Source: Collinsella sp. (GTDB lineage: Bacteria; Actinomycetota; Coriobacteriia; Coriobacteriales; Coriobacteriaceae). Taken from it: a stretch of 64,000 nt of DNA. Below the pieces are notes generated by a model. It had not been told where the DNA came from. It ran no database searches and saw only the letters and a program-made list of their open reading frames with translations. The DNA lies in NCBI GenBank assembly GCA_036304905.1, contig JAXIXR010000003.1:857-64856 (forward strand), given 5' to 3'. Below are positions 1-64,000 of the stretch, in pieces; within the stretch, counting starts at the first letter, position 1, and each line of letters begins with the position of its first letter. A program made the position numbers and the translations under genes.

Positions 1-1125
1 CCGAAGAACTGGCCTAGCGAAGTCGCAAACGCTCTCAACGAGTACCGCGAGGAACTTGAGAGCTATGAACCATCTAGAGATGCTCCGAGCACCGTAGCGG
101 CATATGCCGAATCCTTCCACGTGCTCCGAGAGAGCTCATTCGGCTCCCCTCTCTCATATGAGCGAGAGGGATACGACGTGCGACACATACGCGAACTGTT
201 CGAAGACGTGCCCCTAGCCGACCTGAGGCCCGACGATGTTAAACGCGCCTACGCTGAGGCCCGTTCAAATGGAAGGTTCACCGACGCCGAGATCCGTCGC
301 ATTCACGTCAAGCTTAAGCAGGTCATGCAAGATGCCCTTGAGAACGAACTGATTGGCCGCAATCCTTGCATCGGCATAAAGCTGCCGAAACCGGACCTGC
401 GAGCACGAAACTTTCTCCCTCCCGATGAGCTCCCAAGATTCACTGAGTGCTTGCTTTCCGAGCCGATGGGGCCCATGACCGTCTGCACCATGCTTATATT
501 TCACCTCGGGCTGAGGAAAGGCGAGGCTTTAGGGCTCAGCTGGCTCGATTACGACCCCGAAGCCATGGAGCTCCGAATCGTCCGGCAGTACACCAGCGAC
601 AAGACCTTGAGGCCCCCGAAATCGGAGATGAGCAGACGCATTCTCTCCATAGACAAAGCTCTGGCCGAGTATTTAGACAAGTGGAAGACTATGCAGCGCG
701 ACATATTCAGACGTCGCGGGTTGGAACAAAAGGATACCGACCCCATCGTCCACGCATTCAGCGTTGGAAAGGATGCCGACGGTTTCCGCAGCATAAGCGT
801 CACCAGACCAAGCGGGCACAACTACTCTCGATGGTTTAGGGACTTCTGCGTCGATAACGGCTATGGGACTTATAGCGATGTGACGAAGCAGTTCATGCGA
901 GACGGCAAGCTTCATACGCGCGGCACTGGTTACTCAGGACTTGTTCCCCATGGCCTCCGTCACACCGCCGCGACCGCTCTCGTGGCGAGCAACGTCGATT
1001 TAAAGACCGTTCAGGCGCGAATGGGCCATGCCTCCGCAAGCACAACGGCTAATTTCTACACCCATGCAATCAGGGCCAATGACCGAAACGCAGCAGAAGT
1101 CTTTGAATTGCTGTCATCTAAGTAA
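1..1125 (+). CDS. Tyrosine recombinase (phage-type integrase), 5' end cut by window edge
   Basis: Frame 1 has no stop between nt 1 and the listed ORF start at 121. C-terminal catalytic region LVPHGLRHTAATALV...MGHASASTTANFYTH fits the R-H-R-Y tyrosine recombinase signature. Confidence 0.85.
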   Translation, partial: PKNWPSEVANALNEYREELESYEPSRDAPSTVAAYAESFHVLRESSFGSPLSYEREGYDVRHIRELFEDVPLADLRPDDVKRAYAEARSNGRFTDAEIRRIHVKLKQVMQDALENELIGRNPCIGIKLPKPDLRARNFLPPDELPRFTECLLSEPMGPMTVCTMLIFHLGLRKGEALGLSWLDYDPEAMELRIVRQYTSDKTLRPPKSEMSRRILSIDKALAEYLDKWKTMQRDIFRRRGLEQKDTDPIVHAFSVGKDADGFRSISVTRPSGHNYSRWFRDFCVDNGYGTYSDVTKQFMRDGKLHTRGTGYSGLVPHGLRHTAATALVASNVDLKTVQARMGHASASTTANFYTHAIRANDRNAAEVFELLSSK

Positions 1126-1237
1126 TGGCTAGTTTACCTCGATGTTCACTATCTCTTCATACGGTGGGCTACTACTAGGGCTACATGCGCCGTCTGATGG
1201 TATGATGATTGCAGACAAACGATTGGAGGTGAATAAA

Positions 1238-1966
1238 ATGGTCTATAAGAAGAAGGCCGAGAAGCGTATCCGCATACCCGAAAACCTCAAGACCCCCTTC
1301 TCACAGATGGTCTCCGACGAGGCTTACCTTCGAGCGACCGATGAGTCAAAAGCCATTATCGGCCTTGTCTTTGACGAGGTGCTTCCCTCCCCGGCATTTC
1401 CGAGGGACAGGATGCTCGACGTCTACAGCGGTAGTGGTCTGTTTGCGAGCGTCTCGGACGTTCTGCGTTCGAACGTCACTGGCGCGACGGGAACCGTCGC
1501 CCACGGCGGCTATAAGCCCATTGTCGAGTTCGGTTTCGAGCTAATCCACGAGAGGCGTTGTGAGACCGCGCTCTTTACCAGCGCGATGGACATGCCGCAC
1601 CTTCGCCGCTGCTTTGATTCCGTCATTGACTTTATGGAGCACAAGGTTCCGCGCGATCCCTCAGACCCCTTTGTCGATTACGAGACCGACAGGGCGGTGA
1701 AGTACGGCCGCGCCCTGATGGACGAGGCGTCCACCAACTATAACCGCGCCCCCGTTGTGGCGCTCGTGCGCTTCGCCATCGAATATTTTGACGAAATCGG
1801 CCAGCTGAACGCGACATGCGCCTATCTCGCCGACGCCTTCTCCGCGCTCGAAGAGAGCGTCACGACCTCTGCCGCAGACTGCGGCAACCAGCACGTACTC
1901 CCGGATACCCCGGAGTTGCGTCGCAAATGGAGCAGTCTTCTTGAAGAGGTTTGTTCCGACTGGTAA
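1238..1966 (+). CDS. Hypothetical protein (element cargo, no recognisable motif)
   Basis: ORF 1142-1966. Preferred start is ATG 1238, preceded by GGAGG with 8-nt spacing. No motif recognised. Confidence 0.5.
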   Translation: MVYKKKAEKRIRIPENLKTPFSQMVSDEAYLRATDESKAIIGLVFDEVLPSPAFPRDRMLDVYSGSGLFASVSDVLRSNVTGATGTVAHGGYKPIVEFGFELIHERRCETALFTSAMDMPHLRRCFDSVIDFMEHKVPRDPSDPFVDYETDRAVKYGRALMDEASTNYNRAPVVALVRFAIEYFDEIGQLNATCAYLADAFSALEESVTTSAADCGNQHVLPDTPELRRKWSSLLEEVCSDW

Positions 1967-2045
1967 TAAAAAACGGCACCCGACTCCCCTCTCTTAGTCG
2001 CCAAACCTCGAAGAGGAGCCGAGCACCCCAAACAAGGAGTTTATC

Positions 2046-2288
2046 ATGCATCTTGCAGATGACCCCAAGGTTGACGCCATTTCCGCAGGCATCAACCTTC
2101 ATCGCACTGGTCCCAAGCGTATCTTGAGCCGTCTCGATGTTCAGATTCTCACCGGCATTGGCCAGTCGAGCGCCATTAAGCTCATGAAGTCGACGCACCA
2201 TTGCTTCCGCATCGCCAACCAGTATTTTGTCATGGAAGAAGACCTCATCGCCTATTTCAGGACTTTGGCTGAAGAGGCGAACGAGTAA
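2046..2288 (+). CDS. Small DNA-binding protein, possibly excisionase/AlpA-like HTH
   Basis: 80 aa, AAGGAG RBS, first gene of the tightly coupled module. Segment LDVQILTGIGQSSAIKLMK looks like a helix-turn-helix. Function inferred from size and position only. Confidence 0.4.
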   Translation: MHLADDPKVDAISAGINLHRTGPKRILSRLDVQILTGIGQSSAIKLMKSTHHCFRIANQYFVMEEDLIAYFRTLAEEANE

Positions 2289-3184
2289 TGCAGTGCCCGG
2301 CCCCCAACCCTCTCGTTTTCGAATCCGATAGGCTCGATGAGCACCTCAGCGCCCTTAGGGGTGACCAACCTATCGCCCTCTTCGGGCTCAAGGCCCTTAA
2401 CGACATCCTCGGCGGAGTCCATCCCGGGCTCGATTATGCCATCGGCACCGGTCCCGGCAGGGGCAAGACGACCTTGGCCTTGCAGGAGGCCGACAAGCTT
2501 GCGAACGACAGTCACCCAGTAATCTATGTCTCCGCCGAGCTTCCCGCGCATAAGCTCTTGGAGAAGAGCCTTGCACGACTCAGCGGAGGCAAGCTTGCCC
2601 TTTCCGAGGTCGCGGACGCGGCGGCGGCAGACCATCCCAAGCACGAGGCCTTCGAGGCTGCTCTCGACAGGTATCGCAGCTGTATCGCCCCGAATCTCTG
2701 TATTACCGGCCCGTTGAACACCGTTGAACTCTCGAACCTCGTTGGGCTGATAGCACGTGAGCGCAACGAGGCCCCTATCGTTTTCATCGACTATCTCCAA
2801 CTCCTCGCCTGCGGTATCACGGCGGGACAGCAGTTCATCGACGAGCGCTTGGCAATCACAGCGTGCGTAAAGGGCTTGCGCGAAATATCAAACCTCTACG
2901 GCTCGCCAGTCATCGCCCTGAGCTCGACCACGCGCGAGTCCTACAAGTCTGGCAAGTCGAGCAAGCCCAACCTCGGCATGTTCGGCGGCTCTTCGACGGT
3001 CGAGTACAGCTTCGACTCCGTTCTTTTTCTTGCCGACGATGACGGAAAACCCGACTTCCCTTTTGAGGCCCCCGCGAGCGGCACCCCGCTCAAGCTCGTT
3101 GCCCTCAAGAATCGCTACGGCACGTTAGGCGAAGCTCGGCTCGACTTCGACGGAGCCCACGCTACCTTCCTCGATAGGGGCTAG
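2288..3184 (+). CDS. DnaB C-terminal-like / RecA-fold ATPase (replication or maintenance protein of the element)
   Basis: Walker A GTGPGRGKTT and Walker B-like IVFIDYLQLL. TAATG overlap with the upstream gene. Confidence 0.7.
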   Translation: MQCPAPNPLVFESDRLDEHLSALRGDQPIALFGLKALNDILGGVHPGLDYAIGTGPGRGKTTLALQEADKLANDSHPVIYVSAELPAHKLLEKSLARLSGGKLALSEVADAAAADHPKHEAFEAALDRYRSCIAPNLCITGPLNTVELSNLVGLIARERNEAPIVFIDYLQLLACGITAGQQFIDERLAITACVKGLREISNLYGSPVIALSSTTRESYKSGKSSKPNLGMFGGSSTVEYSFDSVLFLADDDGKPDFPFEAPASGTPLKLVALKNRYGTLGEARLDFDGAHATFLDRG

Positions 3185-3187
3185 GCG

Positions 3188-3538
3188 ATGCGCGGCACTA
3201 GCAGGACCGCGCATATCAACGTTCGTATGACCGATGGAGAGCGGGCCGAAATCGTGGCCCGCTCTTCCTCTTTCGGCATGCCCCCATCAACGTTTTTGCG
3301 CGAGGCCGCCCTCCGAATCGGCGAGAAGCCCGTCAAGGTCGCCGACGAGTCGACCCTCCGGCAAATGCTCGTCGAGATGAAGCGGCAGGGCAACAACCTC
3401 AACCAAGCTATGCGCTCCATAAACGCCTATGGCATCGACCGGCAAACGGCCGTCCAGCTTGAAAACGCCGTCCAGTTGATATCGAGCACAGCTTCCGAAC
3501 TCTCAACCCTTCTGTCGAAAGCAAAGGAGCGGCTATGA
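3188..3538 (+). CDS. MobC-family relaxosome accessory protein
   Basis: INVRMTDGERAEIVARS (RHH-like) followed by GNNLNQAMRSINAYG, typical of mobilisation protein MobC. Position is just upstream of the coupling protein and relaxase. Confidence 0.75.
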   Translation: MRGTSRTAHINVRMTDGERAEIVARSSSFGMPPSTFLREAALRIGEKPVKVADESTLRQMLVEMKRQGNNLNQAMRSINAYGIDRQTAVQLENAVQLISSTASELSTLLSKAKERL

Positions 3539-5451
3539 AAAGCAAGATGTTCACCGCCCTCATATCATCCGTCTTCATTGCATTCCTCGTCTGCCCAATC
3601 CTTGCCGCCCCTATCGGCGATATTGCCTCCGGGATCATGCCCGACGCGTCAGCCCTCCCCTCTGCGCTCGATGCGGCCACGGTTCTCGGCTGGTGGCTCT
3701 CGGGCGCATTCATCGCCCATATCACGGGGACCGTCCTCACCTTCCTCCTCACGCTCTGCATCTGCTCCCTCGTTGCCTATTCGAGCGCCCTCAACTCGCG
3801 TGCCGACGATGGCGGCGTGCTCGGCAATGCTTGCATCAAGACGGGCCGCAATGCGGTGAAAGGTTCGATTACATGGGACGGCTCGGCTAACCCCTCTTCA
3901 CGCGGGTTCGTCTACGGGTTCACCAGATGGCTCGGCAAACCCTGCTACCTCTTCGAGCCAAAGAAGATGGTCTATGTTTCCGGGTCCACTGGCTCTGGCA
4001 AGTCCCGCTTCCTCTACCTGCCCTCAATCGATTTGCTCTCGTACGGCGACGGCGCAAACGGCTCCGAGCCCGCGACCCTCGTCGTCTCCGACGTCAAGAA
4101 CGAGCTCATAGAGCTCACGGGTGACGAGCTGGCCCGACGCGGCTACAACGTCCTCCTGCTCGACACGCAGCGACCCTATCGAGGCCAGAGGTTCAACCCG
4201 CTCAAGCAGGTCATCGACCTCCACGCCGAAAGCCGCGACCAAGAAGCCGAGCAGGCGGCTGACACCATTGCGGAGCTCGTGGTGCAGGATGACGAGAACG
4301 GCAAGGGCTCGCACTGGACCGCATCCGCGCGGGGCCTCCTGTCTGCCCTCGTCTTGCTGGTCTCCATGTCCGATGAATGCCCCAAGGAAGCAAAGCACCT
4401 TGCGACCGTCTGCGAGGTGCTGGACCGTGGCACCGAGGCAGAGGGTGACGACCCGGCCGAGCCACTCAAGAGCGTTTTCCGCGCCCTACCAAGCAGACAC
4501 CCCGCTAAAAACAGAGCCTCGCAGTTCGTCTCCTCGGGCGGCAACGAGCTCAGAAGCATCCTCTCGACGCTCAAGGTGGCGCTGCGCCCGTTCTCGTCGG
4601 CCCCAGTCGCATGGATGACGTCCGGGTCCGACATCGACCCTCGCGCGGTTCTTGAAACCAAGAGCGCCGTATTCCTCCATATGCTCGACGAGGGCTCGCC
4701 ATACAACTGCATAGCGGCGATATTCCTCTCCCAGCTCTGGGAATCCGTCCAAATCGTCGCCGATTCCAACGGCGGAAGACTTCCGCGCCCCGTCCAGATT
4801 CTCGGCGACGAATGGGGCAACCTGCCCCGCATCGAATGCCTGCCCGCCCTCCTTTCGCTTGGAAGGTCGTTCCAGATTTACTGGACGGGGGCAACGCAAG
4901 ATATATCCCAGCTTAATAAATACGGAGAGAGGGACGGACGGAGGAAGATTCTCGCGAACTGCGGCGTAAAAGTCGCCATGAAGCTCGCCGAGGAGGAAGA
5001 CCGCCGATACTTCACGGAGCTCATCGGCAAGACCACCCGCCACACGCAGGGCACGAGCAGCAGCAAGGCGGCGTCGGGTTCGTCGGCATCGACCTCCTAC
5101 AGCGAGAGCGCAGACGACGTGATACACGCGTGGGAATGGCGCGACATGGCCCCGGACAGGGACGGGATAATCGTCGTCAAGCACGCGGATAACGGAATAC
5201 CCGCCGAGCGGGCCGGGGTCTTCCGCTCACCCGTCGCCGATTGCACCAAGACGCCCACGAAGGAGCACTTCGACCTCGGGACTCCGGAGCACGAGGCGGA
5301 GAAGCGCCGTGCCTATCAAAAGCAACTGGACGAGGCCGCTGCCGAGAAGATGGGCGAACGCGTCGGCCTCTGGTGCCCCAAGTGGCCCGAGCCGAAGAAG
5401 AAAGCCGAGATCCAGCCGACCGGCAAATTCAGCGGCCTTTCGCTCGACTAG
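3535..5451 (+). CDS. Type IV secretion coupling protein (VirD4/TraG/TraD family)
   Basis: N-terminal TM helices, Walker A GSTGSGKS, Walker B region VQILGDEWGNLP. ATGA overlap with mobC. Confidence 0.85.
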   Translation: MKSKMFTALISSVFIAFLVCPILAAPIGDIASGIMPDASALPSALDAATVLGWWLSGAFIAHITGTVLTFLLTLCICSLVAYSSALNSRADDGGVLGNACIKTGRNAVKGSITWDGSANPSSRGFVYGFTRWLGKPCYLFEPKKMVYVSGSTGSGKSRFLYLPSIDLLSYGDGANGSEPATLVVSDVKNELIELTGDELARRGYNVLLLDTQRPYRGQRFNPLKQVIDLHAESRDQEAEQAADTIAELVVQDDENGKGSHWTASARGLLSALVLLVSMSDECPKEAKHLATVCEVLDRGTEAEGDDPAEPLKSVFRALPSRHPAKNRASQFVSSGGNELRSILSTLKVALRPFSSAPVAWMTSGSDIDPRAVLETKSAVFLHMLDEGSPYNCIAAIFLSQLWESVQIVADSNGGRLPRPVQILGDEWGNLPRIECLPALLSLGRSFQIYWTGATQDISQLNKYGERDGRRKILANCGVKVAMKLAEEEDRRYFTELIGKTTRHTQGTSSSKAASGSSASTSYSESADDVIHAWEWRDMAPDRDGIIVVKHADNGIPAERAGVFRSPVADCTKTPTKEHFDLGTPEHEAEKRRAYQKQLDEAAAEKMGERVGLWCPKWPEPKKKAEIQPTGKFSGLSLD

Positions 5452-5460
5452 GGAGGACCC

Positions 5461-6399
5461 ATGACAGCGATTAAACAGACAAGCGTGTGCAGCGAGAAGC
5501 ACCTCTCCCGCCTCAAGGACTATCTCTCATGGGACAGGGACAAAGCTCTCGCGCACGACACGCAGAACATCATCAGTGAAGAGCGCTGGTTCCAAGAGAT
5601 GGCAGACACGAGGAAGGCCATGGGGCATGACAAGCCGGGGAAGGCGGGGGCGAAGTGCACCTACATGCAGCATCAGATACTTGGTTTCCTCCCCGACGAG
5701 TGCGACCTCAACGGCGGGAAGATGACGCCGGAGATGTGCATGCGATACGCACGCGACTACGTGGCCGAGCGCTATCCGAACCAAGAGGTCGTCATAGTTC
5801 TGCATCGCGAGCGCTGCCGCTCCGACGACACCGACCGCTATGCCGTGCACCTCGGCATCAACCGCAGCGACCTTGAGACGGGCAGGAGGCTCGACGAGGG
5901 CCCCGCACGCAAAGCCGCTGCCGCACGCGTGAAAACCGTTCGCACCTTGGACGAAAGGTATGGGCTCAAGCAGCTTGAGCGCGGCAAGGCCAACTCGCGC
6001 GTCCACGCGAGACAGCCGGGCAGGGAGGAACGCGACATGGCCCGCAAGGGGCAGGCCGAGCGCTCCGAGAACGCCCGCGTCCGCGTGGCGGTCGCCCGTC
6101 GCGTCGAGGAGGTCGGACGAATGAGGGACTGCCCCGACCGCATGGCCGAGCTCGACCGGCGGCTCAGGCGAGACGGCATCGAGCTCGCGAGGTCGAAGGG
6201 CGGGAGCCTCCAGTACCGCTTCTTCTCGAAGGCCCTCGGGGCCGTGCGGAAAGTCAACGGCGGCAGGCTCGGCTTCGCGGTCGACCGCTCAACCGGCCTC
6301 GTCGTCCGCTTCACGCTGCGCGGGATCGCGACGGCGATGAGGGCGTTCTGGGAACTTGAGCGCAAGTCGTGGGAGAACCAGAACGGGCGAGGGGACTGA
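5461..6399 (+). CDS. Relaxase / mobilization nuclease (MobA/VirD2-type)
   Basis: N-terminal nuclease-type region with histidine motif VIVLHRE...DRYAVHLGINR. Arg/Glu-rich C-terminal tail. Last gene of the mob module. Confidence 0.8.
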   Translation: MTAIKQTSVCSEKHLSRLKDYLSWDRDKALAHDTQNIISEERWFQEMADTRKAMGHDKPGKAGAKCTYMQHQILGFLPDECDLNGGKMTPEMCMRYARDYVAERYPNQEVVIVLHRERCRSDDTDRYAVHLGINRSDLETGRRLDEGPARKAAAARVKTVRTLDERYGLKQLERGKANSRVHARQPGREERDMARKGQAERSENARVRVAVARRVEEVGRMRDCPDRMAELDRRLRRDGIELARSKGGSLQYRFFSKALGAVRKVNGGRLGFAVDRSTGLVVRFTLRGIATAMRAFWELERKSWENQNGRGD

Positions 6400-6407
6400 G
6401 CGCTTGG

Positions 6408-6433
6408 GCCGGGACGCAACAAGCGTCCCGGCT
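6408..6433 (+). terminator. Intrinsic terminator after relaxase
   Basis: GCCGGGACGC-aacaa-GCGTCCCGGC followed by TTATTATT. Confidence 0.75.
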
Positions 6434-6439
6434 TATTAT

Positions 6440-6857
6440 TGGCGGGAGCGACTTCGGAGCGGTTCGCCCTCCGCCGCAGGCGGCAAGATGATTCCGTGCA
6501 ACGGAATCCATATCTTGCCTGCACGGAGCGAGCCGGTTGCCGAGGCAACGCGAGCCCGGGCAGGTGAGCGCCGGTTGAGCCGACGCCGAGGAGACGCGAC
6601 CCATGGGGAGCGTCGCACGACGGTGCTCGGCGACCCGGCGCGAGAGGCCCCGTCCGGCGAACGGCGGAGCGATGGCGACCTCTGGAAGCCATCGAGCGCA
6701 GCCGTTCGGCGGGCGGGGCCGGTGTGAGCGGAGGCGGACGGAAACGCGATCCTTGGGAGCGTTGCAGGAAGCCGTAGCGAGAGCGACGCCACGCGTCGCG
6801 GGGGTCCCGCTTATGGGCGGGACCCATCGGCCGCAAGGCCGATCGATGAACATTAAG
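6440..6857 (+). other. ORF-free, hairpin-dense GC-rich block (candidate structured RNA, single-strand origin or oriT)
   Basis: Only Arg/Pro/Ser/Gly-rich shadow ORFs on both strands. Perfect helices at 6490-6508, 6670-6694, 6783-6799, 6802-6825 and 6826-6843 (GCAA loop). Long-range 20-position helix 6646-6665 with 6701-6720. Confidence 0.4.
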
Positions 6858-6885
6858 AAAGCCCCGGCCATTTGGTCGGGGCTTT
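6858..6885. terminator. Hairpin terminator downstream of the minus-strand surface-protein gene (possibly bidirectional)
   Basis: AAAGCCCCG-gccatttggt-CGGGGCTTT, 9-bp stem flanked by A/T runs on both sides. Confidence 0.6.
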
Positions 6886-6922
6886 CCTTGCCTGAAACAG
6901 ACGATTGCCTTGCTCTTTCTAG

Positions 6923-8254
6923 TTACTTCGTGGCACCGCAGGAAGAGCACTTATATCCAGTGGTCACGGTCTCGTCCCATGCATCGCGCACCTGCACCTG
7001 CTCGTCATAGGCCGCTTGGTCGGTCACGGTTTCATAATACCCCTGCTTTACAGTCACATAGGTAGAGTGATAGCCTCCGCAATTACCACCATTCAAAAGA
7101 GAGTTGTTCATATGCCCCCAAGGGTCAGACGTGATATCCGCACCGCACTGGTTGCAGATATAGTGTTCCTCCGTCACCGCGTCATGCCATACCTGATGCG
7201 TCACCGCGTCGTGGTGGACGGTCTTGTACTGAGCGTCGTGATGGACGGTTTTTGTCTGGGCAACCCAGTTGTGCTGATGCGCCGGGGTGTCATCCTTTTT
7301 CGATGAACTGCCTGAATTGGAGTTTGAGCCGGAGTTGCTGCTGTTGCCGCCACTCGGCTTGCTATCGGATTTTCCCTCGTCTTTCTTGGAGGATGAATTG
7401 CTCTTGTTTCCAGAATTATCGGAGCTGCCTGTGGTCTTCCCATTATCCTTCTTGGAGCCGTTGGATGAACCTGAATCGCTCTTCTTGCTGTCGGAAGTTT
7501 CCGGGGTCTTCGCGTCGGACTTCTCTTCCTTGGCGGACTCCTGAGCCTTCTCGGTCTCCTTCTCGACGGCATCGGTATCGGCGTTCGGGTTCTTCTTGAT
7601 GTTGTCCTCGAACTTCTTCACGACCTCAGCGCCCTTGTCCCCGGTCAGGGTGGAATCGCCCTTCTTCACGGCTTCCGCAACGTCCTTGGCAATGGCTGTC
7701 AAGTCATCTTTCGTTACCTTGTCCGCATCCACCTTTTCGAGCGTGATGACGGTACCGTTCGTTTTCTTGTCATCTTTCCCGGCCTTGACCTTACTGGACG
7801 CGGCCTTATAGGTAGAGCCGTCCGCGTTCACCGGCGGGATGAGGGTGACGGTGTAGGTGCCGGACTTGCCGACCTTCACGGTCACCTGCTTGTTCGCGGC
7901 GATGGCGGTGTAGAAGTCCACCTTCCCGTTCGCATCCTCTATATGGGCGATAACGGGCGTGGAAGTGTCCGCATCCCAGCCGTCAGCCTTTACCTCAAGG
8001 GTAAGTACCATGTCCTGCTTCTCATCGTCCTTTGACTGGGACACCGCAGGGGCATTGGAATCTCCCGTCCAACTGGCATGTGAGATGGCGTAAGCCCCGC
8101 CGCCGATGAGAAGCGCCGCACAGAGGATTCCCGCACCAGCCGCGCAGACCTGCTTACGGGAGAACTCGCGCCCGAAGAGCACGAGCGGCTTCTTAGCATT
8201 CTCCTCCTTCGTCGAATCCGATCGTTTAATTTCCCGAGAGCCGTACTCATCCAT
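6923..8254 (-). CDS. Membrane-anchored protein with low-complexity Ser/Asn/Lys linker and C-terminal His-repeat / Cys-rich module
   Basis: ORF 6923-8272 begins with TTG. ATG at 8254 has GGAG 7 nt upstream. One TM helix (VCAAGAGILCAALLIGGGAYAI), a long SNSGS/KKD tract, then TVHHDA x3 and CNQC...CGG...CSSC. Confidence 0.6.
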   Translation of the reverse strand: MDEYGSREIKRSDSTKEENAKKPLVLFGREFSRKQVCAAGAGILCAALLIGGGAYAISHASWTGDSNAPAVSQSKDDEKQDMVLTLEVKADGWDADTSTPVIAHIEDANGKVDFYTAIAANKQVTVKVGKSGTYTVTLIPPVNADGSTYKAASSKVKAGKDDKKTNGTVITLEKVDADKVTKDDLTAIAKDVAEAVKKGDSTLTGDKGAEVVKKFEDNIKKNPNADTDAVEKETEKAQESAKEEKSDAKTPETSDSKKSDSGSSNGSKKDNGKTTGSSDNSGNKSNSSSKKDEGKSDSKPSGGNSSNSGSNSNSGSSSKKDDTPAHQHNWVAQTKTVHHDAQYKTVHHDAVTHQVWHDAVTEEHYICNQCGADITSDPWGHMNNSLLNGGNCGGYHSTYVTVKQGYYETVTDQAAYDEQVQVRDAWDETVTTGYKCSSCGATK

Positions 8255-8311
8255 CGGCAAACTCCAGTTCAATTATCAGAGGTCTAACTTAGCGGCATTG
8301 TATTCCAAATT

Positions 8312-8337
8312 GTCACTTATATAGGTGTGACTCATAT
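8312..8337. promoter_or_regulatory. Abutting 13-nt direct repeat in the divergent promoter region, candidate operator of the XRE regulator
   Basis: GTCACTTATATAG immediately followed by GTGACTCATATAG (11/13 identical), about 45 nt upstream of the XRE start. Confidence 0.3.
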
Positions 8338-8380
8338 AGAACCGAAACGAATCATTGGCACAACCTATTAGGAGGTGCCG

Positions 8381-8611
8381 ATGACTCAGTTAGATATAAA
8401 GATGAGGGTCGGGCTGAGAATAAAAGAGTTGAGAAACGAACTCGGCTATAGCCAGGAAACTATTGCGTACTCTATCGAAATGTCCCGAACATACTTCGCT
8501 GAGGTCGAAACCGGCAAGCGGAACATATCAATTGAAAATATCGACCGGATTGCACAAGGGCTCGGCGTTTCCCTGAAAGAGTTCTTCAACTCTGACCTCT
8601 TTGTCAAATAA
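8381..8611 (+). CDS. XRE-family helix-turn-helix transcriptional regulator
   Basis: LRIKELRNELGYSQETIAYSIEMSRTYFAEVETGKRNISIENIDRIAQGLGVSLKEFF. AGGAGG 5 nt before ATG 8381. Confidence 0.85.
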   Translation: MTQLDIKMRVGLRIKELRNELGYSQETIAYSIEMSRTYFAEVETGKRNISIENIDRIAQGLGVSLKEFFNSDLFVK

Positions 8612-8931
8612 GACAGAGCACAAATCGAATTAGAACGAAAGGACAGACTTCCAACGTCATCTAATGTCCAACAGGGCTTCAATAGCAATCAAAAGGTATC
8701 AAAGGGCTGCCGGAAACTGGCTTGCCCTACGGCAACGACAGCCTAGGTTTTCAACGCTTTCCATAGCCGGAGGGTCCCACATCCAGCCCGTAGGCTGTGG
8801 GAAGGGTTGAAAACCGGCCCTGAGGGTGAAACTCTGGGGTGAAATATGAAGTCGCGATGTTTTCCCCATAGAATGAACTTTCACCCCTTTTTCACCCCTC
8901 AGGCGGGTTTTACCCCTATCCATACAGAAAC

Positions 8932-8960
8932 AGGTCAGACGATTTATACCGTCTGACCTG
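8932..8960 (-). terminator. Hairpin just 3' of the tRNA gene
   Basis: AGGTCAGACG-atttatac-CGTCTGACCT. On the minus strand it is followed by GTTTCTGT. Confidence 0.55.
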
Positions 8961-8969
8961 CTATTTCTC

Positions 8970-9045
8970 TGGTGCCCCCGGGCGGATTCGAACCGTCGAC
9001 ACCCGCTTTAGGAGAGCGGTGCTCTATCCCCTGAGCTACGGAGGC
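8970..9045 (-). tRNA. tRNA-Arg (anticodon CCT), CCA encoded
   Basis: Hand-folded cloverleaf: acceptor GCCTCCG/CGGGGGC, D arm GCTC-AGGGGATA-GAGC, anticodon arm CCGCT-CTCCTAA-AGCGG, T arm GACGG-TTCGAAT-CCGCC (one A.C mismatch), then ACCA. Confidence 0.9.
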
Positions 9046-9273
9046 ATGTTGTACTAGTGTAGCAGATTTGCCCCTTGGCCATGTAGCGCATGGCCACTCA
9101 TCAAGCAGGCTCTGCAGCGAATTATCGCCGTAGAGCCTTCTCAATAACGGAAAATTATAATCCAGAATAACACAAAATAATGGGATGGGGTTTCCTCTAA
9201 CCACATGTAAGGGAAATTCCATCCCGGTATTCGGCTAAAAAATGGGACAAGCTTTCCCAACTGGCGCTCAAAA

Positions 9274-9319
9274 GGAAAATGCATCCCGGAATGAGAACGA
9301 ATTCCGGGATGCATTTTCC
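9274..9319 (-). terminator. Intrinsic terminator of the man operon
   Basis: 19-bp perfect stem GGAAAATGCATCCCGGAAT / ATTCCGGGATGCATTTTCC. T-run follows on the minus strand. Confidence 0.75.
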
Positions 9320-9337
9320 GCCATCTATCGCAGACGA

Positions 9338-9736
9338 CTAGTCGCCTTTGTGAAAGAGGCTTTTGATGGCAGCAGGGATGCTCTTGGCGCCCTTGGCCGT
9401 CACATCGATAAAGTCGGGCGAACGCACGAGCTTATCCTCGTCGACGTACTTGCGGACAGCACGAAGCGTCTCTTTGTCGTCGCGCGTCGAAAACGTAAAG
9501 TGACCGTTGTCCTTGGTGAAGATGGCAAAACGCGTAATCTTCTTGGTGCCGCGCAAAACCTCGGCGGCAATATAGTCGACCTCGTCCCACGGGATTTGAA
9601 TATAATCCTCGGGATTGCGCTCGTTATAGTACTCAAACGCCTTATTGCCCACCATCACGTTACCGTGGCTGGTAAGCCCCATCAGGCAGGTTGCCGGCGT
9701 TGCCAGATCGACCGTGCTGTTCTGAGATTGCGCCAT
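9338..9736 (-). CDS. DUF956-family protein (ManO-like, typical last gene of mannose-PTS operons)
   Basis: MAQSQNSTVDLATPATCLMG...KAFEYYNERNPEDYIQIPWDEVDYI. Internal ATG at 9736 preferred over the listed start 9787. Sits directly downstream of manZ. Confidence 0.75.
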   Translation of the reverse strand: MAQSQNSTVDLATPATCLMGLTSHGNVMVGNKAFEYYNERNPEDYIQIPWDEVDYIAAEVLRGTKKITRFAIFTKDNGHFTFSTRDDKETLRAVRKYVDEDKLVRSPDFIDVTAKGAKSIPAAIKSLFHKGD

Positions 9737-9856
9737 ACGCGCCTCGCCCTCCAATAAAAACAATCGGACCGCATCCAGTGTACCCACCGGGTGCGGTCCG
9801 TTTCAATGGCTCAAAAGCCCTTACCTAGCAACTCTCGGTCTTAAGCCGAAACGTGC

Positions 9857-10777
9857 TTACATGAAGCCGCAGAAGCGACCGATGATGCCGACGGCGAAGA
9901 GAGCCAGGATGATGACAATCGGGCTGACCTTCTTCTTGAGGAGCTTGCAGACCAGCAGGGTCAGGCACACGGCGGCAAGGCCGGGGATGAGCTGATCGAG
10001 GTTGGCCTGAAGCGTGGTGACCTTCATCTGATCAAGGGCGGTAGCACCGACGGAGTTGTACATCGTCAGCGCTTCCTTGATACCCTCGGAACCGGAGGGC
10101 AGGCTAGCCCAGTCGATAAAGGCGCCAGCAGACTGCTTGACCGTGGAGACGATCGGGGTGAAGGAAATGGACACCCAGCGCTCGACCAGGGCGCCGATGA
10201 TGAACATACCCAGGATGGAAGCGCCCTCGGTGACCTTGCCCATCAGACCACCGGAGAGGTCCTTGGCGATGGAGGAGCCGACCTTGTAGCCAAACTCCTG
10301 CGTGTACCACAGGAAAGCGTAACGGATGATGTTCCACGCGAAGAAGAACAGCAGCGGACCGACGATGCTGCCGGACATGGCCAGGGAAGCGCCCAGAGCG
10401 CCCAGAATCGGGCGAAGGGTGAACCAGAAGACGGGGTCACCGACGCCGGCGAGCGGGCCCATCATACCGACCTTGACGCCCTGGATGGCAACGTCATCGA
10501 TCGGAGCACCGTTGGCGCGCTCCTCCTCGAGGGCGAGGGTAACACCAATGACGGGGGCGGAAACATAGGGGTGGGTGTTATAGAACTCCAGGTGGCGCTT
10601 AAGAGCGGCAATCTGGTCATCCTTGCTGGTGTAGAGCTTCTTGATCGCAGGGATCATTGCGAAGCACCAGCCGCCGTTCTGCATACGCTCGTAGTTCCAC
10701 GAGCCCTGAAGGAACTGATGACGGAAGCAAACCTTCTTGCGGTCAGCCTTGGTGAGCTGAATCTTGTTCTCTGCCAT
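9857..10777 (-). CDS. manZ: PTS mannose/fructose/sorbose family EIID component
   Basis: MAENKIQLTKADRKKVCFRHQFLQGSWNYERMQNGGWCFAMIP is a typical IID N-terminus. Multi-TM C-terminal half. Confidence 0.9.
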   Translation of the reverse strand: MAENKIQLTKADRKKVCFRHQFLQGSWNYERMQNGGWCFAMIPAIKKLYTSKDDQIAALKRHLEFYNTHPYVSAPVIGVTLALEEERANGAPIDDVAIQGVKVGMMGPLAGVGDPVFWFTLRPILGALGASLAMSGSIVGPLLFFFAWNIIRYAFLWYTQEFGYKVGSSIAKDLSGGLMGKVTEGASILGMFIIGALVERWVSISFTPIVSTVKQSAGAFIDWASLPSGSEGIKEALTMYNSVGATALDQMKVTTLQANLDQLIPGLAAVCLTLLVCKLLKKKVSPIVIILALFAVGIIGRFCGFM

Positions 10778-10793
10778 ATGTATCACTCCCCTC

Positions 10794-11612
10794 CTACTCG
10801 TAATCGTTCAGAATGTCGCCGAGCGGGTCGCCGGAGCCACCGCCCATGCCGCCACCCTGCTTGGCCAGATCCTTAAGGCCAAGGTAGATGAGGGCAAGGG
10901 AGATGCCGATGAGACCAAGGGCGATCAGCGTGAGCTGAGGGATGGCAGCAAGGACAAAGCCGAGGACGAAGAACGGCCAGGTCTCCTTGGTGGCCATCAT
11001 GTTGATGACCATGGCGTAACCGACGGAAGCGACCATGCCGCCGCCGACAGCCATGCCGCCGGACAGCCAGTCGGGCATAGCGTTAAGCGCGTTGGTAACG
11101 GCCTCGGCCGGGATGACGCACAGAAGCACTGCCGGGATGGCGATACGAAGGCCCTGCATGAGGATGGCAGCATACTGCCAGCGCTCGATGCCGGAGAAGT
11201 CGCCCTTCTCGGCGCAACCGTCCATGGCGTGAGCGATAGCGGTAGCAATGGTACGGCAGATCATGGTCAGGAACAGACCAGCGACCGACAGCGGGACGGC
11301 GACGGCGATAGCGGTGGTAACGGCCTTGGCCGAATCGGTGGCGCCACCGTTGAGGGCGAGCACCATGATGATCGAAGAAGCGACCGAGGCCAGAGCGGCG
11401 TCAGGCGCGACAGCGGCGCCAACGTTAGCCCAGCCAAGGGCCATCATCTGGAGCGAACCGCCCAGGAGGATGCCCTCCTGAAGGTGACCGGTTACGAGAC
11501 CGATAAGCGTGCATGCCACGAGCGGCTGATGGAACTGGAACTCATCCAGAACGCCTTCCATACCGGCAAGCAACGCGACAATCGCAACAAGCAGAATAGT
11601 GATTGCAGACAT
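10794..11612 (-). CDS. manY: PTS mannose family EIIC component
   Basis: Polytopic membrane protein between IIAB and IID. Sequence includes DEFQFHQPLVACTLIGLVTGH. Confidence 0.9.
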   Translation of the reverse strand: MSAITILLVAIVALLAGMEGVLDEFQFHQPLVACTLIGLVTGHLQEGILLGGSLQMMALGWANVGAAVAPDAALASVASSIIMVLALNGGATDSAKAVTTAIAVAVPLSVAGLFLTMICRTIATAIAHAMDGCAEKGDFSGIERWQYAAILMQGLRIAIPAVLLCVIPAEAVTNALNAMPDWLSGGMAVGGGMVASVGYAMVINMMATKETWPFFVLGFVLAAIPQLTLIALGLIGISLALIYLGLKDLAKQGGGMGGGSGDPLGDILNDYE

Positions 11613-11630
11613 GTATCGGACCCTCCTTTA

Positions 11631-12620
11631 CTATGCTTGAGCGGCCAGTTCGGCCTTAGCTTTCTTCAACATGGCGTCGAGATCCTCGGAGGAATCCGAA
11701 GGAACCTTGCGGACCTCGAACTTGACGCCCTTGGCCTTGAGGGCCTCGAGAGTCTTGACGTCGTCATCGCCCATAGCGACGGCGTTGGTGACGACGACCT
11801 TGCCCTTGGAGTGAGCCATGGAACCGATGTTGACTTCCTTGATGTCGACGCCGGCCTCGATGGCCTTGAGCAGATCCTGCGGGTTCTCGAAGAGCAGCAT
11901 GGCCTTGGTGTCACCAAAGCGCGTGTCCTTGACGACCTCGGCCATCTTCTTGATGGGAACGACGTTGGCATGGACTCCCGGAGGGGCAGCCTGCTCGATC
12001 ATGGTCTTGCGGAGCTCGTCGTGAGCAACGCCGTCGGAAACCACGATGATGCGGTTGGGGTTGATCTGCTTGGTCCACGTGGTGGCCACCTGACCATGCA
12101 GCAGACGGGTGTCGATACGGACGTGGGCAATCTTGATGTGTCCGTCGCCGATGACCGTTCCCGGAGGGATGGCGCCTGCAGGAGCAGCGGCGGCCGCAGC
12201 CGGCTTCTTCTCCTCGGGCTCCAGAGACTCGGGCTTGACGCGCACGCCAGCCTTAGCCTCAGTCACGAGATGTTTTGCGATCGCATGTGCAGTGTTCTTT
12301 GCGTCAAAGCGCTGCGAATATGCCTCGATGAGCATAGGCAGGTTGACACCGGTGACGATAGCCCAGGAATCGTGGCCCTCGATGAGCCCGCTGATCTGGT
12401 TGAACGGCGTGCCGCCCCACAGATCAACGAGGAAGAGCACCTGCTCCTGGTCCTCGAAGGAAGCGACTGCTTCCTCGACCTTGGCACGGAAATCGTCGGG
12501 GCCCATGCTCGGCTCGAGCGAGACCACGGCAACAGACGGCTGATCGCCAAAGACCATCGAGCCCGTCTGCTTGATTCCAGCTGCCAAGTCCCCGTGGCTA
12601 GCAAGAACAATACTTACCAT
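11631..12620 (-). CDS. manX: PTS mannose family EIIAB component
   Basis: IIA domain VLASHGDLAAGI, Ala/Pro linker, IIB domain IAHVRIDTRLLHGQVATTW. ATG 12620 lies 7 nt after AGGAGG. Confidence 0.9.
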   Translation of the reverse strand: MVSIVLASHGDLAAGIKQTGSMVFGDQPSVAVVSLEPSMGPDDFRAKVEEAVASFEDQEQVLFLVDLWGGTPFNQISGLIEGHDSWAIVTGVNLPMLIEAYSQRFDAKNTAHAIAKHLVTEAKAGVRVKPESLEPEEKKPAAAAAAPAGAIPPGTVIGDGHIKIAHVRIDTRLLHGQVATTWTKQINPNRIIVVSDGVAHDELRKTMIEQAAPPGVHANVVPIKKMAEVVKDTRFGDTKAMLLFENPQDLLKAIEAGVDIKEVNIGSMAHSKGKVVVTNAVAMGDDDVKTLEALKAKGVKFEVRKVPSDSSEDLDAMLKKAKAELAAQA

Positions 12621-12938
12621 CACATAACCTCCTTTTTGTCTACGTATTTCCTACACGACATGAAAGGAGTATAGCTGTTTGGTTTGTGGATTTATAGCTA
12701 AATTCGTAAAAGGTTGGTTTATTTATTTAAACGTCTAAGTTTGTTACAAATTGATTACGTTACTGCTTTTTGACTCATTACACGACAAGGCGTCGCTCAT
12801 CAAGCCATGCATTTTACAGATACAAGCAGGCTGTTCATTAATATCGATTTTAGGCAAGCGCGAGCGCGCTTGTACTGCCGCTATTTTGTTTAAACAGACA
12901 TGGCTTGACTATTAGCGTGACTTATGCACTAGCGCAAG

Positions 12939-13025
12939 TAGTCATTGGGGACGTTCTTAAACGACTAGTCGTTGGGGACGTCCTTGATTGACTGGTCATG
13001 TAAGAGCGTCCTCAACGACTAGGGG
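12939..13025. repeat. GGGGACG-type hairpin repeat module immediately 3' of hypA
   Basis: AGTCATTGGGGACGTTCTTAAACGAC(T/C)AGTC is shared with 51691-51720. Imperfect 15-bp stem TAGTCGTTGGGGACG / CGTCCTCAACGACTA. Confidence 0.6.
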
Positions 13026-13454
13026 CTAGACGATGTGGAGAGGGTTGGCGGCGTCGACGGCGTCGGGGGCGTCGGAGGGGTCATCGGGAACAGTGTCTGC
13101 CGGGTCCTCGTCGGGGGTCTCGATCTGTTTGATCATGACCTCTTGGCCCTGCAGCAAATAGGTCTCGCCGCTACCGCAATGGGGACAGGTCTTGCCGTGC
13201 TCGACTGTCGAATAGTCGCGGCCGCACGCCTCGCAATGTGTCACGGCCTCAACGGGCTCCACGATAAGCTCTGCACCCTCGGTGATGGGCTTTTTATCTG
13301 CCGCCCAGCGCCAAGCGTCGAGTAGCAAGTCGGGAACGACGCCCGAGACCTCGCCCAGCAGCAGCGTGACGCTCGAAACGCGACGCACGCCATTGGCGCG
13401 CGCCACGTTCTCGACATCGCGAATGATGTGATAGACGATCCCCAGCTCGTGCAC
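13026..13454 (-). CDS. hypA: Hydrogenase nickel-insertion protein HypA
   Basis: MHELGIVYHIIRDV..., zinc site CEACG...CPHCGS. GTG start with GGAAGGA RBS. Acidic C-terminal tail. Confidence 0.9.
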   Translation of the reverse strand: MHELGIVYHIIRDVENVARANGVRRVSSVTLLLGEVSGVVPDLLLDAWRWAADKKPITEGAELIVEPVEAVTHCEACGRDYSTVEHGKTCPHCGSGETYLLQGQEVMIKQIETPDEDPADTVPDDPSDAPDAVDAANPLHIV

Positions 13455-13466
13455 TTTTAATTCCTT

Positions 13467-13505
13467 CCGCCGTTCTAACGAACGGCGGTCGGCTTGACGC
13501 TGCGC
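13467..13505 (+). repeat. Hairpin plus GACGCTGCGC box module (second copy at 47113-47151)
   Basis: CCGCCGTT-ctaacg-AACGGCGG, then 7 nt, then GACGCTGCGC. The hairpin is identical to the one after hypD. Confidence 0.65.
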
Positions 13506-13648
13506 GAGTCCCAGACGGGCGATCTGCCTTTCAATCGTCGGGCATGGGCAAAAGCCCTATGCCCTCCTCTTTCAAGGCACCTCGCCACGCCTGGGACCTG
13601 CTCGCTGTCCAACCGCCCTCTGCGCCGTTCACTTACTTGTTAGGTCTC

Positions 13649-16426
13649 TTACTTCTTCCCAAATTTGATCTTAATTGCACGCTTCAATGCGTACTTGCCC
13701 AGGCTTGGGAGCTTTTGCTCGTATTTGACCATCGTGGAGCACTCGGGGCGATCGCGATCAAGATGGATGGCGTCAAACGCGCACTTGGTGGTGCACAGGC
13801 CGCAGCCGATGCACTTGTTAGGGTCGACGATCGAGGCGCCGCAGCCCAGGCAGCGGGCGGTCTCGGCGCGCACCTGCTCCTCGGTAAAGGTCTCAACATA
13901 CTCGCTAAACGGCGCAGCCTTCTCGCGTTCGCGGTCCACATGCGCAACCTCGCGGCTCGCGTTGTCGTAGCTCTCGAGCACAACGTCGTTGCGGTCGAGC
14001 GCGGTGTAGCGGCGCTGGTTGCGGCCGATGGTGAGCGTGGAGCCCGGCTGCACGAAGCGATGGATGGACACAGCGGCCTCGTGACCGGCGGCGATGGCAT
14101 CGATGGCAAAGCTCGGACCGGTATAGACGTCGCCGCCCACAAAGATGTCTGGCTCGGCGGTCTGATAGGTCTGGGGATCGGCAAGGGCACCCTGGCCGCG
14201 GCCAAGCTCCACCTTGGAGCCAGCCAGCAGGTCGCCCCACACAATGGACTGGCCAATCGACATGACTACGCGGTCGGCATCGACACGACGCAGGTCGTTC
14301 TCGTCGTACTCGGGCGCAAAACGGCCCTCGTCGTCAAAGACACGCGTGCAGCGCTTGAAGGTGATACCGCACACACGACCGGCCTCGTCCAGGTGAATCT
14401 CCTTGGGGCCCCAGCCGCAGCTGATGTGAGCGCCGTCCTCAACGGCCTCGCGACGCTCCTCCTCGCTGGCGGGCATCTGGGCCTCGCTCTCCAAGCAGAA
14501 CATCTCAACGTACTCGGAACCCAGACGGCAGGCGTTGCGCGCGACATCGATAGCCACGTTGCCACCGCCCACCACGATGGTGCGGCCGGGCAGCGCGTCA
14601 ATCTTGCCACTGTTGACCTCGCGCAAAAAGTCGACGGCCACGGTCACGTCCTCGGCATCCTCACCCGGAATACCGGCAAGGCGGCCACCCTGGCAGCCGA
14701 TGGCCACATAAAAGGCCTTAAAGCCCTGCGCGCGCAGCTCATCGAGCGTCACATCGCGACCGACCTCCACGCCATAGCGGAACTCGGCGCCCATCAGGCG
14801 AATGATCTCGACCTCTGCCTCGATAACGTCCTTCTCCAGCTTAAAGCTGGGAATGCCGTAGGTGAGCATGCCGCCCGGGCGCTCGTTCTTCTCGAACACG
14901 ACGGGCTTGTAGCCCTTCTCGGCCAGATAGAAGGCGCAGGACAGACCGGCCGGGCCGGCACCGATGATGGCGATCTTCTGATCGAAGCCGCCGGCACGCG
15001 TCGGCGTCACCACGGGCGGGACATAGCGGGTCGCGGCATCAAGATCGCGCTGGGCGATAAACTTCTTGACCTCGTCGATAGCCACGGCGGCGTCCACACG
15101 GCCGCGGGTGCAGGCATCCTCGCAGCGGCGGTTGCACACGCGGCCGCAGATAGCGGGCAGCGGGTTCTCGCGCTTGATGAGCGCCAGCGCCTCGTCATAG
15201 CGCCCCTGTGCCGCAAGCTTCAGATAGCCCTGAACGGCAACGTGCGCGGGGCAAGCCGTCTTGCAGGGCGCGGTGCCGGACTCGTGCGTCTCGATACGGT
15301 TATCGTTGCGGTAGTTGGGCGACCACTTGGTGTGGTCCCACTTGGTGGCATCGGGCAGCTCCTGGCGCGGATACTCGGGCACCTGTCCGCCGGCCTTTTT
15401 GCTGCAGAGCTTCTGGCCGAGCTTGGCGGCACCGGCGGGGCACACCTCAACGCAGCGACCGCAGGCAACGCACTTGTCCTTCTCGACCTTGGCGACATAG
15501 GCCGAGCGCGACAGGTTGGGCGTGTTGAACAGCTGAGAGGTGCGCAGGGCATAGCACACGTTGACGTTGCAGTTGCAGATGGCGAAGATCTTGTTCTCGC
15601 CGTCGATATTGGTGATCTGGTGCACAAAGCCGTTGTCCTCGGCCTGGCGCAGGATGTCGTAGACCTCGTCGCGCGTTACATAATGGCCGCGGTCGGTCTC
15701 AACCACATAGTCGGCCATATCGCCCACGGCAATGCACCAGTCGGCGGGGTCGTCGGCGCAGCCCTCGCCCATCACGCGACGGCTCGCGCGGCAGCTGCAG
15801 GTGCTGGCGGCATATTTGCCATCGTATTTGTCGAGCCAATGCTCGATATGCTCGATCGGCACCGAGGTGCTCGAAGCATCGATAGCCTTCTCGACCGGAA
15901 TGACGTGCATGCCGATACAGGCGCCTCCGGGCGGCACCATCGGCGTGGCCTTGGACAGTGGTCCCTTGGACGCCTGCTCAAAGAACTTGGCATAGACCGG
16001 GTGCTCCTCGAGCTGGCTCACGCGCATGTTGAGGAACTCGGCGGAACCCGGCACCAGCATGGGCAGCACCCACTGCTTGGCGCGCTCGGGGTTTTCCCAG
16101 TTGTACTCGAGCAGACCCGTGTAGCTCATGTCGTCGAGCATCTTCTCGATATCGGCTTCGGGCATGCTGGTGAGCTTGACCATCTCGGGCAGCGTATAGG
16201 GACGGCGCATCTTCATCTTGCAGAGCACTTCGGCCTGCTCGTCGGTTGCGGCCTCGGCAAACGACCAGTACTCGTAGCCCAGCAGCTCATCGCGATGCAG
16301 CAGACGGTTGGTGCAGTGCTCGCACAGCTTGACGATGGCCTCACGCGGATGCTCCGGCAGCGGCGGCACAAACTCCGCGCCGATATCGGGCTCGGTGTAG
16401 CTAATTCCCGGTCCGTTGAGAATCAT
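13649..16426 (-). CDS. Large Fe-S flavoprotein oxidoreductase (GltD-like NAD(P)H/FAD module plus 4Fe-4S ferredoxin domains)
   Basis: KIAIIGAGPAGLSCAFYLAEKGYKPVVFEKNERPGGMLTYGIPSFKL. Cys clusters CVACGRCVEVCP and CIGCGLCTTKC. ATG 16426 has a GAGAAGGG RBS. Confidence 0.8.
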   Translation of the reverse strand: MILNGPGISYTEPDIGAEFVPPLPEHPREAIVKLCEHCTNRLLHRDELLGYEYWSFAEAATDEQAEVLCKMKMRRPYTLPEMVKLTSMPEADIEKMLDDMSYTGLLEYNWENPERAKQWVLPMLVPGSAEFLNMRVSQLEEHPVYAKFFEQASKGPLSKATPMVPPGGACIGMHVIPVEKAIDASSTSVPIEHIEHWLDKYDGKYAASTCSCRASRRVMGEGCADDPADWCIAVGDMADYVVETDRGHYVTRDEVYDILRQAEDNGFVHQITNIDGENKIFAICNCNVNVCYALRTSQLFNTPNLSRSAYVAKVEKDKCVACGRCVEVCPAGAAKLGQKLCSKKAGGQVPEYPRQELPDATKWDHTKWSPNYRNDNRIETHESGTAPCKTACPAHVAVQGYLKLAAQGRYDEALALIKRENPLPAICGRVCNRRCEDACTRGRVDAAVAIDEVKKFIAQRDLDAATRYVPPVVTPTRAGGFDQKIAIIGAGPAGLSCAFYLAEKGYKPVVFEKNERPGGMLTYGIPSFKLEKDVIEAEVEIIRLMGAEFRYGVEVGRDVTLDELRAQGFKAFYVAIGCQGGRLAGIPGEDAEDVTVAVDFLREVNSGKIDALPGRTIVVGGGNVAIDVARNACRLGSEYVEMFCLESEAQMPASEEERREAVEDGAHISCGWGPKEIHLDEAGRVCGITFKRCTRVFDDEGRFAPEYDENDLRRVDADRVVMSIGQSIVWGDLLAGSKVELGRGQGALADPQTYQTAEPDIFVGGDVYTGPSFAIDAIAAGHEAAVSIHRFVQPGSTLTIGRNQRRYTALDRNDVVLESYDNASREVAHVDREREKAAPFSEYVETFTEEQVRAETARCLGCGASIVDPNKCIGCGLCTTKCAFDAIHLDRDRPECSTMVKYEQKLPSLGKYALKRAIKIKFGKK

Positions 16427-16517
16427 GGTTGTCCCTTCTCTTGCCACAGCCCGGCGAGACCGCGGCGCCCCTCTTTTTTGCAGGCCGGGCATGCCCCATG
16501 CCGTTCGCCTGCCATTG

Positions 16518-16555
16518 TTGACATTGTGTCAAAAATAGTATTGACGAACCGTCAA
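16518..16555. promoter_or_regulatory. Two TTGAC-N5-GTCAA palindromes, candidate TetR operators in the divergent promoter
   Basis: TTGACATTGTGTCAA (16518-16532) and TTGACGAACCGTCAA (16541-16555), between the oxidoreductase and TetR genes. Confidence 0.5.
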
Positions 16556-16596
16556 CAATATTCAAGACTGTTAGGCGAACGGTCAGGCAAAAGAGG

Positions 16597-17277
16597 ATGA
16601 AAGGCGGCAAAAACATGGGCAACAACACAGCAGATACCTCTGTGGTCGATGCCGTCCCCGCATCCGATAGCGCGGCAAAGCGCCTGACGGGCGACGAACG
16701 CCGTCGCGAGATCCTCGCCGCCGTGCGCACCGTAAGCTCCGAGCTGGGCGTGTCCCACCTATCGGTATCGGCCGTAACCAAGCGAGCCGGCTGCACGCGT
16801 TCATTGTTCTACCACTACTTCGCCGATATGGACGCCGCCGTCACCGCTGTTATGGACGAGGCGATCGACGGCTTTATCTCCGAGCTCGAGCAGTGGAACG
16901 CCGACCGCACCGTCGGTGATATCGAGGGCGCGCTCGACACCGTCGCCCCGCTCTTTAAGCGCCTGGTCGCCAGCGGCCACGAGCTGCCGAGCACGCTCAC
17001 CTCGAGCAGCGGCGCGCTCTACGGCGGCTTTTTGCACAACGTGGTCCAGCGCGTGGCGCAGTATATCTGCGACACCACCGTAGTGGACTTTGTCGCCCAT
17101 CATGAGCTACGCATCAACCATGTCTACGAGACGTTCTACACCCTCATCATGGGGTTGTTGATGTATATCCGCACGCACCCCGATGTGCCCGACGAAACGG
17201 TCAAGGAAATCATCGCCTCGACACTCCACATCGAGGGCTATACCGCCAAGTATCCGGAGCGCAAGCCCCAGAACTGA
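16597..17277 (+). CDS. TetR/AcrR-family transcriptional regulator
   Basis: ILAAVRTVSSELGVSHLSVSAVTKRAGCTRSLFYHYFADMD. Start is either 16597 or 16615. Confidence 0.85.
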   Translation: MKGGKNMGNNTADTSVVDAVPASDSAAKRLTGDERRREILAAVRTVSSELGVSHLSVSAVTKRAGCTRSLFYHYFADMDAAVTAVMDEAIDGFISELEQWNADRTVGDIEGALDTVAPLFKRLVASGHELPSTLTSSSGALYGGFLHNVVQRVAQYICDTTVVDFVAHHELRINHVYETFYTLIMGLLMYIRTHPDVPDETVKEIIASTLHIEGYTAKYPERKPQN

Positions 17278-17340
17278 CGACATTTGGCCAAACTGCCCGC
17301 GATCAGAAGAGGGGCCGCGGGCGTGTGAAAGGAGAGCAGC

Positions 17341-18348
17341 ATGCTGTTCGATGTTTGGGGTAGCGATACCCTTATCCACTGGGCCGGCTGGGCCATGGTC
17401 TTTATTGGCCTGATCGTGCTCAACGAAGTCGGCCGCCGCACCAAGCTGGGCGCGGCAATCATCTTTGGCGTGGCTCCGCTGGCCATGACCATCTACTGCG
17501 TCGCCATCGCCATCGGCGTCTCACAGGGTGCCGAGTGGGCGCTCACCAACCCCACCCATGTGTACCAGAACAGCTGGTTCCACTACGCCAAGGTATACGC
17601 GGCGCTCGCCGGTTGCTGGGGCTTCATTGCCATTAAGTACCAGTGGGGAAAGATCGGCAAGGCGCATTGGTTCCGCGCGTGGCCGTTTGTGATCGTCGCC
17701 ATCAACATCATGATCGCCGTCGTGTCCGACTTCGAGAGCGCCTATCACTTCTTTGTCCTGGGCCAGTCCACTTGGGTCACCTCCGAGGGCGCCACGCAGC
17801 TGGCCGGCTGGAACAACGTGTTCAACGGCATCGCCGGTATCATCAACATCTTCTGCATGACCGGTTGGTGGAGCGTCTACGCCTCCGAGGATCAGACCGA
17901 CATGCTGTGGCCCGATATGACCTGGGTCTACATCATCGCCTACGATATCTGGAACTTCTGCTACACCTACAACTGCCTGCCCACCCACTCCTGGTTCTGC
18001 GGCTTTGCGCTGCTGCTGGCGCCCACCGTCGCCGCCTTTATCTGGAACAAGGGCGGCTGGATCCAGAACCGCGCCTTTACGCTTGCTATTTGGTGCATGT
18101 TTGCCCAGGTGTTCCCGTACTTCCAGGAGGAGTCCATCTTTGTGACCCACTCCACGCTCGACCCCGGCGCCGCTACCGCGATCTCGATCGCCGCACTGGT
18201 CGCCAACGTCGCCGCGATCATCTACATCGCCTACCGCGCCAAGAAGCTCGGCCGCAATCCCTACAAGCAGGATGTCTTTGAGGGCACCAGCGATTGGGAG
18301 AAGGCTACCGCTCGCCGCGCCAAGGTTGATTACGCACACGCCGAGTAA
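17341..18348 (+). CDS. Polytopic integral membrane protein, function unknown
   Basis: About 9 hydrophobic, Trp/Phe-rich segments. GAAAGGAG RBS. Lies downstream of the TetR gene. Confidence 0.7.
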   Translation: MLFDVWGSDTLIHWAGWAMVFIGLIVLNEVGRRTKLGAAIIFGVAPLAMTIYCVAIAIGVSQGAEWALTNPTHVYQNSWFHYAKVYAALAGCWGFIAIKYQWGKIGKAHWFRAWPFVIVAINIMIAVVSDFESAYHFFVLGQSTWVTSEGATQLAGWNNVFNGIAGIINIFCMTGWWSVYASEDQTDMLWPDMTWVYIIAYDIWNFCYTYNCLPTHSWFCGFALLLAPTVAAFIWNKGGWIQNRAFTLAIWCMFAQVFPYFQEESIFVTHSTLDPGAATAISIAALVANVAAIIYIAYRAKKLGRNPYKQDVFEGTSDWEKATARRAKVDYAHAE

Positions 18349-18584
18349 CATGTTGGTCGCTGTTGGCGCCTGGGCATAGGCCCGCCCGCCAGGTTTTTCA
18401 TCCAATGCCTCGCAGAGCCCCCGGAAAGCGTTTCGCTCGCTTTTCGGGGGCTTTTGTCGTTGCGTCTCTATTCATCTATTCAAAAACATGCGCATATATA
18501 AAATCGGATTTCAAATCATGAGGCGGCTCTATAGGGTCCTGTTTTTGGGTACAGTGTTGTCCCGATATTGAGCTTGGGGGATAT

Positions 18585-20081
18585 ATGAAAGATGAGACGA
18601 CGGGCCAAGAGGACGCGGTCCAAGATGCAGAAGCGTGTGCCGAGGCCCTGGAGAGCCTAGACCGGATTTCGCTTGACGATGTTGCGTTTGACGATTCGAG
18701 CGTTGATGTGCAGGATGAGCCGGAAATCGAGGCGCAGCCCGATGATCAGGATACAGGCGACGTTGAGCCTGCCGAGGATGAGGCAGATCACGAAGACACC
18801 GAAAGCGAGGCCGACGACCAGCCCGGATCCGACACGAGCGAGGAAACCATCTTGCTCGACAACTTGCCGGCCGAAGATTCGCTGACCCGCGAGCTCCCTG
18901 GCTTAGGCTCTGCGCCTGCCGTGGACGAGACCATCGCCATGGGCGATATTCCCCTACCGTCCGTTCCTTCGGCACGCGAAGCCGAGGTTCGTCACCGTAA
19001 GATGTCGCCCAAGCGCCGCAACCTGATGGTGGCAGGCGTCGTAGCCGTCGCGCTTGTCGCCGGCGGCGCAGGCTATGCCGCTTGGAATGGATACCGGCAA
19101 GAGCAGGCCGCCGTGGTTGCCGCAAACGCCCATACCATGATGTCGGTGCAAATTGGCGTACATGCCGCGGGGCTCGACTGCTCAACTGGCTCCAAGATTC
19201 CCGTGCAGGTGAGCGGTCAGGATTCCGACGGTTCTTCCGTGAGCGAAACGCTCTACGTTGACGAGCACGGTCGCGGCATTAAGCTGCTGCCCGGCGATTA
19301 CACGTTCTCCATCGCCGCCTCCCCCATCGCGGCCGACGGCACCATCTACACCGTCCCGACCACCAAGGCCCAGGTTACAGTCAAGAATGACGGGCAGGAT
19401 CTGCGCGCTCAAGCCACCTTTAAGCTTAAGGTGCCCTCAGCCGACACGGTGACCGACGACCAGATCGATGCCGCCGCCAAGTACGCCGAGGAGGGCGGTG
19501 CGAGCTCCGCCGCGGCTGCCAAAGTGCTCCAGCAGGCAGCAACCGCGCGGCGCGACGCCGCCGTCAATGCCGTGAGCGCGCAAAAGGCACAGGCGTCCCG
19601 TGATGCTGACGCTCGCCACAAGGCAACCGACCTCTACCAGCTCGATATTCCCGTCGAGTGGTACGGCAAGGTCGCAACTTGGCAAAACGGAAGCACGCTA
19701 TGCATCTATCTGTGCGACGACGCCAATACGCCGCTCGTGACGCTCGTCGCGGTGCGCGAGGGCGAGAGCTTTACGCCCGATGAAGGCGATACGGTTTTGG
19801 GTGCGGCCAATCTAGGCAACGGTTATACCGTCTACGCCAGCGGCCCCGTCTATCCGTACGTGGTGCCCCAGACCATCAACGGACGGACGCAGAACCCCGT
19901 GTCAACCTACCCCATGGACACGGCCATTGAGCTTGTCGAGCTTACGACCGGCAACCGCTATACGTATAGCCAGATCAAGAACGTGTTGGTCGGCAAAGAC
20001 GGCAAGGCAGACACCGCGACCAAACTCGAGACCGACTACCTCGCCCAGATTCTCCTGCCGAGCATCAAAGCCCAGGACTAG
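18585..20081 (+). CDS. Single-pass membrane protein with highly acidic N-terminal region, function unknown
   Basis: Asp/Glu-rich first 100 aa, TM helix LMVAGVVAVALVAGGAGYAAW, about 330-aa extracytoplasmic part. Confidence 0.6.
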   Translation: MKDETTGQEDAVQDAEACAEALESLDRISLDDVAFDDSSVDVQDEPEIEAQPDDQDTGDVEPAEDEADHEDTESEADDQPGSDTSEETILLDNLPAEDSLTRELPGLGSAPAVDETIAMGDIPLPSVPSAREAEVRHRKMSPKRRNLMVAGVVAVALVAGGAGYAAWNGYRQEQAAVVAANAHTMMSVQIGVHAAGLDCSTGSKIPVQVSGQDSDGSSVSETLYVDEHGRGIKLLPGDYTFSIAASPIAADGTIYTVPTTKAQVTVKNDGQDLRAQATFKLKVPSADTVTDDQIDAAAKYAEEGGASSAAAAKVLQQAATARRDAAVNAVSAQKAQASRDADARHKATDLYQLDIPVEWYGKVATWQNGSTLCIYLCDDANTPLVTLVAVREGESFTPDEGDTVLGAANLGNGYTVYASGPVYPYVVPQTINGRTQNPVSTYPMDTAIELVELTTGNRYTYSQIKNVLVGKDGKADTATKLETDYLAQILLPSIKAQD

Positions 20082-20107
20082 CCGGCCCGAAGACAGCCGC
20101 CCAACGC

Positions 20108-20180
20108 AGTTGCGGTGAAATAGGGATTGTTTTTGCTGGTCAAACCGCAAAACAGTCCCTATTTCACCGCAACTTATTGG
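20108..20180. repeat. Inverted-repeat element AGTTGCGGTGAAATAG...CTATTTCACCGCAACT (second copy 55931-55997), acting as a convergent-gene terminator
   Basis: 19-bp perfect arms. The flank CAGTTGCGGTGAAATAG ... CACCGCAACTTATTGG is shared with the copy after mgtA. Confidence 0.7.
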
Positions 20181-20186
20181 TGGCAC

Positions 20187-20387
20187 TTAGCGCCACGGAT
20201 CGGCTTCGAACATCGGCTCACGCTCGGGGCGTCGGTCGCTGTAGGGGTCGTAACCGTCATCGTCCTCGTTCTCGGCACGAATGTAGGGGTCGCACGGCTT
20301 GGGCGCCGGTTTCGGTGCGGGCTTTGGTGCGGCGGACGCGGCGTTAGTCGCCGGCGTGTTCGTCTTGATCTCGACGTTCATCTGCAT
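20187..20387 (-). CDS. Small hypothetical protein with PAPK repeats and acidic tail
   Basis: AAGGAG 4 nt before ATG 20387. KPAPKPAPKPAPKP followed by an Asp/Glu/Pro-rich C-terminus. Lies downstream of clpB. Confidence 0.4.
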   Translation of the reverse strand: MQMNVEIKTNTPATNAASAAPKPAPKPAPKPCDPYIRAENEDDDGYDPYSDRRPEREPMFEADPWR

Positions 20388-20511
20388 ATCTCCTTGCCAT
20401 GTACTCATGCTCAGCATCATCGATTGTCGCACGAAAAAGGGCGGCGGACCCGATTGGATCCGCCGCCCTTGGCGTTTTGCGATGAGGTGCGGTTAAAGCC
20501 GGCCCCATAAT

Positions 20512-23139
20512 TTACTCTGCGTCGGGAACCTCGTAGGTGGCCGCCGGCGTGTTATCGCACACGACGGTAAAGCCGCCGTCCTTATCGACATCGACCGTCA
20601 CCTGATCGCCCTCGCGCACCATGCCGTCGATGATGGCGGCGGCGATGGCATCGACAACCTCACGCTGCACCAGACGCTTGAGCGGACGGGCACCAAAGAC
20701 CGGATCCAGGCCGCCCACGGCGAGCATCTGCTTGGCCGCCGGGGTGATGGCAAGCGTCATGCGTTCCTTGGCCAGACGTGCACGGACGTCGGCGAGCTGA
20801 ATATCGACGATCTTCTCGATCTGCGCCATGCCAAGCGGATGGAACACCACGATATCGTCGATACGGTTGAGGAACTCGGGGCGGAAGGTCTGAGCCATGG
20901 CCGCGTCGACCTGATGGCGCATCTCCTCCTCGTCCTTGCCGGAAAGCTCAGCAATAGCCTTGGAGCCCACGTTGCTCGTCATGATGATGATCGTGTTCTT
21001 GAAGGACACCTGGCGACCCTGACCGTCGGTCAGGCGGCCGTCGTCGAGCACCTGCAGCAGCACGTTGAAGACATCCGGATGGGCCTTCTCCATCTCGTCG
21101 AGCAAGATCACGGAGTACGGACGACGGCGAACGGCCTCAGTGAGCTGGCCGCCCTCGTCGTAGCCCACGTATCCCGGGGGCGCACCGATCAGACGCTGGA
21201 CGCTGAATTTCTCCATGTACTCGGACATGTCGATACGCACGAGCGCGCGCTCGTCGTCGAACAGGCACTCGGCCAGCGCCTTGGCGAGCTCGGTCTTGCC
21301 CACGCCGGTGGGGCCCAGGAAGAAGAAGCTGCCGATGGGCTTGTCTGGATCGGAGAGACCCGCACGGCTGCGGCGCACGGCCGCGGCGACGGCGGAGACG
21401 GCCTCGTCCTGGCCGATGACGCGCTTATGCAGCTCGCCCTCCAAGCCCTTCAGCTTGTCGAGCTCGCCCTGCATCATCTTGGAGACGGGCACGCCGGTCC
21501 AGGCGCTCACGACCTCGGCGATCTCATCGGAGGTCACCTGTTCGTTGAGGCCCTCGCCGTCCTGCTGCTTTTGTGCCTCGAGCGCGGCCTCGGAATCCTG
21601 AATCTGCTGCTGCAGGCCCGGAATCACGGAGTAGCGCAGCTCGGACGCACGGCCCAGGTCGCCGTTGCGCGTCGCACGCTCCTCCTCGCTCTTGGCCTCG
21701 TCGAGCTGCCCCTTGAGCTCCTGCACGTGGTCGATGGCGTTCTTTTGGTTGAGCCAGCCGGCCTTTTGCACATTGAGCTTTTCCTGGACCTCGGCAATCT
21801 CTTGGCGCAGGGCCTCCAGACGCTCCTTGGAGGCGTCGTCGGTCTCCTTCATGAGCGCCTGCTCCTCGATCTGCAGCTGGGTGAGCTGACGCGTGGTGGC
21901 ATCGATCTCGACCGGCATGCTGTCGAGCTCCATGCGCAGGCGGCTTGCCGCCTCATCGACCAGGTCGATGGCCTTGTCGGGCAGGAAGCGGTCGGCGATG
22001 TAGCGATCGGAGAGGTCGGCAGCTGCCACGAGCGCGCTATCGGTGATATGCACGCCGTGGAAGATCTCGTACTTCTCCTTCAGGCCACGCAGGATCGAGA
22101 TGGTGTCCTCGACGGTAGGCTCGCTGACCATCACGGTCTGGAAACGACGGGCGAGCGCCGCGTCCTTCTCGATGTACTTGCGGTATTCGTCGAGCGTGGT
22201 CGCGCCGATCGCGTGCAGGTCGCCACGGGCGAGCGCCGGTTTGAGGATGTTGCCGGCATCCATGGAGCCCTCGGTGGCACCCGCGCCCACGATGGTATGG
22301 AGCTCATCGATGAACAGGATGACCTTGCCTTCGGACTTTTGGACTTCCTTGAGTACAGCCTTCAAGCGGTCCTCGAACTCGCCGCGGTACTTGGCGCCGG
22401 CGACCAGCGCGCTCATGTCGAGCTCGATGAGGTCGCGGTCGCGCAGGGTGCTCGGCACGTCGCCGGCCACGATACGCTGAGCGATGCCCTCGACGATGGC
22501 CGTCTTGCCGACGCCCGGCTCACCGATAAGCACGGGGTTATTCTTGGTGCGGCGGGACAGGACCTGAATGGTACGGCGGATCTCGTCGGTACGGCCGATG
22601 ACCGGGTCGAGCTTGCCGGCGCGGGCAAGGTCGCAGATATTGCGACCGTACTGCTCCAGCGCCTCAAACTGGGTCTTGTCCTCGGCAGACGTCACGCGGT
22701 CATCGCCGCGCAGCTCCTCGTAGACCTGCTCGATGCGCTCCTTGGTCACGCCGGCGTCGCGCAGTACACGACCGGCCTCGCCCTTGTCCTCGGCAAGCGC
22801 CATCAGCAAATGCTCGGTCACCACAAAGCTGTCGCCCATCTTGGTGGCCTTCTTCTCGGCCTTCTCGATAACGCGGACGAGCTCGTTGGAAAGACCCATC
22901 TGCTGACCCTCGCCGGAAACCTTGGGCGCGTGGTCAATGGCATCCTGCGTGGAGTGTGCAAGCTGAGCCGGGTCGGCACCGATGCGCTCGATGATCACGG
23001 AGATATTGCGCTCGCCGGCACCGAGCAGGGCGGACAGCAGGTGAATCGGCTCCACCGCGCCGGCCTGCGCGTCGGCAGCCGTGCTCATGGCGGTCTGCAG
23101 CGCCTCGCGCGAAGTCATTGCTAGCTTATCGATTCTCAT
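20512..23139 (-). CDS. clpB: ATP-dependent chaperone / disaggregase ClpB
   Basis: Two AAA+ modules ([16 protein letters not shown]), long coiled-coil middle domain, 875 aa. Confidence 0.95.
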
Positions 23140-23228
23140 GGAATCACCTCTCTTGGGGTGGCCGCCCTACGGGGCGGCTTCACGTTGTTCGAGAAGTATT
23201 GTTGCCAGCTTTGTACAATCTTATACAC

Positions 23229-23255
23229 AAATCTAAGTCTCTATATATAAGATTT
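23229..23255. promoter_or_regulatory. Inverted repeat AAATCTAA-N11-TAAGATTT upstream of clpB, shared with the dnaK promoter (candidate HspR operator)
   Basis: TATACA(C)AAATCTAAGTC-N7-ATAAGATTT occurs upstream of both clpB and dnaK, and nowhere else that I saw in the window. Confidence 0.5.
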
Positions 23256-23318
23256 TCTGAGTGATTGATGGATAGGGTACTGAGATGTCAGCCCGCCGCT
23301 GCCCAGGCGCACTACCAT

Positions 23319-23515
23319 CTCGATCTGTAACATCTAGCAGCCATTTTTGATCCTAGATGTTACAGATCGAGAGAAAATGACCAGTGGCAACCGTTTGTCT
23401 CAATCTGTAACATCTACTCGGCAAATAGAGCTCTATCTGTTACAAATCGAGACAAACCGAGAACCACCACAAAGGGGACAGGCACCTTTGTGGTGGTTTT
23501 CGACGCTAACGGTCG
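23319..23515 (+). repeat. 195-bp repeat unit R1 (four copies of a 16-nt GTCTCGATCTGTAACA-like motif plus a CCACCACAAAGGGGACAGG hairpin)
   Basis: 20-bp perfect palindrome arms TCTCGATCTGTAACATCTAG / CTAGATGTTACAGATCGAGA, a second imperfect pair, and a terminal hairpin. Direct repeat of 24388-24582. Confidence 0.75.
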
Positions 23516-23607
23516 ACCATCTCGCGCCATGAGATTAAACTTGAATTGTTCTCTGAACATATCCATTTCTGCCTATCCTCAACAGATCTTTGTCTCTAGG
23601 AGCGCAT

Positions 23608-24276
23608 ATGAAGCCGCCTCATTCCACCGGTCGCAACGTCATCGCCATTCTCGCCATACCCATCGTGATGCTCTTCCTTATCGTCATCACGCCCTTTTCT
23701 TTTGGTATCGCCTCGCCCTTCGATCTTTGCGGGATGATCGACGCCGGCTCGCGTGCCACCTCGCTCTCCTTTGTCTGCCGTGGCGTGTTCTACGAATATG
23801 CAATTCCCACCGGACTTTGGCAGTCCAAGTTACCGTTGCTCGGTCAGATCGACGGATGCTCCCCCTATTTCTGCCTTGGACCTCAGGCGCTAAACTATCT
23901 AATCGACGACCAGCCACTCGACTCCATCGGCCTTGCCTACGACTACGCACCAAACACCGATGAGCGCCACATGAACCAAGTCCTCGACAAGATGCTTGGA
24001 CAGTGCGGGCTCACCGAGGAGGCCGGTCGAACCATCTATAGCAACCAGAAATTAAAGCGAACAGAACTCCGCCGTGTCGGAAAAATCAAAGGGCGAAACA
24101 GGGCCGCCTACTGGGATGCCTGGGCAACACGCGACAAGGGCGAATTCGGACACAGCACCTATATGGTCACCGTCTACACCAAAGACGGAATTAAGGACAA
24201 TGTTGACGATTTCGCGTCATCCAAACTCGGCATCCCCAAAACAACCAAACCCGCCAGCCCAGATGAAATTCTGTAG
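23608..24276 (+). CDS. Hypothetical membrane-anchored protein in a low-GC islet
   Basis: AGGAG 5 nt before ATG 23608. N-terminal TM IAILAIPIVMLFLIVITPFSF. No motif recognised. Confidence 0.55.
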   Translation: MKPPHSTGRNVIAILAIPIVMLFLIVITPFSFGIASPFDLCGMIDAGSRATSLSFVCRGVFYEYAIPTGLWQSKLPLLGQIDGCSPYFCLGPQALNYLIDDQPLDSIGLAYDYAPNTDERHMNQVLDKMLGQCGLTEEAGRTIYSNQKLKRTELRRVGKIKGRNRAAYWDAWATRDKGEFGHSTYMVTVYTKDGIKDNVDDFASSKLGIPKTTKPASPDEIL

Positions 24277-24387
24277 AGACGCTCATTAGAATGTCGTTCA
24301 ACGAGCACGGCAACATCGAGCTCGCCCCCCACCACCACGAAAGGGACAGGCCCCTTTGTGGTGGTTTTCGACTCTGGCGCTCAACTG

Positions 24388-24582
24388 TCTCGATCTGTAA
24401 CACCTAGCTGCCGTTTTGGACCTCAGATGTTACAGATCGAGACGAAATGTTCAGCAGTTTCCGTTTATCTAAATCTGTAACAACTACTCGGCAAATAAGG
24501 GTCTACCTGTTACAGAACAAGACAAACCGCGGACCACCACAAAGATGTCTGCCCCCTTTGTGGCGGTTCTCGACAAAAAGAA
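24388..24582 (+). repeat. 195-bp repeat unit R2 (direct copy of 23319-23515)
   Basis: Same module order as R1, roughly 75-80% identity by eye. An extra copy of the terminal hairpin lies at about 24325-24375. Confidence 0.75.
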
Positions 24583-24662
24583 GCCGCCCCATTAACAGAG
24601 GCGGCATCAAACAAGTCTATTTATTAGCGTCCCTCAAGACCCAACGAGAACGCAGAAATGTA

Positions 24663-24736
24663 GCCCGGGGCTTACCCTTTCCCGAACGCGACCCTCGCGA
24701 AGCGCGTGAGCGGGCGGGAAAGGATAAGCCCCGGGC
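24663..24736 (-). terminator. Long hairpin 3' of the aconitase gene
   Basis: GCCCGGGGCTTACCCTTTCCCG pairs with CGGGAAAGGATAAGCCCCGGGC (22 positions, 1 mismatch). Confidence 0.5.
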
Positions 24737-24751
24737 GGACAATTAAGTGCG

Positions 24752-27052
24752 TTACTCGGCAGCGGCCTTGAACTTGTTGTAGTTGATCAGGCAGCCGGCC
24801 TTGACGATGGCACGCTCCTCTGCCGTCATATCGGCAATGTAGAGCTCAATCTGCTCAACCGCACCGTCGGCGCGCACCACGTAGGCGGCGATGTCCTTTA
24901 GGTCGCCATCGAGCGCGGCACGGATACCCGGCACAAAGACGTAGTCTCCCACCTCAAAGTTGGGCTCGGCCTCCATCTGGAAGGGCACCATGCCCCAGTT
25001 CATCACGTTGGAGCGATAACGCTTGGTGGCGTACTCGTGGACGATGTTGGCCAGGCCGCCAATTACGCGCTGGCAGCTCGCGGCCTGCTCGCGGGCAGAA
25101 CCGTCACCGGGCTTCTTGGCATAGAGCATGGAGCCGTACTCAGTCGTTTTGGCATCGGCAGCGACACCCGCGCCGGCCAGCGCCTCAAACACACCAGCAA
25201 GCTCGGCATCGAGCGCGGCCAAGTCGCCCGCGGACTCACCAGCCACGCGGCGCTTCTCCACGGCGTCGACCTCCTTGGAACGGCCCACGTAAGCCGGGTC
25301 ACGGCGGCTGAGCGTAAACTCGGCCAGGCCCAGCGGGTTGGAGCGGAAGGAGCTCGTCTCGCCCGAAGGAATGAGCTCGTCAGTCGTGGTGACCGGGTCC
25401 ATGATCTTGGAGCACACCTTGAGCAGGATGTCGTCGCCGAGGGGCTCCATCGCGGGCCACGGCTTGATGTTGGGGCCTTCGACCAGCTCGTCGGCAGGCT
25501 CCGCCTTGCCAAAGCCCCAGTACACGCGCTTCTTGTAAGGAGCGTCGTCAAAGGTGTACTCGCAGGCCTCGTCCCAAGTCTCCTCGGGCAGGTCGGTCGC
25601 CGGCGTCAGGACGCCGCCGTTGGCAGCCGTCGCCGCAATGGAGCGGGCGTCCATCAGGGCCACGGCACTCAGCTGGCCATTACCCGGCTTGGAACCCTCG
25701 CGGTTGGGGAAATTGCGCGTGGTGTGGCGGATGGATAGGCCGTTGTTGGCAGGCGTGTCGCCGGCGCCAAAGCACGGGCCGCAGAACGCCGTGCGCACGA
25801 TCGCGCCGGCCTCCATGAGGTCGTAGATATAGCCACGGCGCGTAAGTTCGAGCGCCACGGGCTGGCTCGTGGGATAGACCGACAGCGAGAACTCGCCGCA
25901 GCCGGTGTTGGCGCCCTTGAGCACGCGGGCAGCCTGAACCACGGAGTCGTAGTTGCCGCCCGAGCAGCCGGCGATAACGCCCTGCTGCACGCGCAGTTTG
26001 CCGTCGACAATCTTGTCGAGCAGGCTAAAGTGCGTCTTGCCCTCGCCGATCTTGGCGGCCTCGAGCTCGACCTCATGCAGGATGTCCTCGAGGTTCTCGT
26101 TGAGCTCGTCGATCTCAAAGCCGTTGGAAGGATGGAACGGCAGCGCGATCATGGGCTTGATGCTCGACAGGTCGACCTCGACGCAGCCGTCATAGTAGGC
26201 GACATCGGCGGGCTTGAGCTCGCGGTAGTCGTCGCCGCGGCCGTGCATGGTCAAAAACGCGTGTGTGTCCTCGTCGGTGGCCCAGATGCTCGACAGGCAG
26301 GTGGTCTCGGTGGTCATGACATCGACGCCGTTGCGGTAATCGGTCGTCATGCTCGCGATGCCCGGGCCCACAAACTCCATGACCTTGTTCTTGACGTAGC
26401 CCTTGGCAAAGACGGCGCGGATGATGGCGAGCGCCACATCGTGCGGGCCGACGCCGGGGCGCGGGGCGCCCGTGAGGTAAATGGCGACGACACCGGGATA
26501 GGCAACGTCGTAGGTGTCACGCAGCAGCTGCTTTGCCAGCTCGCCGCCGCCCTCGCCCACGGCCATGGTGCCCAGGGCGCCGTAGCGGGTGTGCGAGTCG
26601 GAGCCCAGGATCATCTTGCCGCAGCCGGCGAAGTTCTCACGCATAAAGGAGTGGATGACGGCAATGTGCGGCGGAACGAAGATGCCGCCGTACTTCTTGG
26701 CCGCGGAAAGGCCAAAGACGTGGTCGTCCTCGTTGATGGTGCCGCCCACGGCGCACAGCGAGTTGTGGCAGTTGGTGAGCACGTAGGGCAGCGGGAACTG
26801 CTCCATGCCCGAGGCGCGCGCCGTCTGGATGATGCCGACGAAGGTGATGTCGTGGCTCGCCATGGCATCGAAGCGAATCTTGAGCGCCTCGGGATCTCCG
26901 GACGTATTGTGTGCCCGGAGGATCGAATACGCGATGGTGCCGCGCTTGGCATCCTCAGGCGTCTGCGTAATACCGCGCTCGGCAGCCTCGGCCGCAGGCA
27001 CAACCTCGCTGCCACCGCGCAGGTAGATGCCGTCCTCGTACAGCTTGACCAT
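24752..27052 (-). CDS. Aconitate hydratase family protein
   Basis: [12 protein letters not shown]..., [35 protein letters not shown] (Fe-S ligand Cys). ATG 27052 with GGGAGA RBS is preferred over the listed 27286. Confidence 0.85.
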
Positions 27053-27201
27053 ACTGTCTCCCACTCTGCCCAAAAGATTTGGGCGCATAGCATATATTCG
27101 TTCAATATCGTGCCATAGAACGGTTGCGAGTGGGTTACGAATCTGCGCATTCACTTTATCTCGGTAAAGTAAAGGACGAGCCCAGTGTGAGCCGGCAAAA
27201 T

Positions 27202-27284
27202 GATCCCTTGGGGACGGAGGAAAACGGATCACTGAGGGGGTCGGCCTGACCCAGTGATCCGTTTTCCTCCGTCCCCAAGGGATC
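27202..27284 (-). terminator. 33-bp perfect hairpin between hspR and the aconitase gene
   Basis: GATCCCTTGGGGACGGAGGAAAACGGATCACTG, 17-nt loop, then its exact complement. Confidence 0.6.
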
Positions 27285-27325
27285 ATGAAGTTGAATGCCA
27301 GATTGTCCGAATGCGGCCCGCGTAA

Positions 27326-27742
27326 CTACAAATCGGTCCCCGCGCCCAGCAGCTTGCGCATGACCTGTTCGGGGTTAACCGAGCCATCGCGCGGGGCCAG
27401 GGCAGTGATCTTCTTCTGCATCTTGTACTCGTGCAGCTCGTCCTCGAGCTGGCGCACGCGGGCGCGGAGTTTTTCGTTCTCGCGCTCGCGCTCCTCGGCA
27501 CGCTCCTTCATATCGAGGATGCGCACCACGCCGGCAAGGTTGATGCCTTCGTCGGTCAGCTGGTTGATGAGCTCCAGACGCTCGATATCGGCACGCGAAT
27601 ACAAACGCGTGTTGCCGCCCGAGCGCTGGGGGTTCACCAGGCCCTTGGACTCGTAGACGCGCAGAGTCTGCGGGTGCATGCCGGTCAACTCGGCCGCCAC
27701 GCTGATCATGTACAGCGGTTTGTTCCTATTGTCCTCGGCCAT
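27326..27742 (-). CDS. hspR: MerR-family heat-shock repressor HspR
   Basis: LYMISVAAELTGMHPQTLRVYESKGLVNPQRSGGNTRLYS. Last gene of the dnaK operon. Confidence 0.9.
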   Translation of the reverse strand: MAEDNRNKPLYMISVAAELTGMHPQTLRVYESKGLVNPQRSGGNTRLYSRADIERLELINQLTDEGINLAGVVRILDMKERAEERERENEKLRARVRQLEDELHEYKMQKKITALAPRDGSVNPEQVMRKLLGAGTDL

Positions 27743-27814
27743 ACTACCTGACCCCTTTCCGTCTCGTTATCGTCCATCATAAGCCCGCGGGCGTGGGCGT
27801 GTGCCGCGACCGCC

Positions 27815-28780
27815 CTAGTACGTCGCCTTGTAACGGTTGACCTTCTCGCGATAGTCGCGCGTGTCGGCCTCGCGCAGCTTGGTCATGGCATCGCGCTCGT
27901 CATCGGACAGGTTCGTGGGAACCTGCACCTTGATCTCGACGAGCAGCGCACCGGTGCGGCCACGGTGCTTGACGTCGGGCGCGCCCATTTCCTTAAAGCG
28001 GAACTTCTTGCCCGTCTGGGTACCCGCGGGCACCTTCAGACGAACCGTCGCGCCGCCGGGCGTGGGCACGTCCACCGTGCAGCCGAGCGCCGCCTCATAG
28101 ACCGAGACCGGCACCTCCATGGTTACGTCGGCGCCTTTGCGCTTAAACAGCGGGTGCTCCTCCACATGCGTGGTCACGACCAGGTCGCCGCGCTCGCCTC
28201 CGGCAACGCCGTACTCGCCGCGACGTTTGTAACGCAGCTTGCCTCCGTCGACCGCGCCCGCAGGCACCGAGACCGTAATGGTCTGCTGCTCGCCCGTCGA
28301 GGGAATGCGGTAGGTAACCTTGTGCGTCACGCCGCGAAACGCGTCCTCGGCCGTTACGTCGACAGTCAGCGACAGGTCGCCGCCCTTGCGAGCACGGCTG
28401 CGGCCAGCGCCGGCACCGGCAGCGCCCGCAGCCCCGGCAAAGCCCGAGCCCCAATCACTGCCCCAGGCGCCGTTGCCGCTAAAGATGCTGTCGAAGATGT
28501 CGCCCCAGCCGCTGGCACCCGCGCCGGCACCGTAGCCGCCGCCATACGCGCCGCCCGCGCCCGGCATACCGCCAAACATGAGCATCTGGTCGTACTCTTT
28601 GCGCTTCTTCTCGTCCGAAAGCGTCTCATAGGCCTCGCTGATCTCCTTAAACTTGGCCTCGTCGCCGCCGGCATCGGGGTGATATTTTTGCGCGAGCTTG
28701 CGAAACGCGCTCTTGATCTCTTTGTCGGAGGCGCTCTTGGATACGCCCAGGATGTCATAGAAGGTTTTGCCTGCAGCCAT
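27815..28780 (-). CDS. dnaJ: J-domain co-chaperone, class II (CbpA-like, no Cys-rich zinc-finger region)
   Basis: J domain [31 protein letters not shown]-rich region, C-terminal substrate-binding domains. Only one Cys in 321 aa. Confidence 0.85.
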
Positions 28781-28888
28781 CGTAGCTCCTCTCCTGTTAC
28801 ATCCGCCGCCCCTGCGGACGGCGGCTCATGCTTTCATATGGCACTAGGCCAGAAAGGGCCCCGGGTGTTGCCCCGGGGCCCTTCTCAA

Positions 28889-29722
28889 TTACTCCTCGGT
28901 GCTCTCGGCCGTATCGGCCGCGGCATCCTCGGGCGCCGCTTCGGGCTCCGGTGCGGGGCGCTTCTCGCCACCGTAGGTCACCGTCACCATCGCGGAACGC
29001 AGGATGCGGTCCGCCATGCGGTAGCCCTTCTGGTACACGTCGTTGACGGTCTCGTCGTACTGCGATGCGTCCTCGACACGCCCCACGGCCTGGTGCTCGA
29101 GCGGATCGAACGCCTCGCCCTTGGGGTCGATGGGCTCAACGCCCTCGTGCGCAAACACATCGAGCAGCTTGGCATGCACCGCGTCAACGCCATCGACGAA
29201 TTGCTTAAAATCGTCGGAAAGCTCCTGGCTGCGGGCATGGTCGATTGCACGCTCGATATCGTCAACCACCGGCAGCAGCGCCGTGACGAGCTTCTCGGTC
29301 GCACGCTCGCGCTCGGCAATGCGCTCGTTGGCGGTGCGGCGACGGAAGTTCTCCCAGTCGGCCTGCAGACGGGCGGTGCGCTCGGTGGCGTCCTTTGCCT
29401 TGTCCTCGGCGGCCTTCTGAGCCTCTGCCGCAGCATCGAGTTCGTTGCGCACGTCGGCAAGCTCCTTTTGGGCCTGCTCGAACTTGAGCTTAAAGTCGTT
29501 GTCGGCGGCTTCCTCACCGGCGCGGATAGCGGCTTCCACCATCTCGTCCTCGGTCATCGTCGCCTCCTTGTTGGAATCCTCTACCTGGTTCTCGGCAGCC
29601 TCGGCCTCGTTGGCCTCGGTATCGTCGACGGCCTCTACGGGAATCTTCACGTCCTTCTCCTCAGAGTCAACGGGGGCGGCGCCAGCGGCAGCCGCCTCCG
29701 TGCGAGCTTTACGGGCGGACAT
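28889..29722 (-). CDS. grpE: Nucleotide exchange factor GrpE
   Basis: Acidic N-terminus, coiled coil, C-terminal FDPLEHQAVGRVED motif. Lies between dnaK and dnaJ. Confidence 0.9.
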   Translation of the reverse strand: MSARKARTEAAAAGAAPVDSEEKDVKIPVEAVDDTEANEAEAAENQVEDSNKEATMTEDEMVEAAIRAGEEAADNDFKLKFEQAQKELADVRNELDAAAEAQKAAEDKAKDATERTARLQADWENFRRRTANERIAERERATEKLVTALLPVVDDIERAIDHARSQELSDDFKQFVDGVDAVHAKLLDVFAHEGVEPIDPKGEAFDPLEHQAVGRVEDASQYDETVNDVYQKGYRMADRILRSAMVTVTYGGEKRPAPEPEAAPEDAAADTAESTEE

Positions 29723-29724
29723 GA

Positions 29725-31617
<1,893 letters not shown>

Positions 31618-31726
31618 TAGAAATTCCCTCTCTCTTTTGCGTTCGCGCTGCCTCGACGGTCTGTCGCGCAGCGCTTCGGCTTGTCTTTCAGGATGTAGTG
31701 TATCCCCTTATGGGCCGGAATATACA

Positions 31727-31753
31727 AAATCTAAGTCAATTCATATAAGATTT
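31727..31753. promoter_or_regulatory. Inverted repeat AAATCTAA-N11-TAAGATTT upstream of dnaK (candidate HspR operator)
   Basis: Same motif as 23229-23255, about 110 nt upstream of the dnaK start. Confidence 0.5.
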
Positions 31754-31879
31754 CTTATCTCTGAGAGTTTAGGTTCGCAAATGCGCAGGTAGATGTACTG
31801 TTTGAGTTCTCGGCAGATCTATTGAGATCTATGTAGAGTTGACTGAGGTTTGCGTCCGGGGGTGCCTGGGGGCCGTCTT

Positions 31880-31991
31880 GCGGAAAGTTCATCCCGGTTT
31901 GAGCGTGGATTCCGGGTCGCAGTTTCCTCTAGCGGGCCCAACCGGAAACTGCGACCCGGTTTTCGGCCAAATAACGGGATGCCCTTTCCGC
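31880..31991. repeat. Nested GGAAA/CCCGG hairpin repeat element
   Basis: Outer pairing GCGGAAAG...CTTTCCGC. Inner 16-bp stem CCGGGTCGCAGTTTCC / GGAAACTGCGACCCGG. Related modules at 9274-9319 and 49085-49245. Confidence 0.6.
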
Positions 31992-32213
31992 AGGCGCGCT
32001 CAATCGCCCTATATTTCAAGTCACCTATAGCTAACATTTGCGCAGCTCAACGGCCTCACCTGCATGTTTTTTAGTAAGCCGTAGCATACTCGGCGAACGG
32101 TATGAAGATGCCGGTCAGAGGGTATTGCAAACGGTCGCTCCCGTGGTATGTTTTTGCCCGAATCAAACCGACGCGCATCGCCTGTAGCGTCGGTCAACAG
32201 AGAGGAAACTACC

Positions 32214-32399
32214 ATGGCTCATCCCGTAATTGATGCCGACGAGTGCATCGCTTGTGGCGTTTGCGTCGACTCCTGCCCCGCTGGCGTTCTGGAGCTCCAG
32301 GACGTCGCTACCGTCGCTGATGAGGACTCCTGCGTCGCCTGTGGCGCTTGCCAGGACGCTTGCCCCGCCGGCGCGATCACCGAGATCGTCGAGGAGTAA
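32214..32399 (+). CDS. Small 2x[4Fe-4S] ferredoxin
   Basis: CIACGVCVDSCP and CVACGACQDACP. ATG 32214 after GAGAGGAAA. Confidence 0.85.
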   Translation: MAHPVIDADECIACGVCVDSCPAGVLELQDVATVADEDSCVACGACQDACPAGAITEIVEE

Positions 32400-32544
32400 C
32401 AGCTCCCCCACTTGCACACTCAAAAGTACACCGTGCACAAAAGGAGGCCTCCGCATCGCCGCGGAGGCCTCCTTTATTTGTACGGATGACTAATCAAAAA
32501 CGGTATCCTTAGGAAAGTGTTTCAAAATCTATAAGGAGTGCCAG

Positions 32545-33906
32545 ATGATTTACGGCGCCAACGGTGAAATTTTCAAAAACTGGGACGATGCGAAAAGCAA
32601 AGTCGAGTCGGTTCCGGCTGATGCCGCTCCGGGAACGCCGCGGACTTATCCGATCGACGCGTACGTCGAAGATGAAAACGGAAACCGCGTCCAGGTGAAC
32701 GGCTTCTGGTTCTCAGAGTTGTCCGAGGAGACGCGCAAGCCATTGTTGCGCGAACTCGGCCTACCGATCACGAAGAAAATTATGTACCGCGACCGAGACA
32801 CGGTTTCACAGGTCCTCGATTTCAAAATCGAGGACGTATGGGACCGGTGGTGCAACGTTGTCGTGAAGCTCGCGAACGGAACGATTACGAATCGAACTCA
32901 CTCTTGGTACTTCTCCGATATGAACAGCGTCCCCGAGAAAACGAATGCCGCGACTCCCAAAAAGAAAAAAGCGGTCGCTAAAAAGAAAACTGCCGAGACA
33001 TCCGATGATGTCCCTGGATTGCCGAACAGCTACGTCGTTTTCGACCTGGAGACAACCGGACTCAACTGCACGGATTGCCAAATCGCAGAGATCGGCGCGA
33101 TAAAAGTCCGCGACGGGAAAGTCGTCGATACATTCAGCCAACTCGTCTACATCGACTTCCCGATGCCGCAAGCCGCGTTGAACGTTAACAACATCACCGA
33201 CGAGATGCTTGCCGATGCTCCACACGCGACCGAGGCCATGAAATCTTTTATCGAGTTCATCGGTGAAGGCGCTGTCCTGGTCGGACACAACATCAAGCGA
33301 TATGACCTGCCGATTATGAAAAGGGTTGCCACCGCATGCCGACTCGACTTCGATTACGCGGAGGCGATTGACACATACCAACTCGCACAACTGGCATGGC
33401 CACACCTCGAACGATGGAGCATGCAGGTACTTCGCGAGTTTCTTAATATCAAAAATGACGACGCCCACCGTGCGCTTGCGGACTGCGAAGACGAGATGTC
33501 TGTTTACGACGCGATAAGGGATGGCGTGAAGTCCGGCGAGCTTTCGATCGAGCCGCCGCGCCGTCGCGCGAGCCGACCCGGTGCCGTCTACAACAAGAAC
33601 TGGGGCAACAAGGTAAAGGCCAAGGACATTAAGCCGACCACCGATAAACTCGATGAGTCTCACCCGCTGTTCGGAAAACTCGTCGTCGTCTCTGGTGACG
33701 TGGCGATGTTCGACGGCGATCGAGTGAGGACTTGGCAGGCGATTGCGAACGTCGGAGGCACGCCACAGGACAACATCACCAAGAAGACCGGCTACCTCGT
33801 GTGCGGTGAGGGTGCGGGCATGACGAAGAGAAATAAAGCTGAGCAGTACGGCATCGAGATCATCAGTGCCGATGAGTTCGAGAATATGTTCAAGGGAGAA
33901 GAGTAA
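32545..33906 (+). CDS. DEDDh 3'-5' exonuclease (DnaQ-like) with C-terminal BRCT domain and unknown 165-aa N-terminal region
   Basis: ExoI VVFDLETTGL, ExoII LVGHNIKRYDLPIM, ExoIII HRALADCEDE. BRCT-like LFGKLVVVSGD...GYLVCGEG...AEQYGIEIISADEF. Lys-rich linker. Confidence 0.75.
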   Translation: MIYGANGEIFKNWDDAKSKVESVPADAAPGTPRTYPIDAYVEDENGNRVQVNGFWFSELSEETRKPLLRELGLPITKKIMYRDRDTVSQVLDFKIEDVWDRWCNVVVKLANGTITNRTHSWYFSDMNSVPEKTNAATPKKKKAVAKKKTAETSDDVPGLPNSYVVFDLETTGLNCTDCQIAEIGAIKVRDGKVVDTFSQLVYIDFPMPQAALNVNNITDEMLADAPHATEAMKSFIEFIGEGAVLVGHNIKRYDLPIMKRVATACRLDFDYAEAIDTYQLAQLAWPHLERWSMQVLREFLNIKNDDAHRALADCEDEMSVYDAIRDGVKSGELSIEPPRRRASRPGAVYNKNWGNKVKAKDIKPTTDKLDESHPLFGKLVVVSGDVAMFDGDRVRTWQAIANVGGTPQDNITKKTGYLVCGEGAGMTKRNKAEQYGIEIISADEFENMFKGEE

Positions 33907-34553
33907 TGGCATTGGCGAACGGCTGGGTAATCGCGTGCCCGAAGGATTGCGCCGGAGACTCCGACGCGCTCGGTGACTGCACTCTATATATCGAGTACTT
34001 TAAGAGAATCAAAGACGTTCCAGGCAAGAAGGACAACACGCCAGGCAGGCCGAACAACGGTGAGGTGCGCGACACCCTCGCAAGCGGCTGGTTCGATGAC
34101 GCGGGGCAAGTCGACGAATTCGGAAAGCAACCGTGGTATCCCTACAGGAATCGAATCCGTGAGGTCGTTGTCCTGGATACCTGGGCTCCGGAGAGCGGTA
34201 GATACCTGTTCGACGGGCTGACCCAATGCAAGTCGTTCGACCTATTGAAACTCGATACATCGGATTGCACGACCCTGGAGGGCATGTTCAGGGGATGTTC
34301 AAGCGTCACGGAGCTTTTTGATCTCGACCGTCTTGACACCTCAAACGTCGAGAACACGTCCTATATGTTCCTCAACTGCTTAGCGCTTAAGGCTGTCAGC
34401 ATCTCGGGCTGGGAAACGTCCAAGATCTCGGACGTCAACCAGATGCTCAGCGGTTGTTCAACCTACATTCTCGCAACCGAGGGGCAGCGCGAGTTCCTGA
34501 ACAAAATCACCGGCTCCACGCAGCACGGAATTTGGACCCGCAACCTTTCGTAG
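33906..34553 (+). CDS. BspA-type (DUF285) leucine-rich-repeat protein without signal peptide
   Basis: Repeats LDTSDCTTLEGMFRGCSSV / LDTSNVENTSYMFLNCLAL / WETSKISDVNQMLSGCS. TAATG overlap with the exonuclease gene. Confidence 0.7.
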   Translation: MALANGWVIACPKDCAGDSDALGDCTLYIEYFKRIKDVPGKKDNTPGRPNNGEVRDTLASGWFDDAGQVDEFGKQPWYPYRNRIREVVVLDTWAPESGRYLFDGLTQCKSFDLLKLDTSDCTTLEGMFRGCSSVTELFDLDRLDTSNVENTSYMFLNCLALKAVSISGWETSKISDVNQMLSGCSTYILATEGQREFLNKITGSTQHGIWTRNLS

Positions 34554-34574
34554 CCCAGATCAAAATACCGGTTG

Positions 34575-34617
34575 TTTCCAGAAATCCTCTAGACGCCTTC
34601 TAGAGGATTTCTGGAAA
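34575..34617 (+). terminator. 19-bp perfect hairpin after the LRR gene
   Basis: TTTCCAGAAATCCTCTAGA-cgcct-TCTAGAGGATTTCTGGAAA. Confidence 0.65.
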
Positions 34618-34768
34618 TGCAAATAACTTTAGATTCCGAGTGTATCGACCGGAGCAACAACGATGCCTTCGCTAGTTACGTGAGCCGGCATACCAAACGG
34701 AAGCGTACTTTTGTACGCGACCGACGATTGAACGTCAGATTGCCGCTTAGGGGCGTTTGCAGCGTCGG

Positions 34769-35314
34769 CTACGATAGGTCGTCTTCGTAGGGCATCAGGT
34801 CTGCCAGATAGCCTTTCTCCTTGAGCATGGCCTCGATCTCGTCGAGGGTTTGCTCATCCTCTGCCGCAATGCGATGGAAGTGATAGCCGCTGGTTACCGT
34901 CAGCAGCGGAAAGCTCTTGCCGCTCTCGATATCGTGCAGGTAGCGCTCAACATCGCGACGATTGCGGATGTCCAAGTCGGCCGTGATCTTGCCGTACACG
35001 CGGTGATTGACGATCACGTTGAGCACGGAGCCGCCGACGTCGACGATACTCGTGAGCTCATCGCCTGCCTGCTCCACGCTGTGGCGAACCTTGACCAAGC
35101 GCGTGGGCACGGCGGGGCTGCTGGGAGCCTCCTGCAGCACATAACCACGGTTGGTTGCCACGACATCGTGCCCATCGGCACGCAACAGGGCAATATCCTG
35201 AACCACGACCTGACGGCTCACGCCAACCTCGCGGGCAAGTGCACTGCCCGAAACGGGCTCCTTGGCTTCCTCGAGCACGCCCATGATGGCACGGCGACGC
35301 TCGCGGGCGTTCAT
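34769..35314 (-). CDS. niaR: NAD-biosynthesis repressor NiaR (HTH plus 3H domain)
   Basis: RRRAIMGVLEEAKEPVSGSALAREVGVSRQVVVQDIALLRADG. 3H-type His residues in the C-terminal half. Last gene of the nad operon. Confidence 0.8.
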   Translation of the reverse strand: MNARERRRAIMGVLEEAKEPVSGSALAREVGVSRQVVVQDIALLRADGHDVVATNRGYVLQEAPSSPAVPTRLVKVRHSVEQAGDELTSIVDVGGSVLNVIVNHRVYGKITADLDIRNRRDVERYLHDIESGKSFPLLTVTSGYHFHRIAAEDEQTLDEIEAMLKEKGYLADLMPYEDDLS

Positions 35315-36174
35315 TATTTACCGTCCAGCAGACGCAGGTGCTTAAGCGAGAGGTCGAGAATCGGCGCAGAGTGCGTCAACGCCCCCGAGCTAATAAAGTC
35401 GACGCCCAGGTCGGCCAGGGCGCGGATATTGCTGGCATCCACATTGCCCGAGCACTCGGTCTTGGCGCGGCCGTCGATAAGCTCAATCGCGGCAGCCATG
35501 TCGTCGTGGGTCATGTTGTCGAGCATGATGATGTCGGCACCGGCCTCCACGGCCTCGCGTACCATGTCCAGGTTCTCGCACTCGATCTCGACCGTCGTGG
35601 TAAACGATGCGTGGGCGCGTGCCATCTCGATCGCACGCGTCACGCCGCCGGCTGCGTCGATATGGTTGTCCTTGAGCATGACAGCCGTCGACAGGTTGTA
35701 GCGGTGGTTGCTGCCGCCACCGATCTCGACCGCGGCCTTCTCGAAGACGCGCATGCCCGGTGTGGTCTTGCGCGTGTCGACAAGCACGGTCTTGGTACCC
35801 TCGAGCGCCGCCGCCATTCGGTGCGTATAGGTGGCGATGCCGCTCATGCGCTGCAGGTAGTTGAGCGCCACACGCTCGCCCGAAAGCAGCACGCGCGCGT
35901 CGCCGCGCACCTGGCCCACGTGGTCGCCGGCGTGCACCTCGTCACCGTCGGCAACATCGAACAACACGGAGCTCTGCGGATCCAGCAGCTCAAAGGTGCG
36001 GGCGAACACGTCCAGGCCGGCGATGATGCCGTCGGCCTTAGCGATGAGCTCCACCGTGGCGGGGCGCGCCGTGGGGCACACGCTCGCCGTGCTCACGTCC
36101 TCAAAGGTAATGTCCTCGCGCAGGGCCTGCAGAATCAGATCATCGACGACGAGCTTCATGGTAATGGGATTCAT
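35314..36174 (-). CDS. nadC: Nicotinate-nucleotide pyrophosphorylase (quinolinate phosphoribosyltransferase)
   Basis: 286 aa with typical VDTRKTTPGMR and MLKDNHI motifs. TAATG overlap with niaR. Confidence 0.9.
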   Translation of the reverse strand: MNPITMKLVVDDLILQALREDITFEDVSTASVCPTARPATVELIAKADGIIAGLDVFARTFELLDPQSSVLFDVADGDEVHAGDHVGQVRGDARVLLSGERVALNYLQRMSGIATYTHRMAAALEGTKTVLVDTRKTTPGMRVFEKAAVEIGGGSNHRYNLSTAVMLKDNHIDAAGGVTRAIEMARAHASFTTTVEIECENLDMVREAVEAGADIIMLDNMTHDDMAAAIELIDGRAKTECSGNVDASNIRALADLGVDFISSGALTHSAPILDLSLKHLRLLDGK

Positions 36175-36177
36175 GGT

Positions 36178-37554
36178 CTACTCCTCCACGGCCTGCGTAC
36201 CGGCGGCACGGGCCAAATCATCGATTGCCAGGGTGTCGGCGCTCAGGGCGCGATGGCGTCCATCGAGCGCGGGCTCGCCTGCCTGCTCCACGGCAAGCGA
36301 CTCGCCGGTGCGCATGCGCCAAGCAGCGCGGCGACCCCAGACCAGTGCTTCGAGCAGGCTGTTGGAAGCTAGGCGATTCTTGCCGTGAACGCCGTTGCAG
36401 GCCGTCTCGCCGGCGGCGTAGAGCTCGGGCATCGAGGTGCGGCCGTCCTTGTCGACCCACACGCCGCCCATAAAGTAGTGCTGCGTGGGCGTGACGGGAA
36501 TGGGTTCATCCAGGATGTCGCGACCGTCCTCAAGGCAGCGCGCGCGGATGTTGGCGAAGTGCCCGGTCACCACGTCGCGCTCGACGGGGGCAAAGCTCAG
36601 CCACTCGTGCTCGGTGCCGTCCTGCTTCATCTGCTCGCGAATAGCGGCGGCGACCACGTCGCGCGGCTGCAGCTCGTCGGTAAAGCGCTCGCCGGCGGCG
36701 TTGAGCAGAATCGCGCCCTCGCCGCGGCAGCTCTCGCTGATCAGGAAGGTGCGGCCCGGCTGCGGCGAGAACAGTCCCGTGGGGTGAATCTGCACGTAGT
36801 CAAGATGCTCCATCGTAATGCCGTGCTCCTGCGCGATGTAGCAGGCGTCGCCGGTGAGCTGCGGGTAGTTGGTGGAGTGGTCGTATACGCCGCCGATACC
36901 GCCCGTCGCCCACAACGTGTGGCGAGCATGAATCTCAAACGGCTCGCCGGTATGCGCGCCCTCGGCGGCATTTACCAGTTCGTCGGCGGGGCGGACCGAG
37001 TTGTCCTCGTCCACCGCAACAGCGACGACACCAGTGCACACCGTGGCCCCATCGCGCTCGGCCGTCAGGATGTCGGTCATGGCCACGTGCTCAAGAATCT
37101 GCACGTTGTCCAGCTTGCGGACGGCCTGGAGCAACTTGGTCGTGATCTCCTTGCCCGTAATGTCGGCATGGAAGGCGATGCGCGGGCGGCTGTGCGCGCC
37201 CTCGCGGGTAAAGTCGAGGCTGCCGTCGGCCTTGCGCTCAAAGTCCACGCCCATCGCCAGCAGGTCGTTGATGACCGAGCGGCTCGAGCGAATCATGATG
37301 TCTACGCTCTCGCGGCGGTTCTCGTAGTGACCGGCGTGCATGGTGTCCTCAAAGAAGGCATCGTAGTCCGAGCCCTCGGGAAGCACGCAGATGCCGCCCT
37401 GTGCGAGCATCGAGTCGCACTCGTCGACCGCGCCCTTGGAGAGCATGATCACGCGCGCGCTCGTCGGCAGATTGAGGGCAGCGTATAGGCCCGCCACGCC
37501 GCAGCCGGCAATGACGACGTCGCACTCCATGTCGGGGTATTGCTTGGTTTCCAC
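36178..37554 (-). CDS. nadB: L-aspartate oxidase
   Basis: FAD fold CDVVIAGCGVAGLYAAL. GTG 37554 lies 6 nt after GGGAGAGG. The longer listed ORF (to 37941) has an Arg-rich nonsense N-terminus. Confidence 0.88.
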   Translation of the reverse strand: METKQYPDMECDVVIAGCGVAGLYAALNLPTSARVIMLSKGAVDECDSMLAQGGICVLPEGSDYDAFFEDTMHAGHYENRRESVDIMIRSSRSVINDLLAMGVDFERKADGSLDFTREGAHSRPRIAFHADITGKEITTKLLQAVRKLDNVQILEHVAMTDILTAERDGATVCTGVVAVAVDEDNSVRPADELVNAAEGAHTGEPFEIHARHTLWATGGIGGVYDHSTNYPQLTGDACYIAQEHGITMEHLDYVQIHPTGLFSPQPGRTFLISESCRGEGAILLNAAGERFTDELQPRDVVAAAIREQMKQDGTEHEWLSFAPVERDVVTGHFANIRARCLEDGRDILDEPIPVTPTQHYFMGGVWVDKDGRTSMPELYAAGETACNGVHGKNRLASNSLLEALVWGRRAAWRMRTGESLAVEQAGEPALDGRHRALSADTLAIDDLARAAGTQAVEE

Positions 37555-37610
37555 AGGAATCCTCTCCCTTGTGATGTGACATAAGGGACCGTCCCTCATG
37601 CAACATTGTT

Positions 37611-38639
37611 CTAGCGCGCTGCGTACTCGAGCATACGGTCGAGCGTGAGCTTGGCCTGGTCTGCCGCCTCGTCCGAGACGCCGATCTGCACCTCGCCCTC
37701 GCCCGTCTCCAGGCAGCGCACGAGCTTCTCGAGCGTGATGAGATCCATGTTGACGCAGGTGGGCTGCACCGCGGGGAAGTAGAACTTCTTGCCAGTGCCC
37801 TGGCAGCGGCGCTCGAGCTCGTAGAGCACGCCGCGGACCGTCACGATAATGAACTCGCTCGCGTCGGACTCCTCGGCATACTTGATGATGCCGGCGGTGG
37901 AGCCGATGTAGTCGGCCTCGGCCAGAACGTCGGCCTTGCACTCAGGATGCGCCAGCACGAGCGCGTCGGGGTGGGCCTCCGTCACGTCGACGATCTGCTC
38001 GACGGTGATGATGTGATGGCGCGGGCAGTAGCCGTTGTTGAGGATGACGTGCTTTTGCGGCACCTGCTCGGCTACGAAGCGGCCCAGGTTTTGGTCGGGA
38101 ATGAACAGGATATGCTGCTGCGGCAGCTCGGACACGATCTTGACGGCGTTGGAGCTGGTGACGCACACGTCACTCCAGCTCTTGATCTCGACCGTCGAGT
38201 TGACGTAGCAGACCACGGCAAGGTCGTCACCGTACTCGGCGCGGGCGGCGTCGACCGTCTCGCGCTTGACCATGTGAGCCATGGGGCAGTCCGCGCCCGG
38301 CTCGGGCAGCAGCACGGTCTTAGTGGGATTGAGCAGTTTGGCGCTCTCGCCCATAAACTCCACGCCGCACAGCACGATGGTCTGCTGCGGCAGGCTTTTA
38401 GCGAGCTTAGCCAGGTAGAAGCTGTCGCCGACGTAATCAGCCACGGCCTGCACCTCGGGCGCCACGTAATAGTGCGCCAGAATCACCGCGTCGCGTTGGA
38501 TTTTTAGTTGCTGAATGGCCTCGACGAGCTCTGCGGGCACCAGCGCCGCGCGCTCCGTTGCCGTCGTTGCCGATGCCAGGCCGGCCGCAATATCGCGTGC
38601 AAGCTCCGATGCATCCATGTTCGCGCTCTGTGCCATCAA
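37611..38639 (-). CDS. nadA: Quinolinate synthase
   Basis: 342 aa, typical ILAHYYV...AVADYVGDS, HPEC and CVNM motifs. First gene of the nad operon. Confidence 0.9.
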   Translation of the reverse strand: MMAQSANMDASELARDIAAGLASATTATERAALVPAELVEAIQQLKIQRDAVILAHYYVAPEVQAVADYVGDSFYLAKLAKSLPQQTIVLCGVEFMGESAKLLNPTKTVLLPEPGADCPMAHMVKRETVDAARAEYGDDLAVVCYVNSTVEIKSWSDVCVTSSNAVKIVSELPQQHILFIPDQNLGRFVAEQVPQKHVILNNGYCPRHHIITVEQIVDVTEAHPDALVLAHPECKADVLAEADYIGSTAGIIKYAEESDASEFIIVTVRGVLYELERRCQGTGKKFYFPAVQPTCVNMDLITLEKLVRCLETGEGEVQIGVSDEAADQAKLTLDRMLEYAAR

Positions 38640-38677
38640 GGCCCCTCTCTTTTGGCGAATCTTGGGGCTTTAGTATG

Positions 38678-38721
38678 ACACCTAGGTTTACAGCTGACAA
38701 GACAGCTGTAAACCTAGGTGT
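38678..38721. promoter_or_regulatory. 44-bp perfect palindrome upstream of nadA, candidate NiaR operator
   Basis: ACACCTAGGTTTACAGCTG-acaaga-CAGCTGTAAACCTAGGTGT, about 40 nt upstream of the nadA start. Confidence 0.5.
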
Positions 38722-38929
38722 AAAGCTGAAATAAAGATTCAATCATGTGTCAGGTCCATTTTCGAACTGGCAAGCTGAGGATAGCCGAGCTCTCGATAGC
38801 GCAGGAGGCATCTTTCGCCACCGCAATACCGCTCGGCGCGAGTTGCGCGACGTGGGGCGCAAATGGGACACGCCTCCGCGAGCGGTCCGCACCCAATGTG
38901 GCAAAATCGAACTACTAAGGGGGCTCAGA

Positions 38930-39652
38930 ATGCTCAAGATTATTGCCTGCGACGACGACGTCGCTTTTCTAGATAGACTGCACCGGATGATCGACCGTTG
39001 GTCGAGCGAGACGGGCACGGCGGTCGATGTTGCGCTCGTCACGCGCGGCGAGGACCTGCTGGCGCGCCATGCCGCGTCGCGCGCCGACATCATCCTGCTC
39101 GACATGATCATGCCGCTCGTCAACGGCATGGACACCGCGCGCGAACTGCGCCAGGCCGATACCGCCGTGCGCCTGGTGTTCCTCACCTCGTCGCCCGAGT
39201 TCGCGCTGGAATCCTACGAGGTCCGCGCCTTCGACTACCTGCTCAAGCCCGTGACTTACGAACGCCTGGCGCAGTTACTCGACGAGCTTTCGAGCATGCG
39301 CCCGGCGGCAACCGACGAGCTCGTGATCAAAACTTCCTTTGGCTACCACGCCCTGCGCCTGTCCGACATCGAATATGCCGAAGCGCGCAACAAGCACGTG
39401 GTCTTCCACCTGCGCGACGGACGCGATATCGAGGCACTCGAGTCATTCCGCAGCGTCGAGGACCGTTTGGTGCAAAATGCCACCTTCTTTAAATGCCACC
39501 GCAGCTACCAGGTCAACCTGCGCAATATCGATCACTTTGACCGCACGGACATCGTCATGCGCTCGGGCGCGTGCATCCCGCTTTCGCGCAGCTGCAAGCA
39601 GGGATTCCAAGACGCCTACTTTGCGGCGCGCTTTGAGGGTGGGAGACACTGA
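38930..39652 (+). CDS. LytR/AlgR-family response regulator (receiver plus LytTR domain)
   Basis: MLKIIACDDD...ADIILLDMIMP receiver. LytTR part YAEARNKHVVFHLRDG...FFKCHRSYQVNLRNI. ATG 38930 after AAGGGGG. Confidence 0.85.
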   Translation: MLKIIACDDDVAFLDRLHRMIDRWSSETGTAVDVALVTRGEDLLARHAASRADIILLDMIMPLVNGMDTARELRQADTAVRLVFLTSSPEFALESYEVRAFDYLLKPVTYERLAQLLDELSSMRPAATDELVIKTSFGYHALRLSDIEYAEARNKHVVFHLRDGRDIEALESFRSVEDRLVQNATFFKCHRSYQVNLRNIDHFDRTDIVMRSGACIPLSRSCKQGFQDAYFAARFEGGRH

Positions 39653-40929
39653 TGGTCTCCTCGGTCGAAATGGTCCTTTGGGCAATCCACCACGCCACGA
39701 CGCTGCTCTTTGGCGTCTTTGCCTCGGCGGCGCTGTGCGGTGTCGAGATCAACCGGCGTCATGCGCTTGAACTGGTGCTGGTCGGTGCCGTAACCGGATG
39801 CGCATTTGGCCTCGCCAATGCCGTCGGCGGCGAGCTTTTCGCCCGCCAGGTATATCCGATCGTCGTGCATCTGCCGCTCGTCATCTATTTGTGCGCGCGC
39901 TACCGCCTGAGCCCGCTGCTTGCCGTGCTCGGCATTACGAGTGCCTATCTGAGCTGCCAGTTCAGCAATTGGATGGGCATCGCCGCATTTGCCGCAACCG
40001 ATTCTCAGATCGCGTACTATCTGGCGCGCATCGCGACCACACTCGCCGTCTTTGCCGTCCTGTTGCATTGGGCCGGCGACATCGGTCCGCGCTTGGCGAT
40101 TAAAAGCACCACCGAGCTGGGCATCCTTTTAATCCTGCCGCTCGTCTATTACGTCTTTGACTATGCCACCAACGTCTACACCACGCTGTTCCACTCGGGC
40201 TCGGTGGTAACGGTTGAGTTTTTGGCATTTGCGCTCTGTGCCTTCTATCTTATGTTTCTTGCCGTTTACCTGCGCGAATACGAAGAAAAGGAAACCGCCG
40301 AGCGAGAGCGCTGGATGCTCGAAACCCGCGACAGCGCCGCCATCAAAGAGCTCGAGGCTTGGCGTCAATCTGGGCGCGAGCTGTCGATTCTTCGCCACGA
40401 CATGCGCCACTTCCTACGCGGCCTGGCCGCTTTAATTAAGGAGGGCCACACCGACGAGGCGCTCGATCGCATCGACGAACTCTGCGAAGCCGGCGACCGC
40501 ACCGCCGTACGCCGCTTCTGCGCCAACGAGACCGTAAACATCGCGCTTTCGTCATTTAACTCGGATATCAATAGAAACGGCATTACCGCCAACCTGCGCG
40601 CCGCCGTACCCGAAACCATCCACGTAGGTGAAGCCGACCTGTTTAGCGTGCTCTCAAATGCCTTGGAAAACGCTATCACCGCCGCAAGCACCGCACCCCA
40701 AGGAAAGCGATTCGTCGACTTTGACCTGCGATTAGAGGACGGCCAGCTGCTGCTGTTAGTTTCCAACACGTTTGACCGCGCGCCGCGCATGGTCGACGGC
40801 ATGCCCGTAGCCGGGCACACCGGACACGGCTTTGGAACCAAGAGCATTAAGCTTGCCGTCGAACGCATGAACGGCAACTGCCAGTTCCGCATTAACGGCG
40901 ATCGGTTTGAGCTGCGCGCTGTGATGTAG
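39652..40929 (+). CDS. AgrC-like (HPK10-type) membrane sensor histidine kinase
   Basis: 6-7 TM segments, H box LSILRHDMRHFL, N box LSNALENAITAA, G box GHGFGTKS. TGATG overlap with the regulator gene. Confidence 0.8.
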   Translation: MVSSVEMVLWAIHHATTLLFGVFASAALCGVEINRRHALELVLVGAVTGCAFGLANAVGGELFARQVYPIVVHLPLVIYLCARYRLSPLLAVLGITSAYLSCQFSNWMGIAAFAATDSQIAYYLARIATTLAVFAVLLHWAGDIGPRLAIKSTTELGILLILPLVYYVFDYATNVYTTLFHSGSVVTVEFLAFALCAFYLMFLAVYLREYEEKETAERERWMLETRDSAAIKELEAWRQSGRELSILRHDMRHFLRGLAALIKEGHTDEALDRIDELCEAGDRTAVRRFCANETVNIALSSFNSDINRNGITANLRAAVPETIHVGEADLFSVLSNALENAITAASTAPQGKRFVDFDLRLEDGQLLLLVSNTFDRAPRMVDGMPVAGHTGHGFGTKSIKLAVERMNGNCQFRINGDRFELRAVM

Positions 40930-40993
40930 AAGTGCGGCGCCGATCTCGAGGCGCGCCTTGCCCGCCAGACAATCGCTCGCCGGCGCCAATCCG

Positions 40994-41569
40994 CTACAGC
41001 GGAGCGGCTGCCGGGGTCAGCTGCTTGATGTATGCCCACATGCGCTGCTTGGCGGCCTTGTCGGTGAGTGCCGCCTCAAAGCCGTCGAGCGCGAGCACGC
41101 GGCGGCCCTGCACATGGGCGACCAGGCCGGGCTTGAGCATAGCGGTATCGAAGTCGTCGATTGCCACAAGCATGTCGGCATAGGTCTCGCGCATGGTATC
41201 GGCCGCGCGATCGTCCAGCAGCAGAACCGCCTCGGGGTCCAAAGCCTCAAGCGCCTCACGGAACAGCTCGCACGGCAGAGTCTCGCCCACCGCGACCGCT
41301 CCGTCACCCACGCCGGCGACGCTTGCCAGCACGCAAAAATCCTCGGGCGCGTAGCCGATGGCCCCAAGCGCCTTGCGCAACGCCGCGCCATCCGGGCCGG
41401 CGGCAAGCTCGCCACCCGAACGCTCGGCCTCGTCCAAATCGCCTTTGACCAGCACGATCGGCGAGCACGCGTTGCCCGCGATACGCACGCCACGGCCCGC
41501 GAGCGATGCGAGCTCCTGCTCGGTCGCCTGGGCGATGGCTTCTTTTTTCTGGCTTTGTGACGTGGGCAT
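40994..41569 (-). CDS. Uracil-DNA-glycosylase-superfamily-like protein (family-4-like fold, catalytic motif apparently degenerate)
   Basis: LVKGDLDEAERSGGELAAGPDGAALRKALGAIGY resembles the family-4 motif-A region, but GEAPG is replaced by KGDLD. Call is tentative. Confidence 0.4.
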   Translation of the reverse strand: MPTSQSQKKEAIAQATEQELASLAGRGVRIAGNACSPIVLVKGDLDEAERSGGELAAGPDGAALRKALGAIGYAPEDFCVLASVAGVGDGAVAVGETLPCELFREALEALDPEAVLLLDDRAADTMRETYADMLVAIDDFDTAMLKPGLVAHVQGRRVLALDGFEAALTDKAAKQRMWAYIKQLTPAAAPL

Positions 41570-41705
41570 GCGCTCTCCAATCGTTTGCGTGCCCACCATT
41601 ATATAAAAGAGCCGCCCGCGAGTGGTTGCTTTGCGGGCGGCTGGGTATAAGCACGGTCGTACTGAGTTTTACGCGGCCGAGCCGCGTCGCATTATGGAGG
41701 TCACC

Positions 41706-42026
41706 ATGGCTGACATTAAGCAGATTACCCCCGAGAACTTCGATTCCGTCGTTAACGACAGCCTGCCCGTGCTGGTCGATTTTTGGGCACCGTGGTGCGG
41801 TCCCTGCCGCTCCCTCTCGCCCATCGTTGACGAGGTTGCCGATGAGCTGGCGGGCAAGCTTGCCGTTGCCAAATGCAACGTCGACGACAACCAGGACCTG
41901 GCCATGAAGTATGGCGTCATGAGCATCCCCACGCTGATTGTGTTTAAGAACGGCGAGGAGATTGACCGCTCGGTTGGCGCTCTGCCCAAGACGAGGCTGC
42001 AGGCGCTGCTGGAGAAGCATCTGTAA
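41706..42026 (+). CDS. trxA: Thioredoxin
   Basis: VLVDFWAPWCGPCRSL, 106 aa. ATG 41706 after GGAGG. Confidence 0.92.
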   Translation: MADIKQITPENFDSVVNDSLPVLVDFWAPWCGPCRSLSPIVDEVADELAGKLAVAKCNVDDNQDLAMKYGVMSIPTLIVFKNGEEIDRSVGALPKTRLQALLEKHL

Positions 42027-42247
42027 TACGCTTGTTACTTACCCGCCGTCCATGAGCGCTTTTGCACCGCTCGCCGGACTTCTGGATGCACCGAGTGCAA
42101 CCACGGATAGTATGGTAGTCACAAACAGCCCCCAGTGAACGGGTGCGGGTCGCACAGACTCGTACCCGTTTTCTTATGCAGCTGCGCGCAGAGCGGGCGT
42201 AGTAAAATCTGAACCACTGAACTGCCCCATACAAAAGGAGATTTTCC

Positions 42248-42496
42248 ATGCATGATGTTGGAATGAACATGAGCCAGCTTGCCATGAGCGTCAAACAGGT
42301 CGACGACACCATCGAGCTCGCTCATGAGTGGAGCCATCAGCTGCTGCATGCGACCGAGAATTTTGACATGGAGCGCATCGGCGCCAAGCTCGAGGCCGCC
42401 ATGGCCGCGCTGCACGAGGCGCATGACGCGCTCGAGGGCTACGAGGAAGCCATCGAGGCCGACCACAACTCCGTCGGCTCCGTGAAGCTGGTGTAA
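42248..42496 (+). CDS. Small His/Glu-rich helical protein, translationally adjacent to nikR
   Basis: AAAAGGAG RBS. 82 aa with 8 His. Stop lies 1 nt before the nikR GTG. Confidence 0.45.
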   Translation: MHDVGMNMSQLAMSVKQVDDTIELAHEWSHQLLHATENFDMERIGAKLEAAMAALHEAHDALEGYEEAIEADHNSVGSVKLV

Positions 42497-42497
42497 C

Positions 42498-43010
42498 GTG
42501 GCCGAACATGAGCACGGCTGCGGGTACGAGCACGAGCATCCGCACGGGGCGGATGGTGACGCAGGCTGCCACTGTAGTGGCTCCGGCTCCGAGCTGGTCC
42601 GCTTTTCGGTTACCGCACCGGACGACCTGCTGCGCCGTTTTGACGAACAGATCGCGCGCCGCGGCGACGTGGCCAACCGCTCCGAGGCCGTGCGCGACCT
42701 GATTCGCGCCTCGATCGCCAAGGAGCAGATGCGCACGCCCGATGAGCATGTTATCGGGTCGCTCACCATGATCTACGACCACCATACCGGCGACCTGACG
42801 CGCCGTCTGGACGAAGTGCAGCACGACTACACCGACGAGATCGTATCGACCATGCACGTGCATCTGGATCACCACAACTGTTTGGAGATTCTGGCGCTCA
42901 AGGGTCGTGGCGAGCGCGTCTACGAACTAGCCGACCGCCTGCTGGGCCTGCGCGGCGTTAAGCACGGCGAGCTCACCTGCGCCGCCACCAAGCAGAGCCT
43001 GGGGCTATAG
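42498..43010 (+). CDS. nikR: Nickel-responsive regulator NikR with His/Cys-rich N-terminal extension
   Basis: RHH domain VRFSVTAPDDLLRRFDEQIARRG. Ni site HVHLDHHNC. Extra N-terminus MAEHEHGCGYEHEHPHGADGDAGCHC. Confidence 0.85.
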   Translation: MAEHEHGCGYEHEHPHGADGDAGCHCSGSGSELVRFSVTAPDDLLRRFDEQIARRGDVANRSEAVRDLIRASIAKEQMRTPDEHVIGSLTMIYDHHTGDLTRRLDEVQHDYTDEIVSTMHVHLDHHNCLEILALKGRGERVYELADRLLGLRGVKHGELTCAATKQSLGL

Positions 43011-43033
43011 CGGGATTTCCCGCAGCGCACCTG

Positions 43034-43104
43034 CCAAAAAGGGACAGGTTTGTTTTGGCAGGTTTAGAAGTTTTACCTACCAAAATAAACCTGTCCCTTT
43101 TTGG
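43034..43104 (+). other. 71-nt near-perfect hairpin between nikR and hypF (attenuator/terminator or repeat module)
   Basis: CCAAAAAGGGACAGGTTTGTTTTGGCAGGT...ACCTACCAAAATAAACCTGTCCCTTTTTGG. Contains the GGGACAGG motif seen in other hairpins in the window. Confidence 0.5.
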
Positions 43105-43127
43105 TCGGTTTTGATGAGGGGTGTCGC

Positions 43128-45599
43128 ATGCGGCATGCGCATATTCATGTGACGGGCATTGTGCAGGGCGTTGGCATGCGACCGTTTGTGTATCGCGAGG
43201 CCATGGCACATGGCATTTGTGGATGGGTGCTCAATGCGGGCGACGGCGTGCATATCGAGGCGCACGCTCCGGCCGATGCGCTCGATGCTTTTGTTGCCGC
43301 GCTTTCTGAGCATGCGCCTGCGGCAGCCCGCGTAGAGCATGTCGAGGTTGTGGACTTGGCAGCCAACGGTTGGGATGCCGCCAACGAACAGGGCTTTCGC
43401 ATCGTAGCATCGCAGGACCAGACCGCGCACACGACGCTCGTCTCGCCCGATATCGCCACCTGTGACGATTGCCTGCGCGAGTTGTTCGATCCCGCCGACC
43501 GACGCTATCACTACCCCTTTATCAACTGCACTAACTGCGGCCCACGCTTTACCATCATCCGATCGCTGCCTTATGACCGAGCGGCCACGTCGATGGATTG
43601 TTTTCCCATGTGTCCCAAGTGCGCTGCGGAGTATGTCGACCCACTCGACCGGCGTTTTCACGCGCAGCCCGATGCCTGCTTTGATTGCGGGCCGCATATT
43701 ACGTGGCGCGAGGCTGTAAACGGCAATGCGTGCGGGAATTCGTCCGCGACACCGGCCGTCGGCACCACACGCGAGGCCAGCGACGCTATCATCGAGCGCT
43801 GCGTTGAGCTGCTGGCCAGCGGTGGCATCGTCGCCATCAAGGGCCTGGGCGGATTCCATCTAGCCTGTGACGCTGCCAACGAGCAGGCGGTGGCCGAGTT
43901 GCGCCGTCGCAAACGCCGCAGCAACAAACCACTTGCCGTCATGGTACGTAGTCTTGCTGATACCGAGCGCCTGTGTCATATCGATGATGCTGAACGCGAT
44001 CTGCTCGCTGGCAGTATCCGTCCCATCGTGCTGCTGCGCCGGCGCACTGTTAGCGAGGACAACGACGGTTCCCCCGACATCCTCGCCCTCGCGCCATCTG
44101 TCGCGCACGACCTGCCCGAGCTCGGCGTCATGCTCCCCTATACGCCGCTTCAACATCTGTTGCTTGCCGCGGCAGAAGTCTGCGGTATGCACGCGCTCGT
44201 CATGACCAGCGGAAACCTGAGCGAAGAACCCATCGAGACCGACGACGACCTTGCCTGGGAACACCTCGTTGCCGCCGGCATCGCCGACGCGTTGCTCGGT
44301 AACGACCGCGCGATTCTCTCGCGCTATGACGATTCCGTGGTGCGCGTGGTCGACGGCGCCGTTATGCCCGTGCGCCGCGCTCGGGGATATGCACCCCAGC
44401 CGCTGCCGTTGCCGGCGCTCGACGGCGCTCCGTCCTGCGTGCTCGCCTGCGGGCCACAACAAAAGGCCACGATTGCGCTCACACGTGAAGGGACGAACGG
44501 CGAGGCGCCCTGTTTTGTGTCGCAGCATATCGGCGATGTTGAAAACGGCGGGACCTTCGATGCCTGGAACGCCGCGCGCACGCGCTTGGAAGATCTCTTT
44601 GATTTGGCGCCCGCCGCCTTGGCCTGCGATGTACACCCCAGCTATCTATCGGGCCAGTGGGCGCGCGAGCAGGCGCGAAAATGCAATCTGCCGCTCGTCG
44701 AGGTGCAGCACCATCATGCGCATATCGCGAGCGTAATGGCCGAGGCCATCGCCGCGGGCCAGCTTACAACCGACGCGCGCGTCCTTGGCATCGCCTTTGA
44801 CGGCACCGGCGCCGGCACCGATGGGACCATTTGGGGCGGCGAGTTTCTTGTTGCCAGCCTTGGCGGCTTTGAACGCGCCGCGCATTTGCGCACCTGGGCG
44901 CTCCCCGGCGGGGCGGCCTCCGTGCGCGACGCCCGCCGCAACGCCTTTGCCCTGCTCAGTGAGCTCGGTCTGCTCGAGCACCCAGGTGCCGCTCGGCTTT
45001 TGGACAGCCTCGACGAGCAAACGCGCAGCGTGACAGCCACCATGATCGAGCGCGGCATCAACAGCCCGCGTACCAGCAGCATGGGGCGTCTCTTTGATGC
45101 CGCGGCAGCAATTCTGGGCATCTGCGACAAGGCAACCTACGAGGGCGAACCCGCCATCGAGCTTGAGGCCGCCGCCTGGCGCGCGCTCGACAACGAAATC
45201 GCCCATTTTCCCGACAACAACGCCGGCTATTTCGCATCTGGCCCATCGTGGCTGGACGGCCCCTATGTTCTGGACCAGAAAGCACTCTTTGAGGCACTTT
45301 TGGGAGGAATTGAAGCCGGAGCGCCCGCCGACAGGCTCGCACTCGATTTCCATGTCTCCGTCGCGCGCTCCTCGGCGCGCATCGCCAGCGATATCTGCGT
45401 GCACGAGGGCATCGACACCGTCGCGCTCTCGGGCGGCGTCTTCATGAACCGACTTCTGCTTCAACTCCTCACCCGCGAGCTCAAAAGCGCAGGCCTTACT
45501 GCCCTCGTCCCCCAAACCGTGCCCGTTAACGACGGCTGCATCGCCTACGGTCAGGCGGCAGTCGCACGCGCTCGCCTCGCGCAGATTGCATCACAGTAG
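43128..45599 (+). CDS. hypF: [NiFe]-hydrogenase maturation carbamoyltransferase HypF
   Basis: Acylphosphatase-like N-terminus, two CxxC-x18-CxxC zinc fingers (CDDC...CTNCGPRF, CPKC...CFDCGP), YrdC-like and Kae1-like domains. Confidence 0.93.
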   Translation: MRHAHIHVTGIVQGVGMRPFVYREAMAHGICGWVLNAGDGVHIEAHAPADALDAFVAALSEHAPAAARVEHVEVVDLAANGWDAANEQGFRIVASQDQTAHTTLVSPDIATCDDCLRELFDPADRRYHYPFINCTNCGPRFTIIRSLPYDRAATSMDCFPMCPKCAAEYVDPLDRRFHAQPDACFDCGPHITWREAVNGNACGNSSATPAVGTTREASDAIIERCVELLASGGIVAIKGLGGFHLACDAANEQAVAELRRRKRRSNKPLAVMVRSLADTERLCHIDDAERDLLAGSIRPIVLLRRRTVSEDNDGSPDILALAPSVAHDLPELGVMLPYTPLQHLLLAAAEVCGMHALVMTSGNLSEEPIETDDDLAWEHLVAAGIADALLGNDRAILSRYDDSVVRVVDGAVMPVRRARGYAPQPLPLPALDGAPSCVLACGPQQKATIALTREGTNGEAPCFVSQHIGDVENGGTFDAWNAARTRLEDLFDLAPAALACDVHPSYLSGQWAREQARKCNLPLVEVQHHHAHIASVMAEAIAAGQLTTDARVLGIAFDGTGAGTDGTIWGGEFLVASLGGFERAAHLRTWALPGGAASVRDARRNAFALLSELGLLEHPGAARLLDSLDEQTRSVTATMIERGINSPRTSSMGRLFDAAAAILGICDKATYEGEPAIELEAAAWRALDNEIAHFPDNNAGYFASGPSWLDGPYVLDQKALFEALLGGIEAGAPADRLALDFHVSVARSSARIASDICVHEGIDTVALSGGVFMNRLLLQLLTRELKSAGLTALVPQTVPVNDGCIAYGQAAVARARLAQIASQ

Positions 45600-45733
45600 C
45601 TCGCCCTCGCACGCCGCCGCGCCCAGCCGTCTCACAGGCGTAACGCGTTTGCCCGCGAACCCCGCGAGCGCTACCATCAACTGATGGATTATTAAGCGCC
45701 CATCCAGCGCAAAGCGTATAAAAGGGGAACAAT

Positions 45734-45994
45734 ATGTGCCTTGCCGTTCCCGGCAAAGTAGTCAAACGCGACGACGACCTCAAGGCCACCGTCGACATGA
45801 TGGGCATCGAGCGCCCCGTGTCGCTGAGACTCGTGCCGACGGCGCAGGTAGGCGACTATATTCTCGTACACGCCGGCTTTGGCATCCAGATCGTCGACGA
45901 GCAGGAAGCGCAAGAAACGCTCGAGCTCGTTAATGCCATGACCGAACTGGCCGAAGAAGACCAACTGGCCAGCAACCCGGCCGAGGCATACTAG
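45734..45994 (+). CDS. hypC: Hydrogenase maturation protein HypC
   Basis: MCLAVPGKVV N-terminus, 86 aa. Confidence 0.9.
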   Translation: MCLAVPGKVVKRDDDLKATVDMMGIERPVSLRLVPTAQVGDYILVHAGFGIQIVDEQEAQETLELVNAMTELAEEDQLASNPAEAY

Positions 45995-47106
45995 TGGCGG
46001 CCGGACAGCCGGCGCGCTCCGGTATCGACTTTTCGGCATTTCGCGATTCCAAGCTGGCTCGCAAGCTCATCGAGCGCATTCATGAGCTTGCCGGCGACCG
46101 CGCCATCAACCTTATGGAAGTCTGCGGCACGCATACCGTGAGTATCGGGCGCTATGGCTTTCGCTCCATTATGCCTGCCGGGCTCAAACTGCTGAGCGGT
46201 CCGGGTTGCCCCGTCTGCGTTACCGCCAACCGCGACATCGACCACGCAATCGCGCTCGCCAACATAGACGGCGCCATCATCACCACCTTTGGCGACATGA
46301 TGCGCGTGCCCGGGTCATCCACCTCGCTCGCTGCGCAAAAGGCGGCAGGGCGTGACATTCGCATCGTCTACTCCCCGCTCGACGCGCTCGACATTGCCGA
46401 GCAAAACCCCGATCGCCCGGTCATTTTTATGGGCGTGGGCTTTGAGACCACAACGCCCACCATCGCCGCCGCCATTTTGGAGGCCGATGCACGCGGACTC
46501 CAGAACTTCTCGGTCTACTGCGCCCACAAGACCACGCCGCCGGCGCTGCGCGCCATCGCCAACGATCCCGAGACCACTATCGACGGCTTTATCCTGCCGG
46601 GCCACGTCGCCACCATCACGGGCTTAGCCCCCTTTGGCTTTTTGGTCGACGAGTTTAAGACTCCAGGCGTGGTAACGGGATTTGAGCCGGTCGACATCTT
46701 GCAGGGTATCTGCATGCTGGTCCAGATGGTTGTTGAGGGGCAACCCGCGATCGACAACGCCTACCGTCGCGGCGTCAATGCCGACGGCAATCCTGTGGCG
46801 CGCCAGCTGGTCGAGCAGGTATTTGAGCCGTGCGATACCACGTGGCGCGGGCTGGGATCGATTGCGGCTTCGGGACTCGCCATTCGTCCCGAGTTTTCGC
46901 ACTTTGATGCCAGCATGCGCTTTGACGTGTCCATCGAGCCGACGGTCGAGCCACGCGGGTGCCGCTGCGGCGACGTGCTGCGCGGGGCCATTACGCCGAG
47001 CGACTGCCCCCTGTTCGACCACGCTTGTACGCCCGAGCATCCCGTCGGCCCCTGCATGGTGAGCTCCGAGGGCAGCTGCGCAGCATATTTCCGCTACCGA
47101 GGCTAA
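45994..47106 (+). CDS. hypD: Hydrogenase maturation protein HypD
   Basis: MEVCGTHT, GPGCPVCV. GTG start overlaps the hypC stop (TAGTG). Confidence 0.92.
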   Translation: MAAGQPARSGIDFSAFRDSKLARKLIERIHELAGDRAINLMEVCGTHTVSIGRYGFRSIMPAGLKLLSGPGCPVCVTANRDIDHAIALANIDGAIITTFGDMMRVPGSSTSLAAQKAAGRDIRIVYSPLDALDIAEQNPDRPVIFMGVGFETTTPTIAAAILEADARGLQNFSVYCAHKTTPPALRAIANDPETTIDGFILPGHVATITGLAPFGFLVDEFKTPGVVTGFEPVDILQGICMLVQMVVEGQPAIDNAYRRGVNADGNPVARQLVEQVFEPCDTTWRGLGSIAASGLAIRPEFSHFDASMRFDVSIEPTVEPRGCRCGDVLRGAITPSDCPLFDHACTPEHPVGPCMVSSEGSCAAYFRYRG

Positions 47107-47112
47107 TAGGTT

Positions 47113-47151
47113 CCGCCGTTCTAACGAACGGCGGACCAGTCGACGCTGCGC
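47113..47151 (+). repeat. Hairpin plus GACGCTGCGC box module (copy of 13467-13505)
   Basis: CCGCCGTT-ctaacg-AACGGCGG, then 7 nt, then GACGCTGCGC, directly after the hypD stop. Confidence 0.65.
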
Positions 47152-47190
47152 CTCACCCATATAATTCCACCCACGATTGGAGTTTTCGAT

Positions 47191-48225
47191 ATGTCCCATA
47201 GCGTTACCGATAGCACCGTCCTGCTGGGCCACGGCTCCGGCGGCCAGATGATGAAACGCATCATCGACGAGGTCTTTTTGGATGCCTTTGGGTCGCCCGA
47301 GCTACTCGAGGGCAACGATGCCGGCGTCGCCGCACTGCCCGCGAGCGGGCGCATCGCCATGTCGACCGACAGCTTTGTCGTCTCGCCCCAGTTCTTCCCC
47401 GGCGGCAACATCGGTCGCCTTGCCGTGTGCGGAACCGTCAACGACGTCGCGACCTCGGGCGCCAACGTGCGCTACCTATCGTGCGGCTTTATCCTCGAAG
47501 AGGGTTATCCCATGGACAAGCTGCGTCAGATCGTGCAGACCATGGCCGAGACGGCGCGCGAGGCGGGCGTGGCGATTATCACCGGCGACACCAAAGTGGT
47601 TGAGCGCGGCGGGGCCGACGGCGTCTACATCAATACCGCCGGCGTGGGCGAAGTGCCCGCGGGTGTGGCGCTCAGTGGCGCAAACTGCCAGCCCGGCGAT
47701 GTCATCCTGGTGTCGGGCACACTCGGCGACCACGGCATCGCCATCATGAGCCAACGCGAGGGCTTGGCGTTTTCGAGCAACATCGAAAGCGATGCCGCGC
47801 CGCTCAACCACCTGATAGCCGACGTTCTGGCCGCAGCCCCCGACACGCGCTGTTTCCGCGACCCCACGCGCGGCGGCCTTGCATCCACACTCAATGAGTT
47901 TGCGCAGGCCAGCGGCGTTGCGATGGAGGTCGATGAGGACGCCGTGCCCGCGCGTCCCGATGTGCAGGCGGCTTGCGAGATGCTCGGCTATGACGTGCTG
48001 CAGGTGGCAAACGAGGGCAAGATGGTCGCCGTGGTGCCAGCCGAGCAGGCCGATGCGGCTCTAGCCGCCATGCGTACTGCCCGCTACGGCGAGAACGCCG
48101 CGATTATCGGCCGCGTGCTGCCGCTTGGATCGGACGCTCGACCCGCCGTGCGCGTACGCACCGGCTGGGGCTCAACCCGCATCCTCGACATGCTTGTGGG
48201 AGAACAGCTGCCAAGGATTTGCTAA
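47191..48225 (+). CDS. hypE: Hydrogenase maturation protein HypE
   Basis: PurM-like fold, C-terminal EQLPRIC with terminal Cys. Confidence 0.92.
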   Translation: MSHSVTDSTVLLGHGSGGQMMKRIIDEVFLDAFGSPELLEGNDAGVAALPASGRIAMSTDSFVVSPQFFPGGNIGRLAVCGTVNDVATSGANVRYLSCGFILEEGYPMDKLRQIVQTMAETAREAGVAIITGDTKVVERGGADGVYINTAGVGEVPAGVALSGANCQPGDVILVSGTLGDHGIAIMSQREGLAFSSNIESDAAPLNHLIADVLAAAPDTRCFRDPTRGGLASTLNEFAQASGVAMEVDEDAVPARPDVQAACEMLGYDVLQVANEGKMVAVVPAEQADAALAAMRTARYGENAAIIGRVLPLGSDARPAVRVRTGWGSTRILDMLVGEQLPRIC

Positions 48226-48348
48226 GCGGAACCGCACGGTCGGCGCGATGTGGCTAGACATCCCTGGAGATGTTCAGATTCCAAGCACGCCCAACGCATA
48301 AGCCCAGTATTATGAGGTGCGTTTTGAAACCCAATGACGGGAGCTTTC

Positions 48349-49017
48349 ATGGCAGCAGCTTTTTCCCATGTGATCTTTGATCTGGACGGCACCATCCTCA
48401 ACACGCTCGAGGACCTGGCGGCCGCCGGCAACCATACCTGCGAAATGCACGGCTGGCCCACGTTTGCCGTTGACGAATACCGCTACAAGGTGGGAAACGG
48501 CATGCTCAAGCTGGTTGAGCGCTTTATGCCTGCCGAGTATGTGGGCGACGGCCGCATGTTTGAGCAGACGCTTGCCGAGTTTAGGGCTTACTACGGCGAG
48601 CACAAGGAGGACCACACCGCCCCTTATGCCGGTACGATCGAGATGCTCGACCGCCTGCGCGCCGCGGGTGTGCAGCTTGCCGTGCTCACCAACAAGGACC
48701 ACGTCTCGGCGGCTCCGCTTATCGAGAAGTACTTTGGTCCCGACCGCTTTGCGCTGGTCCAGGGCCGTGTCGATGCGTTTCCGCCCAAGCCCGAAGCGCC
48801 CGTCACGCTGCATGTGATGGAAGCGCTGGGCGCTGACCCGGCAACCACGCTCTATGTGGGCGATTCCAATGTCGACGTCCTGACCGGTCACAATGCCGGC
48901 CTCAAGAGCGCGGGCGTCAGCTGGGGCTTCCGCGGCCGCGCAGAGCTGGAGGCCGCCGGCGCCGACTACGTGGTAGACACCCAGGCAGAGCTCGCGGCGC
49001 TGGTGCTGGGCGAGTAG
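48349..49017 (+). CDS. HAD-superfamily phosphatase (phosphoglycolate-phosphatase-like)
   Basis: VIFDLDGTILNT, LTNK, GDSNVDVLTG. ATG 48349 after GGGAG. Confidence 0.8.
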   Translation: MAAAFSHVIFDLDGTILNTLEDLAAAGNHTCEMHGWPTFAVDEYRYKVGNGMLKLVERFMPAEYVGDGRMFEQTLAEFRAYYGEHKEDHTAPYAGTIEMLDRLRAAGVQLAVLTNKDHVSAAPLIEKYFGPDRFALVQGRVDAFPPKPEAPVTLHVMEALGADPATTLYVGDSNVDVLTGHNAGLKSAGVSWGFRGRAELEAAGADYVVDTQAELAALVLGE

Positions 49018-49277
49018 CGAGCGGCACTGCTTAACGTAGCTGCGACAATTCTTCCGCGAGGAAAGCGCGTCCCGTTTTGGAGCTCCGAAATGGGATGCGC
49101 TTTCCGTTTGCGGCGCGTCGGGGAAACGGTATCCCGTTTCAGAGCAATATTCCGGGTCGCACTTTCCGCAACCAACCCCATCCGGAAACCGAGACCCGGA
49201 ATTCGACCAAAAACCGGGCCACATTTTCCCGAGCACTCGATGCAACGTTGGACAAAGGGGACAGGTTCATATGCGCC

Positions 49278-49514
49278 AAGGAGTGTCCCCAACTGTCGGC
49301 AGAAAAGGAGCGTCCCCAAGTGCCGCCCCAATGACTACCATGGCAACGCCGCAGGTAGAGGACGGACAGCGAAAACGCCCCTAAGCGAGCAAGGTGACGT
49401 GAAATGAAAGGGCGCTGACCTTCTGGTCGCGCCCTTGAAATTGAACGTCAGATTGCCGCTTAGGGGCGTTTGCAGCGTCAACTGGTTACGCGGTTCGTAG
49501 AACCGCGTAACCCC
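49278..49514 (-). repeat. Composite 3'-flank repeat, copy 1 (terminator-like hairpin, GACGCTGC box, stem-enclosed conserved core, GTCCCC modules)
   Basis: About 85% identical to 51751-51980. Outer stem is 49373-49387 with 49457-49471. Inner hairpin GGGCGCTGACC-ttct-GGTCGCGCCC. Confidence 0.75.
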
Positions 49515-50072
49515 CTAGTTCATCATCGCATTCATCATCTCGTTGGTTGCGGAATCGTCAGCAGACCACTCGCCGTCGTCATTGGCGGTGTACTTGAAGG
49601 TGACCGTGGTGTCCTTGGTCTTAGCAGCCTTGGTCACATCGACCATAACCTGACCGGCCATCTTGTACAACTCGTCATCGGAAGGCATCGAATCGAGCGC
49701 GGCGACCTTCTCCTGATACTGGGTGGCAAAATCCTCAACGATCTGGTTCATGGACTTGCAGGTAATGGTGACCTCGGCAGTTGCGGTGCCCTTGTCCTCG
49801 TCGACCGTCACGTCGCCGATCTTGTAGTCAAAGCCCTCGAGATAGCTCTTGGCATACTCCTTGGGATCGATGCCCAGCTGCTCGAACTCGTCGCCCGAAG
49901 CCTCTTCCAGACCGGCGAGGAAATCGTCTCCGCCATTCTTAACCTCATCAAACTGAGTCGTAAGGTCCTTGGTGATGAGCTCCTCGACCGAAGGGCCTCC
50001 GCAGCCGGAAAGTAGGACCACGCACGCAACCAAGACGGCCATGAGGGGCGCAAGCAGCAGCTTCTTTTTCAT
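49515..50072 (-). CDS. Lipoprotein, function unknown
   Basis: MKKKLLLAPLMAVLVACVVLLSGCGG lipobox. GGGAGG RBS before ATG 50072. Confidence 0.75.
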   Translation of the reverse strand: MKKKLLLAPLMAVLVACVVLLSGCGGPSVEELITKDLTTQFDEVKNGGDDFLAGLEEASGDEFEQLGIDPKEYAKSYLEGFDYKIGDVTVDEDKGTATAEVTITCKSMNQIVEDFATQYQEKVAALDSMPSDDELYKMAGQVMVDVTKAAKTKDTTVTFKYTANDDGEWSADDSATNEMMNAMMN

Positions 50073-50308
50073 GTTATTCCTCCCAATGAGCGGCACCGCG
50101 CTTCCCGGACACGGCGCACGTTGTAATAAGGTAAGCCCATAGTATCCACTTATGAACACCCTCGGCAGTACGAAGGCGCGGTCGGTTCGTTTTAGTATCC
50201 GAACGGTCTGTAGACTTGCCCAACGTGCAATAAACGCGTGCACCCGGTCTAATAAAAAGGGTGGCCGGACAATCCAACCACCCTAAAACATCCTCTGGAC
50301 GTTACAGC

Positions 50309-50842
50309 TTACTTGCGGACGACCTTGACGATGGCATCGCCGGCGGCGACGGCGGACTCGGCCTCGACGGCGAGCTCGACATCGGCAAACTCGGCGGTGT
50401 TGGACACGGCCACGACGACGCAGTCCTTGTAACCGGCAGCGGCGATCTTGGCGCGGTCGATCTTGAGTATGGGCTGGCCAGCCTTCACGACGTCGTCGGC
50501 CTTGACGAAGCCCTCGAAGCCGTCGCCGTTCATATTGACGGTATCGACGCCAACGTGCACCAGAACCTCGATGCCGCTATCGGACTGCAGGCCCACGGCG
50601 TGACCCATGGTGACGGTCACCTTGCCGTCGCAGGGAGCGTAGACCAGGTCGTCCTCGGGCCACACGGCGCAACCCTTGCCCAGAACCTCGCCACCAAAAA
50701 CGGGATCGGGCACGTCGGCCATCTTGATGACCTTGCCTTTGACAGGCGAGCACAGCACGTCGGCGCCGGCAGAAGCAGAGATGGAGGCCGGAGCAGCAGC
50801 GGCAGGCTCGGCCTTCTTCTTGAACATGTCAAACAGACCCAT
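50309..50842 (-). CDS. PTS glucose-family EIIA domain protein (stand-alone)
   Basis: DPVFGGEVLGKGCAV...GHAVGL...VLVHVGVDTV (phospho-His region). GAGGAG RBS. Confidence 0.85.
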   Translation of the reverse strand: MGLFDMFKKKAEPAAAAPASISASAGADVLCSPVKGKVIKMADVPDPVFGGEVLGKGCAVWPEDDLVYAPCDGKVTVTMGHAVGLQSDSGIEVLVHVGVDTVNMNGDGFEGFVKADDVVKAGQPILKIDRAKIAAAGYKDCVVVAVSNTAEFADVELAVEAESAVAAGDAIVKVVRK

Positions 50843-51019
50843 ACATTTTCTCCTCTTGATTAAGCGCAACGTTTTGCGCATGCCTATGGTGATTATAGTG
50901 CCAAATGGCCAAAATACTAAGGCGAGGGCTCGAATCGCAAGCCCTTCCCGGTAGTGCTCGTGGGATGAGCATCTCCTTTGCATCGCGGGTCGATAAGCCG
51001 AGTATCGCCTGCGCAGGTC

Positions 51020-51583
51020 ATGGAGCGCATGGAGGGGCTCTACCAGAACACGCTGGCCGAGACGCAGGAGCTGCTCGACCCCACGCAGCTCGACCACGCC
51101 ACCAAACTCATCGCGAACGCCCGACAGGTCGACATCTACACGGGCTCGCACAATCTCTATCCAGCGGGAATGTTCCGCGATCGCCTGCTCTCCGTCGGTA
51201 AAAGCGCGACGTGCCACGACAATGTCGAAGCCCAGGTGCGCACGGCGCTCGCCTCGGGCCCCGACCATGTGGCAATCGTCATCTCCTACAGCGGCCTTGC
51301 CCCCAACCTCAAGGACATCTTACCGATCCTCAGCAGTCGGCATGTCCCGGTCATCGTTATCGGCACGCCTCATTGCGCACGCATTCACCCTGGCTTTGCC
51401 GCCTACCTCACGGTGAGTGACCACGAGAGCATGACGCATCGCATCACGCAGTTCGCGAGCCACATCGCCGTGCAATACGTGCTCGATTCGCTCTACAGCA
51501 GCTACTTCGCCAAAGACTACGCCCGCTGCTCCGAGTTCCTAGAGCGCTCGTTTCCCTACACCCGCCTGCCCGGACTCAAGTAG
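51020..51583 (+). CDS. SIS-domain protein resembling an RpiR/MurR regulator that lacks the N-terminal HTH domain
   Basis: RQVDIYTGSHNLYPAGMFRDRLLSVG...VAIVISYSG is a SIS fold. Only about 135 nt separate it from the divergent EIIA gene, so there is no room for an HTH_6 domain. Start is 50978 or 51020. Confidence 0.6.
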   Translation: MERMEGLYQNTLAETQELLDPTQLDHATKLIANARQVDIYTGSHNLYPAGMFRDRLLSVGKSATCHDNVEAQVRTALASGPDHVAIVISYSGLAPNLKDILPILSSRHVPVIVIGTPHCARIHPGFAAYLTVSDHESMTHRITQFASHIAVQYVLDSLYSSYFAKDYARCSEFLERSFPYTRLPGLK

Positions 51584-51690
51584 CGACGAGCGTGGATTTT
51601 TGGACGCTTAACTAACGAGCGTGGATAATCTTCCACTTTGAGGCCGCACACAGGCCAAAACCGGGAGATTATCCACGCTCATTTCTGCCT

Positions 51691-51980
51691 AGTCATTGGG
51701 GACGTTCTTAAACGACCAGTCAAACAAGAACGTCCCCAACGACTACCCCGAGGAGTGTCCCAAACTGCCGGCAGAAAAGGAACGTCCCCAGGTGCCGCAT
51801 CCGGAGCAAGGCAACGCCGCAGGTAGAGGACGGACAGCGAGCGGGCCGCATTTGAGACAAGGTGACGTGAAACGAAAGGGCGCTGACCTTCTGGTCGCGC
51901 CCTTGAAGTTGAACGTCAGATTGTCCAAATGCGGCCCGCGCAGCGTCGAGCTGTTACGGCGTTTGGTAAAACGCCGTAAC
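51691..51980 (-). repeat. Composite 3'-flank repeat, copy 2 (51751-51980 homologous to 49278-49514; 51691-51745 is a GGGGACGTTCTT hairpin module)
   Basis: Outer stem GCGGGCCGCATTTG (51841-51854) with CAAATGCGGCCCGC (51926-51939). Core is nearly identical to copy 1. Confidence 0.75.
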
Positions 51981-52660
51981 TAACGAGCTCCGTACTGCTC
52001 GTAGTAGGCGTCGATGGCGGTCTTGAGCTCGTCGTCGATGACAACCTTGCCGTCGATCTCGTGGTTGTAGAGGGTCGCGACGACCTCGGCCATGGAGACG
52101 ATGCTCGCGACGGGGAAACCGTACTTGGCCTCGATCTCCTTCTGCGCGGTGGTCACACCGCCCTTGCCGACCTCCATGCGGTTGAGGGACACGATCAGGC
52201 CCTTGATCTCGACATCGGCAGCAGCCTTGACCTTGGGATAGGTCTCGTCGATGGACTTGCCGCTGGTGGTAACGTCCTCGACCATGACCACACGGTCGCC
52301 GTCCTTGGGCTCATAACCCAGCAGGTTGCCCTTATCGGCACCGTGGTCCTTGGCCTCCTTGCGGTCGCAGCAGTACTTGACCTCCTTGCCGTACAGCTCG
52401 TGGTAGGCAATTGCGGTCACGACGGCCAGCGGAATACCCTTGTAGGCCGGTCCAAACAGCACGTCAAAGTCGTCGCCAAAGTTATCGTGGATGGCCTGGG
52501 CGTAATACTCGCCCAGCTTCTTGAGCTGATAGCCCGTCACGTAAGCGCCGGCGTTCATAAAGAACGGGGACTGACGGCCGCTCTTGAGCGTAAAGCTGCC
52601 GAACTTAAGGACGTCGGACTCGACCATAAACTTGATGAACTCTTGCTTGTAAGCCTCCAT
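51980..52660 (-). CDS. pyrE: Orotate phosphoribosyltransferase
   Basis: FGSFTLKSGRQSPFF and the PRPP motif VVMVEDVTTSGKS. Confidence 0.92.
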   Translation of the reverse strand: MEAYKQEFIKFMVESDVLKFGSFTLKSGRQSPFFMNAGAYVTGYQLKKLGEYYAQAIHDNFGDDFDVLFGPAYKGIPLAVVTAIAYHELYGKEVKYCCDRKEAKDHGADKGNLLGYEPKDGDRVVMVEDVTTSGKSIDETYPKVKAAADVEIKGLIVSLNRMEVGKGGVTTAQKEIEAKYGFPVASIVSMAEVVATLYNHEIDGKVVIDDELKTAIDAYYEQYGAR

Positions 52661-52790
52661 GCGGGCTCCTCTCGTAATCGCGTGCGTGCTCTTCAGTTTA
52701 GCGCAGGCGAGGCGTCGATGTGAGCGCGCTTTGGGGCCACGGCATTCTGTAAAGGCTTTGTCAGGGGGAATGGTTTTCCGAACAATGGGG

Positions 52791-52819
52791 TTGACATGTC
52801 AAACCCCCTCATCAAGAAT
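52791..52819 (+). promoter_or_regulatory. Candidate sigma-70-type promoter of the mgtA leader
   Basis: TTGACA (52791-52796), 17-nt spacer, AAGAAT (52814-52819). The -35 sits inside the palindrome GGGGTTGACATGTCAAACCCC. Confidence 0.35.
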
Positions 52820-52886
52820 ACGGGCGGATTAAAAAGGGGTACGAGATACCCAAAGCGCGCTGCGCTCAGCCTTTAGGAGGTGTGCC

Positions 52887-52958
52887 ATGGAAGGCAGTCC
52901 TAGTCGAAAAACCTGCATGTCGCCCTCGGCACGCCGCGAGGACTCCGCACACGCATAA
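52887..52958 (+). CDS. Candidate 23-codon leader ORF upstream of mgtA
   Basis: AGGAGG 6 nt before the ATG. MEGSPSRKTCMSPSARREDSAHA. Followed by a hairpin at about 52982-53012 and a T-run at about 53043-53048. Confidence 0.3.
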   Translation: MEGSPSRKTCMSPSARREDSAHA

Positions 52959-53100
52959 ACGCCACCGGCAGATCGTCAACCCCCCCCACAAAGGTGCCTG
53001 TCCCCTTTGTGGTAGTTCGTGAGCTTGACGTGAGCGACATCTAGGTTTTTTGCAACTCAATACGACACGTACGCTAACTCCCTTCAACAAGGAGGACCCT

Positions 53101-55869
53101 ATGCTGATGCTCAAAACCGCCACGGTTCTCGAAGCCATCTCCAAGCGCCGCCGCACGGCGCGCCCTGCCGCTCGCACCGGCCTGTCCAAGAACACCATAT
53201 TCGCCGCCACCCATAGCGCCGAGGACGCTCTCGTACTGCTTGACGCCACGGCAAACGGCCTCACCGCCGAGCAGGCAACCGAGCGCCTGGATGCCGCCGG
53301 CCCCAACACCATCGAAGCGCCGACCAAGACGCTCGCCCGCCGCATCGCCGACGCGTTCATCGATCCCTTCGCCGGCATCCTCGCCGCGCTCGCGCTGGTC
53401 TCACTCTACATCGACGTGCTCGCCGTGCCCGAGCCGCAGCGCGACCCCTCCACGGTCATCGTCATCAGCATCATGCTGCTGGTATCGGGCGGCATGAAGT
53501 TTATCCAGGAAGCCCGCAGCGGCAATGCGGCAGAGGCCCTCAAGGACCTGGTCTCCAACACTTGCACCGCCCTGCGCGACGACGAGCGCATCGAGATCCT
53601 CTTCGACGAGCTCGTCCCCGGCGATGTGATCCGCCTCTCTGCCGGCGATATGGTGCCAGCAGATGCCCGCGTCATCACCGCGCGCGACCTGTTTGTCATC
53701 GAGTCCGCACTCACCGGCGAGAGCGAGGCAGTCGAGAAGACCGCTGCCGTCACCGTCGTCGAGGGTGCCGACGGCTCCGCGCCGCCACTCTCTGCCTGCA
53801 AGAACATCGTCTTTACCGGCACCTCCGTGCAAAACGGCACCGCCATGGCGCTTGTCGTTGCCACCGGCTCGGACACCTACCTGGGCGGCATCGCCAAGAT
53901 ACTCAACGGGTGCGGCGAAAAGAGCGCGTTTGACCGCGGCGTCTCGAGCGTCTCCATGTTGCTCGTACGCCTCATGCTCGTTATGGCGCCGGCCGTCTTT
54001 GCCATCAACGCCGCCACCAAGGGCAACGTCATCGACGCGCTGCTGTTCGCCACGAGCGTGGCCGTGGGCATCACGCCGCAGATGCTCCCCGTCATCGTGA
54101 CCACGAGCCTGTCGCAGGGCGCCAAGGACCTCGCCCGTCGCCAGGTTATCGTCAAGGAGCTGCCGGCGATTCAAAACCTGGGCGCCATGGACGTCCTGTG
54201 CTGCGACAAGACCGGCACCCTCACCGAAGACCGCATCGTGCTCGAGCGCTACCTCAACACCGATGGCAACGAGGACGCGCGCGTGCTGCGCCATGCGTTT
54301 TTGAACAGCTTCTTCCAGACCGGCCTCAAAAATCTTATCGACCTGGCCGTAATCGACCGTGCCGATGTGACACCCTCGACCGTCGCACCCGATTCCATGC
54401 TGGGCCAGAGCCTGCGCGACCGCTACACCAAGGTCGACGAGGTTCCCTTCGATTTCTCGCGCCGTCGCCTGAGCGTAGTTGTCTCCGACGCCCAAGGCAA
54501 AACCCAGATGGTTACCAAGGGAGCTGCCGAGGAAATGCTCGAGATCTGCTCCTTTGTCGAGGTCGATGGCATCGCCCGGCCGCTCGCCGAAGACAAGCTC
54601 GCCCAGATTCGCAAGCAGGTCGCCGATCTTAACGCCGAGGGCCTGCGCGTGATTGCCGTGGCACAGAAGACCGATCCGCGCTGCGTGGGCGAGTTTGGCA
54701 TCGCCGACGAATGCGACATGGTACTGATGGGCTTTTTGGCCTTCCTCGATCCGCCCAAAGCAAGTGCCGCGGGAGCCGTCGCCACGCTCGAAGCCAAGGG
54801 CGTGGCGGTCAAGGTCCTGACCGGCGACAACGACCGCGTCGCCGCCACCGTCTGCGAGCAGATTGGTATCGATGCGAGCAACGTCTTGCTCGGCTCCGAG
54901 ATCGATGCACTCGATGACGCCGAGCTTGCCGAGCGCGCCGAGAAAACCCACCTCTTCGCCAAGCTCTCGCCAGTGCAGAAGGCACGCCTGGTGCGCGTCA
55001 TGCGCGAGATGCTCGACCACACCGTGGGCTTTATGGGCGACGGCATCAACGACGCCGCCGCCATGCGTGCGAGCGATTGCGGCATCTCGGTCGATTCGGC
55101 CGTCGACATTGCCAAGGAATCCGCCGATATCATCTTGCTTCAGAAGGACCTGGGCGTGCTCGAACGCGGCATCATCGAAGGCCGCCGCACCTACGGCAAC
55201 CTGCTCAAGTACCTCAAGACCACAGTGAGCTCCAACTTTGGCAACGTGCTGTCCGTGACCGTCGCAAGCCTGTTCTTGCCGTTTTTGCCCATGAGTGCCC
55301 TGCAGCTGGTGCTGCTGTCGCTCGTCTACGAGATCGTGTGCATCACGCTACCGTGGGACACCGTCGATGACGCCTGGACTGCCCGTCCGCGCTCCTGGGA
55401 CGCCGCGTCCATCAAGGGCTTTATGCTCGAGCTGGGCCCCGTGAGCTCGCTGTTTGACATCGTGACCTTCGCCGCGCTCTTCTTTGTGGTGTGCCCCGCC
55501 GCCGTGGGCGCAAGTTGGGCCGAGCTCGCCGCTACGAGCAATGTCGCGAGCATGGCGACCTTTGCCGCGCTCTTCCAGAGTGGCTGGTTTATCGAGTCCA
55601 TGTGGTCGCAGACGCTCGTGATCCACATGCTGCGCTCCCCGCGCCTGCCGAGCCCACGTGACCACGCCGCGCCGGCACTGTGCGCTCTCACCGTGCTAGG
55701 CCTGGCGCTTGTCACCTGGCTGCCGGCAAGCCCCATCGCCGATGCACTCGGCCTCACGACGCTACCCGCGAGCTTTTTCGCGCTGCTCATCGGCATCGTT
55801 ACCGCCTATATCGCGCTCACCCAGCTGGCAAAGCGCCGCTACATCGTCCGCCACGGCGAGCTGCTGTAG
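53101..55869 (+). CDS. mgtA: Magnesium-importing P-type ATPase
   Basis: TGES (LTGESEAV), CCDKTGTLT, GDGINDAAAM, 10 TM pattern. ATG 53101 after AAGGAGG. Confidence 0.9.
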   Translation: MLMLKTATVLEAISKRRRTARPAARTGLSKNTIFAATHSAEDALVLLDATANGLTAEQATERLDAAGPNTIEAPTKTLARRIADAFIDPFAGILAALALVSLYIDVLAVPEPQRDPSTVIVISIMLLVSGGMKFIQEARSGNAAEALKDLVSNTCTALRDDERIEILFDELVPGDVIRLSAGDMVPADARVITARDLFVIESALTGESEAVEKTAAVTVVEGADGSAPPLSACKNIVFTGTSVQNGTAMALVVATGSDTYLGGIAKILNGCGEKSAFDRGVSSVSMLLVRLMLVMAPAVFAINAATKGNVIDALLFATSVAVGITPQMLPVIVTTSLSQGAKDLARRQVIVKELPAIQNLGAMDVLCCDKTGTLTEDRIVLERYLNTDGNEDARVLRHAFLNSFFQTGLKNLIDLAVIDRADVTPSTVAPDSMLGQSLRDRYTKVDEVPFDFSRRRLSVVVSDAQGKTQMVTKGAAEEMLEICSFVEVDGIARPLAEDKLAQIRKQVADLNAEGLRVIAVAQKTDPRCVGEFGIADECDMVLMGFLAFLDPPKASAAGAVATLEAKGVAVKVLTGDNDRVAATVCEQIGIDASNVLLGSEIDALDDAELAERAEKTHLFAKLSPVQKARLVRVMREMLDHTVGFMGDGINDAAAMRASDCGISVDSAVDIAKESADIILLQKDLGVLERGIIEGRRTYGNLLKYLKTTVSSNFGNVLSVTVASLFLPFLPMSALQLVLLSLVYEIVCITLPWDTVDDAWTARPRSWDAASIKGFMLELGPVSSLFDIVTFAALFFVVCPAAVGASWAELAATSNVASMATFAALFQSGWFIESMWSQTLVIHMLRSPRLPSPRDHAAPALCALTVLGLALVTWLPASPIADALGLTTLPASFFALLIGIVTAYIALTQLAKRRYIVRHGELL

Positions 55870-55930
55870 CAAGCAGGCGGAAAGCACCCTGCCAGCTGCC
55901 GACGTCGACGCCGCAGCCTATCCCCTCAGC

Positions 55931-55997
55931 AGTTGCGGTGAAATAGTTCCTGTTTAAAGTCCCACGACCTTGATTTAGGGACTATTCCACCGCAACT
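55931..55997. repeat. Inverted-repeat element, second copy of the 20108-20180 family
   Basis: AGTTGCGGTGAAATAG...CTATTCCACCGCAACTTATTGG, between convergent mgtA and the LuxR-type gene. Confidence 0.65.
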
Positions 55998-56011
55998 TAT
56001 TGGGGGATTAG

Positions 56012-57555
56012 CTAGTCTTGGGGTGTCCAGGACCAGAAGAAGTTGATGAGGGCTACGCGCGAGGAGGCACCGGTCTTTTTGTTGATCGAGGCGATGTGGC
56101 GGTAGAGTGTGGAGCGCGAAAGGAAGAGTGCCGCCGCAACGTCCTGCATGCTGTCGTCCGAAACGACCAGCGCCTCCAGAACATCGCGCTCGCGCTTGGT
56201 GAGCCCAAAGGTGGCAACGAAGCCGTCGAGCCGATCGTCAAACGAAAGCTCCGGCGGCTCCAGGGGCACCGTGTCGGTCTGATCGGGTGCACGGCTCACG
56301 CCAAGATCGTCGGTAGCAAAAGCCAGCCCGCCATGTGTCGCCTCGCGCTCGCCGTCTTGCCCAAACTGTCCCAACAGCGAAATCGCGATGCCGACGAACA
56401 GCACGAACACGACACCCACCGCCGTCAGCACATTTTGACTCGAGATGATCGCCACCGCCGGAGCCGTCACGAGTATCGAGCAAACGTTGTTGATAACACG
56501 GCCCATGCACGGCCACAGATACGCCCAGCGGGCATACATCGAAATCGCGGCGAACTTCGCGGTGAAGAACACCACGAAAAAGCCCGTGCCAAGGTAAAAG
56601 ATAATCGTGGCGGCAAGCGTATTGCCACCGTTGCCATCGGTGATAAGCACAAAGAACGAGAGCGTGGACAGCATGGCGGCGCACGTCATGATGATATTCA
56701 TATACGAACGCCCACGCAGGTCATACAGGACGCCGGCGGCAAGGGCGCTCACAACCAGCAGCAAGCGCGGCCAGTCGCCCAGGTCGATGGCGCCGGCGGC
56801 ATGCGAAGTCGTAAGGCCGGCATTGAGAGCCGCGAACGCGCCGGTGAGGCAGGCGGTCGCCACCGTCAGCCGCGCCACGGCACCCTGGAAGGTTGCCTTT
56901 GCCTCGGGGTCATCGCGCCACCTGGTGCCACGCTCCGACGCATCGACCGACAGCTCGGCAATCTCGGCCTCGAACTCGGGTGCAGACTCATCGCGCAATT
57001 TAGCTCGACGGGTACCGTGAAGCAGCCCAACCAGCGCAATCGCACAGGCGGTGAGGACAACTGCTGGGGAATGCCCGCAGGCATCACCATATGGTTGAGC
57101 ACCTGTACCAAAATGCCCGCAGCATAAGAAACCGCCACGGCGCGCGCCAAACAGGGTGTCTGCGCAAAACGCCGCGCCAGATTGGCATGGGCAGTCGACC
57201 CGCAGTAGCCCAGGGCGCAGCACGCCACCAAACCGCCGGCAATCACGACCTGAAACTGCACTGCCATAATCATCAGCAACAATGCCGACACCAATAGCAC
57301 GCCTGTAATATCGCTTGTCGCATCGATCGACTGGGGACGGCGATAATACAGAAATGGGCACACGAAAAAGCCGATCACGCTCGCGCCGACAACGATGCTC
57401 TCGTAGATGACGACCTCACTCGATGGCACGAACTCGGCTATGCGCACATCAAAGAGATACTCGCACGCCAAAAACGTGAAGAAGAACAGCGCCAGGCATA
57501 TAATCTCCCGAATGCCCCGACGCAAATATGCGGTTGTGTCTCCCGTGCCCCTCAT
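56012..57555 (-). pseudogene. Membrane-bound LuxR-family regulator, apparently interrupted by a single frameshift near 57066-57080
   Basis: The N-terminal TM-rich part is readable only in the frame of ORF 56866-57576. The remaining TM segments and the LuxR HTH (TKRERDVLEALV...LSRSTLYRHIASINKKTG) are in the frame of ORF 56012-57361. The switch is at a GGGG/CCC run. Confidence 0.55.
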
Positions 57556-57845
57556 GGTTAACCCCCGGCCGCTCAATTGTCTGGAATTCTATTTTAATAA
57601 AGAACCAGTCTCAATATCGAAACCAAGCTCGAAATGCTGCTAATTCGGCCCCAGTCGTCCACATCACGCCGCGATTTTGAGCCGCATGGCCCAGAAGGGA
57701 CACGCGCAACGCCACTTCCTTGATGGGCATCCCGATGCAAACGCGCCCGGCAAGCATTAACTGCTCGCCGGGCGCCTTGCCGTCTGCGGATTTTGGGACA
57801 TGCGGCCCGCTTTTTCGACCCATCTGTCGGTACACTAAAGGGACT

Positions 57846-59729
57846 ATGGGTACCCGCGAGCGACATATCGGCCACGCGGCCGCCCGGACCGCGCCGGTTG
57901 CGGATCCCAGGGGTGGCAGGCTCTTCGCCATGCCGCGATTCCTTGTTGGCATAACACATCAGGTGTACCGTCACCGCGTCTTTGCTATCGCCGGCGCCAT
58001 CACCGCGCTGTTCCTCATGCTTTTGGCGGTCTTGCCGGCGCTGTTTGCCTTCGACCCCAAACTTTCTAACGCCGTGCCCGCCTATAGCAAGGTGTCCGAA
58101 GAGGTCGTGGATGCGCTCGCCCATTCGAGCTCTCTCCCGCTGCTTGTCGCCGCAATTGTATTTTCGATCTGGGGCGTATCGGTCTATCTGCGCTGTTTGG
58201 ACTATGTGTTGCGTCGCCGCCTTGTGGCCATCGCCACCATCTGCGCCCTGTGGATGATCGAAGTCATTCTCAAGTACAAGTCGTTCACGCCGTTCTATGC
58301 CACCGTGCTGTGGTACCTGTACTACGTGCCCATGACGCTCATTCCGCTGCTCTACCAGCTCTGCGGCCTGCGCCTTGCGGGCCTGGAGCAACACCGCCTG
58401 GGGCGCCGCTACTGCGCTGCGCTGTGGATTGCGGCCATCCTGCTTATCGGATTTGTGCTCACCAACGATTTTCATCAGCAGGTCTTCCGCTTTGACCGTA
58501 CAAGCGACACCTGGAGTAACGATTACACGTACGGCTGGGGTTATTTTGTCGTTCTCGTGTGGACGGTCTTCGACTTCGTGGCCTTTTTTATCCTGGTTGG
58601 TCGGTCCTCGTCCTTTCGCATCCAGCGTTTCTCGGGCACGGCGGCGCTCGTACTGCTGGGTGGCGCATTCTTTGCCGTCTCGTATGCGTTGCGCGTGCCC
58701 TGGGCATGGAGGCTCAACTTTTCGCTCGTCTATTGCGTCCTGTGCGTGGTGGCGATGGAAATCTGTCTCGATTGCGGTGTCATTCCGTCGTATCACGACA
58801 TCGCCGGCATCTTCGACACCTTGCCGCTCGACCTCAAAGTCCTAACGCGCGACCTGCAGGAGGTCTATGCCACGCCGGTGTCAAAGCCAATGCCGGTAGG
58901 CGTGCGCGAGGAGTTGCGGACCCAGGAGCACGGCCGCGGCCGTGCCTTTGCCGTGGCGTCCGATCCCAATGTGATGTACCGTGCCTTTCCGCTGCTGGGT
59001 GGATCGGCGCTGCTTGCCCAAGACGTGTCGGAGCTCAACGAGCTTAACCGTGAACTGGCACATCGTCGAATGGAGCTGCAGCGTCAAAACGAGCTGCTCG
59101 CCGCCGACTACGACCTTAAGGCGCATTTGGCAGATCAAGAGGCCGAGACCTTGCTGGTCCAAGACGTGGACCAGGCGCTTGCCCGCGCGCTCGAAGAGAT
59201 GTACGACCTGCTGGGCTCGTTGCCACCGTTGACCGACGAAGCGTCTTCGCACGAGCGTTACCGCATGCTGCAGCGCGCCAAGATGCTCGTCGCCTATTGC
59301 AAGCGCAAGGGGTCGCTCACGTTGGCACAGCACGGGGAGAGCGGTTTTGATCGCGACCGCATTCAGCTCATCGCCAACGAGCTCGCAAGTGACCTGCGCA
59401 CGATCGATGTCGATTGCGCCTCGATTATCGCCATACGGCGCCCGTTGCACGCCAGTACGGTAAGCGCCCTGTACGACTGCGTGTATGACTTTGCGTTTTT
59501 TGCCTACACCACCGACCATCCGGCGCTTATGTATCACTTGGGCGACCATGACCGATGCAGTGTCGAGCTGCGCGCCACGCTTTTTTCCAACGATGATGAA
59601 GATCTTTCGCAGACGCTCGCTGCGCAAGAGCTCGAAAGCGCTCTGCAAGGGCGCAACGTGGCATACCGCCTTGAGGGCGAGCCCGGCCAGCTGCACATGA
59701 TTGTCTTGATGCCGAGGGCGGGTGAGTGA
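57846..59729 (+). CDS. 7TM sensor protein with coiled coil and degenerate histidine-kinase-like C-terminus (pseudo-kinase)
   Basis: Seven hydrophobic segments, then NELNRELAHRRMELQRQNELL. The position equivalent to the H box reads LLVQDVDQAL (no His). No G1/G2 boxes. Start is 57846 or 57930. Confidence 0.6.
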   Translation: MGTRERHIGHAAARTAPVADPRGGRLFAMPRFLVGITHQVYRHRVFAIAGAITALFLMLLAVLPALFAFDPKLSNAVPAYSKVSEEVVDALAHSSSLPLLVAAIVFSIWGVSVYLRCLDYVLRRRLVAIATICALWMIEVILKYKSFTPFYATVLWYLYYVPMTLIPLLYQLCGLRLAGLEQHRLGRRYCAALWIAAILLIGFVLTNDFHQQVFRFDRTSDTWSNDYTYGWGYFVVLVWTVFDFVAFFILVGRSSSFRIQRFSGTAALVLLGGAFFAVSYALRVPWAWRLNFSLVYCVLCVVAMEICLDCGVIPSYHDIAGIFDTLPLDLKVLTRDLQEVYATPVSKPMPVGVREELRTQEHGRGRAFAVASDPNVMYRAFPLLGGSALLAQDVSELNELNRELAHRRMELQRQNELLAADYDLKAHLADQEAETLLVQDVDQALARALEEMYDLLGSLPPLTDEASSHERYRMLQRAKMLVAYCKRKGSLTLAQHGESGFDRDRIQLIANELASDLRTIDVDCASIIAIRRPLHASTVSALYDCVYDFAFFAYTTDHPALMYHLGDHDRCSVELRATLFSNDDEDLSQTLAAQELESALQGRNVAYRLEGEPGQLHMIVLMPRAGE

Positions 59730-61225
59730 CGATGCAGATTTCGCTCGTTCTTCCCCAAATCGTTGCGCTCGATGTTGTCTTTGCCCTGGCTGCGTGCCTG
59801 CAGACGATCCACGTCCCGCTCATCGCATCGCGCCGCTCGCCCTATAACCGTAAGGTGATTTGCGCCTACGAGGCGAGCCTTGTGCTTCACCTGGTGGTTT
59901 CGGCGCTCATCTTATTCGCGTCGTCTGGCTCGTATCTGGTGGCGCCGCTTGACGTTTGCGCCAGGGCAATGGGCGGAGCGTTGTGGCTCAATGCCGCAAT
60001 CTTTGCCTATGGCGTGGTACTTATGGTGCACTATCGTCGCCTCGTCATGCTGGCCGAACTGTTGCTTGTTGTCGCCGTTACACCACCGGTGGTTTTTGCC
60101 ATGGGCTCGGCGTGGACCGTTGTCCTTATCGCAGGGGGAGCGTTCTTCCTGTTCCGCTCCATCGCGGCGCTCTTGATGGACGTCCGTAACCGCCAAGAGG
60201 ATATCACCATGTTCTCGACGATCGAGACCATCAACGTGATTCCCGTGGGCATCCTGTATCTGGACCCGAGGGGCCGTCCGCTGCTCATGAACCGCTGCAT
60301 GCGCAAAAACCTGGTGGAACTTCATATGCCCACCGACCTAGGCGACATGAGCAGCACATGGAACGACCTGCGCAAACTGAGCATGCAAATGCCCGAAAGC
60401 AGCAGGAACCGTGTGCGGATTAATCTGGACCGCTTTGGTGAGGCGCGTGCGGTGGTCGAGGTCTCTCCCGCCGAGATTCGCCTGTTTGTGCGCGATCGCG
60501 TTATGGTTTCGGGCCGTTCGTTCGAGCGCATTATCGGTCTTGATGTGACAGAGTACGCGCATGCTCATGACCGCCTGGCGCAAGCCAACCACCTGCTTGA
60601 GCTTGCGGGCCAAGAGCTCCAGGCCCAGATCGAAGAAGCTAAAAAGGTTGCCGACAATGCGGCCTACCTACGTATGCGTGCCCGCGTGCACGACGTGATC
60701 GGGCAGCGCCTGTCCATTCTTCATCGCTATTTGGAGGAGGGACGTTTGGACGATGAGTCGCTCGAGCAGATTGACCCGTTGCTGCGCTCAATCGCCGCCG
60801 ATTTGCGCAGTGGCGGTGCCAGCGAGCCTGCAGAGCAGCTGGGTGATATCGTCCATGCTTTTGGCCTGGTGAGTGTGCAGATCGATGTTGAGGGTGTGCT
60901 GCCCGAGGACGCGCGTGTCGCCGCCGCATTTTTGCAGATTATCCGCGAGGCCTCGACCAATGCCACCAAGCATGCGCAGGCACATCGGGTCCACGTGCGT
61001 CTGTGGCAGGAGGGGGCGGATGCTGGAGCCGTCGCGCGCATGACGATTTCTAACGATGGGTCCCCGGCCCCCGTATCGTATCGCGAGGGAACGGGTATCC
61101 CAGGTATGAGGCATGTCGCACAAGATCTGGGTGGCAGCCTAGAGGTCCACGCCGCCCCGCCCTTTACGCTTGCGGTGTCCATTCCGCTTAACGCCAACGA
61201 CACGTCCCAAAGGAGAAGCTCATGA
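59726..61225 (+). CDS. Membrane sensor histidine kinase (HisKA_3 / NarL-partner type)
   Basis: 5-6 TM segments, H box RARVHDVIGQRLSIL, N box IIREASTNATKHAQA, G box GTGIPGMRHVAQDLGG. GTGA overlap with the upstream gene. Confidence 0.8.
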   Translation: MTMQISLVLPQIVALDVVFALAACLQTIHVPLIASRRSPYNRKVICAYEASLVLHLVVSALILFASSGSYLVAPLDVCARAMGGALWLNAAIFAYGVVLMVHYRRLVMLAELLLVVAVTPPVVFAMGSAWTVVLIAGGAFFLFRSIAALLMDVRNRQEDITMFSTIETINVIPVGILYLDPRGRPLLMNRCMRKNLVELHMPTDLGDMSSTWNDLRKLSMQMPESSRNRVRINLDRFGEARAVVEVSPAEIRLFVRDRVMVSGRSFERIIGLDVTEYAHAHDRLAQANHLLELAGQELQAQIEEAKKVADNAAYLRMRARVHDVIGQRLSILHRYLEEGRLDDESLEQIDPLLRSIAADLRSGGASEPAEQLGDIVHAFGLVSVQIDVEGVLPEDARVAAAFLQIIREASTNATKHAQAHRVHVRLWQEGADAGAVARMTISNDGSPAPVSYREGTGIPGMRHVAQDLGGSLEVHAAPPFTLAVSIPLNANDTSQRRSS

Positions 61226-61845
61226 TCCGCGTTCTTATAGTCGAAGACCAGGCCATTCTGCGCGAGAGCCTGGCACGCTCCGTTGGTGACCAGCCCGATA
61301 TGACCGTCGTCGCCGCGATTGCCGATGCCTCCGAGGCCTTGGGCGTCGCACTCAGGGAGCGCCCGGACATGATACTGATGGACGTGTGCACCGAACACGA
61401 TTCAAACGGCATCGTGGCGGCGGCGCGCATCAAGGAGCAGCTGCCCGAGTGTCGCATCATTATCATGACGGGCATGCCCGAGATCACCTTTGTCGATCAG
61501 GCTCGCGAGGCGGGCGTCGATAGCTTTGTGTACAAGAACGTCGGTATCGACGAGCTGTTCGCTGTGATGCGCTCCACGCTGGCGGGCTATTGCACGTTTC
61601 CCAAGCCGCCCGAGAGCATTTTTTCGGGCACGGCGGCCCTCGACGATGTCGAGCTATCGATTTTGCGCCTTGCCTGCGAGGGCAAAAGTCGTCGCGAGAT
61701 CGCGGCCGAGCTGTTTATGAGCGAGGGCACCATCAAGCGCCGCATTTCGGAGATCCTGAGCAAGACTGGCTACGACAACATCATGCGTCTTGCCGTGCAT
61801 GCGGTGACCGAAGGCAGTATCGTCCCCAATATGGAGCGCCCGTAG
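61222..61845 (+). CDS. NarL/LuxR-family response regulator
   Basis: MIRVLIVEDQ...PDMILMDV receiver. HTH LSILRLACEGKSRREIAAELFMSEGTIKRRISEILSKTG. ATGA overlap with the kinase gene. Confidence 0.88.
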   Translation: MIRVLIVEDQAILRESLARSVGDQPDMTVVAAIADASEALGVALRERPDMILMDVCTEHDSNGIVAAARIKEQLPECRIIIMTGMPEITFVDQAREAGVDSFVYKNVGIDELFAVMRSTLAGYCTFPKPPESIFSGTAALDDVELSILRLACEGKSRREIAAELFMSEGTIKRRISEILSKTGYDNIMRLAVHAVTEGSIVPNMERP

Positions 61846-61878
61846 TCGGTGCGCCGCCCGTGCTCCAACGCCAAAGAT

Positions 61879-61919
61879 AGGCCGCCCGCCGTTTCGCATC
61901 TAAAAACGGCGGGCGGCCT
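61879..61919. terminator. 16-bp hairpin between convergent regulator and lipoprotein genes
   Basis: AGGCCGCCCGCCGTTT-cgcatctaa-AAACGGCGGGCGGCCT. A second hairpin lies at about 61950-61985. Confidence 0.6.
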
Positions 61920-62035
61920 GCTTGTATGGGCAGTGCTGTCGGCATAAAGCGGCGGGGCCGCAGGATTATCTCCTGCGGTCCCGCCTGACATGTGCGCGGA
62001 TGTGTCCGCCAATCCGCGGCTATCGGTGTCTGCCG

Positions 62036-62878
62036 TTACGCGATGGTTGCGCTGTAAGAGGCGACGTCCTCGTAGGAATCGGTCAGGTAGGCGTCGATGC
62101 CGATGGTCGTATTGACCAGGTCGTCAAGGCTGTCAAGCTCGCCGTTCGAGAACGTGAATTCCTCGGTGGCGTTGGTGCCGGGCATCAGGTGAGCCGAGAA
62201 CCAGGGTTCCTTCATGGTGCCGTTGACGTTGGTCTTGCCGGAAGGAGCGTAGAAGGTCAGGTCCTTGTCGCTCTTGTTGGTGATGTTGACGACAAAGCCG
62301 ATGTCGCCCCAGTCGTCCTTGAACTTCTCGGTGATGGTGATGGTGCACAGATCGTCATCGGCGACGGTGACGGCGGGGGAGATTTCGACGCTCTGGACAT
62401 CGTCGTCTTCGACGGCCTCATCGATCTCATCTTCCTTCTCGGCCGCCTCGCGATCCTTCTTCACCGTACCGGACAGGTCCTTGTCGGACTTGGTGAAGAT
62501 AAACTTGTCGCCGTCCACCTCCAGGACGAGCTTGTCGTCCTTGAGCTTCAGATCGTGCGATTCATCTTCGGCGGTGACGGTTGCGGTGGTGGCGTCCTTG
62601 GCCTCCCACTTAAGGTCGACAACCTCAAGGAACAGGTCGAGGGTGCCTGTGCCGTCCTCATCGAGGATCAGGATGCAGTTGACGCCCCACTCTTCGAGCA
62701 TATCCATGTACTCATCGGTGAGCTCTTCGCCATCCAAGGTTCCACCCGAGTACTGCCAGCTGCCGACGAAGTTGGCCTTGGGGTCTTTGCCGCCGCCGCT
62801 GCAGCCCGTCAGGGCAAAGGCGAGCGCCAGGGCGCATGTCAGAAATGCGAGTACGGACTTTTTGAACGTTGTCTTCAT
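62036..62878 (-). CDS. Lipoprotein, function unknown
   Basis: MKTTFKKSVLAFLTCALALAFALTGCSGG lipobox. Asp/Glu/Lys-rich mature part. Confidence 0.75.
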   Translation of the reverse strand: MKTTFKKSVLAFLTCALALAFALTGCSGGGKDPKANFVGSWQYSGGTLDGEELTDEYMDMLEEWGVNCILILDEDGTGTLDLFLEVVDLKWEAKDATTATVTAEDESHDLKLKDDKLVLEVDGDKFIFTKSDKDLSGTVKKDREAAEKEDEIDEAVEDDDVQSVEISPAVTVADDDLCTITITEKFKDDWGDIGFVVNITNKSDKDLTFYAPSGKTNVNGTMKEPWFSAHLMPGTNATEEFTFSNGELDSLDDLVNTTIGIDAYLTDSYEDVASYSATIA

Positions 62879-62959
62879 GGTGTCCTCCTTTATCGAACGA
62901 AACCCATAGAAGCAAATGCGGGGGTGGCGGACCTCCCCGCCAATTACCAGATAGAGGGG

Positions 62960-64000
62960 TTAGGGCCTGGGCGTTCCGCAGTTGCTGCAGAACTTGCCGC
63001 CGTTTTCGCTGCCGCAGTTGGGGCAGAACCACTTGGCCGGTGTCGGGGCGGGTGCGGGGCTGCCGCATTCCGAGCAGAACTTGCCGGTGTTGGTGGCACC
63101 GCAGCTGCAGGTCCACGTGCCGGCCGCGGGGGCAGCGGCAGGAGCCGGTGCGGGGGCGGGTGCCGGAGCTGGCTGTAGGGCAGCCTGCTGCTGTGCCTGG
63201 CCGGCGGCGAACAGCTGGCTGGCGTTCATGCCGCCCATGCCGCCCGCCATGCCCATGCCCATAAAGCCGGCCATCGCGCCGTTGGGGTTGGCGGCTGCCG
63301 CGCGCATCGCATCGCTCTGGGCGCTGGCGATGTTGGCGGCTGCCATGGTGGGATCGCGCATGACCGCGGCCTTCTGCAGGTCCTTGATCATCTGCTCGTC
63401 TTCTTGCGAGGCGGCGATGGAGTTGACGCCAAAGCTCACGATTTCGACACCACGCAGGTCGCGCCAGTCGGCCGAGAGGACCTCGTTGAGCGCGCGGGCG
63501 AGCTCGGTGGTGTGACCGGGGATGGCGCTGTAGCGAATGCCCATCTCCGAGATCTTGGCAAAGGCGGGCTGCAGAGCGGTGAGCAGCTCGGACTTAAGCT
63601 GGCTGTCGATCTTATCGCGCGTGTAGCTATCGGTCACGTTGCCGCACACGTTGGTGTAGAACAGCAGCGGGTTGGTGATGCGGTACGAATACTCGCCGTT
63701 GCAGCGCACGGAGATGTCGACGTCCAGGCCAATGTTGTTATCGACCACGCGGAAGGGCACGGGCGAGGCGGTGCCGTACTTGTTGCCGATGATCTCCTTG
63801 GTGTTAATGAAGTAGACGCGCTGATCTTTGCCCGCGTCGCCGCCAAAGGTAAAGCGGCTGCCGATATTGGCGAACGTCTCCTTGATGGAGTCGCCCAGGT
63901 TGCCGCTAAAGACGCTCGGCTCGCTGCCGGTGTCAAAGACAAACTCGCCGGGCTCCAGCGCGACCTCGATGATCTTGCCGTTTTGCACCACGAGCATGCC
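62960..64000 (-). CDS. SPFH/band-7-like protein with Ala/Gly/Met/Pro-rich linker and two C-terminal zinc ribbons (N-terminus outside window)
   Basis: The ORF reaches the window edge. Tail CSCGATNTGKFCSECG and CPNCGSENGGKFCSNCG. The body resembles the COG4260-type SPFH / virion-core-like family (recalled, not searched). Confidence 0.65.
   Translation of the reverse strand, partial: GMLVVQNGKIIEVALEPGEFVFDTGSEPSVFSGNLGDSIKETFANIGSRFTFGGDAGKDQRVYFINTKEIIGNKYGTASPVPFRVVDNNIGLDVDISVRCNGEYSYRITNPLLFYTNVCGNVTDSYTRDKIDSQLKSELLTALQPAFAKISEMGIRYSAIPGHTTELARALNEVLSADWRDLRGVEIVSFGVNSIAASQEDEQMIKDLQKAAVMRDPTMAAANIASAQSDAMRAAAANPNGAMAGFMGMGMAGGMGGMNASQLFAAGQAQQQAALQPAPAPAPAPAPAAAPAAGTWTCSCGATNTGKFCSECGSPAPAPTPAKWFCPNCGSENGGKFCSNCGTPRP

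Follow-up and report, generated by a model that had tools for sequence, protein, structure and literature searches.

A probable transfer region with a folded leader, directly downstream of the relaxase gene in a Collinsella integrative mobilizable element

Introduction

Origins of transfer of the MOBP and MOBQ types, exemplified by RP4 (TraI), the VirD2 borders of Ti plasmids, R64 (NikB and NikA) and R1162 (MobA), place an inverted repeat 5' of a short nick region on the transferred strand. The MOBP nick consensus is (C/T)ATCCTG(C/T), and the inverted repeat is 5'-proximal in RP4 and VirD2 (PMC3772185). The single-strand origins sso1 of ICEBs1 and ssoA, ssoT and ssoU of plasmids are non-coding and highly folded stretches of a few hundred nucleotides with a strand bias; sso1 lies directly downstream of nicK and oriT (PMC4595007). 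In the leading region of F, structured ssDNA elements both prime synthesis and obstruct it (bioRxiv 10.64898/2026.01.09.698686), and the Frpo/ssp elements of F form stable stem-loops in the first DNA entering the recipient.

Here, we analyse a non-coding block of about 400 nt from Collinsella sp., found in a window of 64 kb (the whole stretch of DNA under study). The block is probably the cis-acting transfer region of an integrative mobilizable element of ~9.4 kb. Its predicted origin of transfer resembles the MOBP and MOBQ types in three ways: an inverted repeat lies 5' of a short nick region on the putatively transferred strand, the predicted nick falls 8-9 nt after this repeat, and a PF03432 relaxase and a NikA-like ribbon-helix-helix protein are linked to it. 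It differs from them in the hexamer (ATCTTG instead of ATCCTG), in its place 3' of the relaxase gene at the end of the operon, theirs being upstream, and in the pairing of the nick motif itself in an outer stem (GGCAAGAT/ATCTTGCC). Furthermore, the divergence of the Collinsella relaxase prevents a firm MOB assignment.

The stretch that follows the predicted nick, which we call the leader, shares the general traits of the single-strand origins cited above. As with sso1, it lies directly 3' of the relaxase gene and just past the nick in an integrative element. Yet, it has neither sequence similarity to the plasmid single-strand origins nor a conserved CS-6 in a terminal loop, and the HUH relaxase of the Collinsella element is MOBP/Q-like whereas NicK is of the Rep_trans type. 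The leader would also place stable stem-loops in the first DNA to enter the recipient, as do Frpo/ssp. In contrast to these, it is GC-rich, its host is actinobacterial, and transcription from it would run toward the nick and away from the cargo genes. A sigma-70-type promoter scan of both strands of 6300-9100 found no -35/-10 pair, as an ssDNA promoter of the Frpo type needs.

Results

The block is part of a conserved mobilization module

The element is inserted at a tRNA-Arg gene of the Collinsella chromosome, and its order is int, orf, DnaB-like gene, NikA-like gene, type IV coupling protein (T4CP) gene, relaxase gene, block, variable cargo and tRNA-Arg. The tRNA-Arg(CCT) is called at 8973-9045 on the minus strand. 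The 47-bp direct repeat (att, 8968-9014) at the right end of the island is located in the 3' part of this tRNA, and a second, exact att copy, identified in L005, is found 456 nt before the left edge of the window. We found 80 Collinsella loci at the same chromosomal site. The mobilization module, 3094-6843, is kept in all of them with 80-83% conservation, and the cargo, from 6844 to ~8704, is swapped. The module consists of the NikA-like accessory protein (3188-3538, plus strand), the T4CP (3535-5451, plus strand), the relaxase and the block; the Pfam matches over 3188-5451 are PF21983, PF02534 and PF12696. A scan of gut metagenomes for this island family gave at least 120 matches. The block is part of the conserved module and always lies just 3' of the relaxase gene: it recurs there in 74 of the 74 metagenome loci with a relaxase match, where the core motif described below is found 100-330 nt downstream of the relaxase end, and ~1.5 kb downstream in one case.

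The relaxase (312 aa; 5461-6399, plus strand; Pfam PF03432, E 1.3e-6) is weakly assignable to a MOB family. NCBIfam gives a weak match to MobP1, and the predicted fold, a model of medium confidence (pLDDT 63), is closest to the relaxase domains of MobA R1162, NES and pKM101 TraI, with weak matches. Taking this model at face value, the HUH relaxases that it resembles cut ~8 nt 3' of a hairpin. Sequence searches of the PDB with the relaxase, and with a profile of 12 sequences, gave no match.

The block is highly structured and under purifying selection

The initial annotation had listed a series of helices in this block and placed two terminators at its borders. All the listed helices were recovered where it had put them: 6490-6497/6501-6508 (8 bp, GCA loop), 6536-6540/6545-6549, 6646-6665/6701-6720 (18 Watson-Crick pairs, one T-G pair and one G-G mismatch), 6670-6676/6688-6694, and the hairpins 6783-6799, 6802-6825 and 6826-6843. 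The excess of structure is confirmed by folding, and the block is the most over-structured stretch of the 64 kb. When the 64 kb are scanned in 305 sliding segments of 418 nt, both the raw energy and the GC-corrected residual (z = -4.4) reach their minimum in the segment that starts at 6480. Folded as RNA, 6400-6900 reaches -300.5 kcal/mol on the plus strand (z = -9.4) and -271.4 kcal/mol on the minus strand (z = -7.5); folded as DNA, 6518-6850 has z = -5.1 on the plus strand and z = -4.8 on the minus strand. The window holds no other copy of the hairpins of the block.

The block is under strong purifying selection, with covarying helices. Its diversity (pi = 0.049) is one third of that at the third codon positions of the relaxase (0.153). 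Selection spans all 400 nt, unpaired boxes included, and conservation stops sharply at 6843/6844, beyond which pi is 0.36. As had been claimed, there is no conserved ORF in the block, and close relatives are separated by several 1- and 2-nt indels.

The bordering terminators are real as hairpins and doubtful as terminators: those at 6408-6433 and 6858-6885 were both left unreported by the terminator scan because their T tracts are weak. The first, which had been given as the terminator of the relaxase gene, is a hairpin that we call H0 (6408-6432, plus strand; GCCGGGACGC/GCGTCCCGGC, loop AACAA). Relatives keep this hairpin even where the T run, which is not conserved, is absent: the stem varies, and the loop is fixed as AACAA, AACAG or AGCAA. 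The second is the terminator-like hairpin of the convergent cargo gene. It lies outside the conserved element and belongs to the variable cargo: only loci of the window type have one, and most relatives do not.

A predicted origin of transfer at 6482-6519

Sequence comparison argues strongly that 6482-6519 is the oriT and that the plus strand is the one transferred. This core (ACGGAATCCATATCTTGC) has a pi of 0.002, against the 0.153 of relaxase third codon positions, and it is the sole near-identical piece shared with relatives of 65-73% relaxase identity. The window contains a single copy, on the plus (relaxase) strand, where none is expected by chance. The core contains the 8-bp inverted repeat GATTCCGT/ACGGAATC (6490-6497/6501-6508), with its GCA loop, inside the outer stem GGCAAGAT/ATCTTGCC (6482-6489/6512-6519). 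The predicted nick region is TATCTTG/C (TATCTTGC; 6511-6518, plus strand), where the slash marks the putative cut between G6517 and C6518, at a distance of 9 nt from the end of the inverted repeat. Of the 8 positions of the MOBP consensus YATCCTG/Y, 7 agree, the exception being the second C of the hexamer, which is T here; the motif is unchanged in 22 of 22 aligned family members. The exact YATCCTGY sites of the element are only intragenic (1407 and 4284, both on the minus strand).

An oriT in this block had been among the hypotheses of the initial annotation, with an RSF1010-like nick at CGCCCTCC (6465-6472). The oriT itself is supported, but its place and motif are others, i.e. the hairpin 6490-6508 and TATCTTG/C at 6511-6518; CGCCCTCC falls in an indel-variable stretch and is not conserved. 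Naturally occurring variants also point to the predicted nick. In two deletion variants (L194 and L119) the left breakpoint comes right after ...ATCTTGC, where both diverge from their relatives, and the right breakpoint of L194 is preceded by the nick-like CATATACGGCTTGC. Minimal elements of the L083 type retain the inverted repeat and the nick region and nothing else of the block.

Two conserved features lie 5' of the core. The box M1 (GGGAGCGACTTCGGAGCGGTTCGCC; 6444-6468, plus strand) carries two GAGCG copies. All GC-rich classes have it, 47-83 nt upstream of the core; the low-GC classes lack it. The hairpin H1 (CCGCC-GCA-GGCGG; 6471-6483, plus strand) is directly 5' of the oriT hairpin. Its arms covary (CCGCC/GGCGG, CCGCCC/GGGCGG, CCCCGGC/GCCGGGG, CCCGGC/GCCGGG, CCCGC/GCGGG), its loops across classes are GCA, GAA, GAGA or TTCG, and on the plus strand it shows 4 G-T variants against 1 A-C variant.

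We also considered an oriT upstream of nikA and rejected it: the sole intergenic inverted repeat in 1900-3250 is at 2067-2099, in a region missing from many relatives that keep 3094-6843. Literature on ATCTTG nick sites and on Collinsella mobilizable elements was searched, and nothing relevant was found.

The leader is a modular set of covarying helices

From the predicted nick to the end of the block, 6518-6843 is a modular set of covarying helices. The first, H3, pairs CCTGC (6518-6522) with GCAGG (6560-6564) on the plus strand and encloses the hairpin 6536-6549; its 5' arm begins at the predicted nick. The closing stem covaries (CCTGC/GCAGG, CCCGC/GCGGG, CCTCCC/GGGAGG, CCATCC/GGATGG, TGTCCCG/CGGGACA, TCGCCGC/GCGGCGA), and it is always followed by (GG)TGAGC. 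Two plus-strand GTGAGCG boxes, at 6564-6570 and, 160 nt later, at 6724-6730, open a first and a second repeat unit. The sequence GGYGTGAGCGGAG is almost invariant across classes. The small hairpin motif GCGACC-N-GGGAGC, possibly with tandem G-A pairs, is found on the plus strand at 6596-6611 and again at 6746-6760, and distant classes have one to three copies downstream of the nick.

The longest hairpin, P-long (6646-6720, plus strand), has conserved internal loops and the apical hairpin 6670-6694. A covariance model (R1) recovers the complete hairpin, oriented like the nicked strand, from 16 sequences that span several classes, with at least two Watson-Crick types at 15 of 28 pairs. The cells of this model hold 410 Watson-Crick, 18 G-T and 4 A-C pairs, and its score is 111 bits, vs 35 on the reverse strand. 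The unpaired box (T/C)AGCGAGAGCG comes next (6775-6785, plus strand) and contains the TAGCGA (6775-6780) that had been likened to CS-6. This likeness did not survive the comparison, as most relatives have CAGCGA and the hexamer is in a linker, not in a terminal loop. GCGAGAG is kept before the big helices in all classes. The three hairpins of 6783-6843 (plus strand) end the conserved block. Within Collinsella they have invariant stems and variable loops; distant classes have hairpins with other sequences at the same place.

Less strongly than for the oriT, we infer that 6518-6843 is most plausibly a single-strand origin or a priming region on the incoming strand. A single-strand origin had been proposed for the block at the outset, and it is the best reading of the leader in view of its position, strand and structural conservation. 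The resemblance to known single-strand origins does not extend to sequence, and blastn against PLSDB (72,556 plasmids, known single-strand origins included) gave no match to the block.

The same oriT family also occurs in low-GC contexts where the leader is absent altogether, and the leader is therefore not essential for transfer. One of these elements, L090, has NikA, a T4CP and a DnaB-like gene. Hence, we discarded the idea that M1 and the leader are coupled to the presence of nikA, since L090 has nikA and neither feature.

Strand of folding and alternative readings

The initial annotation had held that only the plus strand folds. Several tests favour this strand, but the support is weaker than had been assumed. 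With RNA parameters the plus fold is the stabler one in all 25 representatives, and with DNA parameters in 24 of the 25. In H1, the inverted repeat and H3, G-T on the plus strand exceeds A-C by ~9 to 1. GAGCG occurs 10 times on the plus strand and never on the minus strand, and 10 occurrences were reached in 0 of 2000 shuffles. Yet, in RNAalifold runs on both strands of the Collinsella alignment alone, the minus strand also has 124 compatible pairs, and no asymmetry is seen in the 62 pairs common to both strands.

Since the relaxase operon too has the plus strand as its sense strand, this evidence cannot separate ssDNA from RNA. One might regard the block as a structured RNA: a long, folded 3' UTR belonging to the relaxase operon, or else an independent ncRNA, with an effect on mRNA stability or transfer regulation, or directed against the transcript of the convergent cargo. 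The strong fold with its bias to the sense strand, the covarying helices and the presence of classic RNA tetraloops (GCAA at 6833-6836, C(UUCG)G and GAGA in relatives) are in line with such a role. We nevertheless think it unlikely. At gathering score, Rfam 15 found only tRNAs in the window and in 8 diverse homologous loci; the best sub-threshold matches have 20-24 bits, for gathering scores of 34-90, and fall mostly on the terminator hairpin of the cargo. The promoter scan gave no site, H0 leaves no space behind it for one, and no terminator is conserved at the 3' end. The best-conserved piece resembles an inverted repeat with a nick site, not an RNA motif, and the deletion breakpoints at the nick motif have no explanation in terms of RNA. 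GNA triloops with a C-G closing pair (CGCAG, CGAAG) are numerous among the loops, and such triloops characterise stable mini-hairpins of DNA rather than RNA. The initial suggestion of an ncRNA carried as cargo is the least supported form of this idea, as the block is in the mobilization backbone, not in the cargo, and comes without its own promoter, a conserved terminator or an Rfam match.

We give the same low credit to a second possibility, that the whole 400 nt are an extended relaxosome assembly site which works as double-stranded DNA and has no folded-strand role in the recipient. In the donor, the GAGCG/GTGAGCG boxes and the palindromes would then be binding sites for the NikA-like protein, the T4CP or the DnaB-like helicase. 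Accessory proteins do bind upstream of the nick in RP4 and R64, and TraK of RP4 covers ~180 bp on the leading side. The location of M1 upstream of the nick and the strict orientation of the short repeated boxes (10 on the plus strand, 0 on the minus strand) would fit such a site. But compensatory changes keep the pairing while the sequences of the helices change completely, which suggests selection on intrastrand pairing, not on binding sequence. Besides, the plus strand tolerates G-T far more often than A-C, and L090 does without such a region despite its NikA, T4CP and DnaB-like gene.

The boundary between conserved and variable DNA falls exactly after the last hairpin, at 6843/6844, with several unrelated cargo sets beyond. 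This could evoke a recombination or cargo-capture site, or else stacked terminators and REP-like palindromes at the module junction. These options seem very improbable, given that the hairpins have no second copy in the window and fail the terminator scan, that the block travels solely with this relaxase family, and that selection acts over all 400 nt, unpaired boxes too. Finally, a protein-coding gene hidden by a frameshift can be set aside: long shadow ORFs do span the block on both strands, but the many 1- and 2-nt indels between close relatives leave no reading frame intact, and variation lies in loops and compensating stem positions, not in third codon positions.

Discussion

Under the reading that we prefer, an oriT followed by a folded leader, transfer would proceed as follows. 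The relaxase, probably with the help of the NikA-like protein, would recognise the 8-bp inverted repeat and cut the plus strand at TATCTTG/C, 6517/6518. The nicked plus strand would be exported 5' to 3' through the type IV secretion system of a helper element. The leader, 6518-6843, would enter the recipient first, and the inverted repeat would enter last and serve recircularisation. The ~330 nt of the leader would fold as ssDNA into two diverged repeat units of ~160 nt each, every one with a GTGAGCG box, a small GCGACC...GGGAGC hairpin, a GCGAGAG box and GC-rich hairpins, and could act as a single-strand origin or priming platform for synthesis of the complementary strand. Synthesis begun just 3' of the nick would not pass the nick before recircularisation. 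It would stop there until the circle is closed, and att would therefore be double-stranded only in the intact circle. Keeping att single-stranded is a rationale that has been proposed for sso1 of ICEBs1 (PMC4595007).

One might speculate further that the leader is the founding member of an undescribed family of modular structured ssDNA elements in tRNA-integrated islands of gut Coriobacteriia, representing a new type of single-strand origin or a priming platform. We hold this to be somewhat less probable than the assignment of the block to transfer. The building blocks of such a tentative family would be the repeated GTGAGCG and GCGAGAG boxes, the small GCGACC...GGGAGC hairpins and the covarying hairpin of ~75 nt. 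The islands concerned carry restriction and defence cargo, and their leader comes right after the nick site.

Collinsella is a common genus of the human gut, and this island family, frequent in gut metagenomes, exchanges genes for restriction-modification and other defence functions at a single tRNA site. With the oriT and the nick assigned, the transfer polarity of the element becomes predictable. The cargo, mostly encoded on the minus strand, would directly follow the highly structured leader into the recipient, the incoming strand being its template. To our knowledge, the conversion of ssDNA to duplex after transfer is barely known beyond F-like plasmids and ICEBs1. A conserved and covarying leader at the predicted nick of an actinobacterial mobilizable element thus provides a concrete, clonable candidate for the second-strand step.

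Genomic context of the block

The hairpin-dense block at 6440-6843 (+) lies directly 3' of a run of plus-strand genes: an integrase that runs off the window start (to 1125), a protein without known identity (1142-1966), a DnaB-like ATPase (2288-3184), a NikA-like protein (3188-3538), a type IV coupling protein (T4CP, 3535-5451) and a relaxase (PF03432, 5461-6399). Beyond it come a 449-aa gene with no known function (6923-8272, -), an XRE-type regulator (8375-8611, +) and a tRNA-Arg(CCT) gene (8973-9045, -). The 3' part of this tRNA (8968-9014) is one copy of a 47-bp exact direct repeat, and because of this repeat the element is recognized as a ~9.4-kb integrative mobilizable island, without mating-pore genes. 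The other copy (left att) lies 456 nt left of position 1, hence the window begins inside the island. We read it in L005, a locus 100% identical to the window, where the integrase ORF has 432 aa (2084-3665).

The window is Collinsella DNA, and relatives of the island occupy the same chromosomal site in 80 Collinsella loci. The stretch 3094-6843, from the last part of the helicase gene through nikA, T4CP and relaxase to the block, is 80-83% conserved in all 80, homology stops abruptly past the hairpin 6826-6843, and the sequence from 6844 to about 8704 is swapped among several unrelated cargo sets. Judged by this pattern, the block is part of the mobilization backbone and not cargo, because 3094-6843 is conserved while the following stretch is replaced. 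The cargo-exchange slot (6844-8704) holds at least four unrelated sets in Collinsella loci; in distant relatives (L081-L087) the cargo 3' of the block is mostly restriction/defence on the minus strand (GmrSD/HNH, Mrr, MmeI-type, DNA methylases). Two loci with 90%-identical relaxase and block (L042, L080) carry the record labels Alloprevotella sp. and Sodaliphilus sp. (Bacteroidota), which reflect either a binning error or cross-phylum transfer. Upstream of the DnaB-like gene, an intergenic 12-bp inverted repeat (2067-2099, AAGGTTGACGCC/GGCATCAACCTT), conserved only in relatives sharing 1976-3094, may serve the mobilization operon as promoter or operator.

Selection and structure

Nucleotide diversity over 71 Collinsella sequences is 0.041, 0.034 and 0.153 at relaxase codon positions 1, 2 and 3, 0.049 in the block and 0.36 beyond 6843. 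Purifying selection on the whole block is thus about as strong as on non-synonymous relaxase positions. A 38-nt piece, 6482-6519, is essentially frozen (0.002).

Re-reading 6200-7100, we found every helix listed by the initial annotation, including the long-range one (6646-6665/6701-6720), with 18 of 20 positions Watson-Crick, a T-G pair at one and a G-G mismatch at the other. Folded as RNA, 6400-6900 reaches -300.5 kcal/mol on the plus strand (z = -9.4) and -271.4 kcal/mol on the minus strand (z = -7.5); as DNA, 6518-6850 has z = -5.1 and -4.8, respectively, all relative to shuffled sequence. The claimed excess over the rest of the window also stood: a scan of the 64 kb with 305 sliding windows of 418 nt put both extremes, minimum energy and maximum GC-corrected excess (z = -4.4), at start 6480. 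The second most over-structured part (z = -3.8) is an ORF-free gap of ~400 nt at 51583-51980 with no Rfam match; its three long inverted repeats have arms of 26 nt (51614/51658), 20 nt (51690/51726) and, perfectly matched, 14 nt (51841/51926). No ORF is conserved in the block, as had been anticipated, and several 1- and 2-nt indels separate close relatives. Both supposed bracketing terminators do exist as hairpins, but a terminator scan accepted neither, and the left one alone is conserved.

A candidate origin of transfer

All compared loci that encode a relaxase only 65-76% identical have an ORF-free gap of ~430-750 nt 3' of the relaxase, GC-rich except in L083, where only the core motif remains; in most, convergent cargo follows, often restriction/defence (GmrSD/HNH, Mrr, MmeI, methylases). 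The sole near-identical stretch in these loci is GGCAAGAT-GATTCCGT-GCA-ACGGAATC-CAT-ATCTTGCC, of which each locus has a single copy, on the strand of the relaxase; it is unique in the window, with 0 expected by chance. In minimal L083-type elements nothing but CATATCTTGCC and the inverted repeat is retained. Searching metagenomes for the core gave at least 120 loci; among the matches listed, 83 have the inverted repeat, and the relaxase end lies upstream of the core in 74/74 loci with a relaxase match.

RP4 TraI and VirD2 share the nick consensus 5'-(C/T)ATCCTG(C/T)-3', cut after G, with an inverted repeat immediately 5' (PMC3772185). The block resembles this layout: its inverted repeat (6490-6497/6501-6508) ends 9 nt before the predicted nick in TATCTTG|C, which has one mismatch in eight to the consensus. 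The predicted relaxase model (medium confidence, pLDDT 63) most resembles the relaxase domains of MobA R1162, NES and pKM101 TraI, enzymes that cleave about 8 nt 3' of a hairpin to which they bind. Natural variants offer independent support for the nick placement. L194 equals its relative L096 minus 1.88 kb, the deletion starting right after ...ATCTTGC, and in L096 a nick-like CATATACGGCTTGC precedes the right breakpoint; in L119, compared with its relative L089, unrelated DNA is joined directly after ...ATCTTGCC. These left breakpoints after ...ATCTTGC(C) are consistent with relaxase-mediated or microhomology-mediated deletion. Given the conserved core, the RP4/VirD2 layout, the relaxase model and the breakpoints, we place the predicted nic between G6517 and C6518 of the plus strand. 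Most likely, then, 6482-6519 is the oriT, a new one of an already known kind. The oriT suggested by the initial annotation was right in substance, but its candidate nick site, CGCCCTCC, is rejected, as it is not conserved and relatives vary by indels in this stretch.

Upstream plus-strand sequence always pairs with the predicted nick motif, but the classes achieve this differently: GGCAAGAT/ATCTTGCC in GC-rich classes, GGGGAGGCA/TGCCTCCCC in L083, and in L090 an upstream GGGGAGG... that pairs with GCCTCCCC immediately 3' of the predicted nick. The loop of the post-relaxase hairpin 6408-6432 (GCAACAAG) and the inverted-repeat loop region 6497-6503 (GTGCAAC) have TGCAAC/GCAAC in common, a shared motif that a protein may recognise; in L086-type elements GCAACAG belongs to the stem rather than the loop of the first hairpin. 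Three metagenome contigs (L149, L157, L166) carry the full 18-nt core and a 7-bp inverted repeat (GATTCCG-AAAA-ACGGAATC) in AT-rich context, with no detectable relaxase, T4CP or NikA homolog; the core there may be an oriT orphaned in a low-GC host.

A modular leader 3' of the predicted nick

In homologous elements, in the leader as well as just 5' of the oriT hairpin, pairing is kept while sequences change. The arms of hairpin H1 (6471-6483) are CCGCC/GGCGG, CCGCCC/GGGCGG, CCCCGGC/GCCGGGG, CCCGGC/GCCGGG or CCCGC/GCGGG; those of helix H3 (6518-6522/6560-6564), which begins at the predicted nick and is always directly followed by (GG)TGAGC, are CCTGC/GCAGG, CCCGC/GCGGG, CCTCCC/GGGAGG, CCATCC/GGATGG, TGTCCCG/CGGGACA or TCGCCGC/GCGGCGA. 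A covariance model search found the long hairpin P-long (6646-6720) complete in 16 sequences of several classes, with at least two Watson-Crick types at 15/28 pairs. Terminal hairpins keep their place in relatives, where their sequences are unrelated, and the helices are separated by unpaired boxes that hardly vary (GCGAGAG, GGYGTGAGCGGAG, (C/T)AGCGAGAGCG). The leader, 6518-6843, can be divided into two diverged units, each about 160 nt long (GTGAGCG at 6564 and 6724), each with a small GCGACC-N-GGGAGC hairpin (6596-6611, 6746-6760). GAGCG occurs 10 times on the plus strand and 0 on the minus strand (shuffles: mean 3.1, maximum 8). By these comparisons, the block beyond the core is a conserved, modular structure. 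The GAGCG pair flanking the apical hairpin of P-long (6667-6698) changes jointly to GAATG in the L084, L086, L089, L105 and L085 classes (GGAGCGATGG...CCATCGAGCG to GGAATGATGG...CCATCGAATG); the two copies cannot pair together. Since low-GC members of the same oriT family have no leader, including L090 with its full mobilization gene set, the leader is, on this comparison, an accessory module outside the minimal oriT. We found no described counterpart of such a modular structured leader in the literature and databases searched.

On the Collinsella alignment alone, RNAalifold run for either strand did not set plus apart from minus. The plus strand is more stable in 25/25 representatives with RNA parameters and in 24/25 with DNA parameters, the exception being the deletion variant L119. 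On the plus strand, counted over those helices that most classes define by Watson-Crick pairing, G-T is about nine times as frequent as A-C in H1, H3 and the inverted repeat; P-long has 18 G-T against 4 A-C. Diverse sequences thus favour the plus strand as the one that would fold. Strand data cannot separate ssDNA from RNA, because the strand predicted to be transferred, plus, is also the one that carries the relaxase operon in sense orientation.

Possible roles of the leader

The best-supported reading of 6518-6843, which we put forward tentatively, is a single-strand-origin-like role. Its closest precedent is sso1 of ICEBs1, which directly follows both oriT and the relaxase gene (PMC4595007), a geometry that the leader shares, just 3' of the relaxase gene and the predicted nick. 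According to the ICEBs1 authors, an sso just 3' of the nick holds att single-stranded until recircularisation, preventing integration of broken molecules (PMC4595007); in the same geometry the leader would keep att single-stranded until the strand is recircularised. In the leading region of F, structured ssDNA both primes and delays complementary-strand synthesis (bioRxiv 10.64898/2026.01.09.698686). The position agrees with the sso proposed initially, but the block has no similarity to any PLSDB plasmid and, unlike known sso families, no CS-6 conserved in the terminal loop among relatives, so that the CS-6-like match proposed with it falls. The leader also differs from Frpo families in having no sigma-70-type -35/-10 pair.

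A less probable alternative is that the block is a structured RNA. The strand data fit this equally, but neither the window nor eight homologous loci has an Rfam match, there is no promoter-like site at the block and no conserved 3' end terminator, and the nick motif within the structure speaks against a separate RNA. The block's many C-GNA-G triloops, typical of stable DNA mini-hairpins, also argue against it. A purely double-stranded relaxosome platform is possible too.

The predicted oriT implies a polarity. The plus strand would be cut between 6517 and 6518 and exported with its 5' end first, and 6518-6843 would therefore enter the recipient first, followed by cargo, att and int, with the mobilization genes and the inverted repeat last. 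If the plus strand is exported, the incoming strand would be the template strand for the mostly minus-strand cargo genes and, if this polarity holds, the cargo genes, in distant relatives mostly restriction/defence, would be the first to reach the recipient.

Follow-up and report, generated by a model that had tools for sequence, protein, structure and literature searches.

A candidate mosaic palindromic repeat family adjoining stop codons in Collinsella genomes

Short, stable palindromes located mainly downstream of genes are best known from the REP/BIME group, in which sub-families carry stems of differing but complementary sequence and combine with further conserved motifs into mosaic clusters (Di Nocera et al. 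2013, PMC3733652). The ORF next to a GTAG-tagged REP often takes its stop codon from the terminal TAG of the repeat (PMC3733652). Gene conversion has been proposed for REP evolution (Higgins et al. 1988, a reference in PMC3733652), and REPs no more than 15 nt from a stop codon stall ribosomes, according to work cited in PMC12306157. Long intergenic hairpins of 100-200 nt that adjoin coding regions include ERIC/IRU, Neisseria Correia/NEMIS, Bacillus cereus bcr1, pneumococcal BOX, which is modular, and RUP; a passage of PMC3733652 describes repeats of this type as co-transcribed and altering mRNA stability, Correia elements being cut by RNase III. Integron attC sites lie directly after stop codons, conserve structure over sequence and carry extrahelical bases, while intrinsic terminators place a GC-rich hairpin closely 3' of a gene. 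The repeat described here shares some of these features, to differing degrees, with each of these systems.

Collinsella is an abundant genus of the human gut. The stretch of Collinsella DNA that we analyzed, 64 kb long and called the window below, contains three full and three decayed copies of a repeated unit of approximately 176 nt (Table 1). Next to the stop codon the unit has a hairpin, H0 (12-bp stem, 3-5 nt loop, 28 nt overall); a GACGCTGC box follows, and then a rod of approximately 130 nt built of nested helices P0-P3, which are spaced by conserved internal loops and bulges. The unpaired blocks (GACGCTGC, ATYTG, TTCAA, TTTC, CACCTTG and TCGCTG) and single-base bulges are nearly invariant among copies. 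The pattern CAATCTGACGTTCAA, with up to three mismatches, occurs six times in the window versus 1.3 expected. A census by pattern scan of a genome collection recovered at least 120 loci, nearly all labelled Collinsella, with further compensatory variation beyond the two copies from which the family was originally predicted. Retrieved Collinsella DNA holds about one additional copy per 70 kb; extrapolation from this density and the three full copies in 64 kb suggests a probable copy number in the tens for each Collinsella genome. Identity between the window and syntenic Collinsella loci is 86-94%.

Table 1. Positions of the repeat copies, their parts and accompanying modules in the window.
Feature	Positions	Strand	Remarks
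Full copy 1	49342-49517	-	3' of lipoprotein gene; covariance model 189 bits sense, 40 antisense
Copy 1, stop codon TAG	49515-49517	-	
Copy 1, H0 hairpin	49485-49511	-	
Copy 1, GACGCTGC box	49472-49479	-	
Copy 1, P1 5' arm	49456-49471	-	
Copy 1, core with P2 and P3	49390-49455	-	
Copy 1, P1 3' arm	49373-49389	-	
Copy 1, TCGCTG	49367-49372	-	variable tail follows
Copy 1, P0 3' arm	49345-49353	-	
Copy 1, downstream GGGGAC modules	49276-49340	-	TTGGGGAC shown in short hairpin loops
Full copy 2	51810-51982	-	3' of pyrE-like gene; covariance model 194 bits
Copy 2, stop codon TAG	51980-51982	-	G common to H0 stem
Copy 2, H0 hairpin	51953-51980	-	
Copy 2, box	51940-51947	-	
Copy 2, P1 5' arm	51924-51939	-	
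Copy 2, core	51858-51923	-	
Copy 2, P0 3' arm	51813-51820	-	
Copy 2, downstream GGGGAC modules	51748-51798 (region 51688-51808)	-	
58-nt inverted-repeat REPIN-like unit, TAGTCGTTGGGGACGTTCTT...AAGAACGTCCCCAATGACTA	51688-51746	-	beyond copy 2 modules
Full divergent copy	13463-13636	+	covariance model 146 bits; missed earlier
Solo H0 with GACGCTGC-GCC	47107-47152	+	hypD (TAA 47104-47106)/hypE gap; 31 bits; missed earlier
Decayed copy	34660-34771 (also delimited as 34683-34771)	-	3' of niaR, TAG 34769-34771
Remnant	27287-27328	-	3' of hspR, TAG 27326-27328

The original prediction described two copies, each starting at a minus-strand stop codon and running through a hairpin, the box, an outer stem, a core and GGGGAC-containing modules. 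This layout holds, and the two copies are 83% identical across approximately 300 columns. Their 66-nt cores differ at two positions rather than the four or so once counted, and the outer-stem arm of copy 1 reads AAACGCCCCTAAGCG, with four C, which corrects the sequence first given. Both outer stems are complementary, as claimed, but the change does not extend to every position, about 10-11 of 16 being different between the 5' arms. The gene ended by the TAG of copy 1 encodes a product with the lipobox LLSGC and a weak match to DUF5105, and that ended by the TAG of copy 2 encodes a phosphoribosyltransferase, consistent with PyrE. In the divergent copy all helices covary (P1 GAGTCCCAG/CTGGGAC, P2 TGCCTT/AAGGCA, P3 GGGCATGGGC-AAAA-GCCCTATGCCC). 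This copy is inverted relative to both of its minus-strand neighbors, an oxidoreductase gene (stop 13649) and hypA (start 13454), and has orthologues at loci L028 and L076.

Truncated copies do follow niaR and hspR, as had been noted, but the niaR copy is more than the single arm attributed to it: without H0, it keeps intact the box (34759-34766), the P1 and P2 5' arms and a variant P3 hairpin, while its 3' half is degenerate. Its orthologue in L039 is a complete rod. In the hspR remnant a deletion has brought the 5' arms of H0 and P1 together, that of P2 is also kept, and the interior is replaced by a perfect inverted repeat with 35-bp arms (27200-27286); the orthologues at L037, L039 and L081 are full elements. 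The solo unit between hypD and hypE is probably an internal-deletion derivative. We rejected H0 alone as the primary unit, as H0 without box and rod is rare and solo forms resemble internal deletions. A phage-borne element was also rejected: only one of 14 pattern matches in viral contigs was a genuine copy.

Selection on structure, proposed originally from two copies, extends well beyond them. The named structure was scored in 103 distinct copies drawn from over 100 Collinsella genomes: 90.8% of pair cells hold a pair, compared with 28-43% when partners are slid, and 37 of the 61 pairs show double-sided changes; the observed values were reached by none of 500 shuffles. RNAalifold finds double changes in 24 of 35 pairs. 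An independent sample, gathered via pyrE homology and aligned by fitting to the model, is 96.3% paired, with double changes in 42 of 61 pairs. Predicted RNA folds reach -97 kcal/mol (z of about -10), and the antisense strand of copies folds equally well (-101 and -103 kcal/mol). A wobble-pair test, in which eight pairs carry at least 5% G.T or A.C each, revealed no strand preference outside the invariant P0 helix, to which the whole surplus of G.T over A.C (334 versus 172) belongs. Since both strands fold equally and wobble pairs show no bias, selection at the RNA level is not distinguished from selection at the DNA level; that structure is selected at one or the other is supported.

The element is closely tied to the ends of genes. 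H0 begins 0-5 nt past the stop codon in about 80 of 104 copies, and at approximately 30 of 39 distinct sites (about 77%) a TAG or TAA on the same strand lies no more than 8 nt from the start of the element. The adjacent stops comprise 31 TAG, 12 TAA and no TGA, versus 244, 238 and 132, respectively, for other genes. Of 97 copies, 66 have a TAG in the 10 nt preceding H0, with a gap of 0-6 nt, and 26 have GTAG there. The last sense codon before the element is T-rich, and the junction motif extends into it. Orientation follows the gene, from plus at 47.1 kb to minus at 49.4 kb, within 2.3 kb, and GC skew is negative across nearly the whole window. The flanking genes (pyrE, hspR, niaR, hypD and hypA) are unrelated and lie on both strands; some copies are intra-operonic (hypD-hypE, oxidoreductase-hypA), and orthologous copies of the L003 group are placed behind a canonical terminator. 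Read-through or recoding of the TAG was rejected, given a variable frame with respect to H0 and orthologues that exchange TAG and TAA. So was a riboswitch or leader of the downstream gene, as downstream genes are unrelated, 30-700 nt away, or convergent.

Each helix exists as several discrete sequence variants, both arms of which are complementary. The two P1 arms are inherited together (33 of 33 and 17 of 17 cases), and modules reassort with one another, namely P1 with P3, P1 with P2, H0 with P1, and P1 with the tail. Turnover was followed at the pyrE site, where the element is present in 78 of 80 metagenome contigs with PyrE at least 98% identical. The copies at this site display 20 module combinations with shifting junctions, and 17 of the 80 contigs end inside the element. 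The element is replaced piecemeal at one genomic site, where related genomes differ in modules. Nested or truncated H0 hairpins also occur among the loci compared. No empty site for the full element was seen among genome loci, because these loci were chosen for carrying it; the sole empty site, at hypD-hypE in L005, L068 and L110, lacks the solo unit and is too diverged to define its ends.

The best reading of these observations is a repeat family of the REP/BIME/ERIC kind, rather than a new kind of system, and among the three options originally offered a BIME-like mosaic repeat fits best. Mosaic clusters, location downstream of ORFs and a TAG used as stop codon are all found in the Collinsella element, and H0 alone lies within the size range of REPs (20-40 nt, stem of 5-13 bp, loop of 2-20 nt). 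The whole unit, with its nested rod, is far longer than a REP, in contrast, the GTAG tag is present in just about 27% of copies, and H0 units are not head-to-head dimers. In CGTC REPs this motif is adjacent to the stem, whereas the Collinsella CGTC (reverse complement of GACGCTGC) is 5 nt from H0. The REP/BIME papers searched reported no family of this type from Coriobacteriia. Unlike ERIC, Correia, bcr1, BOX and RUP, to which it has no sequence similarity, the element has no detected terminal inverted repeats or TA duplication, is coupled far more tightly to stop codons, and has helices that are discrete reassorting variants. Its 5' end (GTTACGCGG...) and 3' end (...GCGGCGTTGCCNTTGTTG) are not complementary as in a MITE, the palindromy being internal, and no recurrent target duplication (TA or TAG) was found at the 3' boundary of compared copies.

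One P1 variant ends with GGGGCGTTTT, and the inner part of one P1 variant was the only part with a terminator-like score, but H0, followed by NNNNNGACGCTGC, and most rods lack a U tract, and the canonical terminator of the window (50258-50284) looks different. At gathering thresholds, tRNA was the sole Rfam 15 match in the window, and at E values up to 10 the region 49150-52100 gave only chance matches of miRNA/snoRNA type; the comparison included the Collinsella-1 motif (Weinberg 2010), with no match. Likewise, 200 of the 408 files of a human-microbiome RNA catalogue supplement (PMC8040213) contained no sequence match, and no published description was found in the literature searched, in keeping with the initial failure to recognize a named family. 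We consider it reasonably probable that the element represents a family of mosaic intergenic palindromes that is specific to Collinsella and has not been described before, and which would act as 3'-UTR hairpins and spread by recombination.

Two other readings would place the selected structure in single-stranded DNA or in a dedicated RNA. The element might be a relic of a non-autonomous ssDNA transposon of the REP/RAYT or IS200/IS605 (PATE) type, its (G)TAG-headed H0 being recognized and cut by a Y1 transposase and its pairing kept for the enzyme, not for an RNA. A palindrome that folds alike on both strands, with unbiased wobble pairs, is consistent with this, as are the TAG and GTAG upstream of H0, the junction motif reaching into the last codon, presence/absence variation, nested insertions, the precedent of TAG stops supplied by GTAG REPs (PMC3733652), and the constant company of GTAG-headed GGGGAC hairpins resembling REP/REPIN units. 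We nevertheless regard it as rather unlikely: orientation tracks the gene, not the replichore, the TAG-H0 spacing is variable, GTAG heads only about a quarter of the copies, the other end has no second related hairpin, and the 3' boundary shows neither terminal inverted repeats nor a target duplication. Inspection by eye of approximately 1.2 Mb of Collinsella DNA showed no transposase gene and no related autonomous IS sharing the ends of the element, and this model would have no need of a 130-nt rod in which four helices covary and loops are conserved. These same four helices, with their nearly invariant unpaired blocks and bulges, would suit a structured non-coding RNA family, either a 3'-UTR-derived sRNA or a protein-binding RNA with loops as recognition sites. 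The covariance model favors the sense strand (about 190 versus 40 bits), the majority of copies run in the same direction as the gene before them, and position and orientation fit the 3'-UTR RNA family originally offered as an option; the equally stable antisense fold and the lack of a G.T/A.C preference do not favor it. Tens of copies behind unrelated genes, rapid module swapping at a single site, tolerance of truncated and chimeric copies, one conserved copy in inverted orientation (13463-13636), no promoter of its own found and no Rfam match also make such an RNA unlikely.

A structure-specific recombination site like attC, or a small element that inserts into host hairpin loops, appears highly improbable. 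The element does recall attC in keeping its structure while its sequence varies, in its single-base bulges and in its stop-adjacent location, and the nested appearance of modules could suggest loop insertion. However, it is flanked by housekeeping genes scattered over both strands (pyrE, hspR, niaR, hypD), with no integrase context, cassette arrays or R/L core sites, and the ends of H0 (GTTACGC/GCGTAAC) are outside the RYYYAAC/GTTRRRY consensus. Loop insertion would require more than ten independent, exactly centered events. In all copies each variable stem lies between outer blocks (GACGCTGC, TCGCTG) and inner blocks (CAATC, CCTTG) that are conserved, and the stems therefore are not independent host hairpins, contrary to that proposal.

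Under the preferred reading of a recombining repeat family, the element would be transcribed together with the gene before it and form the beginning of the 3' UTR, a role that its position makes probable, and would act through hairpin formation. H0 may form a 3'-end barrier adjoining the stop codon, and the long near-perfect duplex could be a pause site, an RNase III-type processing site or a stabilizer, tuning how stable the upstream message is and how much read-through reaches the next gene; such behavior would parallel that of REP, ERIC and Correia elements. Family members would recombine or undergo gene conversion with one another where the conserved single-stranded blocks lie, the main route by which copies spread and diversify, and mismatched arms would be eliminated by selection or hairpin-templated repair. 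The inverted copy and the L003 group behind a terminator fit poorly with an obligatory 3'-UTR function. The decayed niaR and hspR copies are tolerated, which counts against the preferred reading. A bolder version, which we deem quite unlikely, sees a functional, exchangeable 3'-end cassette, in which a stop-bearing hairpin and an RNase-III-type duplex would together decide the fate of the upstream mRNA. A copy-paste process that is either dedicated or very efficient, and for which the folded strand or RNA might be the template, would swap the cassette between genes and strains. If so, the 20 pyrE combinations would be selectable expression variation, not junk turnover.

The family is an unannotated feature at the 3' ends of housekeeping genes, undescribed in the databases searched, and genes that adjoin it have their final codon or their stop altered. 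It breaks metagenome assemblies, as the pyrE contigs illustrate, and as a hypervariable marker it is usable for strain typing. It offers a clean natural case in which pairing has survived many replacements of entire helix arms and modules reassort. It could serve to test whether such repeats are kept by RNA function, ssDNA recognition or hairpin-templated repair. It could also reveal effects of stop-adjacent hairpins on translation termination and mRNA decay in Actinomycetota.

The GGGGAC modules are a separate repeat family, often co-located with the element and outside its 176-nt unit. Hairpin modules of this family are found within 90 nt downstream in 43 of 99 copies.

The repeat family to which the two copies belong is real, structured and highly dynamic, and the order of parts originally predicted from these copies was confirmed. 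In gene orientation, on the minus strand, the two copies share one order of parts: a stop codon; H0, a perfect 12-bp hairpin; a 5-nt linker and the box GACGCTGC; the 16-nt P1 5' arm and CAATC; the P2 5' arm TGACGT, TCAA and a few more bases; P3, a hairpin of 10 bp that is closed by an NNAA tetraloop and has one base bulged on its 3' side; TTTC and the P2 3' arm ACGTCA; CCTTG and the complementary P1 3' arm with one bulged T; TCGCTG and about 20 variable unpaired bases; and GCGGCGTT, which pairs with GACGCTGC via two G.U pairs to form P0. Each copy is predicted to fold into H0 and a single long rod (-97 kcal/mol, z about -10). Within the 66-nt core the two copies disagree at 2 positions rather than the proposed four or so. 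The outer stems (P1) do keep their pairing, as had been claimed, but not every position has changed: about 10-11 of 16 differ, with complementarity within each arm pair.

The original prediction was largely right about the flanking genes, which encode a lipoprotein (copy 1; lipobox LLSGC, weak DUF5105 match), a phosphoribosyltransferase consistent with PyrE (copy 2), NiaR (HTH_11 and 3H domains) and an HspR-like MerR regulator. The window also contains a full divergent copy, inverted relative to both surrounding minus-strand genes (oxidoreductase and hypA), and several partial copies (see table). The covariance model of the composite element, R1, gave the three full copies sense scores of 194, 189 and 146 bits and antisense scores of 40, 40 and 28 bits.

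Composite elements, the terminator and other repeats in the window
Feature	Position	Strand	Description
Copy 1	49342-49517	-	after lipoprotein gene
Copy 2	51810-51982	-	after pyrE-like gene
Full divergent copy	13463-13636	+	P1, P2 and P3 all different yet paired
Solo H0 and box	47107-47152	+	between hypD and hypE
niaR-following copy			3' half decayed
hspR-following remnant			interior replaced by inverted repeat with 35-bp arms
Canonical intrinsic terminator	50258-50284	-	12-bp stem, then TTTTATT; between PTS EIIA and lipoprotein genes
TTGGGGAC(G)-loop hairpins	12938-13023, 13180-13186, 27200-27286, 49276-49326, 51688-51798		
Loop type A			GTAGTCATT-loop-AATGACTAC, often a 58-nt inverted dimer
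Loop type B			GGCAC-loop-GTGCC
Loop type C	27200-27286		TGATCC-loop-GGATCA; 35-bp perfect arms here
ATTCCGGGTCGCAGTTTCC...GGAAACTGCGACCCGG intergenic family	9177-9257, 31879-31992, 49149-49229		
ACCACCACAAAGGGGACAGGCNCCTTTGTGGTGGT-type hairpins	23461-23505, 24331-24370, 24533-24572, 43029-43109, 52974-53018		five times
199-nt direct repeat	23306-23504, 24376-24574		80% identity, 1070-nt spacing
AGTTGCGGTGAAATAGGGA...TCCCTATTTCACCGCAACT	20108-20174		inverted repeat, 26-bp arms; also in L003, L005, L026, L030
ATGAGCGTGGATAATCTCCCGG...GGAAGATTATCCACGCTCGT	51616-51681		inverted repeat; recurs in L009, L018, L027, L031

A retrieval pattern built from the conserved unpaired blocks and run on a one-genome-per-species collection returned at least 120 loci, and almost all matches listed were labelled Collinsella. 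At 86-94% identity to syntenic loci of Collinsella, the window itself belongs to this genus. In A2, an alignment of 103 distinct copies, RNAalifold found compensatory double changes in 24 of 35 pairs. When the full named structure was considered (H0, P0, P1, P2 and P3; 61 pairs), 90.8% of cells were paired, compared with 28-43% after sliding the partner by 1-3 columns; 37 pairs showed changes on both sides, and the observed values were reached by none of 500 shuffles. The invariance of GACGCTGC and ATCTGNCNTTCAA in A2 is circular, because both were fixed in the retrieval pattern. In a second sample, gathered solely through PyrE homology, these blocks were retained with slight variation (ATTTG, GACGCTGT); here 96.3% of cells were paired and 42 of 61 pairs carried double changes, in an alignment fitted to the model. 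Searching 711 kb of loci with R1 added about ten copies to those that had seeded the loci, and each genome is estimated, by extrapolation from window and locus densities, to hold some tens of copies. At 95 bits, the most divergent copy (L056, 120-275, minus strand) comes from a MAG labelled Eggerthella; it is without H0 and lies behind a tRNA gene and a U-tract terminator, and all its helices covary. Typical Collinsella copies are also present in contigs labelled Bulleidia (L087) and Firmicutes (L092), which may be mis-binned.

The family is a mosaic of discrete variants: at least 13 clusters for P1, 7 for P2, 9 for P3, many tails and at least 6 real variants of H0 (the identity threshold gives 13 clusters, but several do not form hairpins). 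The two P1 arms, with about 70 nt of other modules between them, are co-inherited nearly perfectly (33/33, 17/17, 10/13 and so on), and only 2 of 103 aligned copies, including the one inspected in L010, join a 5' arm to a 3' arm of unrelated type. P1 combines freely with P2, P3, H0 and the tail. This pattern is in keeping with family members trading nested segments at the conserved single-stranded blocks, after which selection or hairpin-templated repair would clear mismatched arms. The alternative raised initially, insertion of the core into unrelated host hairpins, is disfavoured, because conserved outer and inner blocks, the same in each case, bracket every variable stem.

Turnover is evident at single sites. 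In related genomes whose flanks at pyrE are 95-97% identical, the H0, P1, P2, P3 and tail variants differ. Among 80 gut-metagenome contigs (L121-L200) with PyrE at least 98% identical to that of the window, 78 carry the element, which begins 2-18 nt past the gene, and the remaining two are too short at this end to be scored. The 63 full copies comprise 4 P1 types and 20 module combinations. Because 17 of the 80 contigs terminate inside it, the element breaks short-read assemblies. The gene-element junction shifts, with CGT, GAG, GAGTAG or GAGTAGG joined to TAGTTACG, and the last PyrE residue is therefore altered. Between hypD and hypE, the window, L032 and L108 carry the solo unit, while L005, L068 and L110 lack it; L032, L070 and L110 contain nested H0 fragments. 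In L126, L128, L131 and others, the 3' portion (P1 3' arm, TCGCTG, tail and P0 3' arm) is duplicated in tandem; the TTGCTCCGGATGCGGC segment after copy 2 resembles a remnant of such a duplication.

Elements are coupled to stop codons. Of the 104 copies preceded by an ORF on their own strand, about 80 have the stop 31-37 nt before the box (0-5 nt before H0), and among 39 distinct genomic sites about 30 start no more than 8 nt from a stop on the element's strand. Adjacent stops are TAG (31) or TAA (12) and never TGA, compared with 244, 238 and 132, respectively, for the remaining genes of this DNA; the final sense codon is rich in T (second-position T 60% vs 20%). Up to 10 nt upstream of H0, TAG occurs in 66 and GTAG in 26 of 97 copies, and at the commonest junction, TAG followed by TTACG, the H0 stem opens with the G of the stop codon. 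Orientation tracks the gene (hypD copy plus at 47.1 kb, lipoprotein copy minus at 49.4 kb), while GC skew is negative across nearly the entire window. Exceptions to gene-sense, stop-adjacent placement are the inverted 13.4-kb copy, an orthologous group behind a canonical terminator and copies without H0. TAG is also the commonest stop in the whole window (23 of 45 large ORFs) and in loci L002-L120 from the genome collection (272 TAG, 237 TAA, 157 TGA), which is unusual at about 60% GC.

Folding energies do not distinguish RNA from DNA, as folding of the reverse strand is equally good (-101 and -103 kcal/mol), with P0 alone lost. G.T exceeds A.C (334 vs 172 cells), with the excess located in the invariant P0; pairs with at least 5% G.T and those with at least 5% A.C number 8 each. 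The only arguments for a transcript-level role are sense orientation, stop-codon adjacency and asymmetric conserved loops. The element is probably co-transcribed, forming the start of the 3' UTR, where a stop-adjacent hairpin and long duplex would affect translation termination or mRNA 3'-end stability or processing. H0 is without a U tract, and the canonical terminator in the window indicates that U-tract terminators are in use where the element is absent. The element fits the definition of neither an intrinsic terminator nor an attC site.

Rfam contains no matching family, even among sub-threshold hits over both full copies, which excludes the Collinsella-1 motif and agrees with the original failure to recognize a named family. 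Neither a description of Collinsella repeats in the literature searched nor a string match in part of a human-microbiome RNA catalogue was found. The nearest kinds are REP/BIME and transcribed MITE-like repeats (ERIC, Correia, bcr1, BOX). GTAG-tagged REPs lie mostly downstream of ORFs, form sub-families with different stem sequences and often supply the flanking ORF's TAG stop from their termini (PMC3733652), and REPs no more than 15 nt from a stop codon reportedly stall ribosomes (work cited in PMC12306157). H0 has the size of a REP, but the GTAG tag occurs in only about a quarter of Collinsella copies and the 130-nt rod is without REP counterpart. The MITE hallmarks of terminal inverted repeats and target duplications were not found in the composite element. 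The best-supported assignment is a new Collinsella member of the REP/BIME/ERIC-like kind, which we infer to spread and diversify via recombination between copies. While the family is new and unusually elaborate, precedent exists for each of its striking properties.

Other repeats lie nearby. At least three short hairpin types present TTGGGGAC(G) in their loops, and 43 of 99 copies of the composite element are followed by such hairpins within 90 nt. These hairpins resemble GTAG-headed REP/REPIN units or a loop-displayed binding motif. The ATTCCGGGTCGCAGTTTCC...GGAAACTGCGACCCGG family, one copy of which sits immediately downstream of copy 1, occurs at 31879-31992 as an inverted repeat whose arms are 49 nt long. 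Two of the five ACCACCACAAAGGGGACAGGCNCCTTTGTGGTGGT hairpins fall within the 199-nt direct repeat. In several Collinsella loci the AGTTGCGGTGAAATAGGGA...TCCCTATTTCACCGCAACT repeat is found again downstream of the composite element, and ATGAGCGTGGATAATCTCCCGG...GGAAGATTATCCACGCTCGT gives a chance mir-942 match in Rfam. At the pyrE locus, L018 and L031 carry about 800 bp of extra DNA between related ATGAGCGTCCAAAAATCC... repeats, encoding a putative protein with an N-terminus that by eye appears helix-turn-helix-like.
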